A stretch of DNA of 64,000 nt from the NCBI GenBank assembly GCA_028826165.1, contig JAPDFW010000081.1, positions 930,001 to 994,000 on the forward strand, in the 5' to 3' direction. Positions 1-64,000 of this stretch are shown piece after piece. Below the pieces are notes generated by a model. It was not told the origin of the DNA, searched no databases, and was given only the letters and a program-made list of their open reading frames with translations. A program made the position numbers and the translations under genes. Position 1 is the first letter of the stretch. The number at the start of each line of letters is the position of its first letter. The DNA is from Anaeramoeba ignava BMAN (taxonomy: Eukaryota > Protista > Anaeramoebae).

Positions 1-2538
1 GGCAAAGACTGTGATTGAGTATTCCACCCCACCAATAAGATCGGTGGCATTATAAGTGAGCGAATCAACAGACAAACACTCGGCGCCAAGTGACTCGTTG
101 TAGAGGAAATAGAAGGCGACGAGACCTTCGCCAAGAGTCAGGTTATTCCAAGAGCAGTTGAATCCGAGAATGGCTCGTTCGCATGTAAGTCCTGTGATTT
201 GTCCCATTTTCGCGGCGATTATTTCCGAATTGCTTTCAAGTCCCGCCTCGCTTTCGAGACAATCCGAGGTTGCACAATATCGTACTTTTACAGTGTAGTT
301 TACATTTCCTGGAATATTTGAAAGTGTGCAGTCATAATCACTGGGATGTGTAACACTTGAGAAGTTTTGCCATGTAGTACCATCATCAGTTGATACAATT
401 ACACCTTGTGCAGCTGTGTTATCTGTAACGGTGAGACTGAATTCCTCAACTCCTGAAGTCGGAGTGACAATAGTAGGTGCTTTGAGACTTGTTGTGACGG
501 TGACTGTTGAAATACTTCCACACAATCCCGATTGATCGCAAGCAGTCACATTGACTTCGTATTGGGCATTCTCAATGGTTGCAACGAAAACAATTTGTGT
601 GGATGATGATTCGTTGAAACCACTGTCGGTATCGCTGAGACAGTTGTATGTGAGGTTGTATTTGTCGAGAGTTTGTCCGCCAGTGATCGCATCAAATGTG
701 CAGGACACATTAACAGCTTGAATAATTTGGCAATCTAAATTTTGGACTGGACCGAAACGGGTGTAAATTGATGAGATGTTTGAAAGACCTTTTTCAGTAT
801 CTGTGCAGCCTTCTGTGGAGCAAGCCCAGACTTCGATTGTGTAATTAGAGTTTGGAACCAAGTATGTTAATGATGTTGAAGTTTGATCGTTTGTGACGTT
901 TACAATGGATGAATTTCCTGCGCCGTTATCATAGGAAACTTGGTAAGTATAGATGTCGGTTGATTGGTCCACATTCGGCATTGTCCAACTGACGTCAATT
1001 TGACTGTCTGATGGTGAGCTTAGTTGGAGATCGCCAGGCGCATCGATGTATGTTGTGATGTCCACTTGCGAAGAAGCAGTGCCATCGACGTTGGTTGTTG
1101 TGTTATACGCATAAATCTGGATCTGATAGTCGTAATTTCCAAAGATTCCTGAGTAGTTGACTGAGCTGAAGTTCTCATAGAAGACTGAACCGCCATCGTA
1201 GACGTTGATCACCTCTGTGTAAGTTCCATTGTAAGAAATCATAAAGGCAATATCTGATGCAGTGATGTTGTCCCATGAACAAGAGAAATTGGAATACGAA
1301 GGAGTGCAGCTGAGACCAGTAACTTGTGGTGGGATTACAAGTCCATCATATACAGCAACTAATCCGTCGGCGGAGTCTTGAGGAACCGCGCCAAATACCC
1401 AATTTCCTATCACAACCGCTCCGTATCCAAGTTTTCCTGTTGCGCCTAAAGTATAGTTTTTCAGTTGAGTCTCCTCGTTCCATTGGGTATTATAATAGTA
1501 GGTGAACAAACTTCCTTGTGAACTGTTGTATCCAGGTCCTCCGATTGCCATTATATCCCCCGAAATTGCCAAACTCGATCCGAAATACAAGTATTCCTCA
1601 CTTTCTACAGGTCCTAATTCCTGCACACTGCTCCATGTCTCTGCGCTGAATCCCAAAACAAGCACTTTTCCTGCTCCAAGAAGTGAAGCTGTTGTGTTTT
1701 CATAGAACGGTGCTCCGACAATAACATTTGTGCCGTCAATCGCGACAGTTGCTCCAAAAGTGTCATTTGCTTTTCCGTTAGGATCGATAAAACTCTGGTT
1801 AACTGACCATGAGGAATCGAAGTAGTAAAACTGCACAGAACCTTGATCCGCAGCTGAGCCAGGATCGTATCCGGGAACTCCAACAACCGCCCAAGTGTCT
1901 GTTATCGCAACGCTGAATCCGAACCTTGAGTTATCATTGCTCTCATTTGTCCAGTACTCCAACTCTTCATAAGTGCCCGAATTGTTGTAAATCACAGCGA
2001 CTTGTCCTTGAGTTGTATATGTGAGATTTTTGGTTGGAATTCCGACAAGAGCATAATCTTTTCCCATTGCAACGCTCAATCCAAATTGTTCCAAAGTGGC
2101 TCCATTTGGATCAGCATATCTTTGAACAAAAGCCCAACCGCTAACGGTTTTATTAAAGAACTCAACATGTCCTTGTGACACATTTACACCTTCCGTTGAT
2201 CCTGGTGCTCCCACAATCATATCAATTCCGTAAACGGAAACACTTGATCCAAATCTATCTCCTGCAACAGGCGAATCAGAAACTAATTTTTGACTGAATT
2301 CCCATGTGTCTCCGTTCAGATCGTAAATGTAAACACTTCCTTCTAATGATGATTCTGATGGTGCTCCAACTATTAATTGATCTCCTGCTGCTGTTATACT
2401 GCTTCCAAATAATCCTGATGTTGAATTCGTTAATGTTGCTTCTTGTGTCCATTCAAATACTGCTCCAAGTGTTGTTGTAAATAACGCACACACAACAAAG
2501 AATGCTAAAAAATATTTTGTTTGAATTGTTTGTTTCAT
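1..2538 (-). CDS. Secreted/surface protein: signal peptide, ~7 FG-GAP repeats (beta-propeller), >=5 FN3-like domains; 3' end runs off the window
   Basis: Manual translation from ATG 2538: MKQTIQTKYFLAFFVVCALFTTTLGA, then repeats LFGSSITAAGDQLIVGAP, RFGSSVSVYGIDMIVGAP, QFGLSVAMGKDYALVGIP, RFGFSVAITDTWAVVGVP, TFGATVAIDGTNVIVGAP, YFGSSLAISGDIMAIGGP; FN3 motifs such as IDVSWTMP...YQVSY...LVPNSNYTIEVWAC. No intron or stop seen before the window edge, which is why it is absent from the ORF track. Confidence 0.85.
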   Translation of the reverse strand, partial: MKQTIQTKYFLAFFVVCALFTTTLGAVFEWTQEATLTNSTSGLFGSSITAAGDQLIVGAPSESSLEGSVYIYDLNGDTWEFSQKLVSDSPVAGDRFGSSVSVYGIDMIVGAPGSTEGVNVSQGHVEFFNKTVSGWAFVQRYADPNGATLEQFGLSVAMGKDYALVGIPTKNLTYTTQGQVAVIYNNSGTYEELEYWTNESNDNSRFGFSVAITDTWAVVGVPGYDPGSAADQGSVQFYYFDSSWSVNQSFIDPNGKANDTFGATVAIDGTNVIVGAPFYENTTASLLGAGKVLVLGFSAETWSSVQELGPVESEEYLYFGSSLAISGDIMAIGGPGYNSSQGSLFTYYYNTQWNEETQLKNYTLGATGKLGYGAVVIGNWVFGAVPQDSADGLVAVYDGLVIPPQVTGLSCTPSYSNFSCSWDNITASDIAFMISYNGTYTEVINVYDGGSVFYENFSSVNYSGIFGNYDYQIQIYAYNTTTNVDGTASSQVDITTYIDAPGDLQLSSPSDSQIDVSWTMPNVDQSTDIYTYQVSYDNGAGNSSIVNVTNDQTSTSLTYLVPNSNYTIEVWACSTEGCTDTEKGLSNISSIYTRFGPVQNLDCQIIQAVNVSCTFDAITGGQTLDKYNLTYNCLSDTDSGFNESSSTQIVFVATIENAQYEVNVTACDQSGLCGSISTVTVTTSLKAPTIVTPTSGVEEFSLTVTDNTAAQGVIVSTDDGTTWQNFSSVTHPSDYDCTLSNIPGNVNYTVKVRYCATSDCLESEAGLESNSEIIAAKMGQITGLTCERAILGFNCSWNNLTLGEGLVAFYFLYNESLGAECLSVDSLTYNATDLIGGVEYSITVFA

Positions 2539-2725
2539 TTAAAAAAAAAATTAAAAAAAAATAAAAAATGAAAAAAAAAAATTAAAAAAAATTAAATTAA
2601 ATTAAAGTGGTGAATTGAACTTTTTTGCTTTTTTTTTTTTAATTACTAATTATTCTCTTTTTTTTACTAATTTTTATTTTTATTTTTTTCTTTTTTCTTT
2701 TTTCATTTTTTTAATAATAATAATA

Positions 2726-5700
2726 ATGAATTTATTAAATCAAAATAATTCAATTACTTTTGGTGTTTCAACAATTTCTTTTCGAAGTCTTTGGCCTTTA
2801 AGTAATTATTTTGATTTAAATAATATAAATGAATATCAAACTCATTCTCCTCTTGGTCCTGATATTGTTCTTTGGGATATTCTCAATCAATCTCGCTCAA
2901 CAATTCTTCATTCAAATGATCAAGCTTGTTTTTGTTCTGCAGTTTCTCCTAATAATATTTTATTTGCTACAAGTTATTTTGGTGGAAATATTTTTATTTG
3001 GAAAAAATATTCAAAATTATTTGAATTAAAAGTTGAAAAGGATTATGTTATTGAACTTGGCTTTTCAAATGATTCTTCAAAACTTTTTGCTTGTACTAGA
3101 AATCGTCGAATCCCTAATCAACACCAGTTTTCTATTATTTATGTTTGGGATATTGATATTGAATCACAAAATTATAATTTGATTTATAAATTTACTGGTG
3201 ATCCAGTTACTGCTTGTTTTATTGATTCTTCTCATCTTTTTATTGGTGAATTTTGGAATAAAAAAAATAAATTATATATTGTTGATGTTTTAACTGGAAA
3301 AAAAACTTTCAAATTCAATTCAAAATGGAAAAATTATTCAGAAATAATGTGTTGTGATTTTTATTATCAAGAAAAAGTTTTAGCTATTGGTTTTTATAAT
3401 GGTGCTGTTATTTTATTTTTTCTAAATCAAAATCTAAATGAAAATCAAAATCAAAATCAAATTCAAAATCAAAATCAAAATGAAAATCAAAATGAAAATC
3501 AAATTGAAAATCAAAATCAAAATGAAAATTCAAAATCAAAATCAAAATCAAAATCAAATTCAAAATCAAAATCAAAATCAAAATCAAAATCAAAATCAAA
3601 TTCAAATTCAAAATCAAAATCAAAATCAAAATCAAAATCAAAATCAAATTCAAAATCAAATTGAAAATGAAAATGAAAATCAAAATCAAAATCAAAATCA
3701 AAAAATCAAAATCAAAATCAAAATCAAATTGAAAATGAAAATGAAAATCAAAATGAAAATGAAAATCAAAATCAAAATCAAAATCAAAATCAAAATCAAA
3801 ATCAAAATCAAAATCAAAATCAAAATCAAAATCAAAATCAAAATCAAAATCAAAATCAAAATCAAAATCAAAATCAAAATCAAAATCAAAATCAAAATCA
3901 AAATCAAAATCAAAATCAAAATCAAAATCAAAATCAAAATCAAATTCAAAATCAAAATCAAAATCAAAATCAAAATCAAATTGAAAATCAAATTCAAAAT
4001 CAAAATCAAAATCAAAATCAAAATCAAAATCAAAATCAAAATCAAAATCAAAATCAAAATCAAAATCAAAATCAAAATCAAAATCAAAATCAAAATCAAA
4101 ATCAAAATCAAAATCAAAATCAAAATCAAAATCAAAATCAAAATCAAAATCAAAATCAAAATCAAAATCAAAATAAAAATCAAATTCAAAATCAAAATCA
4201 AATTGAAAATCAAAATCAAAATCAAAATCAAAATCAAAATCAAAATAAAATTGAAAATCAAAATCAAAATCAAATTGAAAATCAAATTGAAAATCAAATT
4301 GAAAATCAAATTGAAAATCAAAATAAAAATAAAAATCAAATTGAAAATCAAAATCAAAATCAAAATGAAAATCAAAATCAAATTGAAAATCAAATTGAAA
4401 ATCAAAATCAAAATCAAAATCAAAATCAAATCGAAAATCAAAATGAAAATAAAAATTGAAAATGGTGAATTTTATCATTTGATTCAATCTCGAAAAATGG
4501 GTCCTATAAGAACATTAGTTTTTTCTAAATCAGGATTACTTTTTCTTCCAGCTGATCGTGGAAATTGTCTTGTTTATCATATTCATAATTTTTCTTGTAA
4601 TTATATTGATAAATACCAAGGTCCTCAAAATGGTGAAATTCGTGTACTTTTCCCAAGTTTATCAGGAAAAAATATTTGGATTAGTAATGAAAATGGACTT
4701 TATTTTATTAATATTTTTGATCAAATTGAATCAAATTTAAATTTATTAAATATCAATAATTCAAAACTTTTCCAAATATCTTTTCACACTCTTTCTTGTT
4801 GTGGACTTGCTTGTGATTCTGATTCTGAATTAATTTATTCAGGTGATCTTGCTGGAAATGTTTTTGTTTGGAATCCAAATAAATCACTTCTTCCACAATT
4901 TTCCAAAAAAATACAAGATACAAGTATAAGATGTATTTGTCTTTCAGAAAATAATTCAAAACTTGTTATTGGAACAATCGAAGGAATTATTTGGTATTGG
5001 AATTTAAAATTAAATCAAATTTCAAAACTTTTTTCATTAAAATGTCCAATTAATTGTATTAAATCATTTCATTTTTCAAATGAAGAATATATTTGTTGTG
5101 GAGATTTAACTGGAAATTTAATTTTTTGGAAAACTTCACAAATTAAACCTCAATCTTTTCAAATTCACAATACAGAAATTTGGAATTTAAGTTTTTCACC
5201 TTCAAATAAATTTATAATTACAGCAAGTGAAGATCAAACTTCAAAAATTTCTCAATTAAATTATCAATTCTTTTCAAATTCAAATTCAAATTCAAATTTA
5301 AAATCAAATTCAAAATCAAAATTTATTGAAAATATTCAAACATTAACAGGACATACAGCAGCTGTAACTTCATGTGATTGGGGAAATAATCAAAAAATCG
5401 AAATAGTTGCAACATGTTCTGATGATGCAACTATTAGACTTTATTCAGTTAAATATTCAAATTCCAATATTCCCACATTAGAACTTTCACAAATAATTTC
5501 AACAAATACTTTATATATTACTTATCTTAAATTTGATGAAATGATGCAAAATATAGTTGTTACAACAGAAGACGGATTTGTTGTTGCTTTTGAAATGGAA
5601 AACAAAAAAGAAATACTTCGAAAAAGATTTCATGGAGGAAGTGTTGAAGGACTTATTTATAATCCAAAAAATAAAAATTGGATTAGTTGTGGTTCTGATT

Positions 5701-5732
5701 GCACAGTTCATTTATTTTCAATCCAAAAATAA
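2726..5732 (+). CDS. WD40-repeat protein, copy 1 (probable double propeller, poly-NQ linker; frame breaks inside the microsatellite)
   Basis: ORFs 2615..3664 and 3438..5732 join through the (AAAATC)n tract. WD motifs IVLWD, IYVWD, GDLAGNVFVWN, HNTEIWNLSFSP...TASEDQTSKI, GHTAAVTSCDW...TCSDDATIRLY. Near-identical to 5952..8517. Confidence 0.85.
3424..4460. repeat. ~1 kb (AAAATC)n hexamer microsatellite inside the WD40 coding region
   Basis: Visible directly; no AG acceptor at its 3' end; the equivalent tract in copy 2 reads in frame as (NQ)n. Confidence 0.95.
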
Positions 5733-5951
5733 TAAAAACAAATAGATATTATTTAAATTCTTTTTACTCAAATTCTTTAAAATTTAAGTATTATTTTTTT
5801 TTTGATTTTGCAAAGATTACAATCGAATTTCATTTTTTTGAGAGGAACACATAAATAAAAAAATTTTTTTTGTCCAATTTTTAAACAAAATTTTTTACTA
5901 AATTTTTATTCATTTTTCTTTTTTTCTTTTTTCATTTTTTTAATAATAATA

Positions 5952-8517
5952 ATGAATTTATTAAATCAAAATAATTCAATTACTTTTGGTGTTTCAACAA
6001 ACTTATTTCGAAGTCTTTGGCCTTTAAGTAATTATTTTGATTCAAATAATATAAATGAATATCAAACTCATTCTCCTCTTGGTTCTAATATTGTTCTTTG
6101 GGATATTCTCAATCAATCATGTTCAACAATTCTTCATTCAAACGATCAAGCCTGCCTTTGTTCTACAGTTTCTCCTAATAATGTTTTATTTGCTACAAGT
6201 TATTTTGGTGGAAATATTTTTATTTGGAAAAAATATTCAAAATTATTTGAATTAAAAGTTGAAAAGGATTATGTTATTGAACTTGGTTTTTCAAATGATT
6301 CTTCAAAACTTTTTGCTTGCACTAGAAATCATGAAATATTTGATCAACATCAATCATCAACTATTTATGTTTGGGATATTGATATTGAATCACAAAATTA
6401 TAATTTGATTTATAAATTTACTGGTGATCCAGTTACTGCTTGTTTTGTTGATTCTTCTCATCTTTTTATTGGTGAATTTTGGAATAAAAAAAATAAATTA
6501 TATATTGTTGATATTTTAACTGGAAAAAAAACTTTTAAATTCAATTCAAAATGGAAAAATTATTCAGAAATAATGTGTTGTGATTTTTATTATCAAGAAA
6601 AAGTTTTAGCTATTGGCTTTTATAATGGTGTTGTTATTTTATTTTTTCTAAATCAAAATTTAAATGAAAATCAAAATCAAAATCAAAATCAAAATCAAAA
6701 TCAAAATCAAAATCAAAATCAAATCGAAAATCAAAATCAAATTCAAAATCAAAATCAAATTCAAAATCAAAATCAAAATCAAATTCAAAATCAAAATCAA
6801 ATTCAAAATCAAAATCAAAATCAAAATCAAATTGAAAATCAAATTGAAAATCAAAATCAAAATCAAAATCAAAATCAAAATCAAAATCAAAATCAAAATC
6901 AAAATCAAAATCAAAATCAAAATCAAAATCAAAATCAAAATCAAAATCAAAATCAAAATCAAAATCAAAATCAAATTCAAAATCAAAATCAAAATCAAAA
7001 TCAAAATCAAAATCAAAATCAAAATCAAAATCAAAATCAAAATCAAAATCAAAATAAAAATAAAAATCAAAATGAAAATAAAAATCAAAATCAAATTCAA
7101 AATCAAAATCAAAATCAAAATCAAAATCAAAATCAAATTCAAAATCAAATTGAAAATCAAATTCAAAATCAAAATCAAATTCAAATTGAAAATCAAAATC
7201 AAAATCAAAATCAAAATCAAAATGAAAATCAAAATAAAATTGAAAATGGTGAATTTTATCATTTGATTCAATCTCGAAAAACAGCTCCTATTCAAACATT
7301 AATTTTTTCTAAATCAGGATTACTTTTTCTTCCAACTAATAATGGAAATTGTCTTGTTTATCATATTCATAATTTTTCTTGTAATTATATTGATAAATAC
7401 CAAGGTCCTCAAAATGGTGAAATTAGTGTACTTTTCCCAAGTTTATCAGGAAAAAATATTTGGATTAGTAATGAAAATGGACTTTATTTTATTAATATTT
7501 TTGATCAAATTGAATCAAATTTAAATTTATTAAATATCAATAATTCAAAACTTTTCCAAATATCTTTTCACACCCTTTCTTGTTGTGGACTTGCTTGTGA
7601 TTCTGATTCTGAATTAATTTATTCAGGTGATCTTGCTGGAAATGTTTTTGTTTGGAATCCAAATAAATCACTTCTTCCACAATTTTCCAAAAAAATACAA
7701 GATACAAGTATAAGATGTATTTGTCTTTCAGAAAATAATTCAAAACTTGTTATTGGAACAATCGAAGGAATTATTTGGTATTGGAATTTAAAGTTAAATC
7801 AAATTTCAAAACTTTTTTCATTAAAATGTCCAATTAATTGTATTAAATCATTTCATTTTTCAAATGAAGAATATATTTGTTGTGGAGATTTAACTGGAAA
7901 TTTAATTTTTTGGAAAACTTCACAAATCAAACCTCAATCTTTTCCAAATTCACAATACAGAAATTTGGAATTTAAGTTTTTCACCTTCAAATAAATTTAT
8001 AATTACAGCAAGTGAAGATCAAACTTCAAAAATTTCTCAATTAAATTATCAATTCTTTTCAAATTCAAATTCAAATTTAAAATCAAATTCAAAATCAAAT
8101 TCAAAATTTATTGAAAATATTCAAACATTAACAGGACATACAGCAGCTGTAACTTCATGTGATTGGGGAAATAATCAAAAAATCGAAATAGTTGCAACAT
8201 GTTCTGATGATGCAACAATTAGACTTTATTCAGTTAAATATTCAAATTCCAATATTCCCACATTAGAACTTTCACAAATAATTTCAACAAATACTTTATA
8301 TATTACTTATCTTAAATTTGATGAAATGATGCAAAATATAGTTGTTACAACATGGGATGGACTTGTTGTTGCTTTTGAAATGGAAAACAAAAAAGAAATA
8401 CTTCGAAAAAGATTTCATGGAGGAAGTGTTGAAGGACTTATTTATAATCCAAAAAATAAAAATTGGATTAGTTGTGGTTCTGATTGCACAGTTCATTTAT
8501 TTTCAATCCAAAAATAA
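5952..8517 (+). CDS. WD40-repeat protein, copy 2 (tandem duplicate; one extra C near 7943 breaks the frame)
   Basis: ORFs 5952..7994 and 8326..8517; aligns end-to-end with copy 1; TCTTTTCCAAATT here versus TCTTTTCAAATT in copy 1. Confidence 0.85.
6650..7240. repeat. ~0.6 kb (AAAATC)n coding microsatellite (poly-NQ)
   Basis: In frame in ORF 5952..7994. Confidence 0.95.
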
Positions 8518-8579
8518 TAAAAACAAATATTATTTTTTTTTCATTTTTTCTTTCTTTCATTTTTTCTTTCTTTTTTCAA

Positions 8580-10387
8580 ATGTTCAAACAAGATAAAAAT
8601 AAAAATAAAAATAAAAACAAACCAGAAAAACAAATTTATGCACAAATGCCAAGTTTCCCATTAGATTATGATCAACAATACCTAACAATTCATAAAGGTA
8701 AATTTTTTTTTTTGAATATTTCAATTTTAAATAAAAACAAAAACAAAAACAAAAATAAAATATAAAATAAAAGATAAAGAAGTCGAACCTTCTAAAGGAA
8801 TGCTTTCAGATATTGGGAATGCTTTTAAAAAGGCAAAGAAACAAACAACCAATCTTGTTAAAGAAATCAAGAAAGGAACATATGATCTTTCTTCAAAACC
8901 AGGAGATCTTTTAGAACTTTTTCCACTTCCAAAAAATGAAGTTGAAATTGATGATTTTAAAGCATATGCTTATCATAGAACCCAAACATTTTCTGGTTGG
9001 CTTTATATTTCTTCCAATTATTGCTGTTTTATTGCTCCTATAAAAGGTGGAAAAATTAAAGTGATTATTCCTTTGAGTGATATTGCTTTTATGAATGAAG
9101 CTTCATATGTTGAGGTTATTAACACAATTCCTAAATCTTATGCAGTTGTTCCTTTGGATCCTTTTAATACAATTCGTTCAGCAATTCTTTTAACTTGTCA
9201 TAGCGGATTTACTCATCAAGTTAAATTTTATTTTAATATTTATTTTAATATTTAATTATTTAATTTAATATTTATTTTAATATTTAATTTAATATTTATT
9301 TCAATATTTATTTTAATATTTAATTTAATATTTATTTTAATATTTAATTTAATATTTAATTTAATATTTAATTTAATATTTAATTTAATATTTAATTTAA
9401 TATTTAATTTAATATTTAATTTAATATTTAATTTAATATTTAATTTAATATTTAATTTAATATTTAATATTTAATTTATTTTTGGATTTTATTTTTTAAA
9501 TTTTTTCGATTTATTTAATATTTAATTTAATTTGGTCAATTTAATTTAATATTTCATCTTATTTATTTAAAAGTATTTCAAAAATTAGGAATCATTTATT
9601 TTAATTTGATTCAAACAGGTTTTATTTTAATCAACAACAATTTTTAATATTTATTTTAATATTTATTTTTGGATTTTAGTTTTTTAAATTTTCGAATTAT
9701 GAGAAAGTTTGGTCAACTCTATTCCATCTTCTTCAAAGTGTTCAAAAAATTAGGAATCAATTAATGATTCAAACAGGTTTTCAGCAATTTAATCAACAAC
9801 AACAACAACAACAATTTAACCAACAACAATTTAATCAACAACAATCTAATAAACAACAACAACAACCTAATCAACAGCAATCTAATCAACATCAACAATT
9901 TAATCAACAACAACAATTTAATCAACAACAATTTAATCAACAACAACAATTTAATCAACAACAGCAATTTAATCAACAACAATTTAACCAACAACAACTT
10001 AACCCACAACAAATGCAACAGATGTATCAAATGTATCAACTTCAACAAAATCAAATGAATCCAAAACAACAACCAATTCAACAATTAAATCAACAACAAA
10101 TGCAACAAATGTATCAGATGTTTCAAACATTCCAAAATCAAAATCAAATCCAAAATCAAAATCAAAATCAAAATCAAAATCAAAATCAAAATCAAAATCA
10201 AAATCAAAATCAAAATCAAAATCAAAATCAAAATCAAAATCAAAATCAAAATCAAAATCAAAATCAAAATCAAAATCAAAATCAAAATCAAAATCAAAAT
10301 CAAAATCAAAATCAAATTCAAAATCAAAACTTTTCACCTCAACAAGCTTTTCATTTATCAACAACATCATCTGATGATGAACTTTAA
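8580..10387 (+). CDS. GRAM-domain protein with Q/N-rich C-terminus (3 exons)
   Basis: ATG 8580; GRAM-like FPLPKNEVEIDDFKAY...GWLYISSNYCCF...KVIIPLSDI; intron 9220..9679 (CAA|gttaaa...ttttag) puts exon 3 in frame with ORF 9764..10387. Confidence 0.75.
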
Positions 10388-10565
10388 CTCAATTTTTATT
10401 TTCATTCTTTTTCAAATTTATCTTCATCCTTTTCATTTTCATTCTTTTTCAAATTTATTTTCATTCTTTTTCAAATTTATTTTCATCTCAAACAATTAAA
10501 ATGAAAAATGAAAAAAATTAAAACAATATTTATTTATTTATTTATTTAATTAATTAATTAATTAA

Positions 10566-13500
10566 TTAATTATCATCTCTTGTATAAGGACTTGAAGAAT
10601 CAAAAATCACAAAACTCTCAGAACTGAATTGAGGAAGAAATTTCAATTCATAATTTGCAAGTGAATCTAGAAAAGGGGAAGTAGAAACAAATCCAAGAAT
10701 CCATTCCACAATTTCTTTTGAATGATTACCAAAATCACGAGAATATTCATAAAACAAATGAGGAACAATAATCTTTCTTGCTTTTTGTATAATCTTGACT
10801 GTTGCTTCCAAATACACTCTTGCCGCATTTGAAAGTTCTTGGTCAAGTCTTTCTGCATGAAATACTCTGAAAGGAACAGCTCTAAGGGAAAAAGATGAAA
10901 GAGCAAAATGCATTCTTGAGTCTATTTTAGTTATACAATATTTTGATCTTCTATCTTCTTTTACAAAATATTCACTCATCTTCCCCTTAACAGGTTTCGT
11001 CCGATTATTCCTCAAAATTCCATCCTTAATATCCGCTAGCGAAAACATCATTCCTCCAATATCATATTTTGATTCATTCATGAATCGTCCAAATGTGCCT
11101 TTATCCTTTGGCACTCCATTCAAAATTCCTGAATGTGCAAGTAATACGTTGTAAATGTTAATAAAGAAACATTTTCTTTCATCTTCGACTAGAAGATCTA
11201 AATTCGCTTTTTGTAATTCTGTTGTTAAGTTGACAAATCTTCCAAAAATTACTGATTGTGAAATGGAATCAAAATCAATTTTTCTTGTGCTTGTTGAATA
11301 ATAGTATGAAAAAAGATCAATCACAGTTTTAATTAATCCATCAGCAAGGAGAGTTGGGTTTCGACAATTTCCATGAAATTTGATTGCCAAATTAAGTATT
11401 TTTTCATCTTTAGGGCGTGATATTAGGATTGCCTTAAAATTTATTAATTTTGAATTTGAATTTTAATTTTAATTTTGATTTTAATTTTAATTTTGATTTT
11501 GATTTTGATTTTAATTTTAATTTTAATTTTAATTTTGATTTTAAATTAAATTTTAATTTTAATTTAGATTTTAATTTTAATTTTATAAATGAATTTTAAT
11601 TTTAATTTTATAAATGAATTTTAATTTTAATTTTATATTTTAAATTTAAATGGTACTTTTGTTATCTTTTTAATTTTAGGAACTTGATCAGGATTTAATA
11701 TAAAATTTTTAAAATGAGGCGACGAATTAATCATATGAACAAAATACTCAAAAAGAACTCTTCTAGTTTCTTCTTGAATTTGCAAGAAAAATTCAGCAGA
11801 GAAATTTTCTTGTTCAAGTTGAAAAGCAATATCATCTCGGATTTTCTTTTGTAAACTTAATTCAAAAAGTGATTCTTGTTTAATAAACTTATTATTAATA
11901 ATTTCAGCCATTTTTCTCATTTCCTTGATTCCATTTTTATAGTTCATAATAAATTGATAATAAATCCAAAATTAATTCATTTTACTTTGAATTTCTTTCT
12001 TTTTATTTTTCTTGTTTTTTTTTTTTAAATCAAACCTCTGGATCTTGAATTTGAAGCATTTTTTCATTTTCAATATAAAAAAGAAGAGGTTCTTGTTGTA
12101 AATTTTCACATAAAACTTCCTTAAAAATTTGCAAAGCTGCAGGATCCATTAACATTTTTTCGAAAAGTTCGAAATTCTGATTTAAAAGAATAATAAAATA
12201 TTTTAAATATTCAAATGCAATAAAGAATTGTTTGAAATAATTTTTTTTTCACCTTTGATTGATCAATTATTGCGTTTTCTTCCATTTGAGAAATCATCAA
12301 CTAAATGATTAAAAAAAAATATAATGATTAAAATTAAAAAAAAATAATATAAAAATAATATAAAAATATTTGCATTCAAATTATCGGAATATTCAATCAT
12401 TTCAGAATCGGAAAGAGCATCTCGTTCTTCAGTTCCAGACATTAATTCTTCAAAAGATACTAAGTCATTTGAAATAGTTATCTGTTCCTCACCGGAATCA
12501 GAATTCTTAAATTGATCCAATTGATTTCTAAGTTGTTTATTCTCAATCACTTTAACTTTCAGTTGGTTTCGTAAAGTTGCAATTCTTTTTTCAACAGGAA
12601 CTTGGTTTTCATTCGAATTGACTTTTTTAAACATACTCTTTTCTTGTTCCTCTTTCACTTTTGCCCGAAGCTTTGGGATCTTTGCCTTCAGAATATCGAT
12701 CTCATCCTGAGCAAATTCTGGGACTTCAACCAATTTTTCATATTTGGATAAAAACTTCTTTGCCATTTCATATTGCTGGGAAACAATATAAAACTCGTCC
12801 TTTTTCTTATCAATCATGTGCTGATATTCATCTAATTTTCGGTACATTCGGTTGTTGAGACTTTGCAGTTGCATTTCTTTAATTTCACTCTTTAGATCAT
12901 CGTGAACTTTCTGCAAATTTTCATATTCTTTTTGTTTTTCATCAATTTCGCTTGTGATTTCTTTTTCTTCTTTGCTCATATGCTTCATTTCGCCAATCAT
13001 TTGTTCAAATTGAGAAGTTAATTGCTTATTTTCATCGAGTTTATCTTTGAGTCTTTGTTCTGCTCCACTTAATTTCATTTGAAGAGAGCCACTTAAGTCT
13101 TGGCTTTTCATTGTGTTGATTTCAAACTTCAATTTTTTCACTTGTAGCTTTAAAGATTCAATTTGTTCTTCTGTTGATTGATCTTCTTTTTGTTCTACTT
13201 TGTGTTTTGAATATGATGGTTCATTGATCACTTTTATTTTCACATATGCCATATGATCAGAGCTCATCCCGAGGAGTTCTAGATCAATGTTTGCCCAGAA
13301 ATTTTTTCCATTCAATTTTTCGCATTGAATATCAAATTTTGTATTTCCAGCTTCTCTTTATATTTGTTTTTTTTTTTGATATAAATTTTGATATAAATTT
13401 TGATATAAATTTTGATATAAATTTTGATATAAATTTAAATATAAATTTAAATATAAATTTTGATATAAATATAATTATAAATTTTGATATAAATATAATT

Positions 13501-15848
13501 ATAAATTTTGATATAAATTTTGATATAAATTTAATTATAAATATAATTATAAATATAATTATAAATATAATTATAAATTTTATTATAAATTTAATTATAA
13601 ATTTTATTATAAATTTTATTATAAATTTTATTATAAATTTTATTATAAATTTTATTATAAATTTAATTATAAATATAATTATATATTTAATTATAAATTT
13701 AATTATAAATATAATTATAAATATAATTATAAATTTAATTATAAATATAATTATAAATATAATTATAAATATAATTATAAATTTTATTATAAAATTATAA
13801 ATTTTATTATAAATTTTATTATAAATATAATTATAAATTTTAAATATAATTATAAATTTTATTATAAATATAATTATAAATATAATTATAAATTTAATTA
13901 TAAATTTAATTATAAATTTTATTATAAATTTTATTATAAATTTTATTATAAATTTTGATATAAATATAATTATAAATTTAATTATAAATTTAATTATAAA
14001 TTTTATTATAAATTTTATTATAAATTTTATTATAAATTTAATTATAAATTATTTTATTATAAATTTAATTATAAATTTAATTATAAATTTTATTATAAAT
14101 TTTATTATAAATATAATTATAAATTTAATTATAAATTTTATTATAAATATAATTATAAATTTAAATTTTATTATAAATTTTATTATAAATATAATTATAA
14201 ATTTTTATTATAAATTTTATTATAAATTTTATTATAAAATATAATTATATAAATTTTATTATAAATTTTATTATAAATTTTATTATAAATAATTATAAAT
14301 TTTATTATAAATATAATTATAAATATAATTATAAATATAATTATAAATATAATTATAAATAAATTATAAAATTATAAATTTTTATAAATTATAAATTATA
14401 TATTTAATTATAAATTTAATTATATATTTTATTATAAATTTTGATATAAATTTAAATATAAATTTTATTATAAATTTAATTATAAATTTTGATATAAATA
14501 TAATTATAAATTTTGATATAAATATAAATATAAATTTAATTATAAATTTAATTATAAATTTAATTATAAATTTAATTATAAATTTTATTATAAATTTAAA
14601 TATAAATATAATTATAAATTTAATTATAAATTTAATTATAAATTTTATTATAAATTTTATTATAAATATAATTATAAATTTAATTATAAATTTTATTATA
14701 TATTTTATTATAAATTTAATTATAAATTTAATTATAAATTTAATTATAAATTTAATTATATATTTTATTATAAATATAATTATAAATATAATTATAAATT
14801 TTATTATAAATATAATTATAAAATTTAATTATAAATTTAATTATAAATATAATTATAAATTTTATTATAAATATAATTATAAATTTTAATTATAAATATA
14901 ATTATAAATTTAATTATAAATATAATTATAAATTTAATTATAAATTTTGTTATAAATTTTATTATAAATTTTGTTATAAATTTTATAAATTTTATTATAA
15001 ATTTAATTATAAATATAATTATAAATTTTGATATAAATATAATTATAAATTTTATTATAAATTTAATTATAAATATAATTATAAATATAATTATAAATAT
15101 AATTATAAATTTTGTTATAAATTCTTTTTATAAATATAGTTATAAATTTTGTTATAAATTTTATTATAAATATAATTATAAATTTTATTATAAATTTAAT
15201 TATAAATTTAATTATAAATTTAATTATAAATTTTATTATAAATTTTGATATAAATTTAAATATAAATTTAATTATAAATTTAATTATAAATTTAATTATA
15301 AATTTAATTATAAATTTTATTATAAATTTAATTATAAATATAATTATAAATTTTATTATAAATTTTATTATAAATGTAATTGTAAATATAATTATAAATT
15401 TTATTATAAATATAAATATAAATTTAATTATAAATATAAATATAATTATAAATATAATTATAAATATTATTATAAATTTAATTATAAATTTAATTATAAA
15501 TTTTATTATAAATTTAATTTCAAAATTCTTTTAAAAAAATGTATTCTAAACAAGAAAAAAAAAGTGAATAATTTACTCTTGTGCTTTTAAAAGAATTGAA
15601 TTAATAATAGCTTTTTTATCAAGAGAAAGATGAGGTTGGGAATCTGAAATCAAAGCCCATGTAGTTTTTTTCAAAAATTCTTTTTTTGATTTTGCACCAA
15701 ATAATTTAATTGCTTCTGAATTAACAAGTTGAAATGTTGAATTTGTTTTGATCAAAATTGAAGGAATTGAATCTTCAAGAAAAGATTGTTTAAATTGTTT
15801 TATTTGATTTTTATGTAAAATTCGACTTAAAGATTGAAAAGATCCCAT
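10566..15848 (-). CDS. PAS/PAC - coiled coil - RGS - DUF547 multidomain protein (multi-exon)
   Basis: PAS half (FQLVNSEAIKLFG) spliced over intron 13356..15576 to a PAC-like segment (KLNGKNFWANI); ~300-aa coiled coil; RGS-like MLMDPAALQIFKEVLCENLQQEPLLFYIE...AEIINNKFIKQESLFELSL; DUF547-like KCFFINIYNVLLAH...FSLADIKDGILR...DSRMHFAL...LDQELSNAARVYL. Confidence 0.75.
13378..15520. repeat. ~2.1 kb 12-mer satellite (ATAAATTTTATT variants) filling an intron
   Basis: Visible tandem array between acceptor 13356 and donor 15576. Confidence 0.95.
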
Positions 15849-16218
15849 GTTCTTTAAAAGTTTAAAAGTTTAAAAGTTAAAAGTTAAAATTTAAAAGTTT
15901 AAAACGGAAAATTTAAAAAAGAAAAAGAAAAAAGAAATGCGAAAAATAAACTGGAAAGAAAAAGATTAAAAATTTTTTAAAAAGAAAAAGAAATGAAAAT
16001 GAAAAAGAAAAGGAAAAAAAAATGAAAAAAATTTTTGAAATTGTTTTTTTGTTTTTTTATTTTAATTTATTTGAATTTTTTCCAATTCAAAAAAAAATCA
16101 AAAAAAAATGGAAAAAAAAAATGGAAAAAAAAAAGTGAAAAAGAAAACATTTGTTTTATTTGCAATTTTCTCCACTAATCATTTTTTTTTTTGGTAATTC
16201 ACATCTGGAAAAAATCCA

Positions 16219-19180
16219 CTAAAAAAATTTATTAGGATCATTATCTTCTTTAGTTTCATTTTTGAATAAATTTCGTGGAATAAAACGTAAAGTTTGTTTT
16301 TGAAAAGAATTAGTTTGAACATTTAATCTTTTGTTTTCAAATTTAAAAATTTCATCATCAAATTGAAGAGTTTTTTTTGCAGAACTTTTGATTTTTGAGT
16401 GAAAAGAATTTGGAAAGGAAATTTCATTTTGTGTATTTAATTCGAAATTAATTGATTGATTTGAATTTTCTTTTTTGCCAAATTCATTGTAAACTCTTTT
16501 TCTAAAATGCATTTGTTCTTTCTTTTCAATTTTGTATTGATTTTTGCGTTTACGTTTTTCAAACATTTTTTTGAGCTTAGGATACTCCAAAATCTGTTCT
16601 GCAGTGGGTCTATTGTTAGGATCGCACTGAAGAAGCCAGAAGATCATGTTCATTAATTCAGTGGAACGTTTAACAAAAAAAGGAAGTTGATCTAAAATAT
16701 TTTGATCAAAAAAAATCGGTTTTTCACAAAATGATTGATTCATTGAATCATTTGAATTCTCAAAATTATTTTGATTTTGAATTTGATTTTGATTTTGATT
16801 TTGATTTTGATTTTGAATTTGATTTTGATTTTGATTTTGATTTTGATTTTGATTTTGATTTTGAATTTGAATTTCATTTTGATTTTGATTCTGATTTTGA
16901 TTTTGATTTTGATCTTGATCTTGATCTTGATCTTGATCAGTTTGATTTTCTTCTGAATTTCGTGATGATAATTGATCAGTATCCAGTTCTTCATCATTTT
17001 GATTTGGTTCATTTTTATCAATTTCATCAATTATATCTAATTCATTTTCATTTTCATTTTCATTTTCATTTTCATTATTTTCAATTTCATCAATTATATC
17101 TAATTCATTTTCATTTTGATTTTGATTTTCATTTTCATCAATTATATCTAATTCACTTTCCTCATTTTTCATTTTCATCAATTATATCTAATTCACTTTT
17201 ATTTTCATAATTTTCATTTGGAGCAAAAAGTTCATCATCACTTTCGAAATACAAATCAAAAAATTGGTAATTTGATTTTTTTGGATCATTTTTTTCTTCA
17301 ATTTCTCTTTTATTCTTTTGTTTTAATTTCTTTTGGTTTGATTTCTTTTGTTTTAATTTCTTTTGGTTTGATTTCTTTTGCTTTTCTCCAATGTTTCTGA
17401 GTATTTTGTAAGGTGCTCCATCTTGAGGAAGAGTTACATCAGCTGAAATTTCAAAGAGAATTAATCCAAGACCAAATACATCCATTTTTTGATTAGCTGG
17501 AATCAATTTTTCAGCTGAAATTCCTACAAATTCTGGTGAAAGATAGCGAGAATCTCCTTCACATTCAACAATTTGTTGTTCTCGAAGAATTAATCCAAAA
17601 TCGCCAATTCTACAAAATCCACGATCATCAAGAAGAATATTTTCAGTTTTTAAATCCAAATGAACTAATCCTCTTGAATGAATGAATTTAAGACCCTAAA
17701 TCGAAATTAAAAATCGAAATTAAAAATTAAATTATAAATCAAAATATAAATCAAAATATAAATCAAAATATAAATCAAATTTTAAATCAAATTATAAATC
17801 AAATTTTAAATCAAATTATAAATCAAAATATAAATCAAAATATAAATCAAAATTTAAATCAAAATATAAATCAAAATTTAAATAAAATTATAAATCAAAT
17901 TATAAATCAAAATATAAATTAAATTATAAATCAAAATATAAATCAAAATCAAATTATAAATCAAATTATAAATCAAATTTTAAATCAATTTATAAATCAA
18001 AATCAAAATATAAATCAAATTATAAATCAAATTATAAATTAAAAATATAAATCAAATGATTTTATTTCTTTTTGGTTTTTTTTTTAAAACTTACAAGAGC
18101 TAAATCAAGTAGAAAATTCCAAATTTTTTTTTCGTTAATTGGACTATTTTGAGAAATGTAATTTGCCAGATTTCCATTTTTATAAAATTCCATTTGAAAA
18201 AACAAACATCCATTTTCTTCCCAAGCTTGAACAAGCCTAACAATATGTTGATTTCCTTCAGTTTCATCTGCTTCCAAAAGACTTTTATAGGCCAAATACT
18301 CTTTATACTTGATATTTTTGTCACTTTTACTTTTGAAGGCAGAAGTCAATTTTTTGATAGCATAAGTTTTCTGATCTTTTAAATACCAAGCACGAAAAAC
18401 TTGCCCAAAAGATCCTGAACCAATTTTTTTTAATTCAACAAAATCTTTTTCAAAAGCTATTAAAAATTTTTTTTTAGGGGTTTTTTTTTTTTTTGATTAA
18501 TTTTTTGGATAGTTTTATTTTAATTAATTTTCATTTATTGATTTAATGATGAGTTGTTATTTTTATTTTTTTTTTTTGATGGATCAAATAAATCTCACTC
18601 TGACGAATAATCTAATTAATTTAGGTTTATCTTTATATTGAAAAATCAATCTCCCTTTATTGAAAAATTATTTAAAAAAAAAAAAGAATTCTTCTTGAAA
18701 ATTTGTTTATATTTTTTTTTAAAAAAAAAAGTAAAAGAAAGAAACTCAACGTTTTAAATTGATCAATATTACCACAACTTACAAAAACAATTCATTTTTT
18801 TATTCCAATATTAAGTTATTATTTATTTAATTGAACTTAATTTAATGAATAAAACGATCCAATTTAAAAAAAAAACAAAATAAATCGAAGTAGAAAAACA
18901 AAAGGGAAAAAAATTTTGTCTTCGATTTTATATTTAGAATTGTTTTATGTGTTTTGATTTATTCGGTTTTTTTTATTATTTATTTATTTAATTTTTAATT
19001 TTAATTTTTTAATTTTTTACAAATATGAGATTGATCAGGAGAAAGTAAAACTTTGGGTTTAGAAACTATTTTTGGTGTTTTTGGATTTGGTGATGATGGA
19101 CATTTGGGCTTTTCAGGTTCGTTTTTTGATTTTGATCGACAAGTAAACATTGATTTGATTTTTGAAGAGAATTCTTGCAT
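16219..19180 (-). CDS. Wee1/Myt1-family protein kinase (3 exons; +1 break near 17170)
   Basis: IGSGSFGQVF, YAIKK, HIVRLVQAWEENGCLFFQME, VHLDLKTENILL, IGDFGL, EGDSRYLSPE (Wee1/Myt1 signature), DVFGLG, DPNNRPTAEQIL. Start 19180 inferred. Confidence 0.88.
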
Positions 19181-20220
19181 GATCTTAATTAGAAAAGTTT
19201 TAAAAGTAAATTAAAGTAAATTAAAAATTAAAAAAAAGGAAAATTAATTGGAAAAAAGTTAGAAAAAAAAAATAAAATAAAAATTTAAAAAAATTTAAAA
19301 AAATTTAAAAGAAAGAGAAAGTGAAAAAAAAAATGTGAAATTCGATATTAAAATTTTACATTTAAAAAGTTAAATTTAAATTAAATTTAAATAAATAAGC
19401 CAACAAGACACAAAAATTAATTAATTAAAAAATAAAAAATAAAAAAAAAATTAATTAAAAAAAATAAATAAAAACCGTTAAAATTTTTTTTCTTTTTTGT
19501 GGATTTTTATTTTAATAAAAAATTAAAACAAAATTAAACAATAAAAGTAAATTTAATTCAATTTAAAATTTATATCTAAAATCGAAATAATATTCTCTTT
19601 TGTTTTTTTTTAGTATTTTTTATGATTAAAATTAAACTGATCAAAAAGCAAAAAAAAAAATTAATTAAAAAATTTTTTCTTTTTATTATTTTTTTTGAAT
19701 TAATGAAAAATAATTTACAAAATTTAAATAAAATTTAGGGGTTTGTTTTCAAAATAAAAAATCCTTTTTTTTTATGTATTTATTTTTGTATTTATTTTTG
19801 TATTTTTATTTTAAATTTAAATTGATTTAATTTTATTGATGAGATCTGATCAAAATTTTCTTAATGATTTAATAAGATAAATTAAAATCAAATTTAATAA
19901 GAATTTAAAATAAAATTTAAAGTAAAATTTAAAATCAAATTTAAAATAAAATTTATTAAGAATTTTGCTTTTTAGATCTGTCAAAAAGAATAATTAAAAT
20001 AATAAATTTAATTTAATTTGATTTGAATTTGATTTGAATTTAATTTGATTTGATTTGAATTTAATTTAATTTAATTTAATTTGATTTAATTTAATTTGGT
20101 TTAATTTGAATTTGATTTGATTTGATTTGATTTAATTGAATTTGATTTAATTTAATTTAATTTGAATTTAATTTGAATTTGATTTTAAATTAATTTGATT
20201 TGATTAATAAATTGCGAAAA

Positions 20221-23200
20221 TCAAAGTAATGCTTTTTCATCTTGATCATTATAGTCATTTAAACCATTTATTTGATTTGCATTTTCTAATTGTGAATGAT
20301 GAGAAATCAAATCAACTCTATCAATTTCATCAAAATCTTCTTGGTCATTTTCGAAATCACTAAAATCATCTTCACTTTGTTCATCCATTGCTTTTTGACC
20401 AGGAAGAACTTCATTATGAATATCCATATAATTCTCCAGACCAAGTTTAGTCAAAACAATTTTTTTCTGTTCAAAATAATCGTTTTCAGGATCATCAGGA
20501 AAAGTACTATGAAGAGCACTTTCAAACCCAAGAAGCGAAGATGTTGTTGTTGAGGAATCAACTACAATAACAGCCATTATTGCGTCTTGGAGGGTAATGT
20601 AATCGCGGAACATTAAGCGCGAATGAGCTTGTGCAAGTCTAATCAAACTTTCAAGCAATCTTAGTGTTGTTCTTGCTGCATTTCTAGTATCGGAATTTCT
20701 TTGGCGGTGGTAATATCTTTTGAGAACTTCTTTTGAATGCTTTAAAAATCTTGGTTGGAATTGATCCTTAATATACGAAATATAAGATTGTATTAATGAA
20801 AAGTTCCACAAGTTTTCCGTTAAGTTTTGTGATTTAATTTGTTTTGTTGGGGTTGAATGTTGGTTCCCTGTTATATTTCGTGTGTAATTATCTCTTTCTG
20901 TTAGAATAAATGAGGCTATTCGCCGATCCCAATCTGGGTTTTCGTTATCCATTAGCAATAATACTATATCAAATCTACTTAAAAGTGGACTTGCCATTGC
21001 AAGATTAACTGATAAGGATTGGGTTGGATCATATTTTCCTTTTGGATTAGCTGCTGCGATAACTGTTGTTCGTGTATTTAGTTTGCATACCATTCCTGCT
21101 TTTGCAACAGAAAGTGTTTGTTGTTCCATAGATTCATGAATTGTTCCACGATCATGTTCTCTTATGCAATCAAATTCATCAATACAACAAACACCACCAT
21201 CAGCAAGAACTAATGCTCCTGCTTCAAGAGACCTAAATTTAATATTTTAATATTTTAATATTTTAATATTTTATATTTTAATATTTTAATATTTTATTAT
21301 TTTAATATTTTAATTTTTGGATATTTTAATAATTTAATAATTTAATATTTTAATAATTTAATATTTTTAATATTTTAATATTTTAATAATTTAATATTTT
21401 AATATTTTAATATTTTAATATTTTAATATTTTAATAATTTAATATTTTAATATTTTAATATTTTTTAATATTTTAATATTTTAATATTTTAATATTTTAA
21501 TATTTTAATATTTTAATATTTTAATATTTTAATATTTTAATATTTTTTAATATTTTAATATTTTAATATTTTAATATTTTAATATTTTTTAATATTTTAA
21601 TATTTTAATATAAACCATTCTCCTCCAGATTCTTTAACAGCTGTTACTGTTAATCCAGCACTTGTTGATCCTATTCCAGTTGTTAATACTGATCTTGCAC
21701 TTAATTTTGAAGCATACTTTAAAATTTGTGAATTATGGGTTACAATAAAATTTGATAATAAAAATCTCTTGTTAGAATCAACATCAACTCCATAATAATT
21801 GCCATAGGATTCAGAATAAATTTCAAAACTAAACAAACGTGAATTTTGATTTCCTTTTCTTTTAATTAAATTTCTTGTTAATTTCCTTTGTTTATAATCT
21901 ATTTTGCTTGATAATATTTGGGTATCAATCTTAAGAAAATAAGAATTTTTTGATGGATTTTGGATCAAATAAAATGGTATTTGAAATTTTTCAGAAGAAA
22001 TTCCAAGACAATTGCAAATAAATTGAATATCGTCAATAAAAGATTTGTTTTTGTGTGAAATTATGGTAAATTTCTGATTTAATTTTGATATATGAATTCC
22101 AATTGAATCAATAACTCCTTGAAGAAATTGTTCTTGAATTTGTGAACAATTAAATTTATATCTTGAATCAATTCCAAAATATTTTTTTTGTTTTGCAAGT
22201 GAAAAACCGAAGCAATATGCAGGAATTTGACCAATTTCCTTTTTTGGGAATTTGATTGGAACTTTATACATAAAATATAAATTTTGATCTTTTTTTGGAA
22301 GTGAAAGAAATTTTTTAACTGTCATTTCAATTATATTCTTATTGTTTTTTTGTTGAAGACAAAGAATATGATTTCCATTTACAACAAAAGAAGAATAATC
22401 ATTTAAAAGAATTCTATATAATATTCCGAATCCTTTCGAAATTGAATTTACAATTCTTGGTTGAGAATCATCACCCATTAATAAATCACCAGGTTTTATA
22501 TATTGAATCATTTTATTTTTTCCATTAAACATAAGAATTTGGGTATTTTTAGCGAAACACTAAAGAAGAATAAATTGAATTTATTTCATTTTGATTTTCA
22601 ATTTCATTTTTATTTTGAATTTAATTTTAATTTTAAATTTTGATATTGAATTTGATATTGATATTGATTTTAATTTTGATTTTGAATTTGATTTTAATTT
22701 TGATTTTGAATTTGATTTTAATTTTGATTTTTGAATTTTGATTTTGATTTTTAATTTTTATTTTGATTTTTATTTTGATTTTGATTTTGATTTTTTGATT
22801 TTTATTTTTTTTAATTTTTGATTTTGATTTGATTTTAATTTTAATTTTAATTTTGATTTTTTGATTTTGAATTTACTTTTCCAGTTCCAGGATCTCCTAC
22901 AATTAATAAATGAGGTTCACCTCTAACCTTATGACCAGTTTCAGCATTAAATCTACTAACACCACCAACAAGTACCATTCCCAAAGCAAGCTTCACAATA
23001 GATAAACCATAAACTTGAGGACACATACTTGAGAGAATCAAATTTCGACCTGCAAGAGGATTTGGAAGATAACTTTCCCAAAACTCATGAAATTGGGTCT
23101 TAATTTCTTCTGAAAGATCAAGTGAGGAAAGTTGTGGATTATTAATGTGAACATGATTAGCTCGAATCACAATTTCAAGATCACACTTTGATTTTGGAAT

Positions 23201-24239
23201 CAAAGTTCTCCATCTTGCTAGAACAAGACCAGTAACAAAAATATCATCGCCTGCTTTGCACATATCTGCAAGATCATCCTCAAGAATAACTATCATTGAT
23301 CTTGGAACTGCTCCTACTTCAAGTTTTCCGAAATGCTCTTGTATTTTGATTTCTTGATAATCTTTGCAAAGTGTATGTGAATCACTCACTTCTTCAAAAG
23401 TTCGTGATCTGCAAGGCTTTCTTCTGTTTGATGGACATGTTTTGGGTGGCTCCATGAGATTGTATCGAGTTATATCTGCTGTTAATTGAAATCTATGTTT
23501 GCATTTCGCACATTCAAATGTTTTTTCTGATTCAAGCATTTTGACTGCGCTTACTCGAATCACTGTTCCTTCAAAACACATAAAAGATCCAATATCTGAT
23601 GATTTGGGAAGTGCGTTTTTTGTAATTTCTTGTGTTAGAGGTAAGTTTCCTATTTTCAATTTAAATTTTTATCCGATTTTAATTTTAATTTTTATCCGAT
23701 TTTAATTTTAATTTTTATTTAATTTTAATTTTAATTTTTTATCCGATTTTATAAATGAATTTTAATTTTTATTTTAATTTTAATTTTAAATTATTTTAAT
23801 TTTTTATCCGATTTTGATTTTAATTTTAATTTTGATTTTAATTTTAATTTGATTTAAATTGAATTAAAATTACCAATTCTAACATGACAATTTCTTTTAA
23901 TCGGAAATTCTGTTTTCATTTGTTCTTGAGCAGAAATAATACATTCATCAAAAATAGGAATCATTTTAGAAGAATGAGTAATTAATAAACCAGCAAGTTT
24001 TGGAGAAAAATTAGCAAGTTCAAGAAAACTAGAAATAATTAAAATAAATTAAAATTAAAAATTAAAATTTTAAATTTAAAAATATTTTACTTCACTTCAA
24101 GTGGATAATGTTCTGTTGGTGAACCTTCATTAAATAATAATTCAGAAATTGTTACATCACAACATTGTTGAAGAAATTGTAAAAAAATTTGAGAATATTT
24201 TATAATTTTATCAGGATTAAAATGATAATGATAATTCAT
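20221..24239 (-). CDS. MCM9: DNA helicase MCM9, intein-containing (5 exons; 3' end slightly uncertain)
   Basis: Zn finger CAKC...C...[35 protein letters not shown], then after the intein [30 protein letters not shown]|[50 protein letters not shown]. These match MCM9 rather than MCM2-7. Confidence 0.92.
21732..22559 (-). mobile_element. Intein (276 aa; VMA1-like Hint domain with degenerate LAGLIDADG endonuclease) in the MCM9 Walker A motif
   Basis: Starts [37 protein letters not shown] (block A); block [12 protein letters not shown]; ends [22 protein letters not shown] followed by Ser(+1). Removal restores GDPGTGK-SQILK. 828 nt, open frame. Confidence 0.95.
22560..22876 (-). other. Phase-0 spliceosomal intron (317 nt) exactly between the Walker A Lys codon and the intein Cys1 codon
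   Basis: GGA AAA|gtaaat...ttcttctttag|TGT TTC GCT; the interior is (AAAATC/AAAATT)-type repeat containing stops. Confidence 0.9.
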
Positions 24240-24361
24240 TTAAAATTTTTTATAAAAAAAAAACAATAAAAAAATGATTTTTTTTTCATTTTTTCTTTTG
24301 AACTGTTTTTTTTTTTTCATTTTTCATTTTTTCATTTTTTCATTTTTTATTATTATTAAAA
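24240..24361. promoter_or_regulatory. 122-bp putative bidirectional promoter (MCM9 / SNRNP40) with tandem TTTTTCAT initiator-like motifs
   Basis: Divergent ATGs at 24239 and 24362; repeated TTTTTCAT upstream of SNRNP40 and TCATTTT on the minus strand upstream of MCM9. Confidence 0.55.
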
Positions 24362-27300
24362 ATGTCTTCTAATTCTCAAGCTTTAATTGTTTCTGATATT
24401 TCACAAAAAACTCAAGATTTAATTATTTCTCAAAGATTTCAACGGACATCTGGATTAAAATCACCAATTTTACTTCTTTCAGGTCATGAAGGTGAAGTTT
24501 ATTCAATAAAATTTCATCCAGATGGTGAAACACTTGCAACTGCAAGTTTTGATAAAAAGATTTTTCTTTGGAAAGTTTATGGTGATTGTGAGCAATATGC
24601 AACATTAAAAGGTCATAAAAATGCAGTTCTTGAAGTTTGTTATTCAAACGATAAGAAGTAAAATTATATTTAAAATTAAAATGAAAATTCATTTATAAAA
24701 TTAAAATTAAAATTCATTTATAAAATTAAAATTAAAATTAAAATTAAAATTAAAATTAAAATTAAAATTATATTTAAAATTAAAATTAAAATTAAAATTA
24801 AAATTAAAATTCATTTATAAAATTAAAATTAAAATTAAAATTAAAATTAAAATTAAAATTAAAATCAAAATTAAAATCAAAATTTAAAATTAAAATTAAA
24901 ATTAAAATTAAAATTAAAATTAAAATTAAAATTAAAATTAAAATTAAAATTAAAATTAAAATTCATTTATAAAATTAAAATTAAAATTAAAATTAAAATT
25001 AAAATTCATTTATAAAATTAAAATCAAAATTAAAATTAAAATTAATATTAAAATTCATTTATAAAATTAAAATTTAAATTAAAATTAAAATTAAAATTAA
25101 AATTAAAATCAAAATTAAAATTAAAATTAATATTAAAATTAAAATTCATTTATAAAATTAAAATTTAAAATTAAAATTCATTTATAAAATTAAAATTAAA
25201 ATTAAAATTCATTTATAAAATTAAAATTAAAATTAAAATTAAAATTCATTTATAAAATTAAAATTAAAATTCATTTATAAAATTAAAATTCATTTATAAA
25301 ATTAAAATTCATTTATACTAAAGTAAAAAAACCGAACCATCGTAAAAAACCCGAACCAAAATAAAAAAAGAAAAAAAAGTTCTTTTTGATTTGATTTATT
25401 TTTTTGATTTTGATTTTCTTTTTTTTTTTGATATTCTTCTTTTTTTTGGAGAATTCTTTTTGGTTTGAAGTTTTTTTTGTCTTTCTAATAATTTTTCAAT
25501 GACTAAACCATCTGTCAATAAACTATTACTGATATCAATCCTTTTTTTTTGATGAGGGGAATCTTTAGGCTTTTTCTTCTCTTCTATCAAGAATTCATGT
25601 TTTAAGATTTTCTCTTCTTCTAAAGGAAAAATTCCTGCTCTTGAAAAAGCTTGACGAACAGATCTTGGAGAAAAAGCAATATGAAGACAATTTTCAATTG
25701 CTTCTAAAAGACCCTCTAAAGAATCTAAATTCTTTTCCTGTGCTAATAATCTTTTGAAAGTCGAAAAAATTACATCAGAGTGGTTGAAGTAAATGAGAAG
25801 CATGTGCTGGAAGAATGATAGTATTTAGAATAGAATTTTTGGAGACTCTCAATAGCTATTACAAACGACTAACATGTCCATCAAGAATTAATAATGCCCT
25901 TTCAGATGAATCTCCTCTTTGTTTAATTACAAAAGGAATTAATGTATCTCTGATCCAATCCTCAAAAACTGGCCTGTTTATGAATCCTTTTGATCCATGA
26001 TGATAATTAAAACTATATATAGATTGTGACTTCTCAAATGTTTCTCTAGGTAAGGTCTTAGTTGGTAGTATCATTAATGGTTTCAAAAATTTTCCATCTG
26101 CTGAAATCCCACACATTGCAGTCAAATGCTTTTGAATTTGTTTTCTTTCTCTTATAGGTTTTTCTTTTTTTTTTGAAGTTACTACTTGTACTTTTGTTTT
26201 GTTTCCCTAATTTCACCATTGTTTCATCTGCATTAATGATTAAACTTGGTTGATAAGATCCATTTTTTTCTAGAAGATTTCTGACAATTGCAAAGAAACA
26301 TGAAACTTCTTCTTTTGATACCTCTCTTCGTTTTGTTTCCAATTCTTTAGCTGTGGCAGTTTTAAGTTGATTTGTTTTAGTAAAATAATAAATCCATTGT
26401 TTTGATTGAATTTGATTCATTTCCACATTTTCTTTTAACTCTGTGTATTTTTTCCTCTTTGAAATCATTTCATTTGCACTGTTGAATACTTCTGTTATTG
26501 TCATTGATTTTCCCTCGTCTGTTAAGTCTTCAATTTGTTGTTTTAATTTTTTTTGTTCTTTTTGACCTATCTCTCTTCCTTCTCTTTTTGCTTTGAGGGC
26601 TCGTTTTATCTGCGAACTGGAGATATTCAACTCTTGGGAGATGAAATTTATTGATAATGGAAAATTTTGCTTTTTCGATTCTTCATAGATAAAAACAGCC
26701 TTTTCAGGTTTTGAATTCAATTTTCTGGTTTTTCTTAAGGCGAGAAGTTGATTAATAAAGTTCTTTCTTTCTTGTTCCATAAAAAAAATAACAAAAATTT
26801 TGAAATTGAAAAAAAAAATGAAAATTTTTTGGTTCGGGTTTTTTACTATGGTTCGGTTTTTTTACTTTAGTATATAAAATTAAAATTAAAATTAAAATTA
26901 AAATTAAAATTAAAATTCATTTATAAAATTAAAATTAAAATTAAGGACATTGCTCTCTTGTTCTGCAGATCAAACTGTAATTTTATGGGATCTAAATAAA
27001 GAATCTAAAATTAGACACGTTAGAGAACATCGTTCGGTTGTAAATGCAATTTCTTCTTGCCTAAATGATCCAACAAAATTTGTTTCTTGTTCTAATGATA
27101 GTACAGTTAAATTATGGGATTCAAGAAAATCCAAATCAACACTCACAATAAAGGAACCATTTGCAGTTACTTCTGTTGCAGTCTCACATGATGGACAACA
27201 AATTTTTTATGGAGGAATTGAAAATGTGATTAAAGTTTTTGATATAAGAAAAAATGATGATGTTCTTTATTATTTAGATGGTCATAATGAATTAATATCA

Positions 27301-27927
27301 GGATTAAGTGTAAGTCCTGATGGTTCTTTATTAGCTTCATTTTCAATGGATAATACTATCAAAATTTGGGATATTAATCCTTTTTCATCAGAAAATCAAA
27401 ATTATAATGAAAATCAAAATTATGAAAATAATGAAAATAATAATGAAAATGATAATGAAAATGATAATGAAAATGAAATGAATGAAGAAATTGATGAAGA
27501 TGAAGATGAAGATGAAAATCAAAAAATTGAAAATCAAAAAAATATTCATCATTTAAACGAATCAACAAGAAAAATGGAAATTGATGAAAATAATAAAAAA
27601 GACCAAATCAAGGAAGAGATTCCAAAAGAGCAAGTTGAATCAACAGAAAATCTTCCTTCAAGATGCGTAATGCAGTTCCCAAATATTATTCATTCACTTG
27701 AATATAACCTTTTAAAAGTTGGATGGAGTCCTGATGGAGAAATGGTTTGTGCAGGTTCAGGCGATCGATTTGTTTATGTTTTATCAGTTTATTCAAACAA
27801 TATTTTATACAAACTTCCTGGTCATTATGGATGCGTAAATGAAGTTGCTTTTCATCCAAAAGAACCTATTATTGGATCTTGTAGTACTGATAGAAAAATT
27901 TATCTTGGAGAATTAATGCGTTTTTAA
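24362..27927 (+). CDS. SNRNP40: U5 snRNP 40 kDa WD40 protein (2 exons; intron 24658..26945)
   Basis: RTSGLKSPILLLSGHEGEVYSIKFHPDG, ASFDKKIFLWKVYGDC, LEYNLLKVGWSPDG, GSGDRFVYV, LYKLPGHYGCVNEVAFHPKEPIIGSCSTDRKIYLGE. Splice AA|gta...taag|G keeps the frame. Confidence 0.93.
25316..26872 (-). mobile_element. pogo/Fot1-like (Tc1/mariner superfamily) DNA transposon, 1557 bp, ~46-bp TIRs, TA target-site duplication, in the SNRNP40 intron
   Basis: Left TIR TACTAAAGTAAAAAAACCGAACCATCGTAAAAAACCCGAACCAAAA (25316-25361) matches the reverse complement of 26827-26872 with one mismatch; TA at 25314-15 and 26873-74. Confidence 0.92.
25396..26780 (-). pseudogene. Disrupted DDE_1-type transposase
   Basis: N-terminal HTH/CENP-B-like region, IINADET, TAMCGISADGKFLKPLMI, LLILDGHVSR, LPAHASHLLQPL-(fs)-DVIFSTFKR, AFSRAGIFP; split over three ORFs with frameshifts and in-frame TAA TAG. 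Confidence 0.85.
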
Positions 27928-28154
27928 CCCAATTTTTGCTTTGTTTTAAAAACAATAACAAAAATAACAACAAAAATAACCTTTTTTTTCTTTTTTTCTT
28001 TTTCCTTTTTTTCTTTTACTTTAATTCAAATTTTTTTTTATCAAGAATTGAAGAAAAGAAAGAAAGAAATTTTTTGCTAAATGATTTTCAATAGAATAAA
28101 TGATTTTTGAATTCAAAAAAATTTTTTTTGTTTTCTTTTGAAAATAAATTATTA

Positions 28155-30668
28155 TTAAAAATTTGCAATCATTTGTTTCTTTTGTTTTCCTTTTTGTTTT
28201 GTTTTTTTCTTTTCTGAATCAGAATCACCAGAAAAATCACTCAATTCAAGTGAAGAAGTATCTGAAGAATCCAAAATAATTTGTTCAGGTTGTTTGTATT
28301 GATTTGAGTTTTGATTCTCTTGGATTAAGTGTTGGAAATGTTGAGGAATTGGATTTGATTTTTGGGTTGGATTTTGTTGAAAATTTGAAGAAAATGGTTT
28401 ATTTTCGAATTTAGTTGGAATTTGATTTGTTTCTTTAATAGGATTTTGATTTTGATTTTGATTTTGATTTTGATTTTGATTTTGATTTTGATTTTGATTT
28501 TGATTTTGATATTGATTTTGATTTTGATTTTGATTTTGATATTGATATTGATTTTGATATTGATTTTGATTTTGATTTTGATATTGATTTTGTTGATTGG
28601 TTTGTTGATTGGTTTGTTGATTGGTTTGTTGGAGAATTTCATCATCAGAACTTTCAAGATCAAAAGAATCACTATCATCAGAATCTTCTAAAGGATTTAA
28701 AGAGGGATAAATTCGTTGATTTTGTGGTTGATTCAATGGTGGCTGATTCAATGGTGGTTGATTTAATGGTGGTTGATTCAATGGTGGATTAAATTGTGGA
28801 TTAAATTGTGGATTAAATTGTGGATTAAATTGAGGATTAAATTGTGGATTAAATTGTGGATTCATTTGTTGTGGATTCATTTGCTGTGGATTCATTGTTT
28901 GATACATTTGTTGTGGATACATTTGTTGTGGATACATTTGTTGTGGATACATTTGTTGTGGATTCATTGTTTGATACATTTGTTGTGGATTCATTTGTTG
29001 TGGATTTATATTAAATTGTGGTCGGAATTGTTGTGGAAATGGATTCATTTGTGGATTTGCATTTTTTGATATCTTTGTTTTTTGTGATTCTGTTACTGGA
29101 AGTCCTTCTGAAATTATTACTTTTGTTGGATCAGTTGGATCTATAAAAGCTTCTGATTGATCTTCAACTTCTTTTTCAGCTCCTTTTTGTGATTCATGAA
29201 TTACAATTTGAGTTTCTTGAGGGAGTGTATTAAAATCAAAAACAACAGGTTTTGCTCCCCATTTGTCTTTTTGTTCTCTAACATTTTTAAGTGCTTGTGT
29301 AAATTTTTCTGAAAAAGTAGTTTCATCTCCCTAACAAAAGACAATTTAAAATTAAAATTAAAATTAAAATTAAAATTAAAATTAAAATTAAAATTAAAAT
29401 TAAAATTAAAATTAAAATTAAAATTAAAATTAAAATTAAAATTAAAATTAAAATTAAAATTAAAATTAAAATTAAAATTAAAATTAAAATTAAAATTAAA
29501 ATTAAAATTAAAATTAAAATTAAAATTAAAATTAAAATTAAAATTAAAATTAAAATTAAAATTAAAATTAAAATTAAAATTAAAATATGATCTCTTTGAT
29601 ACTTTTTTGAATTTCATTTGAAATGTTCCATTTCCTTTAAGACCACCATTTGGAACAGCTTTTGTAATTCCTTTGATATAAGGTTGACCAAATGTAGGTT
29701 TTTTAGATTCTTCTTTGAATATTAAAGCAAGAGGAAGTTCAAAAGAACGAATTTTTCTAGTTTTTTCTTGAGCAATAAAAACTATACGGTATTGAGAAAG
29801 ATATACTTTTCCAGCTTTTGCATAATAACTTGAATCATAACCTGGATAACCACCCATACTTTATTTATATTATTTATATTTATATTTATATTTATATTTA
29901 TATTTATATTTATATTTATATTTATTTTTATATTTATATTTATATTTATATTTATATTTATATTTATATTTATATTTATATTTATATTTATATTTATATT
30001 TATATTTATATTTATATTTATATATATATATTTTATATTTATATTTATATTTTATTTATATTTATATTTTATATTTATTTTATTTATATTTATTTATATT
30101 TATTTATATATTTATATTTATATTTATATTTATTTATATTTATATTTTATATTTATTTATATTTTTATTTATATTTATTTATATTTATATTTATATTTAT
30201 TTATATTTATATTTATATTTATATTTATATTTATATTTATATTTATATTTATATTTATATTTATATTTATATTTATATTTATATTTATATATTATATTTA
30301 TATTTATATTTATATTTATATTTTATATTTTATTTTATTATATTTATATTTATATTTTATTTTTTATATTTATATTTATATTTATTTTTTATATTTAAAT
30401 ATTTATATTTATTTATTTTTTATTTATATTTTTTATATTTATGTTTAGATTTATATTTATATTTATATTTATATTTTTATATTTTTATATTTTATATTTT
30501 ATATTTATATTTATATTTATATTTATATTTATATTTATATTTATATTTATATTTTGTATTTAATTACCTTTCACATGTAAATTGTGAAACAGATTTAATA
30601 CAAATAAATTCTTCATTTGGAAGAAGAACAGGTGTGTCGTTCTTTGTAATTGGTGGATTTAAACTCAT
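28155..30668 (-). CDS. WBP2: WW-domain-binding protein 2-like (GRAM) protein with P/Q-rich tail (3 exons)
   Basis: MSLNPP start; GKVYLSQYRIVFIA, SFELPL, PTFGQPYIKG, VPNGGL..FQMKFK; AFIDPTDPTKV; MYPQQ/FNPQ repeats. Confidence 0.75.
29345..29586. repeat. Near-perfect (TTAAAA)n array in intron 2 of the WBP2-like gene
   Basis: Visible directly. Confidence 0.95.
29860..30560. repeat. (TTTATA)n satellite in intron 1 of the WBP2-like gene
   Basis: Visible directly. Confidence 0.95.
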
Positions 30669-31155
30669 TTATTTAAAAAATATTAAAAAATGAAAAAAAA
30701 TGAAAAAAAATGAAAAAAAAATAAAAAAATTATTTTCATTTTTTTATTCTTTTCTTTTCTTCTTTCGATATTTGTTTCAGGATTCAATTATAATGTTCTT
30801 CAATAAGCAAAATGAAATATTTTTTTAAAAAGCCGGAAATAATAATTCGAAATTAAAAAAAACAGAAAAAAAAATTTTTTTTTAATAAATTTAACAAACC
30901 AAATTAAATAAACTTTAATATCAAAATTATTAAAATTTTTTTTTAATAAATTTAACAAACCAAATTAAATAAACTTTAATATCAAAATTATCAAAATGAT
31001 TTTTTTAATATCAAAATTTATTTTTTTAATATCAAAATTATTAAATTTATTTTGCAAACAATTTTTTAAAATTTTATTATATTTTTTTTTTTTTTGAATT
31101 AAAAATATCAAAAGAGAAAAAAAGAATAAAAAAAAATCTACTTCACAAACTAAGA

Positions 31156-32244
31156 TTAAAAATTAATTCTATCAAAAGTTCCTAGTAATTCAACAATTTC
31201 AGGAGTTTTATCAGTTTCCAAAAAAATTTTTTGTTGACCGCGTTTAATGATTAAAAATTTTTGATCATAACTTTGGTTTTTCTCAATCTCTAAATCAGTA
31301 ACTCGCGCTTCAAAAACAAGAGGACTTTTTTTAGAAGATCCAAAATCAAGCAAACGAGCGACTATTCTTTGTGGATCTGAAAGAATTTCAATTTGAAGCA
31401 AAAAATATTGATTTTCTGATTTTTTTATTTCGCCAATTTTTTTGACAATATATGTCTTTTTTGGGATAAACAATTCCCGCAATTTTTCCTGGAAACGTTC
31501 TTCTTGAGTCTTGAATTGATTGATGATCTTATCTTGCTCTTTTTTTTCTTTTTTCAATTCTTTAATTTTCAAGTGAATATCCTCGATTTGTTTGTCAGAT
31601 GAATTTTTATATTGAAACAATTTTTCTTCAATTTTTTTCTGCTCTTCAAGAAGAACTTCATTTTCTTTCTTATTTTCTTTCAATTTCTCCGATGACTTTT
31701 TTATATTCGAAAGAGAAATGCTGATTGAATTTTCCAGAGTTTGTGTGTATGCCTTCAATTCTCTTACTTTTTCTTCAAGACTTTTAATACTTGATTCGTA
31801 TTGATTTTTTTTGCTGGAAAGTTCTTCAGAAAGTTTTGCCTTTTCCTGCTTTGAATCTTCCAGTAAATCCTGCAAAACTTGTGATTTTCTTTCGAGTTTT
31901 TTTCGTTTGAATTCTTGATCCTCAATTTGACTTTTCTGTTTTTTTCCGCGAAGAAGTTCGTTTTCATTTTGCATTTCATTGGTTTCAATCAGTCTTTGAT
32001 ACTTCTCGGAAATTTCTTGTGATTCGTTTTTGAGTTTGATTTTTTCTTTTTCGAGTTTTTGTTGTTTTTGATCTTTTTCTTTCAAAATATTTTCCAGAAA
32101 TTCAATGTGTTTAGTTAATGTTGCTGCTTTTGTAAGAAGTGCTTGGTTCGTTTGTTCTTCAGCCATTCGCTTCTGCATATAAATTTCAAGCTTTCTAATA
32201 AAGTATAATTGTTTTTCCTCATTTTTTTGGGAAGAATAATCCAT
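31156..32244 (-). CDS. Coiled-coil protein with possible C-terminal PH-like domain, function unknown
   Basis: ORF 31156..32433; likely start MDYSSQK at 32244 because the upstream part is poly-T leader; ~250 aa E/K/Q heptads then a ~100-aa beta-rich domain. Confidence 0.65.
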   Translation of the reverse strand: MDYSSQKNEEKQLYFIRKLEIYMQKRMAEEQTNQALLTKAATLTKHIEFLENILKEKDQKQQKLEKEKIKLKNESQEISEKYQRLIETNEMQNENELLRGKKQKSQIEDQEFKRKKLERKSQVLQDLLEDSKQEKAKLSEELSSKKNQYESSIKSLEEKVRELKAYTQTLENSISISLSNIKKSSEKLKENKKENEVLLEEQKKIEEKLFQYKNSSDKQIEDIHLKIKELKKEKKEQDKIINQFKTQEERFQEKLRELFIPKKTYIVKKIGEIKKSENQYFLLQIEILSDPQRIVARLLDFGSSKKSPLVFEARVTDLEIEKNQSYDQKFLIIKRGQQKIFLETDKTPEIVELLGTFDRINF

Positions 32245-32516
32245 TTCAATTTTTAATCCAAAATGAAAATAATGAAAAATGAAAAATAAAAATAAAAATA
32301 AAAAATGAAAAATAAAAAATAAAAAAAAATGAAAAATGAAAAAAATTAAGATTTGAATTCTTTTTAAGTAATAAATGATTCTTTTCTTGAATATTAATTC
32401 ATTCTCATAATTTCTGAGAAAATTTGAATCCAAAATTAAGTTTGAAAAGCAAAAAAAAATCCAAAAAAAAAAAAACGTAAAAAAAAATTCAGAGAATTAG
32501 GAACTATTTTTGAGAT

Positions 32517-35383
32517 TCAAACATCTTCATGTGGTCTTATTTCTGATTCTGTTGATGTTATTGATGTTGTTTTTGGAGGTGGAACTGGTTTAATTTTTTT
32601 ATAATAGCTATGTGCTCCTTTAATAACAATAACTCCTGCTACTAAAATTGCGAACCATAAAATAACATTAACTAACATTATTACACCAACTGAAGTTGAC
32701 TTTTTATTAAAAGCATCCATCATATTTAAAATTCCTCTAATTTAATTTTAATTTTAATTTTAATATTAATTTTCATATTAATTTTAATTTTAATTTTAAT
32801 TTGAATTTGAATTTTAATTTTAATTTAAATTTTAATTTTAATTTTAATTTTATAAATGAATTTTAATTTTAATTTTAATTTTAATTTTAATTTTAATTTT
32901 AATTTTAATTAAATGAATTTTAATTTTAATTTTAATTTTAATTTTAATTATAATTTTAATTTTAATTTTAATTTTAATTTAAATTTTATAAATGAATTTT
33001 AATTTAAATTTTATTTTAATTTTATAAATGAATTTTAATTTTAATTTTAATTTTAATTTTCATATTAATTTTAATTTTATAAATGAATTTTAATTTTAAT
33101 TTTAATTTTAATTTGAATTTGAATTTGAATTTGAATTTTTAATTTTAATTTTAATTTTAATTTTAATTTTAATTTTAATTTTATAAATGAATATTAATTT
33201 TAATTTTAATTTTATAAATGAATATTAATTTTAATTTTAATTTTTTTAATTTTAATTTTAATTTTAATTTTAATTTTGATTTTAATTTTAATTTAAATTT
33301 TATAAAATGAATTTTAATTTTATAAATGATTTTTAATTTTATAAATGAATTTTAATTTTGATTTTATAAAATGAATTTTAATTTGAATTTTAATTTTCAT
33401 ATTAATTTTAATTTTAATTTGAATTTTAATTTTAAATTTGAATTTTAATTTTAATTTTAATTTTAATTTTATAAATGAATTTTAATTTTAATTTTAATTT
33501 TAATTTTAATTTTAATTTTAATTTTAATTTTAATTTTAATTTTAATTTAAATTTTATAAATGAATTTTAATTTTAATTTTAATTTGGATTTTAATTTTCA
33601 TATTAATTTTAATTTTAATTTTAATTTTAATATTAATTTTAATTTTAATTTTAATTTTAATTTAAATTTTATAAATGAATTTTAATTTTAATTTTAAATT
33701 TTACTCGCATCCTGAACCAGAAACACCAACAATAATAGCAATAGAAAAAAGTAAGAAAATCGAAAACGTACAGAAAAATATATAAACTTTTCTTGATTTT
33801 TCAAGCCTTTTTTTTTTAAAAAAAAAACTTATCAATTCTTCTATTTTTTTTGATTTATTTTGAAATGATTTTTTACCTAAATCCGTTATATAAAAGACGA
33901 TACCAAACAACCCAAGAAATAACTGGAGCAACAATAAAATATAACAAAGAAATTCCAACATCATTTCCTTTATTACTTGCATCTTGTATACTTAATTTAC
34001 TAAATGCTGAAATAAGATTCCATCCAAAAGCAGCATAAGAAACTTTTATTTCAAATAATTTAATTTATAATTTAATTTAATTTTAATTTAATTTTTAGTT
34101 ATTTTTACCAATCCAAGTTATATATGCTAATCTCATTGTTCCTCTATGCCCTTTTGGAATATCGTATGAAATGGAATGAAATAACACTGGTTTACAAATT
34201 GGCCAATTTTTCAATCTTTTTGGATCAAGCCCTTTAATTTTAATTTTTGAATTTGAATTTGAATTTGAATTTGAATTTGAATTTGAATTTGAATTTAAAT
34301 TTGAATTTGAATTTGATTTGATTTGAATTTAATTTTAATTTTAATTTTAATTTGAATTTGAATTTGATTTTTGAATTTGAATTTGAAATTGAATTTGAAT
34401 TTTAATTTTAATTTTAATTTTAATTTTATAAATTGATTTTAATTTTAATTTTAATTTTAATTTTAATTTGAATTTTAATTTGAATTTGAATTTGAATTTG
34501 AATTTGAATTTGAATTTGAATTTGAATTTGAATTTGAATTTTAATTTGAATTTTAATTTGAATTTGAATTTTAATTTAATTTTAATTTTAATTTGAATTT
34601 GAATTTGAATTTAAATTTGAATTTGAATTTGAATTTTAAATTTGAATTTGAATTTGAATTTGAATTTGAATTTGAATTTGAATTTGAATTTTAATTTGAA
34701 TTTGAATTTGAATTTTTACCTAAATTTGTTTCTTGTTTGCCTAAATCTTCTTCTCTTTGTCTAATTGCTTCTTCTCTTTGTCTTAATTCAAATTCAAGTT
34801 CTTCAATATTTTTTTCTTCTTGAGTTTTTTCAGAATTTTGATAAGGATTAAATTGATTTTCCATAAAATTTTGTTGCATCATATCATTTTGATCTCTTCT
34901 TGGATCAAAATCAGATGATTCATTATCACTTCTTTTGTAATGATCTGATTTTGATTTTCTGCTTGAATTTGAATCAGAAGTATCGGAATCACTTCTAGCC
35001 TAAAAAAATAAAAATTTTCAATTTAAAAAATTTAATTTAAAAATTTTCAATTAAAATTCAATTTAAAAAATTCAATTTAAAAATTCAATTTAAAAATTTT
35101 CAATTAAAAATTCAATTTAAAAATTTTGATTTATTTGTTGTTAAAAATATTTATAATTTACTTTTTTTGTGCTTTCAAATGGATTATAATTTGCAATTGT
35201 GTTTTCGGATTTTTGATTTGCTGCTTTTTTTATTGATGGATCCTTTAGATTTGTTTTAATAAAATTATTTTTAAATAAAATTTGTTTTAATTTTAAATTG
35301 AAATTATTTTAAATTGCTAAACAAACAGTAAAAGGATTTAAATCATCTGAATCAGTAGATATTTGAGCAAAAGGATTGGACAT
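32517..35383 (-). CDS. SCAMP: Secretory carrier membrane protein (multi-exon)
   Basis: N-terminal NPF motifs (MSNPF, LNPF, YNPF), coiled ELRQREEAIRQREEDL, KNWPICKPVLFHSISYDIP, WYRLLYNGFR E-peptide, hydrophobic TM segments. Confidence 0.88.
32740..33700. repeat. (TTTTAA)n satellite with ATAAATGAA variants in a SCAMP intron
   Basis: Visible directly; the same family as the SNRNP40 intron repeat when read on the sense strand. Confidence 0.9.
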
Positions 35384-35628
35384 TTTGTTTGTTGTGTTTT
35401 TTTTTTAAAAAATAAAATAGAAAAAAGAAAAATTAAAAATGAAAAAAAAATGAAAAAAAAAAAATTAAAAAGAAATTTTTTCTTTTCTTTTTTTTTAATT
35501 TTGATTTTAATTTAAATTTTATTTTGATTTAATTTTAATCAAATGGATGACGTAAAAAATTTTTTAAATTAAATTTTAATTTTTTAATTTTTCATTTTTC
35601 ATTTTTCTATTTTTCTATTTTTCTAAAA

Positions 35629-38374
35629 ATGCAAATTGTTACTCCTGTAAATCAAATAAGATTAACGAATGTAGTTGTTGTGAGATTAACAAAAAAAGGG
35701 AAAAAATTTGAAGTGGCTTGTTATCCAAATAAAGTTCAATCATGGAGAAAAGGAATGTAAATATTAAAATAAATATTAAAATAAATATTAAAACAAAAAT
35801 TAAATTAAATATTAAATTAAATATTAAATTAAATATTAAATTAAATATTAAAATAAATATTAAAAAAAATAAAAATTAAAAATAAAATAAATTAAATTAA
35901 ATATGATAATAAATATTAAAAATAAATATTTAAATAAATTAAAATAAATATTTAATAAATAAATATTAAAATAAAATAAAAAATAAATATTTAATAAAAT
36001 AAATATTAAAATAAATAAAAAATAAAAATTAAATAAAAAAAAATATTAAAATAAATATTAAAATAAATATTAAAATAAATATTAAAATAAATATTAAAAT
36101 AAATATTAAAATAAATATTAAAATAAATATTAAATTAAATATTAAAAATAAATATTTAAATAAATATTAAAATAAATATTAAAATAAATATTAAAATAAA
36201 AAATAAATATTAAAATAAATATTAAAATAAATATTAAAGTAAATACTAAAATAAATATTAATTATTAAAATAAATATTAAAGAGAAAAAGATGTAGATGA
36301 AGTTCTACAAATTCAAAGAGTTTTTGATAATGTTTCAAAAGGAACATTTGCAAACAAAAATGATCTTCGAAAAATTTTTGGAAATAAAAAACAAGAAGAT
36401 ATTTGTGTTGAAATATTAAAAAACGGGGAAATTCAACTTTCAGAAAAGGAGCGTATCAAGGATCATCAAACAAGATTTAAAGATATAGCAAAAATAGTAG
36501 CAGACAAGTGTGTGAATACAGAAATAAATCAACCAGTAACAATTTCCTTTGTTGAAAAAGCAATGAAAGAAATTCACTATTCTGTTCGTCCAAATAAAAA
36601 TGCAAAAGTCCAAGCTTTGCATGTAATTAAACTTCTATCCAAAAAATATCCTATTATTCGTGCGCCAATGAGAATTAGAATTGCAGCTCCTATTTGTTGC
36701 CAAGAAACTATTCGTTCTTTTATACAAAATCAATCAGGTTCAATTGAAAAAGAAGATTTTGAAGTTTTTGATTATCAATCTTTATATCAAGCAAAATCTA
36801 ATGAAATTATTATGAAAGAAATTCTTGAAGATCAAATTAGCCTCGATGATAATGATTCAGAAAGAGACTCACTTTCAAGATTTGATGATCAAGAGTCTGA
36901 TGAAGATGAACAAGAGGATGATATTAAAAATCAAAATCAAAATCAAAATCAAAATCAAAATCAAAATATGAATCAAAATCAAAATCAAAATCAAAATCAA
37001 AAAGGAAGAAAAGGAAAGAAAGGAAATAAAAGAAATCAAAATGATTCAGATGATGAAGATAATAATAAAAATCAAAATCAAAATCAAAAAGGAAAGAAAC
37101 AAAATAAAAGAAATCAAAATGATTCAGATGATGAAGATAATGAAAAAAATAATTATAATAATAAAAATCAAAAAGGAAGAAAAGGAAAGAAACAAAATAA
37201 AAGAAATCAAAATGATTCAGATGATGAAGATAATGAAAAAAATAATAATAATAAAAATCAAAAAGGAAAAAAAGGAAAGAAAGGAAATAAAAGAAATCAA
37301 AATGATTCAGATGATGAAGATAATAATAAAAATAAAAATAAAAATCAAAAAGGAAAAAATCAAAATAAAAGAAATCAAAATGATTCAGATGATGAAGATA
37401 ATGAAAAAAATAATTATAATAATAAAAATCAAAAAGGAAAAAAAGGAAAGAAACAAAATAAAAGAAATCAAAATGATTCAGATGATGAAGATAATTATAA
37501 AAATAATAAAAATCAAAAAGGAAAAAAAGGAAAGAAAGGAAATAAAAGAAATCAAAATGATTCAGATGATGAAGATAATGAAAAAAATAATTATAATAAA
37601 AATAAAAGAAATCAAAAAGGAAAGAAACAAAATAAAAGAAATCAAAATGATTCAGATGATGATGAACAAAATAATTATAAAAATAATAAAAATAAAAGAA
37701 ATCAAAAGGATTCAGATGATTCAGATGATGGAAAAAATAATAATAAAAATAATAAAAATAAAAGAAATCAAAATGATTCAGATGATGAAAAAAATGAAGA
37801 TAATAAAAATAAAATACAAGAAGATTCAGATTCATATGGAGATGATTTTCTAAATTTAAATGAAAATGACGAACAAGAAGATTATATTTTAAAAAAAAAA
37901 CCATATTTAGAATCACAAGATCGACCAAAACAACCAAAACAACCAAATAATCCACCACAAAGAAAAAAAAAAGGAAAAGGAAGAAGAAGAGGAGGAGGAA
38001 GAAAAAAAGGAAAGAATTTTTCAGATGATGAGTTTGATAATATTAAATTAAAAAATCAAGGAAAATTAGGACATCAAGAATTAAACAATTTAGATGAACA
38101 AAATCAAGCAAAAGAAGAAACAAAAGAAGAAAATGAAAATATTACTGAACAAAATATCAAAAAAAATAAATTTTCGTTTCAATTAAATGAAAATGAAAGA
38201 CAAGAACTAATCCAAAAAATTCGAGATTCAAAACAAAAATATATTCTGATAACTTTGATAGAACCAGATTCTTTTCGAATAATTGATTATTTTATTCGTT
38301 TTCAAACTCTTCGTTTTGGATCTTTGAATATTCTTAATCAGTGTGTGAGACCTGAGCATGAAGATAAAGATTAA
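35629..38374 (+). CDS. SBDS: Ribosome maturation factor SBDS/Sdo1 with a ~490-aa insertion in domain III (2 exons)
   Basis: [66 protein letters not shown]; C-terminal [11 protein letters not shown]...GSLNIL. Confidence 0.93.
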
Positions 38375-38614
38375 AATAATAAAAATAAAATCAAGATAAA
38401 AATTCAATAAAGATTAAAATAAAAATTAAGATAAAAATTAAGATAAAAATTCAATAAAAATTCAATAAAAATTAAGATAAAAATAATTGATTTTGTTTTG
38501 TTTTATTTTGTTTTGTTTAATTTTGTTTAATTTTGTTTCTTGTTTCGTTTTGTTTCGTTTTGTTTGAGTTTTCATAAAATTGAAAAGTAAAATGAAATTA
38601 AATTATTCAAATCC

Positions 38615-41600
38615 TTATTGAAATTTCTGAACAAAAGCTTGAAAAATTTCCATATTCTTCTTTGAAGGAAATTGAATTTGAATTTGAAGTGAAGATTTAA
38701 AGATCAAAGTAAGAGTATTATGAGAAGAAGAATGGGAAAGTTTGAAAGCATTTATTCGATAAACAGGATAAGAAGTTGGAGTATAAATATGAAGAAGATT
38801 TTTTTCAATAACAACAATTCCATGAACAGATTTATTAGCATTTGAGTAAGTTACTTCGACAAAGAACATGAACTGTTCATCAGCAATCCAAACATTTCTA
38901 TTTCCGATTTTTGCAAGAAATAATTTATACGCATAAGTAGGCTGGAATTTAAGGATAAAAGGAGTGTTTGCAATTGAAGTGAAAAGTGCACTTGGATTTT
39001 TGTCTCTGCATAAAAAGTATGCGAATTCATCGTTTGATGCTTGCTCTTCTTTTATAAAGTGAAGAAGAACCCTGTCGTTTTGAGGTACAACATGGACATC
39101 CTGCACAACTTGTTTCAATCCAGGATCATAAACTCCGCAATTGAAAAAAATAAACTCTTCTTGATTAATTAGTTGGCTTTCTTTATTTTGATGATAAATG
39201 TTAAAGAAATTGGTGCGCTCTTCAAGAGATTTAAATTGGAATATGTAATCATGGAGTTCTGTTTGAAATTTCATTAATTCAGGACTGTTTAATACCTTTG
39301 AGACGTTGAAGGTTTGATCATTGTAGAAAAATTCGAGTGTTTTTGTTTCATATTGAAGTGCGATTTTTTTGGGATTTTTCAGAATTAATTCACCGTTGAG
39401 AATTTGCTTCATGCTCGTGTTCAAAATGTAAACATGGAATGACTTCTGTTGATAAATGCGTGGATTCTCAAGTAATTCCTGTTTCATATGCTCGATAATC
39501 TCATTTTTGGATGAGTCGTTTTTCTCGAATAACGAGAAAAAATTCTGCCGTTCTTCTGAAGAAGTGAATTTAACATAAAGCTCGATTCCGTGAGTGTCAA
39601 TCTTAATTGAAACAAAATCTTTTGTTGAGCTTAATATTTTAATTTCTGAAAGCAACATTGCAAATTCAAATGTAGATCCTGAAATTGTCATTAATTGATC
39701 AGTTAAAAAACAAGCACCGTTTTCGCTGGTGTTTGTGAGAGGATCAACAATATCAATCTCGAAAACGTTGATATCGTCCAAAAAATACTGGTAGTCTTCT
39801 TCCAAAATTTCATTTGGAAAAATTTTATGGATCGGGAATTGTGTTTTTTTGTTTGTTTTTATTCTAATAGGTTTTTTACGGCTTGATGTTCTTTTCTTTC
39901 GTGTTTCTTTTGAAAGAAGCCTATTTTTGCGTTTGAGCTCTTTTTCCATAAGTAATTCCTTTTGGAAATGATGGAAATTAGTGAAAAACATGATTCTCTC
40001 TTCCATTTTTTTGAACGATACAACGTATTGTTTCTTAAAAAATTGGATGTATGCAATTTCATTGATTTTTGGATGAGGAGAAAGCGTTATATTTCCAAGT
40101 AAATGCATTCTTTCTGTGATTTTCGGTGCTTGCAGAGAAAGTTCGTTTCGTGTCAATTCAAGAATTCCTGTGCTAATAACTTTGAATTTTTTATTGCAAA
40201 TATCCACAGTGTAGGTTATTTTGTTTCTTGTTTCTTTTTCCTTTAAAAATGATTTAGGTGGAATTTTAGGAGCATCACTATCATTATCATTATCATTATC
40301 ATTATCATTATCATTATCATTATGGTTATCCTGATTTCTTTGGTTATTTTCGTTGTTTCTCGAGTTATTGTTTTGATTATTGCTATTTTCATTTTGCTTC
40401 TTTTTTTGGTTATTATCATTATCATAAACTTCGTTAAAAAACTCATTCTCGTTGTTATCATTTAAAACAAGACTATCGTTTGAATTCAAATCAAATGTTT
40501 GTTTTTGGAATGGGATTTGATATTTGAGTTCTTGATATTTTCCGATGAATTTATCTCTTTCCTTCGCATTAGAAAAATGCAAAATAAATGATTTGTTCAA
40601 ATGAGTGCTTTTCAATTTTGCCAAGAAAGGATTTTTGGGATGCTGAGACAATTGGGTGAACATGAAATCCGATTTTATGTCAATTTTGGGAGGAACGGAA
40701 AACTTAATCAAAGAATCATCTAAAGCAATTACTCCAGGAATTGATGTATTCGAATATTTATCCAAAATTTTCACATTACTTATCAAATGGTAATTTGAAA
40801 GTGATCTTCTTTCGATCGGAATCAAGCTTTTTGTTCGATTCCATGCCTTTTCGTGAAATTTCGAGTCTTCTTTACTTTCAACTTGCTTTTTAATGCTGTT
40901 TTGTGACGAAAGTTTGTCGCTTAAAATTTGGATAAATTCATTGCTTTCGTTTTCCGAATTGAATGTGAAAATGAGCGATGTATCATTTTTTTCCAAAATA
41001 ATTTTCACTTCAAAGTGCTTCTTTTGCCGAACTTGTTTAATATTCTCAAAGGGAATAAAACTAACAATGGAAGTAAAAAAGAGAGAAATTTGGTTATTAG
41101 AAATTAAAAGTGTTGTTTGCCCAAAATTATGCTTGAGAATAGATAGCTGCGGATTGAAAATGTGAGAAAAAGAAGCATCAATTTGACAAGAAAGGAATTT
41201 GAGCATTTTTTCCTTCAACTCTTTAGCAAAATTTTGTTTTGAAATTGGGTTTGTAAACTTGATTAAAAAATAGCATTCAGGATCAACAAAAATTTTGATC
41301 TTGTTGGTATTTGATGTCAAAGAAGGCAGAGATGGAAATGACGGCAAAGATGGTAAAGAAAGATTTTCAGTTTTGTTATTCATATCAGAATCGGGATTGC
41401 TGTCTGAATTCGAATAGAGTTTTACATTGGTATCATTATTTGGATCTTGGTCGGTATCAAAATCTAAATGCATGTTCAAAGTAAATTCTGTTCTTATCTT
41501 CGAATCGGCAAAACTCATAGTGAAACAATCGTAATCCAAATCAATCGTGCAATTTTCCAAATTATTTCCATATTCAACAGCACAAGAAAATTCAGGATGT

Positions 41601-44600
41601 GAATATTCAGCAATTTCTTGTGCAAAAAGTGTGTCGAATCTCAATTTAAAGTCTGCTTCAATCACTTCTTTACTTCTTCCTGGAATAACAAGAAACTCAA
41701 TAAAGTAAAGTTCATCTAAATAGAATTTGCCGTAAAAATCATTTTGGAAAAGAATTTTGGAGAAAATGGAATAATAGCGAGAAATCATTCTTCCGTTATA
41801 ATTGGGAAGAATCAAATTGAAATGCTCAGGATAAAATTGAATTTTTGCAATACCAGCATAGCATAGCAATGAATCCAAGATATAAACATCATAGCTGGAA
41901 AAGTATTTTTTATCGAGGATTTTTTCTTTAATGAAATTATCTGAAATTGAATCTGAATCTGAATCTGAATAATTTACATATGAATTCGAATCTGGATCTG
42001 GATATGACTCTGAATATTCGAAAGGACTGTTACGATCAATATTTGTTGAGTTAGAAATTAATTCTATCGGGGTTTCTTGATATTCTTTTGGATCAAAATG
42101 TATTTCTGTTGGGAAACAAGATGATTTTATCGAAGACATCCAAAAATGGAATTTGAAAGCAACAAAAGTATTAAAGACGAGAGAAATTTCTTTGTGGGAT
42201 TTGAACTGGAGAAGGATTCGTGACTTTGGGTCTGAATTGACTTGAACAACAGCAATATAAGGGTTGTTTGGGTTGAGGAACATATTTTCGTCTTTGGAAT
42301 GATGAGATAAGAAAAGAACCTGATTTTTGTGCTTTGATTTAACAATAACTGAATTACGATCGAAATGGATCATTGACGGGATTAGTTTTTGTTTTTGGAT
42401 GCCGGTTTTTGAATACAAATTCGGGGAATTGACAACATGAGTCTTGAAAGAAGCAGACGTATTATGGAGTAACTCGTTCACTTTGGATTTGATGTCTTTT
42501 TCGGATAGTAATGTGCTCATTGTTGATAGATATTGACTTTTTGTCCCATTCCAATTGCGAATTGTTAATCTATTTTGCAATATTGTTGGTTCGGCACTTT
42601 TTGTGCTAAATTCAGCATAAATTTTCAGTGGAACCTTCTGCAAAATAAAATCTGACACTTCGTTTGAATTATTAATATCAAGACTAATCGTGTCTTTCTG
42701 AGAAGAAGTTCCTTCTTTTAAGGCATCATAAGGAAATTGAGGCAATAATTGTTTGTCTTCAAACAAATCAAAGCTGATGCTTTCATATTTCAAAGTGTTA
42801 GAATAAAAGCAGGCATTTATAAAGAAAAAGTGCCTGCAGTCTTGTTCCACATTGAATAAACACTGAGAATTGTGATTGTTTCTGGATGTATTGAATATTG
42901 CTCAAATCTGTAGTTGTGAGCAAGTCGGAAAATGTTTCAACTCGAATGATATTGCGGAATGAATAAAAATGGATGTGTCGTATCTCGGTTTTCCACGACA
43001 AAGTCACAACAGGAACATTTTGAGATTTGATGGTAAGATGTTCACGATCCAAATACAGAATTGCGGGTTGAAATTCTGAATTTGTTGATAAAACCATCAC
43101 AGAAAAAATTCCTTGTTTCTGTTGATAAACCCTTAAAGACAATGCCTCTCTTTCTTTTGATTCACCAATCACACTTCCCGAAACATCATATCTTTCGACA
43201 AAATCACCAGGATATGCTTGAAAGAGCATCAAGGTTTTGTAGAGAATGTATCTAGAGCGTTCTGAATCAGAAAGAAGGCGAATACTAAATGCCTCTTTTT
43301 GGTTGCGAAAAATTGAGAGTTTAGAAATTAATTTATTTTCACTACTTAAGACAAGCTCTATGGTTTTTTCTGAGTCTTGGAATGGGTTCTGAAGAATAAT
43401 AGCATTAGAACTGTCATATAATTTTACATTTTCTGTGTTTATATAAAGAACCCCGTTTTTGAATGAAATTCCTAGATATTCAAATCTTATTGGTAGCTCT
43501 ACATTTGCTCTTGCATAATTTCTTTTCACTTTTTCTTGTGCAGAAACTATTTCTGTGCTTTTTTCTAGTTGGACTAAAAGTTGTAATATCTTCTCTTGCT
43601 TTTCTTTGTTACTTAAAAGCTCTGGATCGTTTAAAATTGGATTTCCTGAAAATATTCGAAATTTTTGACATCCAGAAATAAAATTTTGTAAGTTTTCTTC
43701 AGGATTTAAGCTAGAAATATAAATTTTAATATTAAATTTTATATTAATATTTATATTTATATTTATATTTATATTTATATTTATATTTATATTTATATTT
43801 ATATTTATATTTATATTTATATTTATATTTATATTTATATTTATATTTATATTTATATTTATATTTATATTTATATTTAGATTTATATTTATATTTATAT
43901 TTATATTTATATTTATATTTATATTTATATTTATATTTATATTTATATTTATATTTATATTTATATTTATATTTATATTTATATTTATATTTATATTTAT
44001 ATTTATATTTATATTTATATTTATATATTTATATTTATATTTATATTTATATTTATATATTTATATTTATATTTATATTTATATTTATATTTATATTTAT
44101 ATTTATATTTATATTTATATTTATATTTATATTTATATTTATATTTATATTTATATTTATATTTTATATTTATATTTATATTTATATTTATATTTTATAT
44201 TTATATTTTATATTTATATTTATATTTATATTTATATTTATATTTATATTTTATATTTATATTTATATTTTTTATGTTTATATTTTATATTTATATTTTA
44301 TTTATATTTATATTTATATTTATATTTATATTTATTTTATATTTCATATATTTATATTTATATTTATATTTATATTTATATTTATATTTATATTTATATT
44401 TATATTTTATATTTATATATTTATATTTATATTTATATTTATATTTATATTTATTTATATTTATATTTTATGTTTATATTTATATTTATATTTATTTATA
44501 TTTATATTTATATTTTATTTTATATTTTTTATATTTTATATTTTATTTTATATTTATTTATATATTTATATTTATATTTATATTTATATTTTTATATTTA

Positions 44601-45934
44601 TATATTTATATTTATATTTTATATTTTATTTCATATAATTTATATTTTTATATTTATATTTATATATTTATATTTATATTTATATTTATATTTATATTTT
44701 TTTATATTTATATATTTATATTTATATTTATATTTTTTTATATTTATGTTTATATTTATTATTTATTTTTATTTTTTTTATATATTTATTTTTATTTTTA
44801 TATTTTATATTTATATTTTATATTTTATATTTATGTTTATTTTATATTTATATTTATGTTTATTATATTTTATATATTAATTTATATTTTATATTTATAT
44901 TTTATATTTTATATTTATATTTTATATTTATATTTATATTTATATTTTATATTTTATATATATTTATATTTATATTTATATTTTATTTTTATTTATATTT
45001 ATATATTTATATTTATATTTTATATTTTATATTTATATTATGTTTTATTTTTTATTATATTTATATTTATATTTATATTTATATTTATATTTATATTTTA
45101 TATTTATATTTATATTTATATTTTATATTTATTTTTTATATTTATATTTATATTATATTTATATTTATTTTATATTTTTATTTTTATTTTTAATATTTAT
45201 ATTTATATTTATATTTATATTTATATTTATATTTATTTATATTTATATTTATATTTATATTTATATTTATATTTATATTTATATTTATATTTATGTTTAT
45301 ATTTATATTTATAATTTATATTTTATATTTATATTTTATATTTATATTTATATTTATATTTATATTTATATTTATATTTATATTTATATTTATATTTATA
45401 TTTATATTTATATTTATATTTATATTTATATTTATATTTATATTTATATTTTATTTATATTTATATTTATTTTATATTTATATTTATATTTTATATTTAT
45501 ATTTATATTTATATTTATATTTATTTATATTTTATATATTTATATTTATATTTATATTTATATTTATATTTATATTTAGATTTATATTTATATTTAGATT
45601 TATATTTATATTTAGATTTATATTTATATTTAGATTTATATTTATATTTATATTTATATTTATATTTATATTTATATTTATATTTATATTTATATTTATA
45701 TTTATATTTATATTTATATTTATATTTATATTTATATTTATATTTATATTTATAAATAACGAACCCAAATGTGCATGAAGATGGCCAAATGAAATTTAAA
45801 ATTTTGCATAAGTTAATAGAAAAATCTAAATCTGTTGTTTCTTTTTGTAAATTTCCTGTTAGAAAATTATTTGTAAAAGAAGTTGGTGAAAATGTAAGAG
45901 TTGTATTTGGTTGTTCTTTATAAACTAATGTCAT
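38615..45934 (-). CDS. ~1770-aa protein: N-terminal calponin-homology-like domain plus many PH-like repeats (intron 43711..45764; +1 break near 42800)
   Basis: DFSINLCKILNFIWPSSC|...ENLQNFISGCQKF..LNDPELL resembles a CH domain; recurring PH-like C-terminal helices (FNSENESNEFI, FSNAKERDKFI, FKKMEERIMFF, FTSSEERQNFF, FKSLEERTNFF). Confidence 0.6.
43735..45752. repeat. ~2 kb (TTTATA)n intronic satellite
   Basis: Visible directly. Confidence 0.95.
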
Positions 45935-46363
45935 TTAAAATATAAAAAAAAGGAAAAAAAATGAATTTTAGAAATTGAAATTTTTTTTTTTCCTTTTTTT
46001 ATTTAAATTAAATTTAAGAATAAGGAATTTTTTTTTTTATCTTTTATTTTTCAATCAAAATATTTTAAAAAAAAAAATTAAATTTCTCTTTTAAAAACAA
46101 AAACAAAAACAAGAACAAGAAGAAGAAAGAAGAAAAAAGAAGAAAAAAGAAGAAAAAAAAAAAAAGAGGAAGAAAAGAAAATTTGGTCAAAATTTGCAAA
46201 TCCATTCCAAAAAAAAAGAAAAAAGAAAAAGAAAAAAAAAAAGAAAAAGAAAAAGGAAAAAAGAAATTTTGAAGAGAAATAATCAATTATTGTAAATTTA
46301 AAATTGAATCTAAATCTTTAATAATTAAGAATTGATTTTAATTTTTCGATAATCAATTTGGAT

Positions 46364-49073
46364 TTATTTTTTTGTTAAATTTTTCTTCTTTTCATCAAAC
46401 ATTTTTGAAATTTCATTTCCAGCAATAGAATTTTGAATATGAAGTACCCAACCATCAAGTTCTTCTTTTGTAGTTGCACGAATTAAATATTTCTCATGAT
46501 TTCCTGAAACAAATTCTCCTCCTGAAAATTTAGCACCTTTTGTATATTTTCCTGTTGATTGAATTTCAAAAATAAATTTCTTTTTTCGAAAAAGATTTTC
46601 TTGAATCTCAACTGTAACACCATCAAGTGGAATAATTCCTCTTGGTTTTGAATCCTTTTTTGAATAATTTTAATTTTAATTTTAATTTTAATTTTAATTT
46701 TAATTTTAATTTTTATAAATGAATTTAAATTTTTATTCACTTTTTCTGATTTAAAATAGTATAAGCAATTATAACTCAATAAAAACCATCTTTTCTTCCA
46801 ATTTTTATAATGTCCTCCCTAAATTAAATTTAAATGGAAAAAAATAAAAATATTAAATATTAAATATTTTCTTTCTTTATTTTGAAATTATTATTTATAC
46901 TTGTTTTGTTAACCATCCCTTTTTTTCTGGATTCGCAAATGTAATTGTTTCTGATTGACCATTTGAACCAGTAACTGTAATCTCATTTTTAGTAATTCTA
47001 TCATAAATATCACTAAGAAATTCTTTTGGAAGATCTTTTCCATTATCAATATTTGCACATGTTTTAATAAACTCTTGTTTTGTCATTTTATTTTTCACCA
47101 TTGAATTATGTGAATCTGTATTCAACATAATGATACTGAAAGCTAGAATATATACAGTATCTTGATTTACATCAAATTATTAATTCATAAAAAGCAAAAA
47201 CAAATTGATTCATTTTTTTTTTGTATAAATTTTTGATGAGTTTCATTCTTGATTTTATGAAAAATTGTTTATTTGATACCTGAAGATGAAAATAAACTTG
47301 GATTATTAAAATGATACTGTTTTGCAAATCCTTCCATAATTCTATCAATTTTTTGAGCTTCTCCAGGAATTCTAAAAGATGACAAATAAACTCTATTTGA
47401 TCAAAAAGAAAAATCCAAAAAAATTTTTTAATTGAGAAAATGAATAAATTTTGTTTTGGATTGAACCAAATCAAATAGTTATTATATAAAAATAATAATG
47501 GATTATCTAACCTTAATGCATCATCAATAGAAACATTTTCAAAATTAAATAATTGAGCGTAAAAATTTAAAACTTGGAGATAAAAAGGTTTTCTAAATAA
47601 ATAAATAAATAAATTAATAAGAAAATAAGTAAAAAAAAAGAAGTACAGATTGTAAAATATAAAAAATATGTAATTAATTACTCCATTCCTAAAAACTCTC
47701 CAACTTGTTTCTTTGATAATCCCTCAATACTATGAAGAAAAACTGCAACATCTAAAGGAGTATTTGGAAGTATCTTTGAATCAAAGCAATGTTTAATTCC
47801 GCGTTTAATATCTCGATTAAATTGAAAAATTGCTTCCTTTAATTCTTCTGATTGTTTTTTTGTGGAAATTTCATTCATTTCTTTGTATTTTTTTTTTAAA
47901 ATTAAAATTTTAATTTCAATAAAAAAATTTGAATTGCAAAATTTCAATTAAAAAATTTTACTTTGATTTTCTTCTTGTTTCTCATTTTTGGTAAGTATTT
48001 TTGATGCATGAACCACAAAATCACTTAAATATTCATAACTCCAATTGTCTAATTCAGGTTCATTAATAAGATAATCGCGAAAAGGAGGGAATAAATACTC
48101 GTTATCATTATCCTCTAAATCATCATCTAAATTTTCTGCCATTTCATAAGCAGATAAAAGACTATTTTCATTCAAATCCTTTTTTGATTTTCTTCTTTTA
48201 TTCAAGAAAGAAGCTCTAATTTCTCTTTCTTTTTTATCAGTTTCATTGATATTTTCTTTATTTTCTTTATTTTCTTGATTTTCTTGATTTGATTCATTTT
48301 CATTTTCATTTTCTTTATTTGATTCATTTGATTCACTTTCAGTTTTTTGATTTAATTGGTTTTCTTGATTTAATTGATTTAATTGATTTAATTGATTTTC
48401 TTGATTGCTTTTATTATATATTGGATGAATAAAATCAGCTAAAAGTGAAAAATCATTATTTGTATTTTCTTCATTTTGTGGAGGATCATCAATCTTATTT
48501 GGAGGAGGAGTTTGTTGAAAGATTTATTTGATGGTCTTTTTTATTGTTCATTTGATTTTCTTCACTCTGTGAATCACTTTCATTATAAAAATCTTCAATC
48601 ATATCATAATGAGCTAAAATATCATTTGAAATGACGTCTTCAAGTTTTTGATTTTCTTTTTCTTTTTGATTTTCTTTTTGATTTTCTTTTTCTTTTGACT
48701 GATTTTCTTCGAATTGAGATTTTGATTCTAAATCATCTTGTCCAAATCCTTTTGCAATTTCTTGATCTTTTTTCTTGTCTTTTTTGCTTTTCTTATTATT
48801 TTGTTTTGAAAGTTTTGATTTTGATTTTGTTTTTGTTTTTGATGTTTTTTCTTCTTTAGATTTTCCAAAACGAAATAATCTTGCAAGTGATCTTCGTTTA
48901 TTTTTAACTTCAGATTGTGTTTTAGTTGCTTTTTTATTTTTGAAATCATCTCCTTTTTGGGAGCTTAATGGCATTGCATTTGAACTGTGCGATCTCATTA
49001 AACCGTTTTTTTGTTTGAAAGATTGGGTGGTTTTATTTTTCATTTTTTTTTTAAGTGTTTCTGTATCACTCAT
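46364..49073 (-). CDS. Cytohesin/ARNO-like Arf GEF (Sec7 + PH), multi-exon
   Basis: [21 protein letters not shown], catalytic [45 protein letters not shown]|[20 protein letters not shown]. Confidence 0.9.
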
Positions 49074-49579
49074 TTTTGATTAAAATTTTTAATTAAGATT
49101 ATTATTATTATTTTTATTATTATTTTTATTATTATTTTTATTATTATTTTGTTATTCGAAAAATATTTTTTTTTAAAAAATTATTAAAAAGAAAAAGAAA
49201 AAGAAAAAGAAAAAGAAAAATGAATTTTAATTTTTCTTTTTCTCTCAAAAAGAAAAATTTATTTTTAATTAAAATTTTTAATTTTTAATTCTTTTTAATT
49301 TTTAATTTAAACTAGGATCGAACTCAAAAACAAAAGAATTTTTTAACCACAAAAACAAAAACAAAAAAAAAGCAAAAAATAAAAATTATAAAAAGATTTT
49401 ATTTTTTAATTTTTTATTTGATAAAAAACAGAAAGAAAAAAAAACCAAAAAAAAAAAAGTGGATTTTCAATTTGTCAATAAAAAAAATAATTCTTTTTTG
49501 GGAATTTTTTGATAAAAAAAGAACAAAGAAAAAAAGAAATAATTTTTTTCTTCTTCTTCTTTTTTTTTTTGGATTATTT

Positions 49580-52500
49580 TTAGTTTATTCTTGAAATTAA
49601 TTCTTTGATAACTTCATGAAGTAATGAAACATTTGAAATATTTGAAAATGAAGGAAGATTAAAAACTTGTTGTTTATTATTCAAAAGAAATCTAATCAAA
49701 TAACTAAATGAAAATTTAAAATTTAAAATTTAAAATTTAAATAAAAATTTAAACAAGACTTTGTTACTTTTTCAAATCAATTGAATTTGTTTCATAAGAT
49801 CTTTCCAAAATAAAAAGAGCATTATTTAAATTAACACTTCTTTTGACAATATTTGAACAAACCTAATAAAAATTGAATTGAAATATTATTAAATTAAAAT
49901 ATTATTATTGAATTGAAATATTATTAAATTGAAAAATATTGAAATTATTAAATAAAATATTATTGAATTGAAATATTATTATTGAATTAAAATATTATTA
50001 TTGAATTAAAATATTATTATTGAATTGAAATATTATTATTGAATTTAAAATATTATTGAATTAAAATATTATTATTGAATTGAAATATTATTGAATTGAA
50101 ATATTATTATTGAATTGAAATATTATTATTGAATTGAAATATTATTGAATTAAAAATATTATATGAAATTATTGAATTTAATATGAAAAATTGAAATATT
50201 GAATTAAAATAAAAATATTATTATTGAATTAAATTATTGAATTATTTGAATTAAAAATATTATTGAATTGAAATATTATTATTGAATTGAAATATTATTG
50301 AATTGAAATATTATTGAATTAAAATATTATTATTGAATTGAAATATTATTGAATTGAAATATTATTATTGAATTGAAATATTATTGAATTGAAATATTAT
50401 TGAATTGAAATATTATTATTGAATTGAAATATTATTATTGAATTGAAAATTATTATTGAAATTGAAATATTATTATTGAATTGAAATATTATTGAATTAA
50501 AATATTATAAATATTATTATTATTGAATTGAAATTATTATTGAATTGAAAAATATTATTGAATTAAATATTATTATTGAATTAAAAATTATTGAATTGAA
50601 ATATTATTGAATTGAAATATTATTATTGAATTGAAATATTATTATTTGAATTGAAATATTATTGAATTGAAATATTATTTGAATTGAAATATTATTGAAT
50701 TGAAAAAAATATTATTATTATTGAATTAAAATATTATTGAATTGAAATATTATTATTGAATTAAAATTATTATTTTGAAATATTATTGAATTAAAATATT
50801 ATTGAATTGAAATATTATTATTGAAATTGAAATTGAAATATTATTAAATTGAAATATTATTATTGAATTGAAATATTATTATTTGTATTGAATTAAAATA
50901 TTATTATTATTGAATTGAAATTAAATATTATTGAATTATGAAATAATATTATTGAATTGAAATATTAAATAATATATTATTGAATTGAAATGTTATTATT
51001 GAATTGAAATATTATTATTGAATTGAAATATTATTATTGAATTGAAATATTATTGAATTGAAATATTATTATTGAATTGAAATATTATTGAATTAAAATA
51101 TTATTATTGAATTAAAAATATTATTGAATTGAAATATTATTGAATTGAAATATTATTGAATATTATTGGAATTAAAATATTATTGAATTGAAATATTATT
51201 ATTGAATTCAAAAAATATTATTGAAAATTGAAATATATTATTGAATTCAAAAATATTATTTATTAAATTGAAATATTATTGAATTAAAAATATTATTGAA
51301 TTGAAATATTATTGAAAATATTATTATTGAATTGAAATATTATTGAATTAAAATATTATTGAATTAAAATATTATTGATTTAAAAATTATTATTGAATTG
51401 AAATATTATTGAATTAAAAATATTATTGAATTAAAAATATTATTGAATTGAAATATTATTGAATTAAAATATTATTTTTGAAATATTATTATTGAATTGA
51501 AATATTATTAAATTGAAATATTATTATTGGAATTAAAATATTATTGAATTGAAATATTATTGAATTGAAATTATTATTAAATTTATTATTGAATTAAAAA
51601 TATTATTTTTGAATTGAAAATATTATTATTGAATTAAAAATTATTATTATTTTGAAATATTATTATTGGGGGAATTGAAATATTATTGGAATTAAAATAT
51701 TATTATTGAATTAAAATATTATTATTTTGAAAAATATATTGAATTAAAATATTATTATTTTGAAATATTATTGAATTAAAAATATTATTATTGAATTGAA
51801 ATATTATTGAATTGAAAAATATTAAATTGAAATAAATTATTGAATTGAAATATTATTATTGAATTGAAATATTATTATTGAATTAAAATATTATTATTGA
51901 ATTAAAATATTATTGAATTAAAATATTATTATTGAATTGAGATGTTATTGAATTGAAATATTATTGAATTGAAATATTATTGAATTGAAATAATATTGAA
52001 TTGAATTAAAATATTATTGAATTAAAATATTATTATTGAATTAAAATATTATTGAATTGAAATATTATTGAATTAAAATATTATTGTTGAACTGAAATAT
52101 TATTGAATTAAATTCAAATAATTTTCCTACATTTTCAAGCTCATAAGTACTCAAGTCATAATCAGAAACTGCACCTAATAATTCCAGTGCAATTTGTGGA
52201 TTTGATTGAATATGATCAACTCTTCCTGAATACAAAAACTTAATCAAAGCACGAAGAGTATAAACACTTCTTTGAGTTTTATCAGCATAAATTTCAGGAC
52301 CATTTTGCTCTGAGAAAATTTCCTGACCAAAACGTTTGCTATGAGCAGTCAAAATAGCTTTATGAGCACAAATAGCAACCTCTATTGCATTATGAGAATC
52401 AATTTCACTTTGCAAAGCACTTAAATTTTGGAAAAACATTGATTTGGGAACTTCAATCTCTGAGATTTCAATAGGAGAATTTGCTGTTGTTGTTTTAAAT

Positions 52501-54417
52501 AATTCAATCAATGTTTCTTGTGATAATTTTGTTAATGAAGTTCCATGTTCTGAAATCACTTCTTTGTTTTTACTCGACAAATGATAAACAAACTGAACGA
52601 AGTGATTTTGATTTGGTTTTTTCTGCAAAAAGCAAAATATCAATCACATTTTCCTTACTAATTGATGAAATAATGTGATTTTCACAAATGGTTTTGAGTC
52701 TTGAGAGTCCGATATTTGATGAAATGATAACTAAATCAGTTATTTGATTTTGGGTTAATTTTTCTAATTCAATTTCATCAGTATAAATAAAAATCATCAA
52801 AATTTTGATTGTTGATAAAGGTTGATTTGCAAAATAGTTTTCAAAAGTAATTGCAATTTCTTCATCTTCTCTATTTTTGATTTCATTCCAATTATTCAAT
52901 CTAGCTTGAATAATACATAAATGGGCTCCAATAAATCCATCTTTGGCTGTGATATTAATATCGCAATCTTCTTGTTTTTCAAAAAGGGTTTTCATATCAT
53001 TTTTAATAACATTTTTTTCAATAATTAGTGGTTTTTCTTGGATTGAATAAACATGTAAATCTTGTAATTGTCTTCCATTCCATCCTCCAAATAATATCAT
53101 TTTGTTCTCCCAAATGACTGAAGTATGGTAATGTCTTGGTGAAAAAGTAGGTTCATCTTTAATCAAACTCCAATAATTTGTATCTAATCCATTAATAATA
53201 ATAATAAAATATAATATTAATTCAATGAATAAAAAAAGTTCAGATCTTGATTACCAGTGTTATAAACATATAAATCATTTAGAGGAGCTTTTCCATAACC
53301 AGCGCAAATATAAATTTTTTCATCTTTAACAACTGCTGTATGATTTCTTCTTGTTTGTGGGATTTTTCCTTTGGAATTTGCGATACTTATCCAAGTATTT
53401 GTTTCAAATTCATAAATAAAGTGGTCATTTAATCTAACTTGACCATTAGATCCTCCAAATACATACATAAAAGACCCAATAACAACACCTGTATGGAAAT
53501 GTCTTGGACAAGGTTTTTCACCAAGTGGCTTTAATTCAAACCATTCATTTGTTTCTTATAATAAAGATAATGAATTATTCATTCAATATTTTTTGCTTTG
53601 ATAATAATAATAATATTAATATCAATAAAATACCTAAATTGTATTGCCACAGATCATTAAGTAATTTGCTTTTATCTTGAACGCCACCAAAAACATATAA
53701 ATTATTTTTATAGCTTACTAAAGAATGACAATCACGACCACAAGGACCAATATTATCTGATAATTTTTCGAATCCTTCAGTTTCTTTATTAAATATTATT
53801 AAATATTATTATTAAATATTATTATTAAATATTATTATTAAATATTATATATATTGTTATTAAATATTATTATTATTATTAAATATTAAATATTAAATAT
53901 TATTAAATATTATTATTAAATATTATTTTCTACCAGGATCAAATTTCCAAAGATCATTATAATATTTTTTCCCATCCAATCCACCAAATATAAACAAATT
54001 ATTATTAGCAACAGTACAAGCATGATGATATCTTGCACTTGGCCAACCAATATTAGCATTTCTTCTAGTTTTTTCAAGAAATGTATTATATTTGATTGAT
54101 TTCCATTCAAAAGTATTTAAATTCAAACAAGATAAATCACGAGTTCCATGTCCTCTTTGGAAACCTCCAAAAACCCACATATAATTATTAATTACTGCGC
54201 TTGTATGATAATTTGTAACAAGTGGTATTTCTCCAGTTGTTTGTATTTCTTTCCAATTTGTTGGTTTTTTGGGACGAATTTTTATATTAAATGCTTCTAA
54301 ATTTGTATTTGAATTTGTTCTTTCTAAATTTTCGTTTTCAGGATTGTTTATTTCTAATGAATTTTCAGTTGAAATTTGAGAAGGTGAGTTTGATAATTGA
54401 TTTAAAGAATTGCTCAT
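49580..54417 (-). CDS. Kelch-repeat plus two-BTB protein (LZTR1-like), multi-exon; +1 break near 52572
   Basis: Kelch repeats (MWVFGG, PSARYHH..LFIFGG, MYVFGG, PRHYHTS..MILFGG); BTB motifs DCDINI..AHLCIIQAR..FIYTD and AHKAILTAHS..FLYSG. Confidence 0.85.
49875..52110. repeat. ~2.2 kb (GAATTGAAATATTATT)-type intronic minisatellite
   Basis: Visible directly. Confidence 0.93.
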
Positions 54418-54527
54418 TTTAAATAAATTAAATTAACTTAAAATAAATTAAAATAAAAAAAAATGGAAAAAAATGAAAAAAAATTTTCTTATTTTTATTT
54501 TTCTTTTTCATTTTCTTTTTAATTTTA

Positions 54528-56409
54528 ATGGAAAATAAACAAAAAATTAATAAAAATAATTTAGAAGAAGATTTAATAGAAAATAAACAGAAAATTAATA
54601 AAAATAATTTAGAAAATGATTTAGAAAATGATTCACAAAGTGATTCACAATATAATGTTAAAAGACCAAAAATTGAATTAAAATCAAAAAATAAGGAAAT
54701 TGAAAAACAATTTGATAATTTTGAATGGAAATTTGAAGAAACTATAATGATTTTAAATTATAAAACTCCATCAAGTTCTTCAAAAATTGCATCTTTTGAT
54801 TTAGTATTTTTTGATTTCTTTGAGAATATCTTCTTTTGATTGAATTATTAATTAATTATTTGAATTGAAAAAATTTTTATAAAAGGATCATACACTTGTA
54901 AAACCAAAATCAGGAGGAATTTTTCCAAAAGATTCTTTTGATTGGGAAATTCTTTATAATGTTATATATCAAAAATTACAATTATTTTATTCAAAAGGGT
55001 TCAAAATTGTAATTTTTACTAACCAAAGTGAGATTAGAAGAAAAGGAACATTTGAAATGGTAAAAAATAGAATTGAACATTTTGCTTCAACTCTTAATCA
55101 TCCAATTCAAGTTTTTGTTTCTTTAGAAAAGGATAAATTTCGGTATTTTTCAAATTCACATTCAAATTCAAATTCAAATCCAAATTTCAAAATCAAATTC
55201 AAATTCAAATTCAATTTCAATTTCAATTTCAAATTCAAATTCAAATTCAAATTCAAATTCAAATTCAAATTCAAAATCAATTTCAAATTCAAATTTAATT
55301 TCAAAATCAATTTCAAAATCAAAATCAATTTCAATTTCAATTTCACTTTCAATTTCAAAATCAAAATCAAAATCAAAATCAATTTCAAAATCAATTTCAA
55401 AATCAATTTCAATTTCAAAATCAATTTCAATTTCAAAATCAATTTCAATTTCAAAATCAATTTCAAATTCAAAATCAATTTCAAATTCAAATTCAAAATC
55501 AATTTCAATTTCAATTTCAATTTCAATTTCAAAATCAATTTCAAATTCAAAATCAATTTCAAAATCAATTTCAAAATCAATTTCAAATTCAATTTCAAAT
55601 TCAAATTCAATTTCAAATTCAAAATCAATTTCAAATCTAAATTTCAAATCCAAATTTCAAAATCAATTTCAATTTCAATTTCAAAATCAATTTCAATTTC
55701 AAAATCAATTTCAATTTCAAAATCAATTTCAATTTCAATTTCAATTTCAAATCAATTTCAAATTTCAATTTCAATTTCAAAATCAATTTCAATTTCAAAA
55801 TCAATTTCAATTTCAATTTCAAATTCAAATTTAATTTCAAATTCAAATTAAATTCAATTTCAATTTCACATTCATTCACTTTCAATTTCAAAATTTCAAA
55901 TCAAAAATTCAAAAATCAATTTCAAATTTCAATTTCAATTTCAATTTCAAATTCAAATTCAAAATCAAAATCAATTTCAATTTCAATTTCAATTTCAAAA
56001 TCAAATTCAAAATCAAAATCAATTTCAATTTCAATTTCAAAATCAAAATCAAAATCAAATTCAAATTCAAATTCAATTTCAAATTCAATTTCAAATTCAA
56101 TTTCAATTTCAAATTAAAATCGTTTTTTTTATTTTTAGTAAACCATCAATTAAAATGTGGAATTATTTGGAAAATGAAGAAAATGAAGAAATTAGAATAG
56201 ATTTAAAAAAATCTTTTTTTGTTGGAGATGCTGCTGGAAGAAAAAAAGATTTTTCAAATTCTGATCTTAAATTCGCAGAAAATATTGGAATTGAATTTTA
56301 TACACCTGAACAATTTTTTCTTGATGAACCAAAACCTAAACCAAAAATAATTCAAACTGATATTCGGGATTTTTTTATTCCAAAAAAAACAAATTCAAAA
56401 AAGAAATAA
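54528..56409 (+). CDS. DNA 3'-phosphatase (PNKP/Tpp1-type HAD domain only; 3 exons) with C-terminal PIP box
   Basis: KIASFDL|DHTLVKPKSG..FPKD..DW, GFKIVIFTNQ, FR|KPSIKMW, SFFVGDAAGRKKDFSNSDLKFAENIGIEFYTPEQFF; stop at 56409 with no kinase domain. Confidence 0.88.
55150..56115. repeat. (TTTCAA/TCAAAA)n intronic satellite
   Basis: Visible directly. Confidence 0.93.
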
Positions 56410-56580
56410 AGAAAATTTAAATTAAAAATTAAAATAAAAGATGAAATAAATAATGAGAAAAATTTTTATTCCACTTTTTTTATTTTTTTAATTTAAAAAT
56501 AAAAATGAGTAATTATTTGAAAAAATTAATCAAAAAAATTATTTTTTTTTTCATTTTTTTTTCATTTTTTTTCTTTTCAA

Positions 56581-59500
56581 ATGTTTGTTTTATTTGAAAC
56601 TTCTACTGGTTATGCTTTATTTAAAATTTTAGATGAAGGAAAGATAACAAACCCAGATTTTGATTTAATTCAACAACTTTCTGATCCAAATTCTGCTCAA
56701 AGAGTGTAAAAAAAATATTTTTTTAAATAAAAAAAAATTAAAATAAAAAAAATTAAAATAAAAAAAATTTCAGAATTCAATTACAAGCATTTTCTCGATT
56801 TGAAGATACAACAAATGCTCTTCAAGCTGTTGAATCAATTGTTAAATCAAAACTTGATAATGGTTATTATTTTTTTTCTTTAAATTAAAGAAATATTAGT
56901 GTTTATATTTTTATTGAAATTAATTTTTAATTTTTAATTTTATTTAAAAGGATTACAAAAATTTTTACAAAAGGAAATTTTAGAAAAAAACCAAAAAATA
57001 ACACTTGGAGTTGGTGATTTAAAATTAGCAGGTATTTTAAAGCGTAAGCTTGGGTTGAATACAATATATAATAGGTATATTTATTAAATATAAAATTAAT
57101 TATAAAATTATTTATTAAATTAATTATAAAATTAAATTATTAAATTATTTATAAAATTATTTATTAAATCAAATATAAAATTAATTATTAAATTAAATAT
57201 AAAATTAAATATAAAATTAAATATAAAATTAATTATAAAATTATATATAAAATTAAATATAAAATTATTTATTAAATTATTAATAAAATTATTTATTAAA
57301 TTATTAATAAAATTATTTATTAAATTATTTATTAAATTATTTATTAAATTAAATATAAAATTATTTATTAAATTTAATTATAAAATTATTTATAAAATTA
57401 TTTATAAAATTAATTATAAAATTATTTATAAAATTAAATATAAAATTATTTATAAAAATTATTTATAAAATTATTTATAAAATTATTTATAAAATTATTT
57501 ATAAAATTATTTATAAAATTAATTATAAAATTAATTATAAAATTATTTATAAAATTAAATATAAAATTATTTATAAAATTAATTATAAAATTAAATATAA
57601 AATTATTTTATAAAATTAATTATAAAATTATTTATAAAATTAAATTATAAAATTAATTATTAAATCAAATATAAAATTATTTATTAAATTAAATATAAAA
57701 TTAATTATTAAATTAATTATAAAATTATTTATTAAATTAATTATAAAATTAATTATTAAATTAATTATAAAATTATTTATTAAATTAATTATAAAATTAT
57801 TTATTAAATTATTTATTAAATTATTTATTAAATTAATTATTAAATTATTTATTAAATTAATTATAAAATTATTTATTAAATTAATTATAAAATTATTTAT
57901 TAAATTAATTATAAAATTATTTATTAAATTAATTATAAAATTAAATATAAAATTAAATATAAAAATTAAATATTAAATTAATTATAAAAATTAAATATAA
58001 AATTAAATATAAAATTATTTATAAAATTAATTATAAAATTATTTATTAAATTATTTATAAAATTATTTATTAAATTATTTATATTAAAATTATTAATAAA
58101 ATTATTTATTAAATTATTAATAAAATTATTTATTAAAATTAATTTATAAAATAAAATTATTTATAAAATTATTTAAAATTATTTATTAAAATTATTAAAT
58201 AAAATTATTTATAAAATTATTTATAAAATTATTTATTAAATTATTTATTAAATTTAATTATAAAATTATTTATAAAATTATTTATAAAAATTAAATATAA
58301 AATTATTTATTAAATTAATAAAATATATAAAATTAATTATAAAATTAATTATAAAATTAATTATAAAATTAATTATAAAATTAAATATAAAATTAATTAT
58401 AAAATTATTTATTAAATTAATTATAAAATTATTTATTAAATTAATTATAAAATTAAATATAAATAAAATTAATTATAAAATTATTTATTAAATTATTTAT
58501 AAAATTAAAATAAAAAATTAATTAATTATAAAATTATTTTATTAAATTAATTATAAAATTATTTATTAAATTAATTATAAAATTATTTATTAAATTAATT
58601 AAAAATTAAATATAAAAATTAATTATAAAATTATTTATTAAATTATTTATAAAATTAAATATATATTTATATATTAAATTAATTATAAAATTATATATAA
58701 AATTAATTATAAAATTATTTATAAAATTATTTATAAAATTATTTATAAAAATTAATTATTAAATTATATATAAAATTAAATATAAAATTATTTTATTAAA
58801 TTAAATATAAAAATTATTTATTAAATTATTTATAAAATTAATTATAAAAATTAATTATAAAATTATTTATAAAATTAATTATAAAATTATTTATAAAATT
58901 ATTTATAAAATTAATTATAAAATTAAATATAAAATTATTTATAAAATTAAATATAAAATTAAATATAAAATTAAATATAAAATTATTTATAAAATTAATT
59001 ATAAAATTAATTATAAAATTAATTATAAAATTATATATAAAATTATTTATTAAAATTATTTATTAAATTAATTATAAAATTATTTATTAAATTAATTATA
59101 AAATTATTTATAAAATTAAATATAAAATTATTTATAAAATTAATTATAAAATTATTTATTAAATTATTTATTAAATTATTTATCAAATTAAATATAAAAT
59201 TAATTATAAAATTAATTATAAAATTATTTATCAAATTAAATATAAAATTAATTATAAAATTAAATATAAAATTATTTATAAAATTAAATATAAAATTATA
59301 TATAAAATTAAATATAAAATTAATTATTAAATTATTTATTAAATTAAATATAAAATTAATTATTAAATTATTTATAATTTGAAATTATTCTTTTTTAGCT
59401 CAATGCTTGAATTAATGAGAGGAATACGTACAAATATGATCTCACTTTTACCAAACATTGAAGAGAACGAATTCGATCAAATGTCACGAGGACTTTCACA

Positions 59501-61378
59501 TAATTTTTCACGACACAAACTAAAATTTTCAGCAGAAAAAGTTGACACAATGATAGTTCATGCAGTAAGTTTACTTGACGATCTAGAAAAAGAACTAAAC
59601 ACATATTCAATGCGAGCAAAGGAATGGTATGGATGGCATTTTCCCGAATTAGCAAAGATCGTACCTGACAACTTTACATATGCAAAAGTGATTACAGTGA
59701 TGGGAATGAGTCACAACGCACCTCAAGTTGATTTTGGGGAAATTTTACCTGAAAAAGTAGCAAACGAAGTAAAAGAAGCAGCACAAATCACGATGGGAAC
59801 ACAAATCAACGAGGAAGATCTATCGAATATTCTCCAGCTTTGCGAGCAAATAGTGGCGTTAACTGAATATAAAAATCAATTATTAGAATATTTAAAAAAT
59901 CGAATGCGTGCAATTGCGCCAAATTTAACAGCTCTTGTGGGCGAACTAGTGGGTGCCCGTCTTATTTCCCACGCTGGTTCTCTTCGCTCGCTATCGAAAT
60001 ACCCCGCTTCTACTATTCAGGTTCTCGGTGCAGAAAAGGCTTTATTCAGAGCTCTCCGCAAAAAACATGATACCCCAAAATATGGTATTCTTTATCAAGC
60101 TTCTTTTGTCGGTCAGGCTTCCCCAAAAAATAAAGGTAAAATCTCAAGAGCTTTGGCTGCTAAATGTGCCCTTTCTATTCGTGTTGATGCTTTGAGTAAT
60201 TCTGATTCAAATGAAATTGGAAATCGTGACCGTTTGAAAATTGAAGAAAAAATTATTGAACTTGAAAATCGAAAAATGCATCGAGTAAATTAAAATTAAA
60301 ATTAAAATTAAAATCAATATTAAAATTAAAATTAAAATTAAAATTAAAATTAAAATTAAAATTAAAATTAATATTAAAATTAAAATCAATATTAAAATTC
60401 AAATTAAAATCAATATTAAAATTAAAATTAAAATTAAAATCAATATTAAAATTAAAATTAAAATTAAAATTAAAATTAAAATTAAAATCAATATTAAAAT
60501 TAAAATTAAAAAATCAAAATTATAATAAAAATCAATATTAAAATTAAAAATCAATATTAGTATTAAAATTAATTTATAAAATTAAAATTAAAAATTAAAA
60601 ATCAAAATTAAAATCAATATTAAAATTAAAATTAAAAATTAAAATTAAAATTAAAATTAATACATTAAAATTATTTATAAAATTAAAATTAAAATTAAAA
60701 TTAAAATTAAAATTAAAATTAAAATTCATTTATAAAATTAAAATTAAAATTAAAATTAAAATTAAAAATTAAAATTAAAATTAAAATTAAAATTAAAATC
60801 AATATTAAAATAAAAATCAAAAATAAAATAATAATAAAAATTAAAATTAAAAATTAAAAATTAAAATTAAAAATTAAAATTAAAATTAAAAATTAAAATT
60901 CAAAAAAATTAAAATCAATATTAAAATTAAAATTAAAAATTAAAATTAAAATTAAAATCAATATTAAAATTAAAATTAAAAAATCAAAATTATAATAAAA
61001 ATCAAAATTAAAATCAATATTAAAATTAAAATTATAAAATTAAAATTAAAATTAAAATTAAAATTAAAATTAAAATTAAAATCAATATTAAAATTAAAAT
61101 TAAAATTAAAATTAATATTTGTGAATTTTTTTTTAAAAAAGACAAGCACAAAAATAGAAACAAAACGTAGTAATATCAAAAAATATGAAAAACCAGAAGA
61201 AAATCCTCAAAATTATAATACTCAAAATGATTTTGCTATTGATACTAAATCAAATAAAAATACAAATACAAATACAAATACAAATGCTAATCAAAATGAT
61301 TTGGTTATTGATATTAGATCAAATACAAATCAAGCCCAAAAAAAAATGAGAAAAAAGAAAGGAAAAAAAAATAATTGA
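56581..61378 (+). CDS. NOP58: Box C/D snoRNP core protein Nop58 (multi-exon)
   Basis: [15 protein letters not shown]; [38 protein letters not shown]; [24 protein letters not shown]; [23 protein letters not shown]. Confidence 0.93.
57080..59375. repeat. ~2.3 kb 12-mer (AAAATTATTTAT variants) satellite in a NOP58 intron
   Basis: Visible directly. Confidence 0.95.
60290..61115. repeat. (TTAAAA)n satellite in the last NOP58 intron
   Basis: Visible directly. Confidence 0.93.
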
Positions 61379-61582
61379 AAAATTTAAAAATTTAAAAAAT
61401 TAAAATCAAATTAAAAATCAAATTAATCAATTCCACTTTTTTTTTTTTAGAAATTTTGATAAGAAATTTCATTCACTTTTCTTCTTTTTTTTTAGATTCC
61501 TTAATAAATTTTGATTCAAATTTATTCTTTTTTTTTTTTAAAAAAAGAAAAAATTGAAAAAAGAAAAATGAAAATAATTCAA

Positions 61583-63239
61583 TCAAAAATAAACAGCTTC
61601 ACGAGCATTTTGGATTGCATCAAACCAACTGTCTCGATCATTTCCATCAGCACATTGAAGAAGAAAGGATTTTTTAGCTGTTAAAATTTTGATAATAAAA
61701 TTTCTTCCAATTTTCTTTTCTTCTTCATCAGTACATTTACGAACATCAAAAGTTTCTTCAAAAAACTTATTTTTGGATTGATTAAAAATTGATTAAAAGA
61801 TTGATTAAAAGATTGATTAAAAATTGATTTTTATTTTTTTTAACTTACTATACATCCTTTTGATTTGAGTTTCTTGAAAGAATGTAATCGGAAATTTATG
61901 GATATTAAATATTAAATTAAATATTAAATTAAATATTGAATATTAAATTTAATATTGAATTAAATATTGAATTAAATATTGAATATTAAATCAAATATTA
62001 AATTAAATATTGAATTAAATTAAATTGAATATTAAATATTGAATATTGAATATTGAATATTAAATTGAATTGAATTAAATATTGAATATTGAATATTAAA
62101 TATTAAATTGAATTAAATTGAATTGAATTGAATATTGATTGAATTAAATTAAAATAAATTTTAATTTAAAAATTGAATTAAATTGAATTAAATTAAATAT
62201 TATATTGAATTAAATATTGAATTGAAAATTAAATATTAAATTAAATATTAAATTGAATTAAATTAAATTGAATTAAATATTAAATATTGAATATTGAATA
62301 TTGAATATTGAAATTGAATTAAATATTAAAAATTAAAAATTAAATATTAAATATTGAATATTGAATATTGAATATTGAATATTAAATATTGAATATTAAA
62401 TTAAATATTAAATATTAAATTAAATATTAAATTAAATATTAAATTAAATATTAAATTAAATATTAAATTAAATATTAAATTAAATATTAAATATTAAAAA
62501 TTAAATATTAAATATCAAATATTGAATTGAATTGAATTGAATATTGAATATTGAATTGAATTGAATATTGAATATTGAATATTGAATATTGAATATTGAA
62601 TATTAAATATTAAATGGAAAGATTACCTTCTTTTGATTAACAAAATAATACATTCCATCATTTTTTAATTTAAAAATTCTGGTTCTCCATCTTTGAAGTC
62701 GACCACTGATAAAAAAAGAAAAAATAAATTTCTTTTCTTTTTTGAAAACGATAATTTCAAATAAATTTTAAATGAATTTTCTACCTCTTTTTATTTAGTA
62801 TTCCTTCTTTCAAAGGTTGTAATGAATTTTTTCTTTTTACAATAACTTCTTTAGCTTTTTTATTTTCATCAATAATTTTAACAACTTGTGATTCTGTATA
62901 ATGAACAGGAATTCTTTCAATTTGTGAATATTTTTGATTTGATTTTTGATTTGATTTTTGATTTGATTTTTCTTTTGATTTTTCTTTTGATTTTTCATTT
63001 TCAGAAATAGATTCAACTTCAAAATCTAAATCTTCAAATGATTCAGAATTCCATTCCTTTATATCTTCTTTTTCTTCTTTATTTTCTTTTAAATTGTTAT
63101 TTGTTTTTTCTTCTATATTTTCTTTTAAATTGCTATTTGTTGTTTCTTCTATATTTTCTTTTAAATTGCTATTTGTTTTTTCTATATTTTCTTTTAAATT
63201 GCTATTTTTTTCTTCTATATTTTCTGTTGGAGAACTCAT
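61583..63239 (-). CDS. PH-domain protein with repetitive acidic N-terminus (multi-exon; internal exon boundaries partly uncertain)
   Basis: PLKEGILNKK|SGRLQRWRTRIFKLKNDGMYYF ... KSFLLQCADGNDRDSWFDAIQ; N-terminal EEK(T)NSNLKENI repeats. Confidence 0.8.
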
Positions 63240-63640
63240 TTAAAAAAGAAATGAAAAAAAAAATGAATTTTTTAAATTCAAAATAATTTTGTTTTGTTTT
63301 ATTTTATTTTCTTTGGTTGTATGAATTAAAAAGATCAAAATAAAAAATAAAAAGGGGAAATTTAATAAAAAATTTTTTTCAAATATTTTTTTTTTAATTT
63401 GTTTGAATTTGAAAAAAAGGGAAAGAAAAAAGAAAAAAGAAAAAAGAAAAAAGAAAAAAGTGGAATAAGAATTTTCATCAAAAAAAAAAATGGAAATGAA
63501 TTCAAAGATAAAAAAAAACCAAGATTTGATTTGTTCTTTTTTTTTTAATGAAAGATTCATTCTAATAAATAAATAAGAATAAATTAATTAATAAATTAAT
63601 AAATAAATAAATAAATTTATCAAACAATAAAATCAAACCA

Positions 63641-64000
63641 TTAACAACAAGATTTTTTAGGTTTGTCGATTGGATTAGCATCAGGAATATGAAATGAATT
63701 TGGTGTATTTGTTTTCTTTGGCAATTTAGTTGCTATTAATAAATAAAAGAAAAAATAGTTTAATTTTGATATTTATATTTATATTTATATTTATAATTAT
63801 AATTATATTTATATTTATATTTTGATTTATATTTATATTTATATTTATATTTATATTTATATTTATATTTATATTTATATTTATATTTATATTTATATTT
63901 ATATTTATATTTATATTTATATTTATATTTATATTTATATTTATATTTATATTTATATTGAAAATTTACTAAGTTTAAAAAAGATATCATCAACATTATA
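63641..64000 (-). CDS. 3' end of a Rab GTPase (Rab5/22-like), partial
   Basis: [10 protein letters not shown]|[30 protein letters not shown]: post-G5 helix NVxxIF..KLPK and terminal CC prenylation motif. Confidence 0.7.

Follow-up and report, generated by a model that had tools for sequence, protein, structure and literature searches.

In this work, we found that the ATP-binding P-loop of the MCM9 gene in Anaeramoeba ignava BMAN is, as read from its sequence, split between the Lys and Ser codons by a spliceosomal intron and an intein placed in series. Two splicing steps, one acting on RNA and the other on protein, would thus take place at a single codon boundary. This stacked arrangement had been claimed in a sequence-only reading of the locus, and the anatomy described below upholds it. 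The intron is probably a secondary and lineage-specific one, located at a P-loop hot spot for introns and next to an intein that has a degenerate endonuclease.

Structure of the MCM9 Locus

The gene is located on the minus strand of the window, namely, the whole stretch of 64,000 nucleotides that was analyzed, and all positions given here refer to this window. The features of the locus are as follows (a slash marks a junction between exons or between intein and extein).

24091..24239, minus strand: MCM9 exon 1, with the ATG at 24239-24237 (from the sequence; the exon 1-2 junction is found in the ORFs P0001 and P0251, both derived from transcripts, and in the GenBank protein P0250)
23874..24028, minus strand: MCM9 exon 2 (junctions EV/N and RIG/N are common to P0001, P0251, and P0250)
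22877..23649, minus strand: MCM9 exon 3, encoding the OB domain and the start of the AAA+ domain up to Walker A (Pfam)
22560..22876, minus strand: phase-0 GT-AG intron of 317 nt, between the Lys codon and the Cys1 codon of the intein
22584..22874, no strand: hexamer microsatellite, filling most of the 317-nt intron (Tandem Repeats Finder)
21732..22559, minus strand: class-1 intein of the PI-SceI/VMA1 type, 276 aa (PF05203, PI-SceI alignment)
22098..22124, minus strand: degenerate second LAGLIDADG motif, LQGVIDSIG (PI-SceI alignment; PF05204 below threshold)
21616..21731, minus strand: C-extein within the intein exon, SQILKY...GGEW, with the +1 Ser codon TCA at 21731-21729
21233..21615, minus strand: intron 3' of the intein exon, phase 2, GTTTAT...TTTAG (junction W/SLEAGAL in P0250)
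20221..21232, minus strand: last MCM9 exon, with Walker B, arginine finger, lid, and stop codon (Pfam, PDB match)

The gene model was searched one exon at a time, and the full-length queries were the database proteins P0001, P0250, and P0017. Exon 3 contains an MCM_OB domain (4.8e-26) and matches the MCM P-loop domain, with the alignment ending at profile position 70, and the last exon matches the Pfam families MCM (1.5e-44) and MCM_lid (6.9e-17). The best PDB match is MCM9 for both exon 3 (1.3e-82, compared to 1e-26 for MCM8) and the last exon (1.7e-87, compared to 1.4e-36 for MCM8). Homologs of the gene carry the name MCM9, and PF26066, the N-terminal MCM9 family, is among the precomputed Pfam families of P0001. 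Apart from the endonuclease motif, the catalytic motifs of MCM9 and of the intein are all intact in the Pfam, PDB, and PI-SceI alignments. The Rfam search found no match in positions 1-3000 of the window.

The details of the junction that had been proposed earlier were all verified. The Walker A exon ends with GGA GAT CCT GGA ACT GGA AAA (22897-22877, minus strand), which encodes GDPGTGK, and is followed by a 317-nt GT-AG intron (22876-22560, minus strand; GTAAAT...TTTAG). Directly behind the acceptor, the next exon begins with the TGT codon of Cys1 (22559-22557, minus strand). Based on the sequence and the deposited model, splicing at the GT...AG termini puts the exons back in frame and recovers the conserved protein sequence, as expected for a U2-type intron. 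The intron consists of 199 A, 82 T, 31 C, and 5 G, contains many in-frame stops, and has a length that is not a multiple of three. The microsatellite occupies 291 of the 317 nt and has ~47.5 copies of the unit TTTGAT (plus strand). There is exactly one GT and one AG in this interval, which are the splice sites of the intron itself. Because both are unique, a GT-AG splice that removes the stops and keeps the P-loop and Cys1 must use the two of them. Moreover, the acceptor AG lies within a TAG stop that is in frame with the intein exon, such that the reading frame of this exon has no upstream extension.

Two additional lines of evidence agree with this junction. The Pfam MCM profile breaks at position 70 before the insert and picks up at position 68 right after the His-Asn of the intein. 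The GenBank entry KAJ5072573.1 (P0250), deposited as "intein-containing DNA helicase mcm9 precursor," has the same K/C junction and holds the exon translations back to back, including ...GTGK/CFAK.... The earlier description of the intein exon as a shuffle-ready unit was not borne out: this exon also includes 116 nt of MCM9 beyond the C-junction of the intein, and its end is in phase 2.

The Intein and Its Degenerate Endonuclease

The profile PF05203 (Hom_end_hint) spans intein residues 1-275 (E = 2e-22). The Cys1 residue is aligned with that of PI-SceI and is invariant in an alignment of 36 family members. In the same alignment, the block B His (residue 64; VNGNH) is nearly invariant, with NxxH in place of TxxH as the family consensus. 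The C-terminus reads ...FIVTHN/S, with the His-Asn at 21737-21732 in register with the VVHN of PI-SceI. With an N-terminal Cys, a block B His, a terminal HN followed by Ser at +1, and an insert that is removable in frame, this element has the features of a class-1 intein. The A. flamelloides MCM9 reads GDPGTGKSQILKY and lacks the insert, and removal of the insert from the A. ignava sequence restores this host motif. In the predicted pathway, the spliceosome would join the AAA codon for Lys to the TGT codon for Cys1. The attack by Cys1, the cyclization of Asn, and the use of Ser+1 as the acceptor would then ligate GDPGTGK to SQILKY and restore the ATP-binding loop.

Compared with PI-SceI from the VMA1 of Saccharomyces cerevisiae, the MCM9 intein has the same PF05203 Hint fold, the Cys1 and His-Asn in register, and a LAGLIDADG domain between the splicing halves. 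However, it is shorter (276 vs. 454 aa) and is inserted into the P-loop of MCM9 with Ser at +1, whereas PI-SceI is hosted by VMA1 and has Cys at +1. The two also differ in their endonucleases. The motif 2 of the MCM9 intein is LQGVIDSIG, in which Ile replaces the last and catalytic Asp of the PI-SceI LAGLIDSDG, and no clear copy of LAGLIDADG motif 1 was recognized in the MCM9 intein. Consistent with the loss of an active endonuclease, the PF05204 score of this intein is 19.2 bits, below the cut-off of 21.1. The degeneration of the endonuclease suggests that the intein, now a passive passenger, is simply inherited. This intein belongs to a family with ~45 paralogous inteins in the A. ignava genome, including ~26 that follow P-loop GK codons. 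Archaeal MCM inteins of the Walker A site likewise follow the P-loop Lys of their helicase; to our knowledge, archaeal genes have no spliceosomal introns.

Inteins of Anaeramoeba have been reported in MCM3-9, and those located in P-loops ("cluster 1") are described in the accessible part of that report as moving between the P-loops of unrelated proteins (Gallot-Lavallee et al., 2023; PMC10710043). The MCM9 intein is almost certainly one of those already cataloged there. In the same part of that report, protein splicing is demonstrated for three other Anaeramoeba inteins only.

Introns at P-Loops and at Intein Junctions

Introns at the GK/ boundary, in the phase-0 position seen in MCM9, also occur in A. 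ignava genes that have no intein. An intein-free MCM paralog on contig C85 has an intron exactly at K/S, and VMA1 has one exactly at GCGK/T. The pattern GxxxxGK followed by GTAA has 61 matches in the genome, compared to 30 for a control, with ~18 clear intein-free NTPase P-loops. Uninterrupted P-loops number several hundred according to a pattern count. The resulting P-loop intron baseline of ~2% is based on pattern counts that cover GTAA donors only, with matches classified by eye from the pattern alone and a denominator extrapolated from a pattern with an unintended extra T constraint. At the small-GTPase control site DTAG/Q, 0 sites have GTAA and 187 are contiguous. Among the P-loop introns, those of small GTPases may in part be a few old gains that were multiplied by gene duplication.

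Among ~62 intein N-junctions, an intron is found at 0 nt in two cases (MCM9 and SRP receptor alpha) and at -5 nt in two others (a RecQ and a second MCM); all four are in P-loops. No intron was found within 30 nt of any of 30 intein C-junctions. Similarly, no N-junction intron was found in ~27 inteins of other families, among which the loci L078 and L095 are ambiguous. The SRP receptor alpha gene (L002) has an 89-nt phase-0 intron exactly at GVNGVGK/C, and the transcript-derived ORF P0252 reads ...GVNGVGKCLAKNT... straight across this K/C junction. A few residues of this ORF deviate from the protein derived from the genome, which shows that it is independent of the annotation.

The sequence-only reading had called for a test of whether introns are enriched at intein junctions, and the outcome depends on the expectation used. 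Relative to a uniform density of ~1 intron per 500-600 nt, the four introns within 5 nt of ~62 N-junctions are in excess (Poisson p ~0.007). Given this excess and the lack of introns near C-junctions, a link of introns to inteins may exist. However, there is no clear excess over the rate at P-loop Lys codons. Exact-junction introns were observed in two of ~30 P-loop inteins, compared to ~0.7 expected from the P-loop baseline, and this surplus is not significant. The exact abutment of intron and intein is probably explained by the preference of both elements for the GK/ boundary, and does not indicate that inteins move in some special way.

Origin of the Intron

Comparisons with related genes are informative about the order of events. 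The two A. flamelloides MCM9 loci (L067 and L068) have contiguous DNA across GDPGTGK/SQILKY with neither intron nor intein, and the C-extein of the A. ignava gene (21731-21616) is near-identical to this intein-free MCM9. Three other A. ignava MCM paralogs have a P-loop intein without an intron. The GK/S intron that had been suggested for comparison in intein-free genes is absent from the A. flamelloides ortholog but present in the intein-free paralog on C85. From these patterns, we infer that both intron and intein are restricted to the lineage of A. ignava, and that the intron would be a secondary gain at a place where A. ignava introns settle regardless of the presence of an intein. Among the origins proposed in the sequence-only reading, a later gain of the intron fits best. 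That reading also took the intron to decouple the intein from homing, but this conclusion is unwarranted: with the flanking homologies on either side of it, an intron in the donor allele would be copied together with the intein.

The intein phylogeny supports separate gains for three of the four introns. The RecQ intein with the -5 intron clusters with two RecQ inteins that have no intron (support 97/91), the SRP receptor alpha intein pairs with an IF2 intein (85/90), and the second MCM intein pairs with a dynein intein. The introns beside these three inteins were thus probably gained separately. The MCM9 intein is poorly placed; a quick tree grouped it with two other MCM inteins, and this grouping was gone in the finished tree.

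An origin as a by-product of DNA repair is possible but not likely in our view, and has the following rationale. LAGLIDADG endonucleases of this intein family may cut P-loops, and alleles with cuts that are end-joined with filler would survive only if the filler is spliced out. Either end joining alone or one-sided copying combined with end joining would leave filler at the cut. Introns would then be seeded at GK/ in empty genes, as well as at or near the N-junction upon ectopic copying of an intein. Several observations are consistent with this scenario: the introns cluster at the N-junctions of P-loop inteins (0 and -5 nt) with none close to a C-junction, intron-only alleles exist at the identical site in paralogs and other P-loop genes with none at the DTAG/Q control, and both MCM9 elements are missing from A. 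flamelloides. Introns at or near the sites of intein-free paralogs and end-joining repair in Anaeramoeba, as given in the accessible part of the previous report (Gallot-Lavallee et al., 2023; PMC10710043), are also consistent. On the other hand, the MCM9 intron is a hexamer microsatellite with no sequence scar, the endonuclease activity and its target preference are putative, and the surplus above the P-loop baseline is not significant. The duplicated Gly-Lys codons that flank the -5 introns were considered as a repair scar and rejected. The G/GTAAR found there is the consensus donor read in frame, and such a duplication is expected whenever a phase-1 intron with this donor interrupts a Gly codon.

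It is improbable that an ancestral P-loop intein acquired the intron a single time at its N-junction and then carried it between the unrelated genes for MCM9 and SRP receptor alpha. During homing, whatever lies between the two flanking homologies is copied, and the homology provided by the P-loop is upstream of the intron. Within the genome, the MCM9 intein has its best match in the intein of SRP receptor alpha (39% identity; 127 bits, compared to 103 for the next), both introns are in phase 0 and exactly at K/C, and a clade of these two inteins stands in the AU test (p = 0.20). However, the best tree has the SRP receptor alpha intein with that of IF2 and the placement of MCM9 is weak, the two introns have no sequence in common and differ in length (317 vs. 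89 nt), and a conversion from 0 to -5 requires both splice sites to shift simultaneously. As an explanation for all four cases, joint movement was rejected based on the pairing of the RecQ, SRP receptor alpha, and second MCM inteins with intron-free inteins.

The first of the proposed origins, in which the P-loop intron of MCM9 came before the intein and the latter landed behind the acceptor by a route other than homing, is disfavored and has very little probability. The K/S intron in the intein-free paralog on C85 and the many P-loop genes with an intron at this position are consistent with it, but the nearest empty-site orthologs examined, those of A. flamelloides, are intron-free, and the three MCM paralogs with an intein have no intron. 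An intron would split the endonuclease target and remove the upstream homology, such that the insertion would need an illegitimate join at ag/TGT. This block to entry also predicts few such introns at P-loop inteins, but the observed two of ~30 represent no depletion.

Transcripts and a Probable Antisense RNA

The K/C junction is absent from both assembled MCM9 Trinity isoforms that were examined (i1 and i3). These isoforms do not contain the 317-nt intron, but its removal is by junctions of the antisense type. Two putative antisense introns were identified.

22493..22884, plus strand: antisense RNA intron that encloses the whole sense intron (putative; from isoform i3)
21839..21935, plus strand: second antisense intron, 97 nt, within the intein coding region (P0001, P0251)

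Isoform i1 has an alternative donor at 21977 for the antisense intron. The junctions in P0001 and P0251 are CT..AC on the gene strand and GT..AG on the plus strand, and the junction NSYF/VCLV that is common to both maps unambiguously to GTGAAT...CTTAAG (plus strand). These odd isoforms would be explained by splicing of the antisense strand combined with unstranded assembly. P0001 is not a faulty gene prediction, but an ORF called by TransDecoder on a Trinity contig.

The lack of a sense transcript across K/C among the assembled isoforms examined and the antisense spliced RNA that overlaps the junction region may suggest that the sense mRNA is spliced otherwise, that the gene is broken, or that its N-terminal part is expressed alone, but we consider this highly improbable, given the unique GT and AG at exact codon boundaries with matching phases, the intact catalytic motifs of MCM9 and the intein, and an equal architecture in SRP receptor alpha that is verified by a transcript.

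Implications for Intron and Intein Evolution

The MCM9 intein and its gene model were already public, so the locus itself is not a discovery. The coexistence of an intron and an intein at one codon boundary is new relative to the accessible literature, which treats the two as alternatives. The main text of the previous report describes introns at or near sites where the intein is absent and interprets these introns as homing barriers; in the accessible part of that report, the intein-free MCM paralogs with introns at or near intein sites are all from A. ignava (Gallot-Lavallee et al., 2023; PMC10710043). In contrast to that main text, we found that the intron and the intein of A. ignava MCM9 share a boundary, and that this genome has two exact cases and two at -5 nt. 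In Bathycoccus, an intein and a spliceosomal intron were reported at the same codon of PRP8, at site d (Monier et al., 2013; PMC3749507). The two systems are similar in that one codon of a conserved nuclear gene is targeted by both elements, and the PRP8 intron is young and polymorphic. However, the PRP8 elements are mutually exclusive alleles with a phase-1 intron, whereas those of A. ignava MCM9 are in series within one allele and the intron is in phase 0. This coexistence recurs in A. ignava, alongside many intein-free P-loop genes with GK/ introns.

A broader hypothesis, to which we attach only modest credence, is that the endonucleases of P-loop-hopping inteins are seeds of spliceosomal introns, and that the state with both elements represents a route from intein to intron. 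If so, cuts repaired with filler would have yielded the GK/ introns in the empty MCM paralog, VMA1, small GTPases, and AAA+ ATPases, as well as the introns beside the inteins of MCM9 and SRP receptor alpha and those at -5 nt in RecQ and the second MCM. A change of the terminal Asn codon from AAT to AAG would put an AG exactly at the C-junction, such that the MCM9 intein would be one mutation away from removal by the spliceosome. Such a route from intein to intron would explain the presence of introns at vacated intein sites. If intein endonucleases are the cause of the hot spot, this genome would permit a direct test of intron gain through break repair, and the mode of intein loss would be testable as well. 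Should the hot spot stem from something else, the A. ignava gene would be a curiosity, in which one ATP-binding loop needs two unrelated splicing systems.

Structure of the MCM9 junction

The sequence-only reading had placed an intron of the MCM9 gene exactly between the codons of the P-loop GDPGTGK and the intein's Cys1 codon, and this placement is borne out by the coordinates, the reading frame, the lone GT and AG, and the deposited protein. The features of this locus are as follows (a slash in motifs marks a boundary):

23649-22877, minus strand: exon 3, 3' end GGA GAT CCT GGA ACT GGA AAA (GDPGTGK)
22876-22560, minus strand: junction intron, 317 nt, GTAAAT...TTTAG
22559-21616, minus strand: intein-bearing exon, first codon TGT, end in phase 2
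22559-21732, minus strand: intein, 276 codons, last residues ...VTHN
21731-21729, minus strand: +1 Ser, TCA
21615-21233, minus strand: following intron
21232-20221, minus strand: last exon

Within 22876-22560, the sole GT is the intron's first two bases and the sole AG its last two, the latter being part of an in-frame TAG, so the splice sites are set by the sequence alone. The intron contains five G, a hexamer microsatellite makes up 291 of its 317 bases, and translation through it meets its first stop after nine codons, with numerous others following. In the MCM9 transcript, the spliceosome would join AAA to TGT, and the intein would then excise itself to restore GK/S. The Cys1-led exon runs 116 nt past the intein and is thus not a self-contained module, so that the proposed shuffle-ready unit is not supported.

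Elsewhere in the window, two 2-kb microsatellite/minisatellite arrays (43732-45754 and 49872-52113), one of (TTATAT)n with about 335 copies and the other with a 16-35-nt unit, account for the segments of 3-9% G+C. Positions 1-2000 have a G+C content of 44%, compared with about 20% in the genome, and contain no ORF longer than 90 codons and no Rfam match.

A protein search identified GenBank KAJ5072573.1, "intein-containing DNA helicase mcm9 precursor" of A. ignava BMAN, which holds the predicted exon translations back to back, including GTGK/CFAK and THN/SQIL. The MCM9 locus is already known. The published catalogue lists 103 inteins in this strain, including MCM3-9 inteins and a cluster moving between P-loops of unrelated proteins, and the main text describes introns at or near intein insertion sites that lack an intein, proposed as barriers to homing (Gallot-Lavallee et al., 2023; PMC10710043). 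In Bathycoccus PRP8, a single codon is the site of either an intein or an intron, in mutually exclusive alleles (PMC3749507), whereas A. ignava MCM9 has both at one boundary. We found no description of such co-occurrence in the accessible literature; this coexistence and its recurrence appear to be undescribed.

Identity of the host protein and the intein

Pfam searches assigned exon 3 to MCM_OB and to the MCM P-loop domain, whose profile is matched as far as position 70; this profile resumes at position 68 directly behind the intein. Residues 1-275 of the intein are covered by PF05203 (Hint domain found in homing-endonuclease inteins). By similarity, the exteins are much nearer to solved MCM9 (1e-82 and 1e-87) than to MCM8 (1e-26 and 1e-36) or MCM2-7. 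In an alignment with PI-SceI, Cys1 and the terminal His-Asn are in register. The second LAGLIDADG motif reads GVIDSIG, with Ile in place of the acidic residue, and the match to the endonuclease family PF05204 falls short of the cut-off. These observations indicate that the splicing residues are intact and that the homing endonuclease is degenerate. The suggestion that the intron decouples the intein from homing is not upheld: lying between the flanking homologies, the intron would be copied along into empty alleles and would pose no hindrance, and the endonuclease has decayed anyway.

RNA evidence

Transcripts were represented by TransDecoder ORFs of an assembled A. ignava transcript set in the protein collection. 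In two assembled MCM9 isoforms (i1 and i3), introns 1 and 2 are confirmed and the K/C junction is skipped. Exon-by-exon mapping revealed three odd junctions, at which the removed segments begin with CT and end with AC on the gene strand, corresponding to GT...AG with good donor and acceptor contexts on the plus strand of the window:

21839-21935, plus strand: putative antisense intron within the intein coding region
22493-22884, plus strand: putative antisense intron
21977-22884, plus strand: putative antisense intron

This pattern suggests that an antisense RNA spanning the intein and the junction intron is spliced, and that an unstranded assembly combined it with reads of the sense transcript; these junctions speak neither for nor against the sense K/C junction. 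For SRP receptor alpha, the genomic DNA has an 89-nt GT-AG intron exactly at GVNGVGK/C, and the transcript-derived ORF (P0252) reads unbroken through GVNGVGK/CLAKNT. Thus, in A. ignava, splicing of an intron directly next to an intein N-junction follows the prediction.

Introns near intein junctions

A genome search with the MCM9 intein found about 41 N-termini of its family, all Cys-first, and a profile search added four further members.

Nearest introns upstream of Cys1 in the MCM9 intein family (G000, A. ignava genome; C, contig; L, locus)
MCM9: 0 nt
SRP receptor alpha: 0 nt
RecQ paralogue (L003, G000:C13): -5 nt
Second MCM, same contig as MCM9 (L033, G000:C71:179437): -5 nt
Three SMC genes: -20 to -23 nt
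XPB: -32 nt
A dynein: -38 nt

The remaining family inteins have no intron in at least ten codons upstream of Cys1. No N-junction intron was found among about 27 inteins of other families, and none of 30 C-junctions has an intron within 30 nt downstream. Near-identical intein-bearing gene copies occur on separate contigs (C2/C17, C18/C112, and C35/C113/C92), which could stem from recent duplication or from haplotypes left uncollapsed; frameshifts or stops are present in one dynein copy (C92) and in one SMC intein (C137, L016). In both -5 cases, the donor G/GTAAR is in frame as Gly-Lys, such that exon 1 alone spells a complete P-loop GK.

Four introns within 5 nt at about 62 N-junctions correspond to a Poisson p near 0.007, given about one intron per 500-600 coding bases as estimated from open-frame lengths near intein junctions. 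The enrichment stands against a uniform density, but exact-junction introns, present at two of about 30 P-loop inteins, are not clearly above the P-loop baseline of about 2% derived below.

Order of events

The two A. flamelloides MCM9 loci are contiguous in DNA across GDPGTGK/SQILKY, with neither intron nor intein, and their next intron lies a few codons off the A. ignava position. The simplest explanation is thus that the A. ignava line acquired both elements, and this speaks against an older intron behind which the intein inserted. In a tree of 34 inteins, the RecQ -5 intein clusters with two intron-free RecQ inteins (97/91), the SRP receptor alpha intein pairs with that of IF2 (85/90), and the second-MCM intein pairs with a dynein intein (91/92). 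The MCM9 intein has no resolved position, and a clade uniting it with the SRP receptor alpha intein is not rejected (AU p = 0.20). These results indicate that most of the intein-adjacent introns were gained separately, with common ancestry possible for those of MCM9 and SRP receptor alpha.

P-loops as intron sites

Since all four close cases are P-loop inserts, we examined the MCM paralogues and then P-loops generally. Among the MCM paralogues, all states occur at K/S:

Intron and intein: MCM9 (0 nt); second MCM on C71 (-5 nt)
Intein only: MCMs on C106, C67, and C2 (near-identical copy C17; counted once)
Intron only, exactly at K/S: MCM2-7-type paralogue on C85 (G000:C85:188218-189000; L055/L092), GVAK/S
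Neither: MCMs on C80 and C66

In the C85 gene, a second insert 23 codons after K/S begins with VHRDE instead of Cys; several other loci have comparable starts without Cys (IHRDE, LHHDQ, and IRGDQ). In VMA1 (V-ATPase A subunit; L040/L041, C18 and C112), an intron lies exactly at the P-loop GCGK/T with no intein there, and the intein is 60 nt downstream at the classical VYVG/C site.

Genome-wide, GxxxxGK is directly followed by GTAA 61 times, compared with 30 for the control. Setting aside kinase glycine loops (Val next) leaves, in addition to MCM9 and SRP receptor alpha, about 18 clear intein-free NTPase P-loops, including nine small GTPases, three GPPGTGK ATPases, and Arf-like, SRP54-like, and DEAD-box-like genes; GTAA right after the Lys codon implies a phase-0 intron in these genes. 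At the small-GTPase DTAG/Q boundary, GTAA follows in none, and 187 copies are contiguous. Relative to several hundred uninterrupted GK[ST] P-loops in a genome pattern count, an intron is predicted directly after the Lys codon in about 2% of P-loops, well above what a uniform spread would give. As a P-loop codon pair, GGT AAR is itself identical to a consensus 5' splice site.

An origin of the intron through break repair, tied to endonucleases that cut P-loops, would account at once for the bias to the N side and for the paralogues that have only the intron, and we consider it rather unlikely. The best reading, which we hold to be moderately probable, is that the MCM9 intron was gained secondarily at a hot spot for introns in P-loops.
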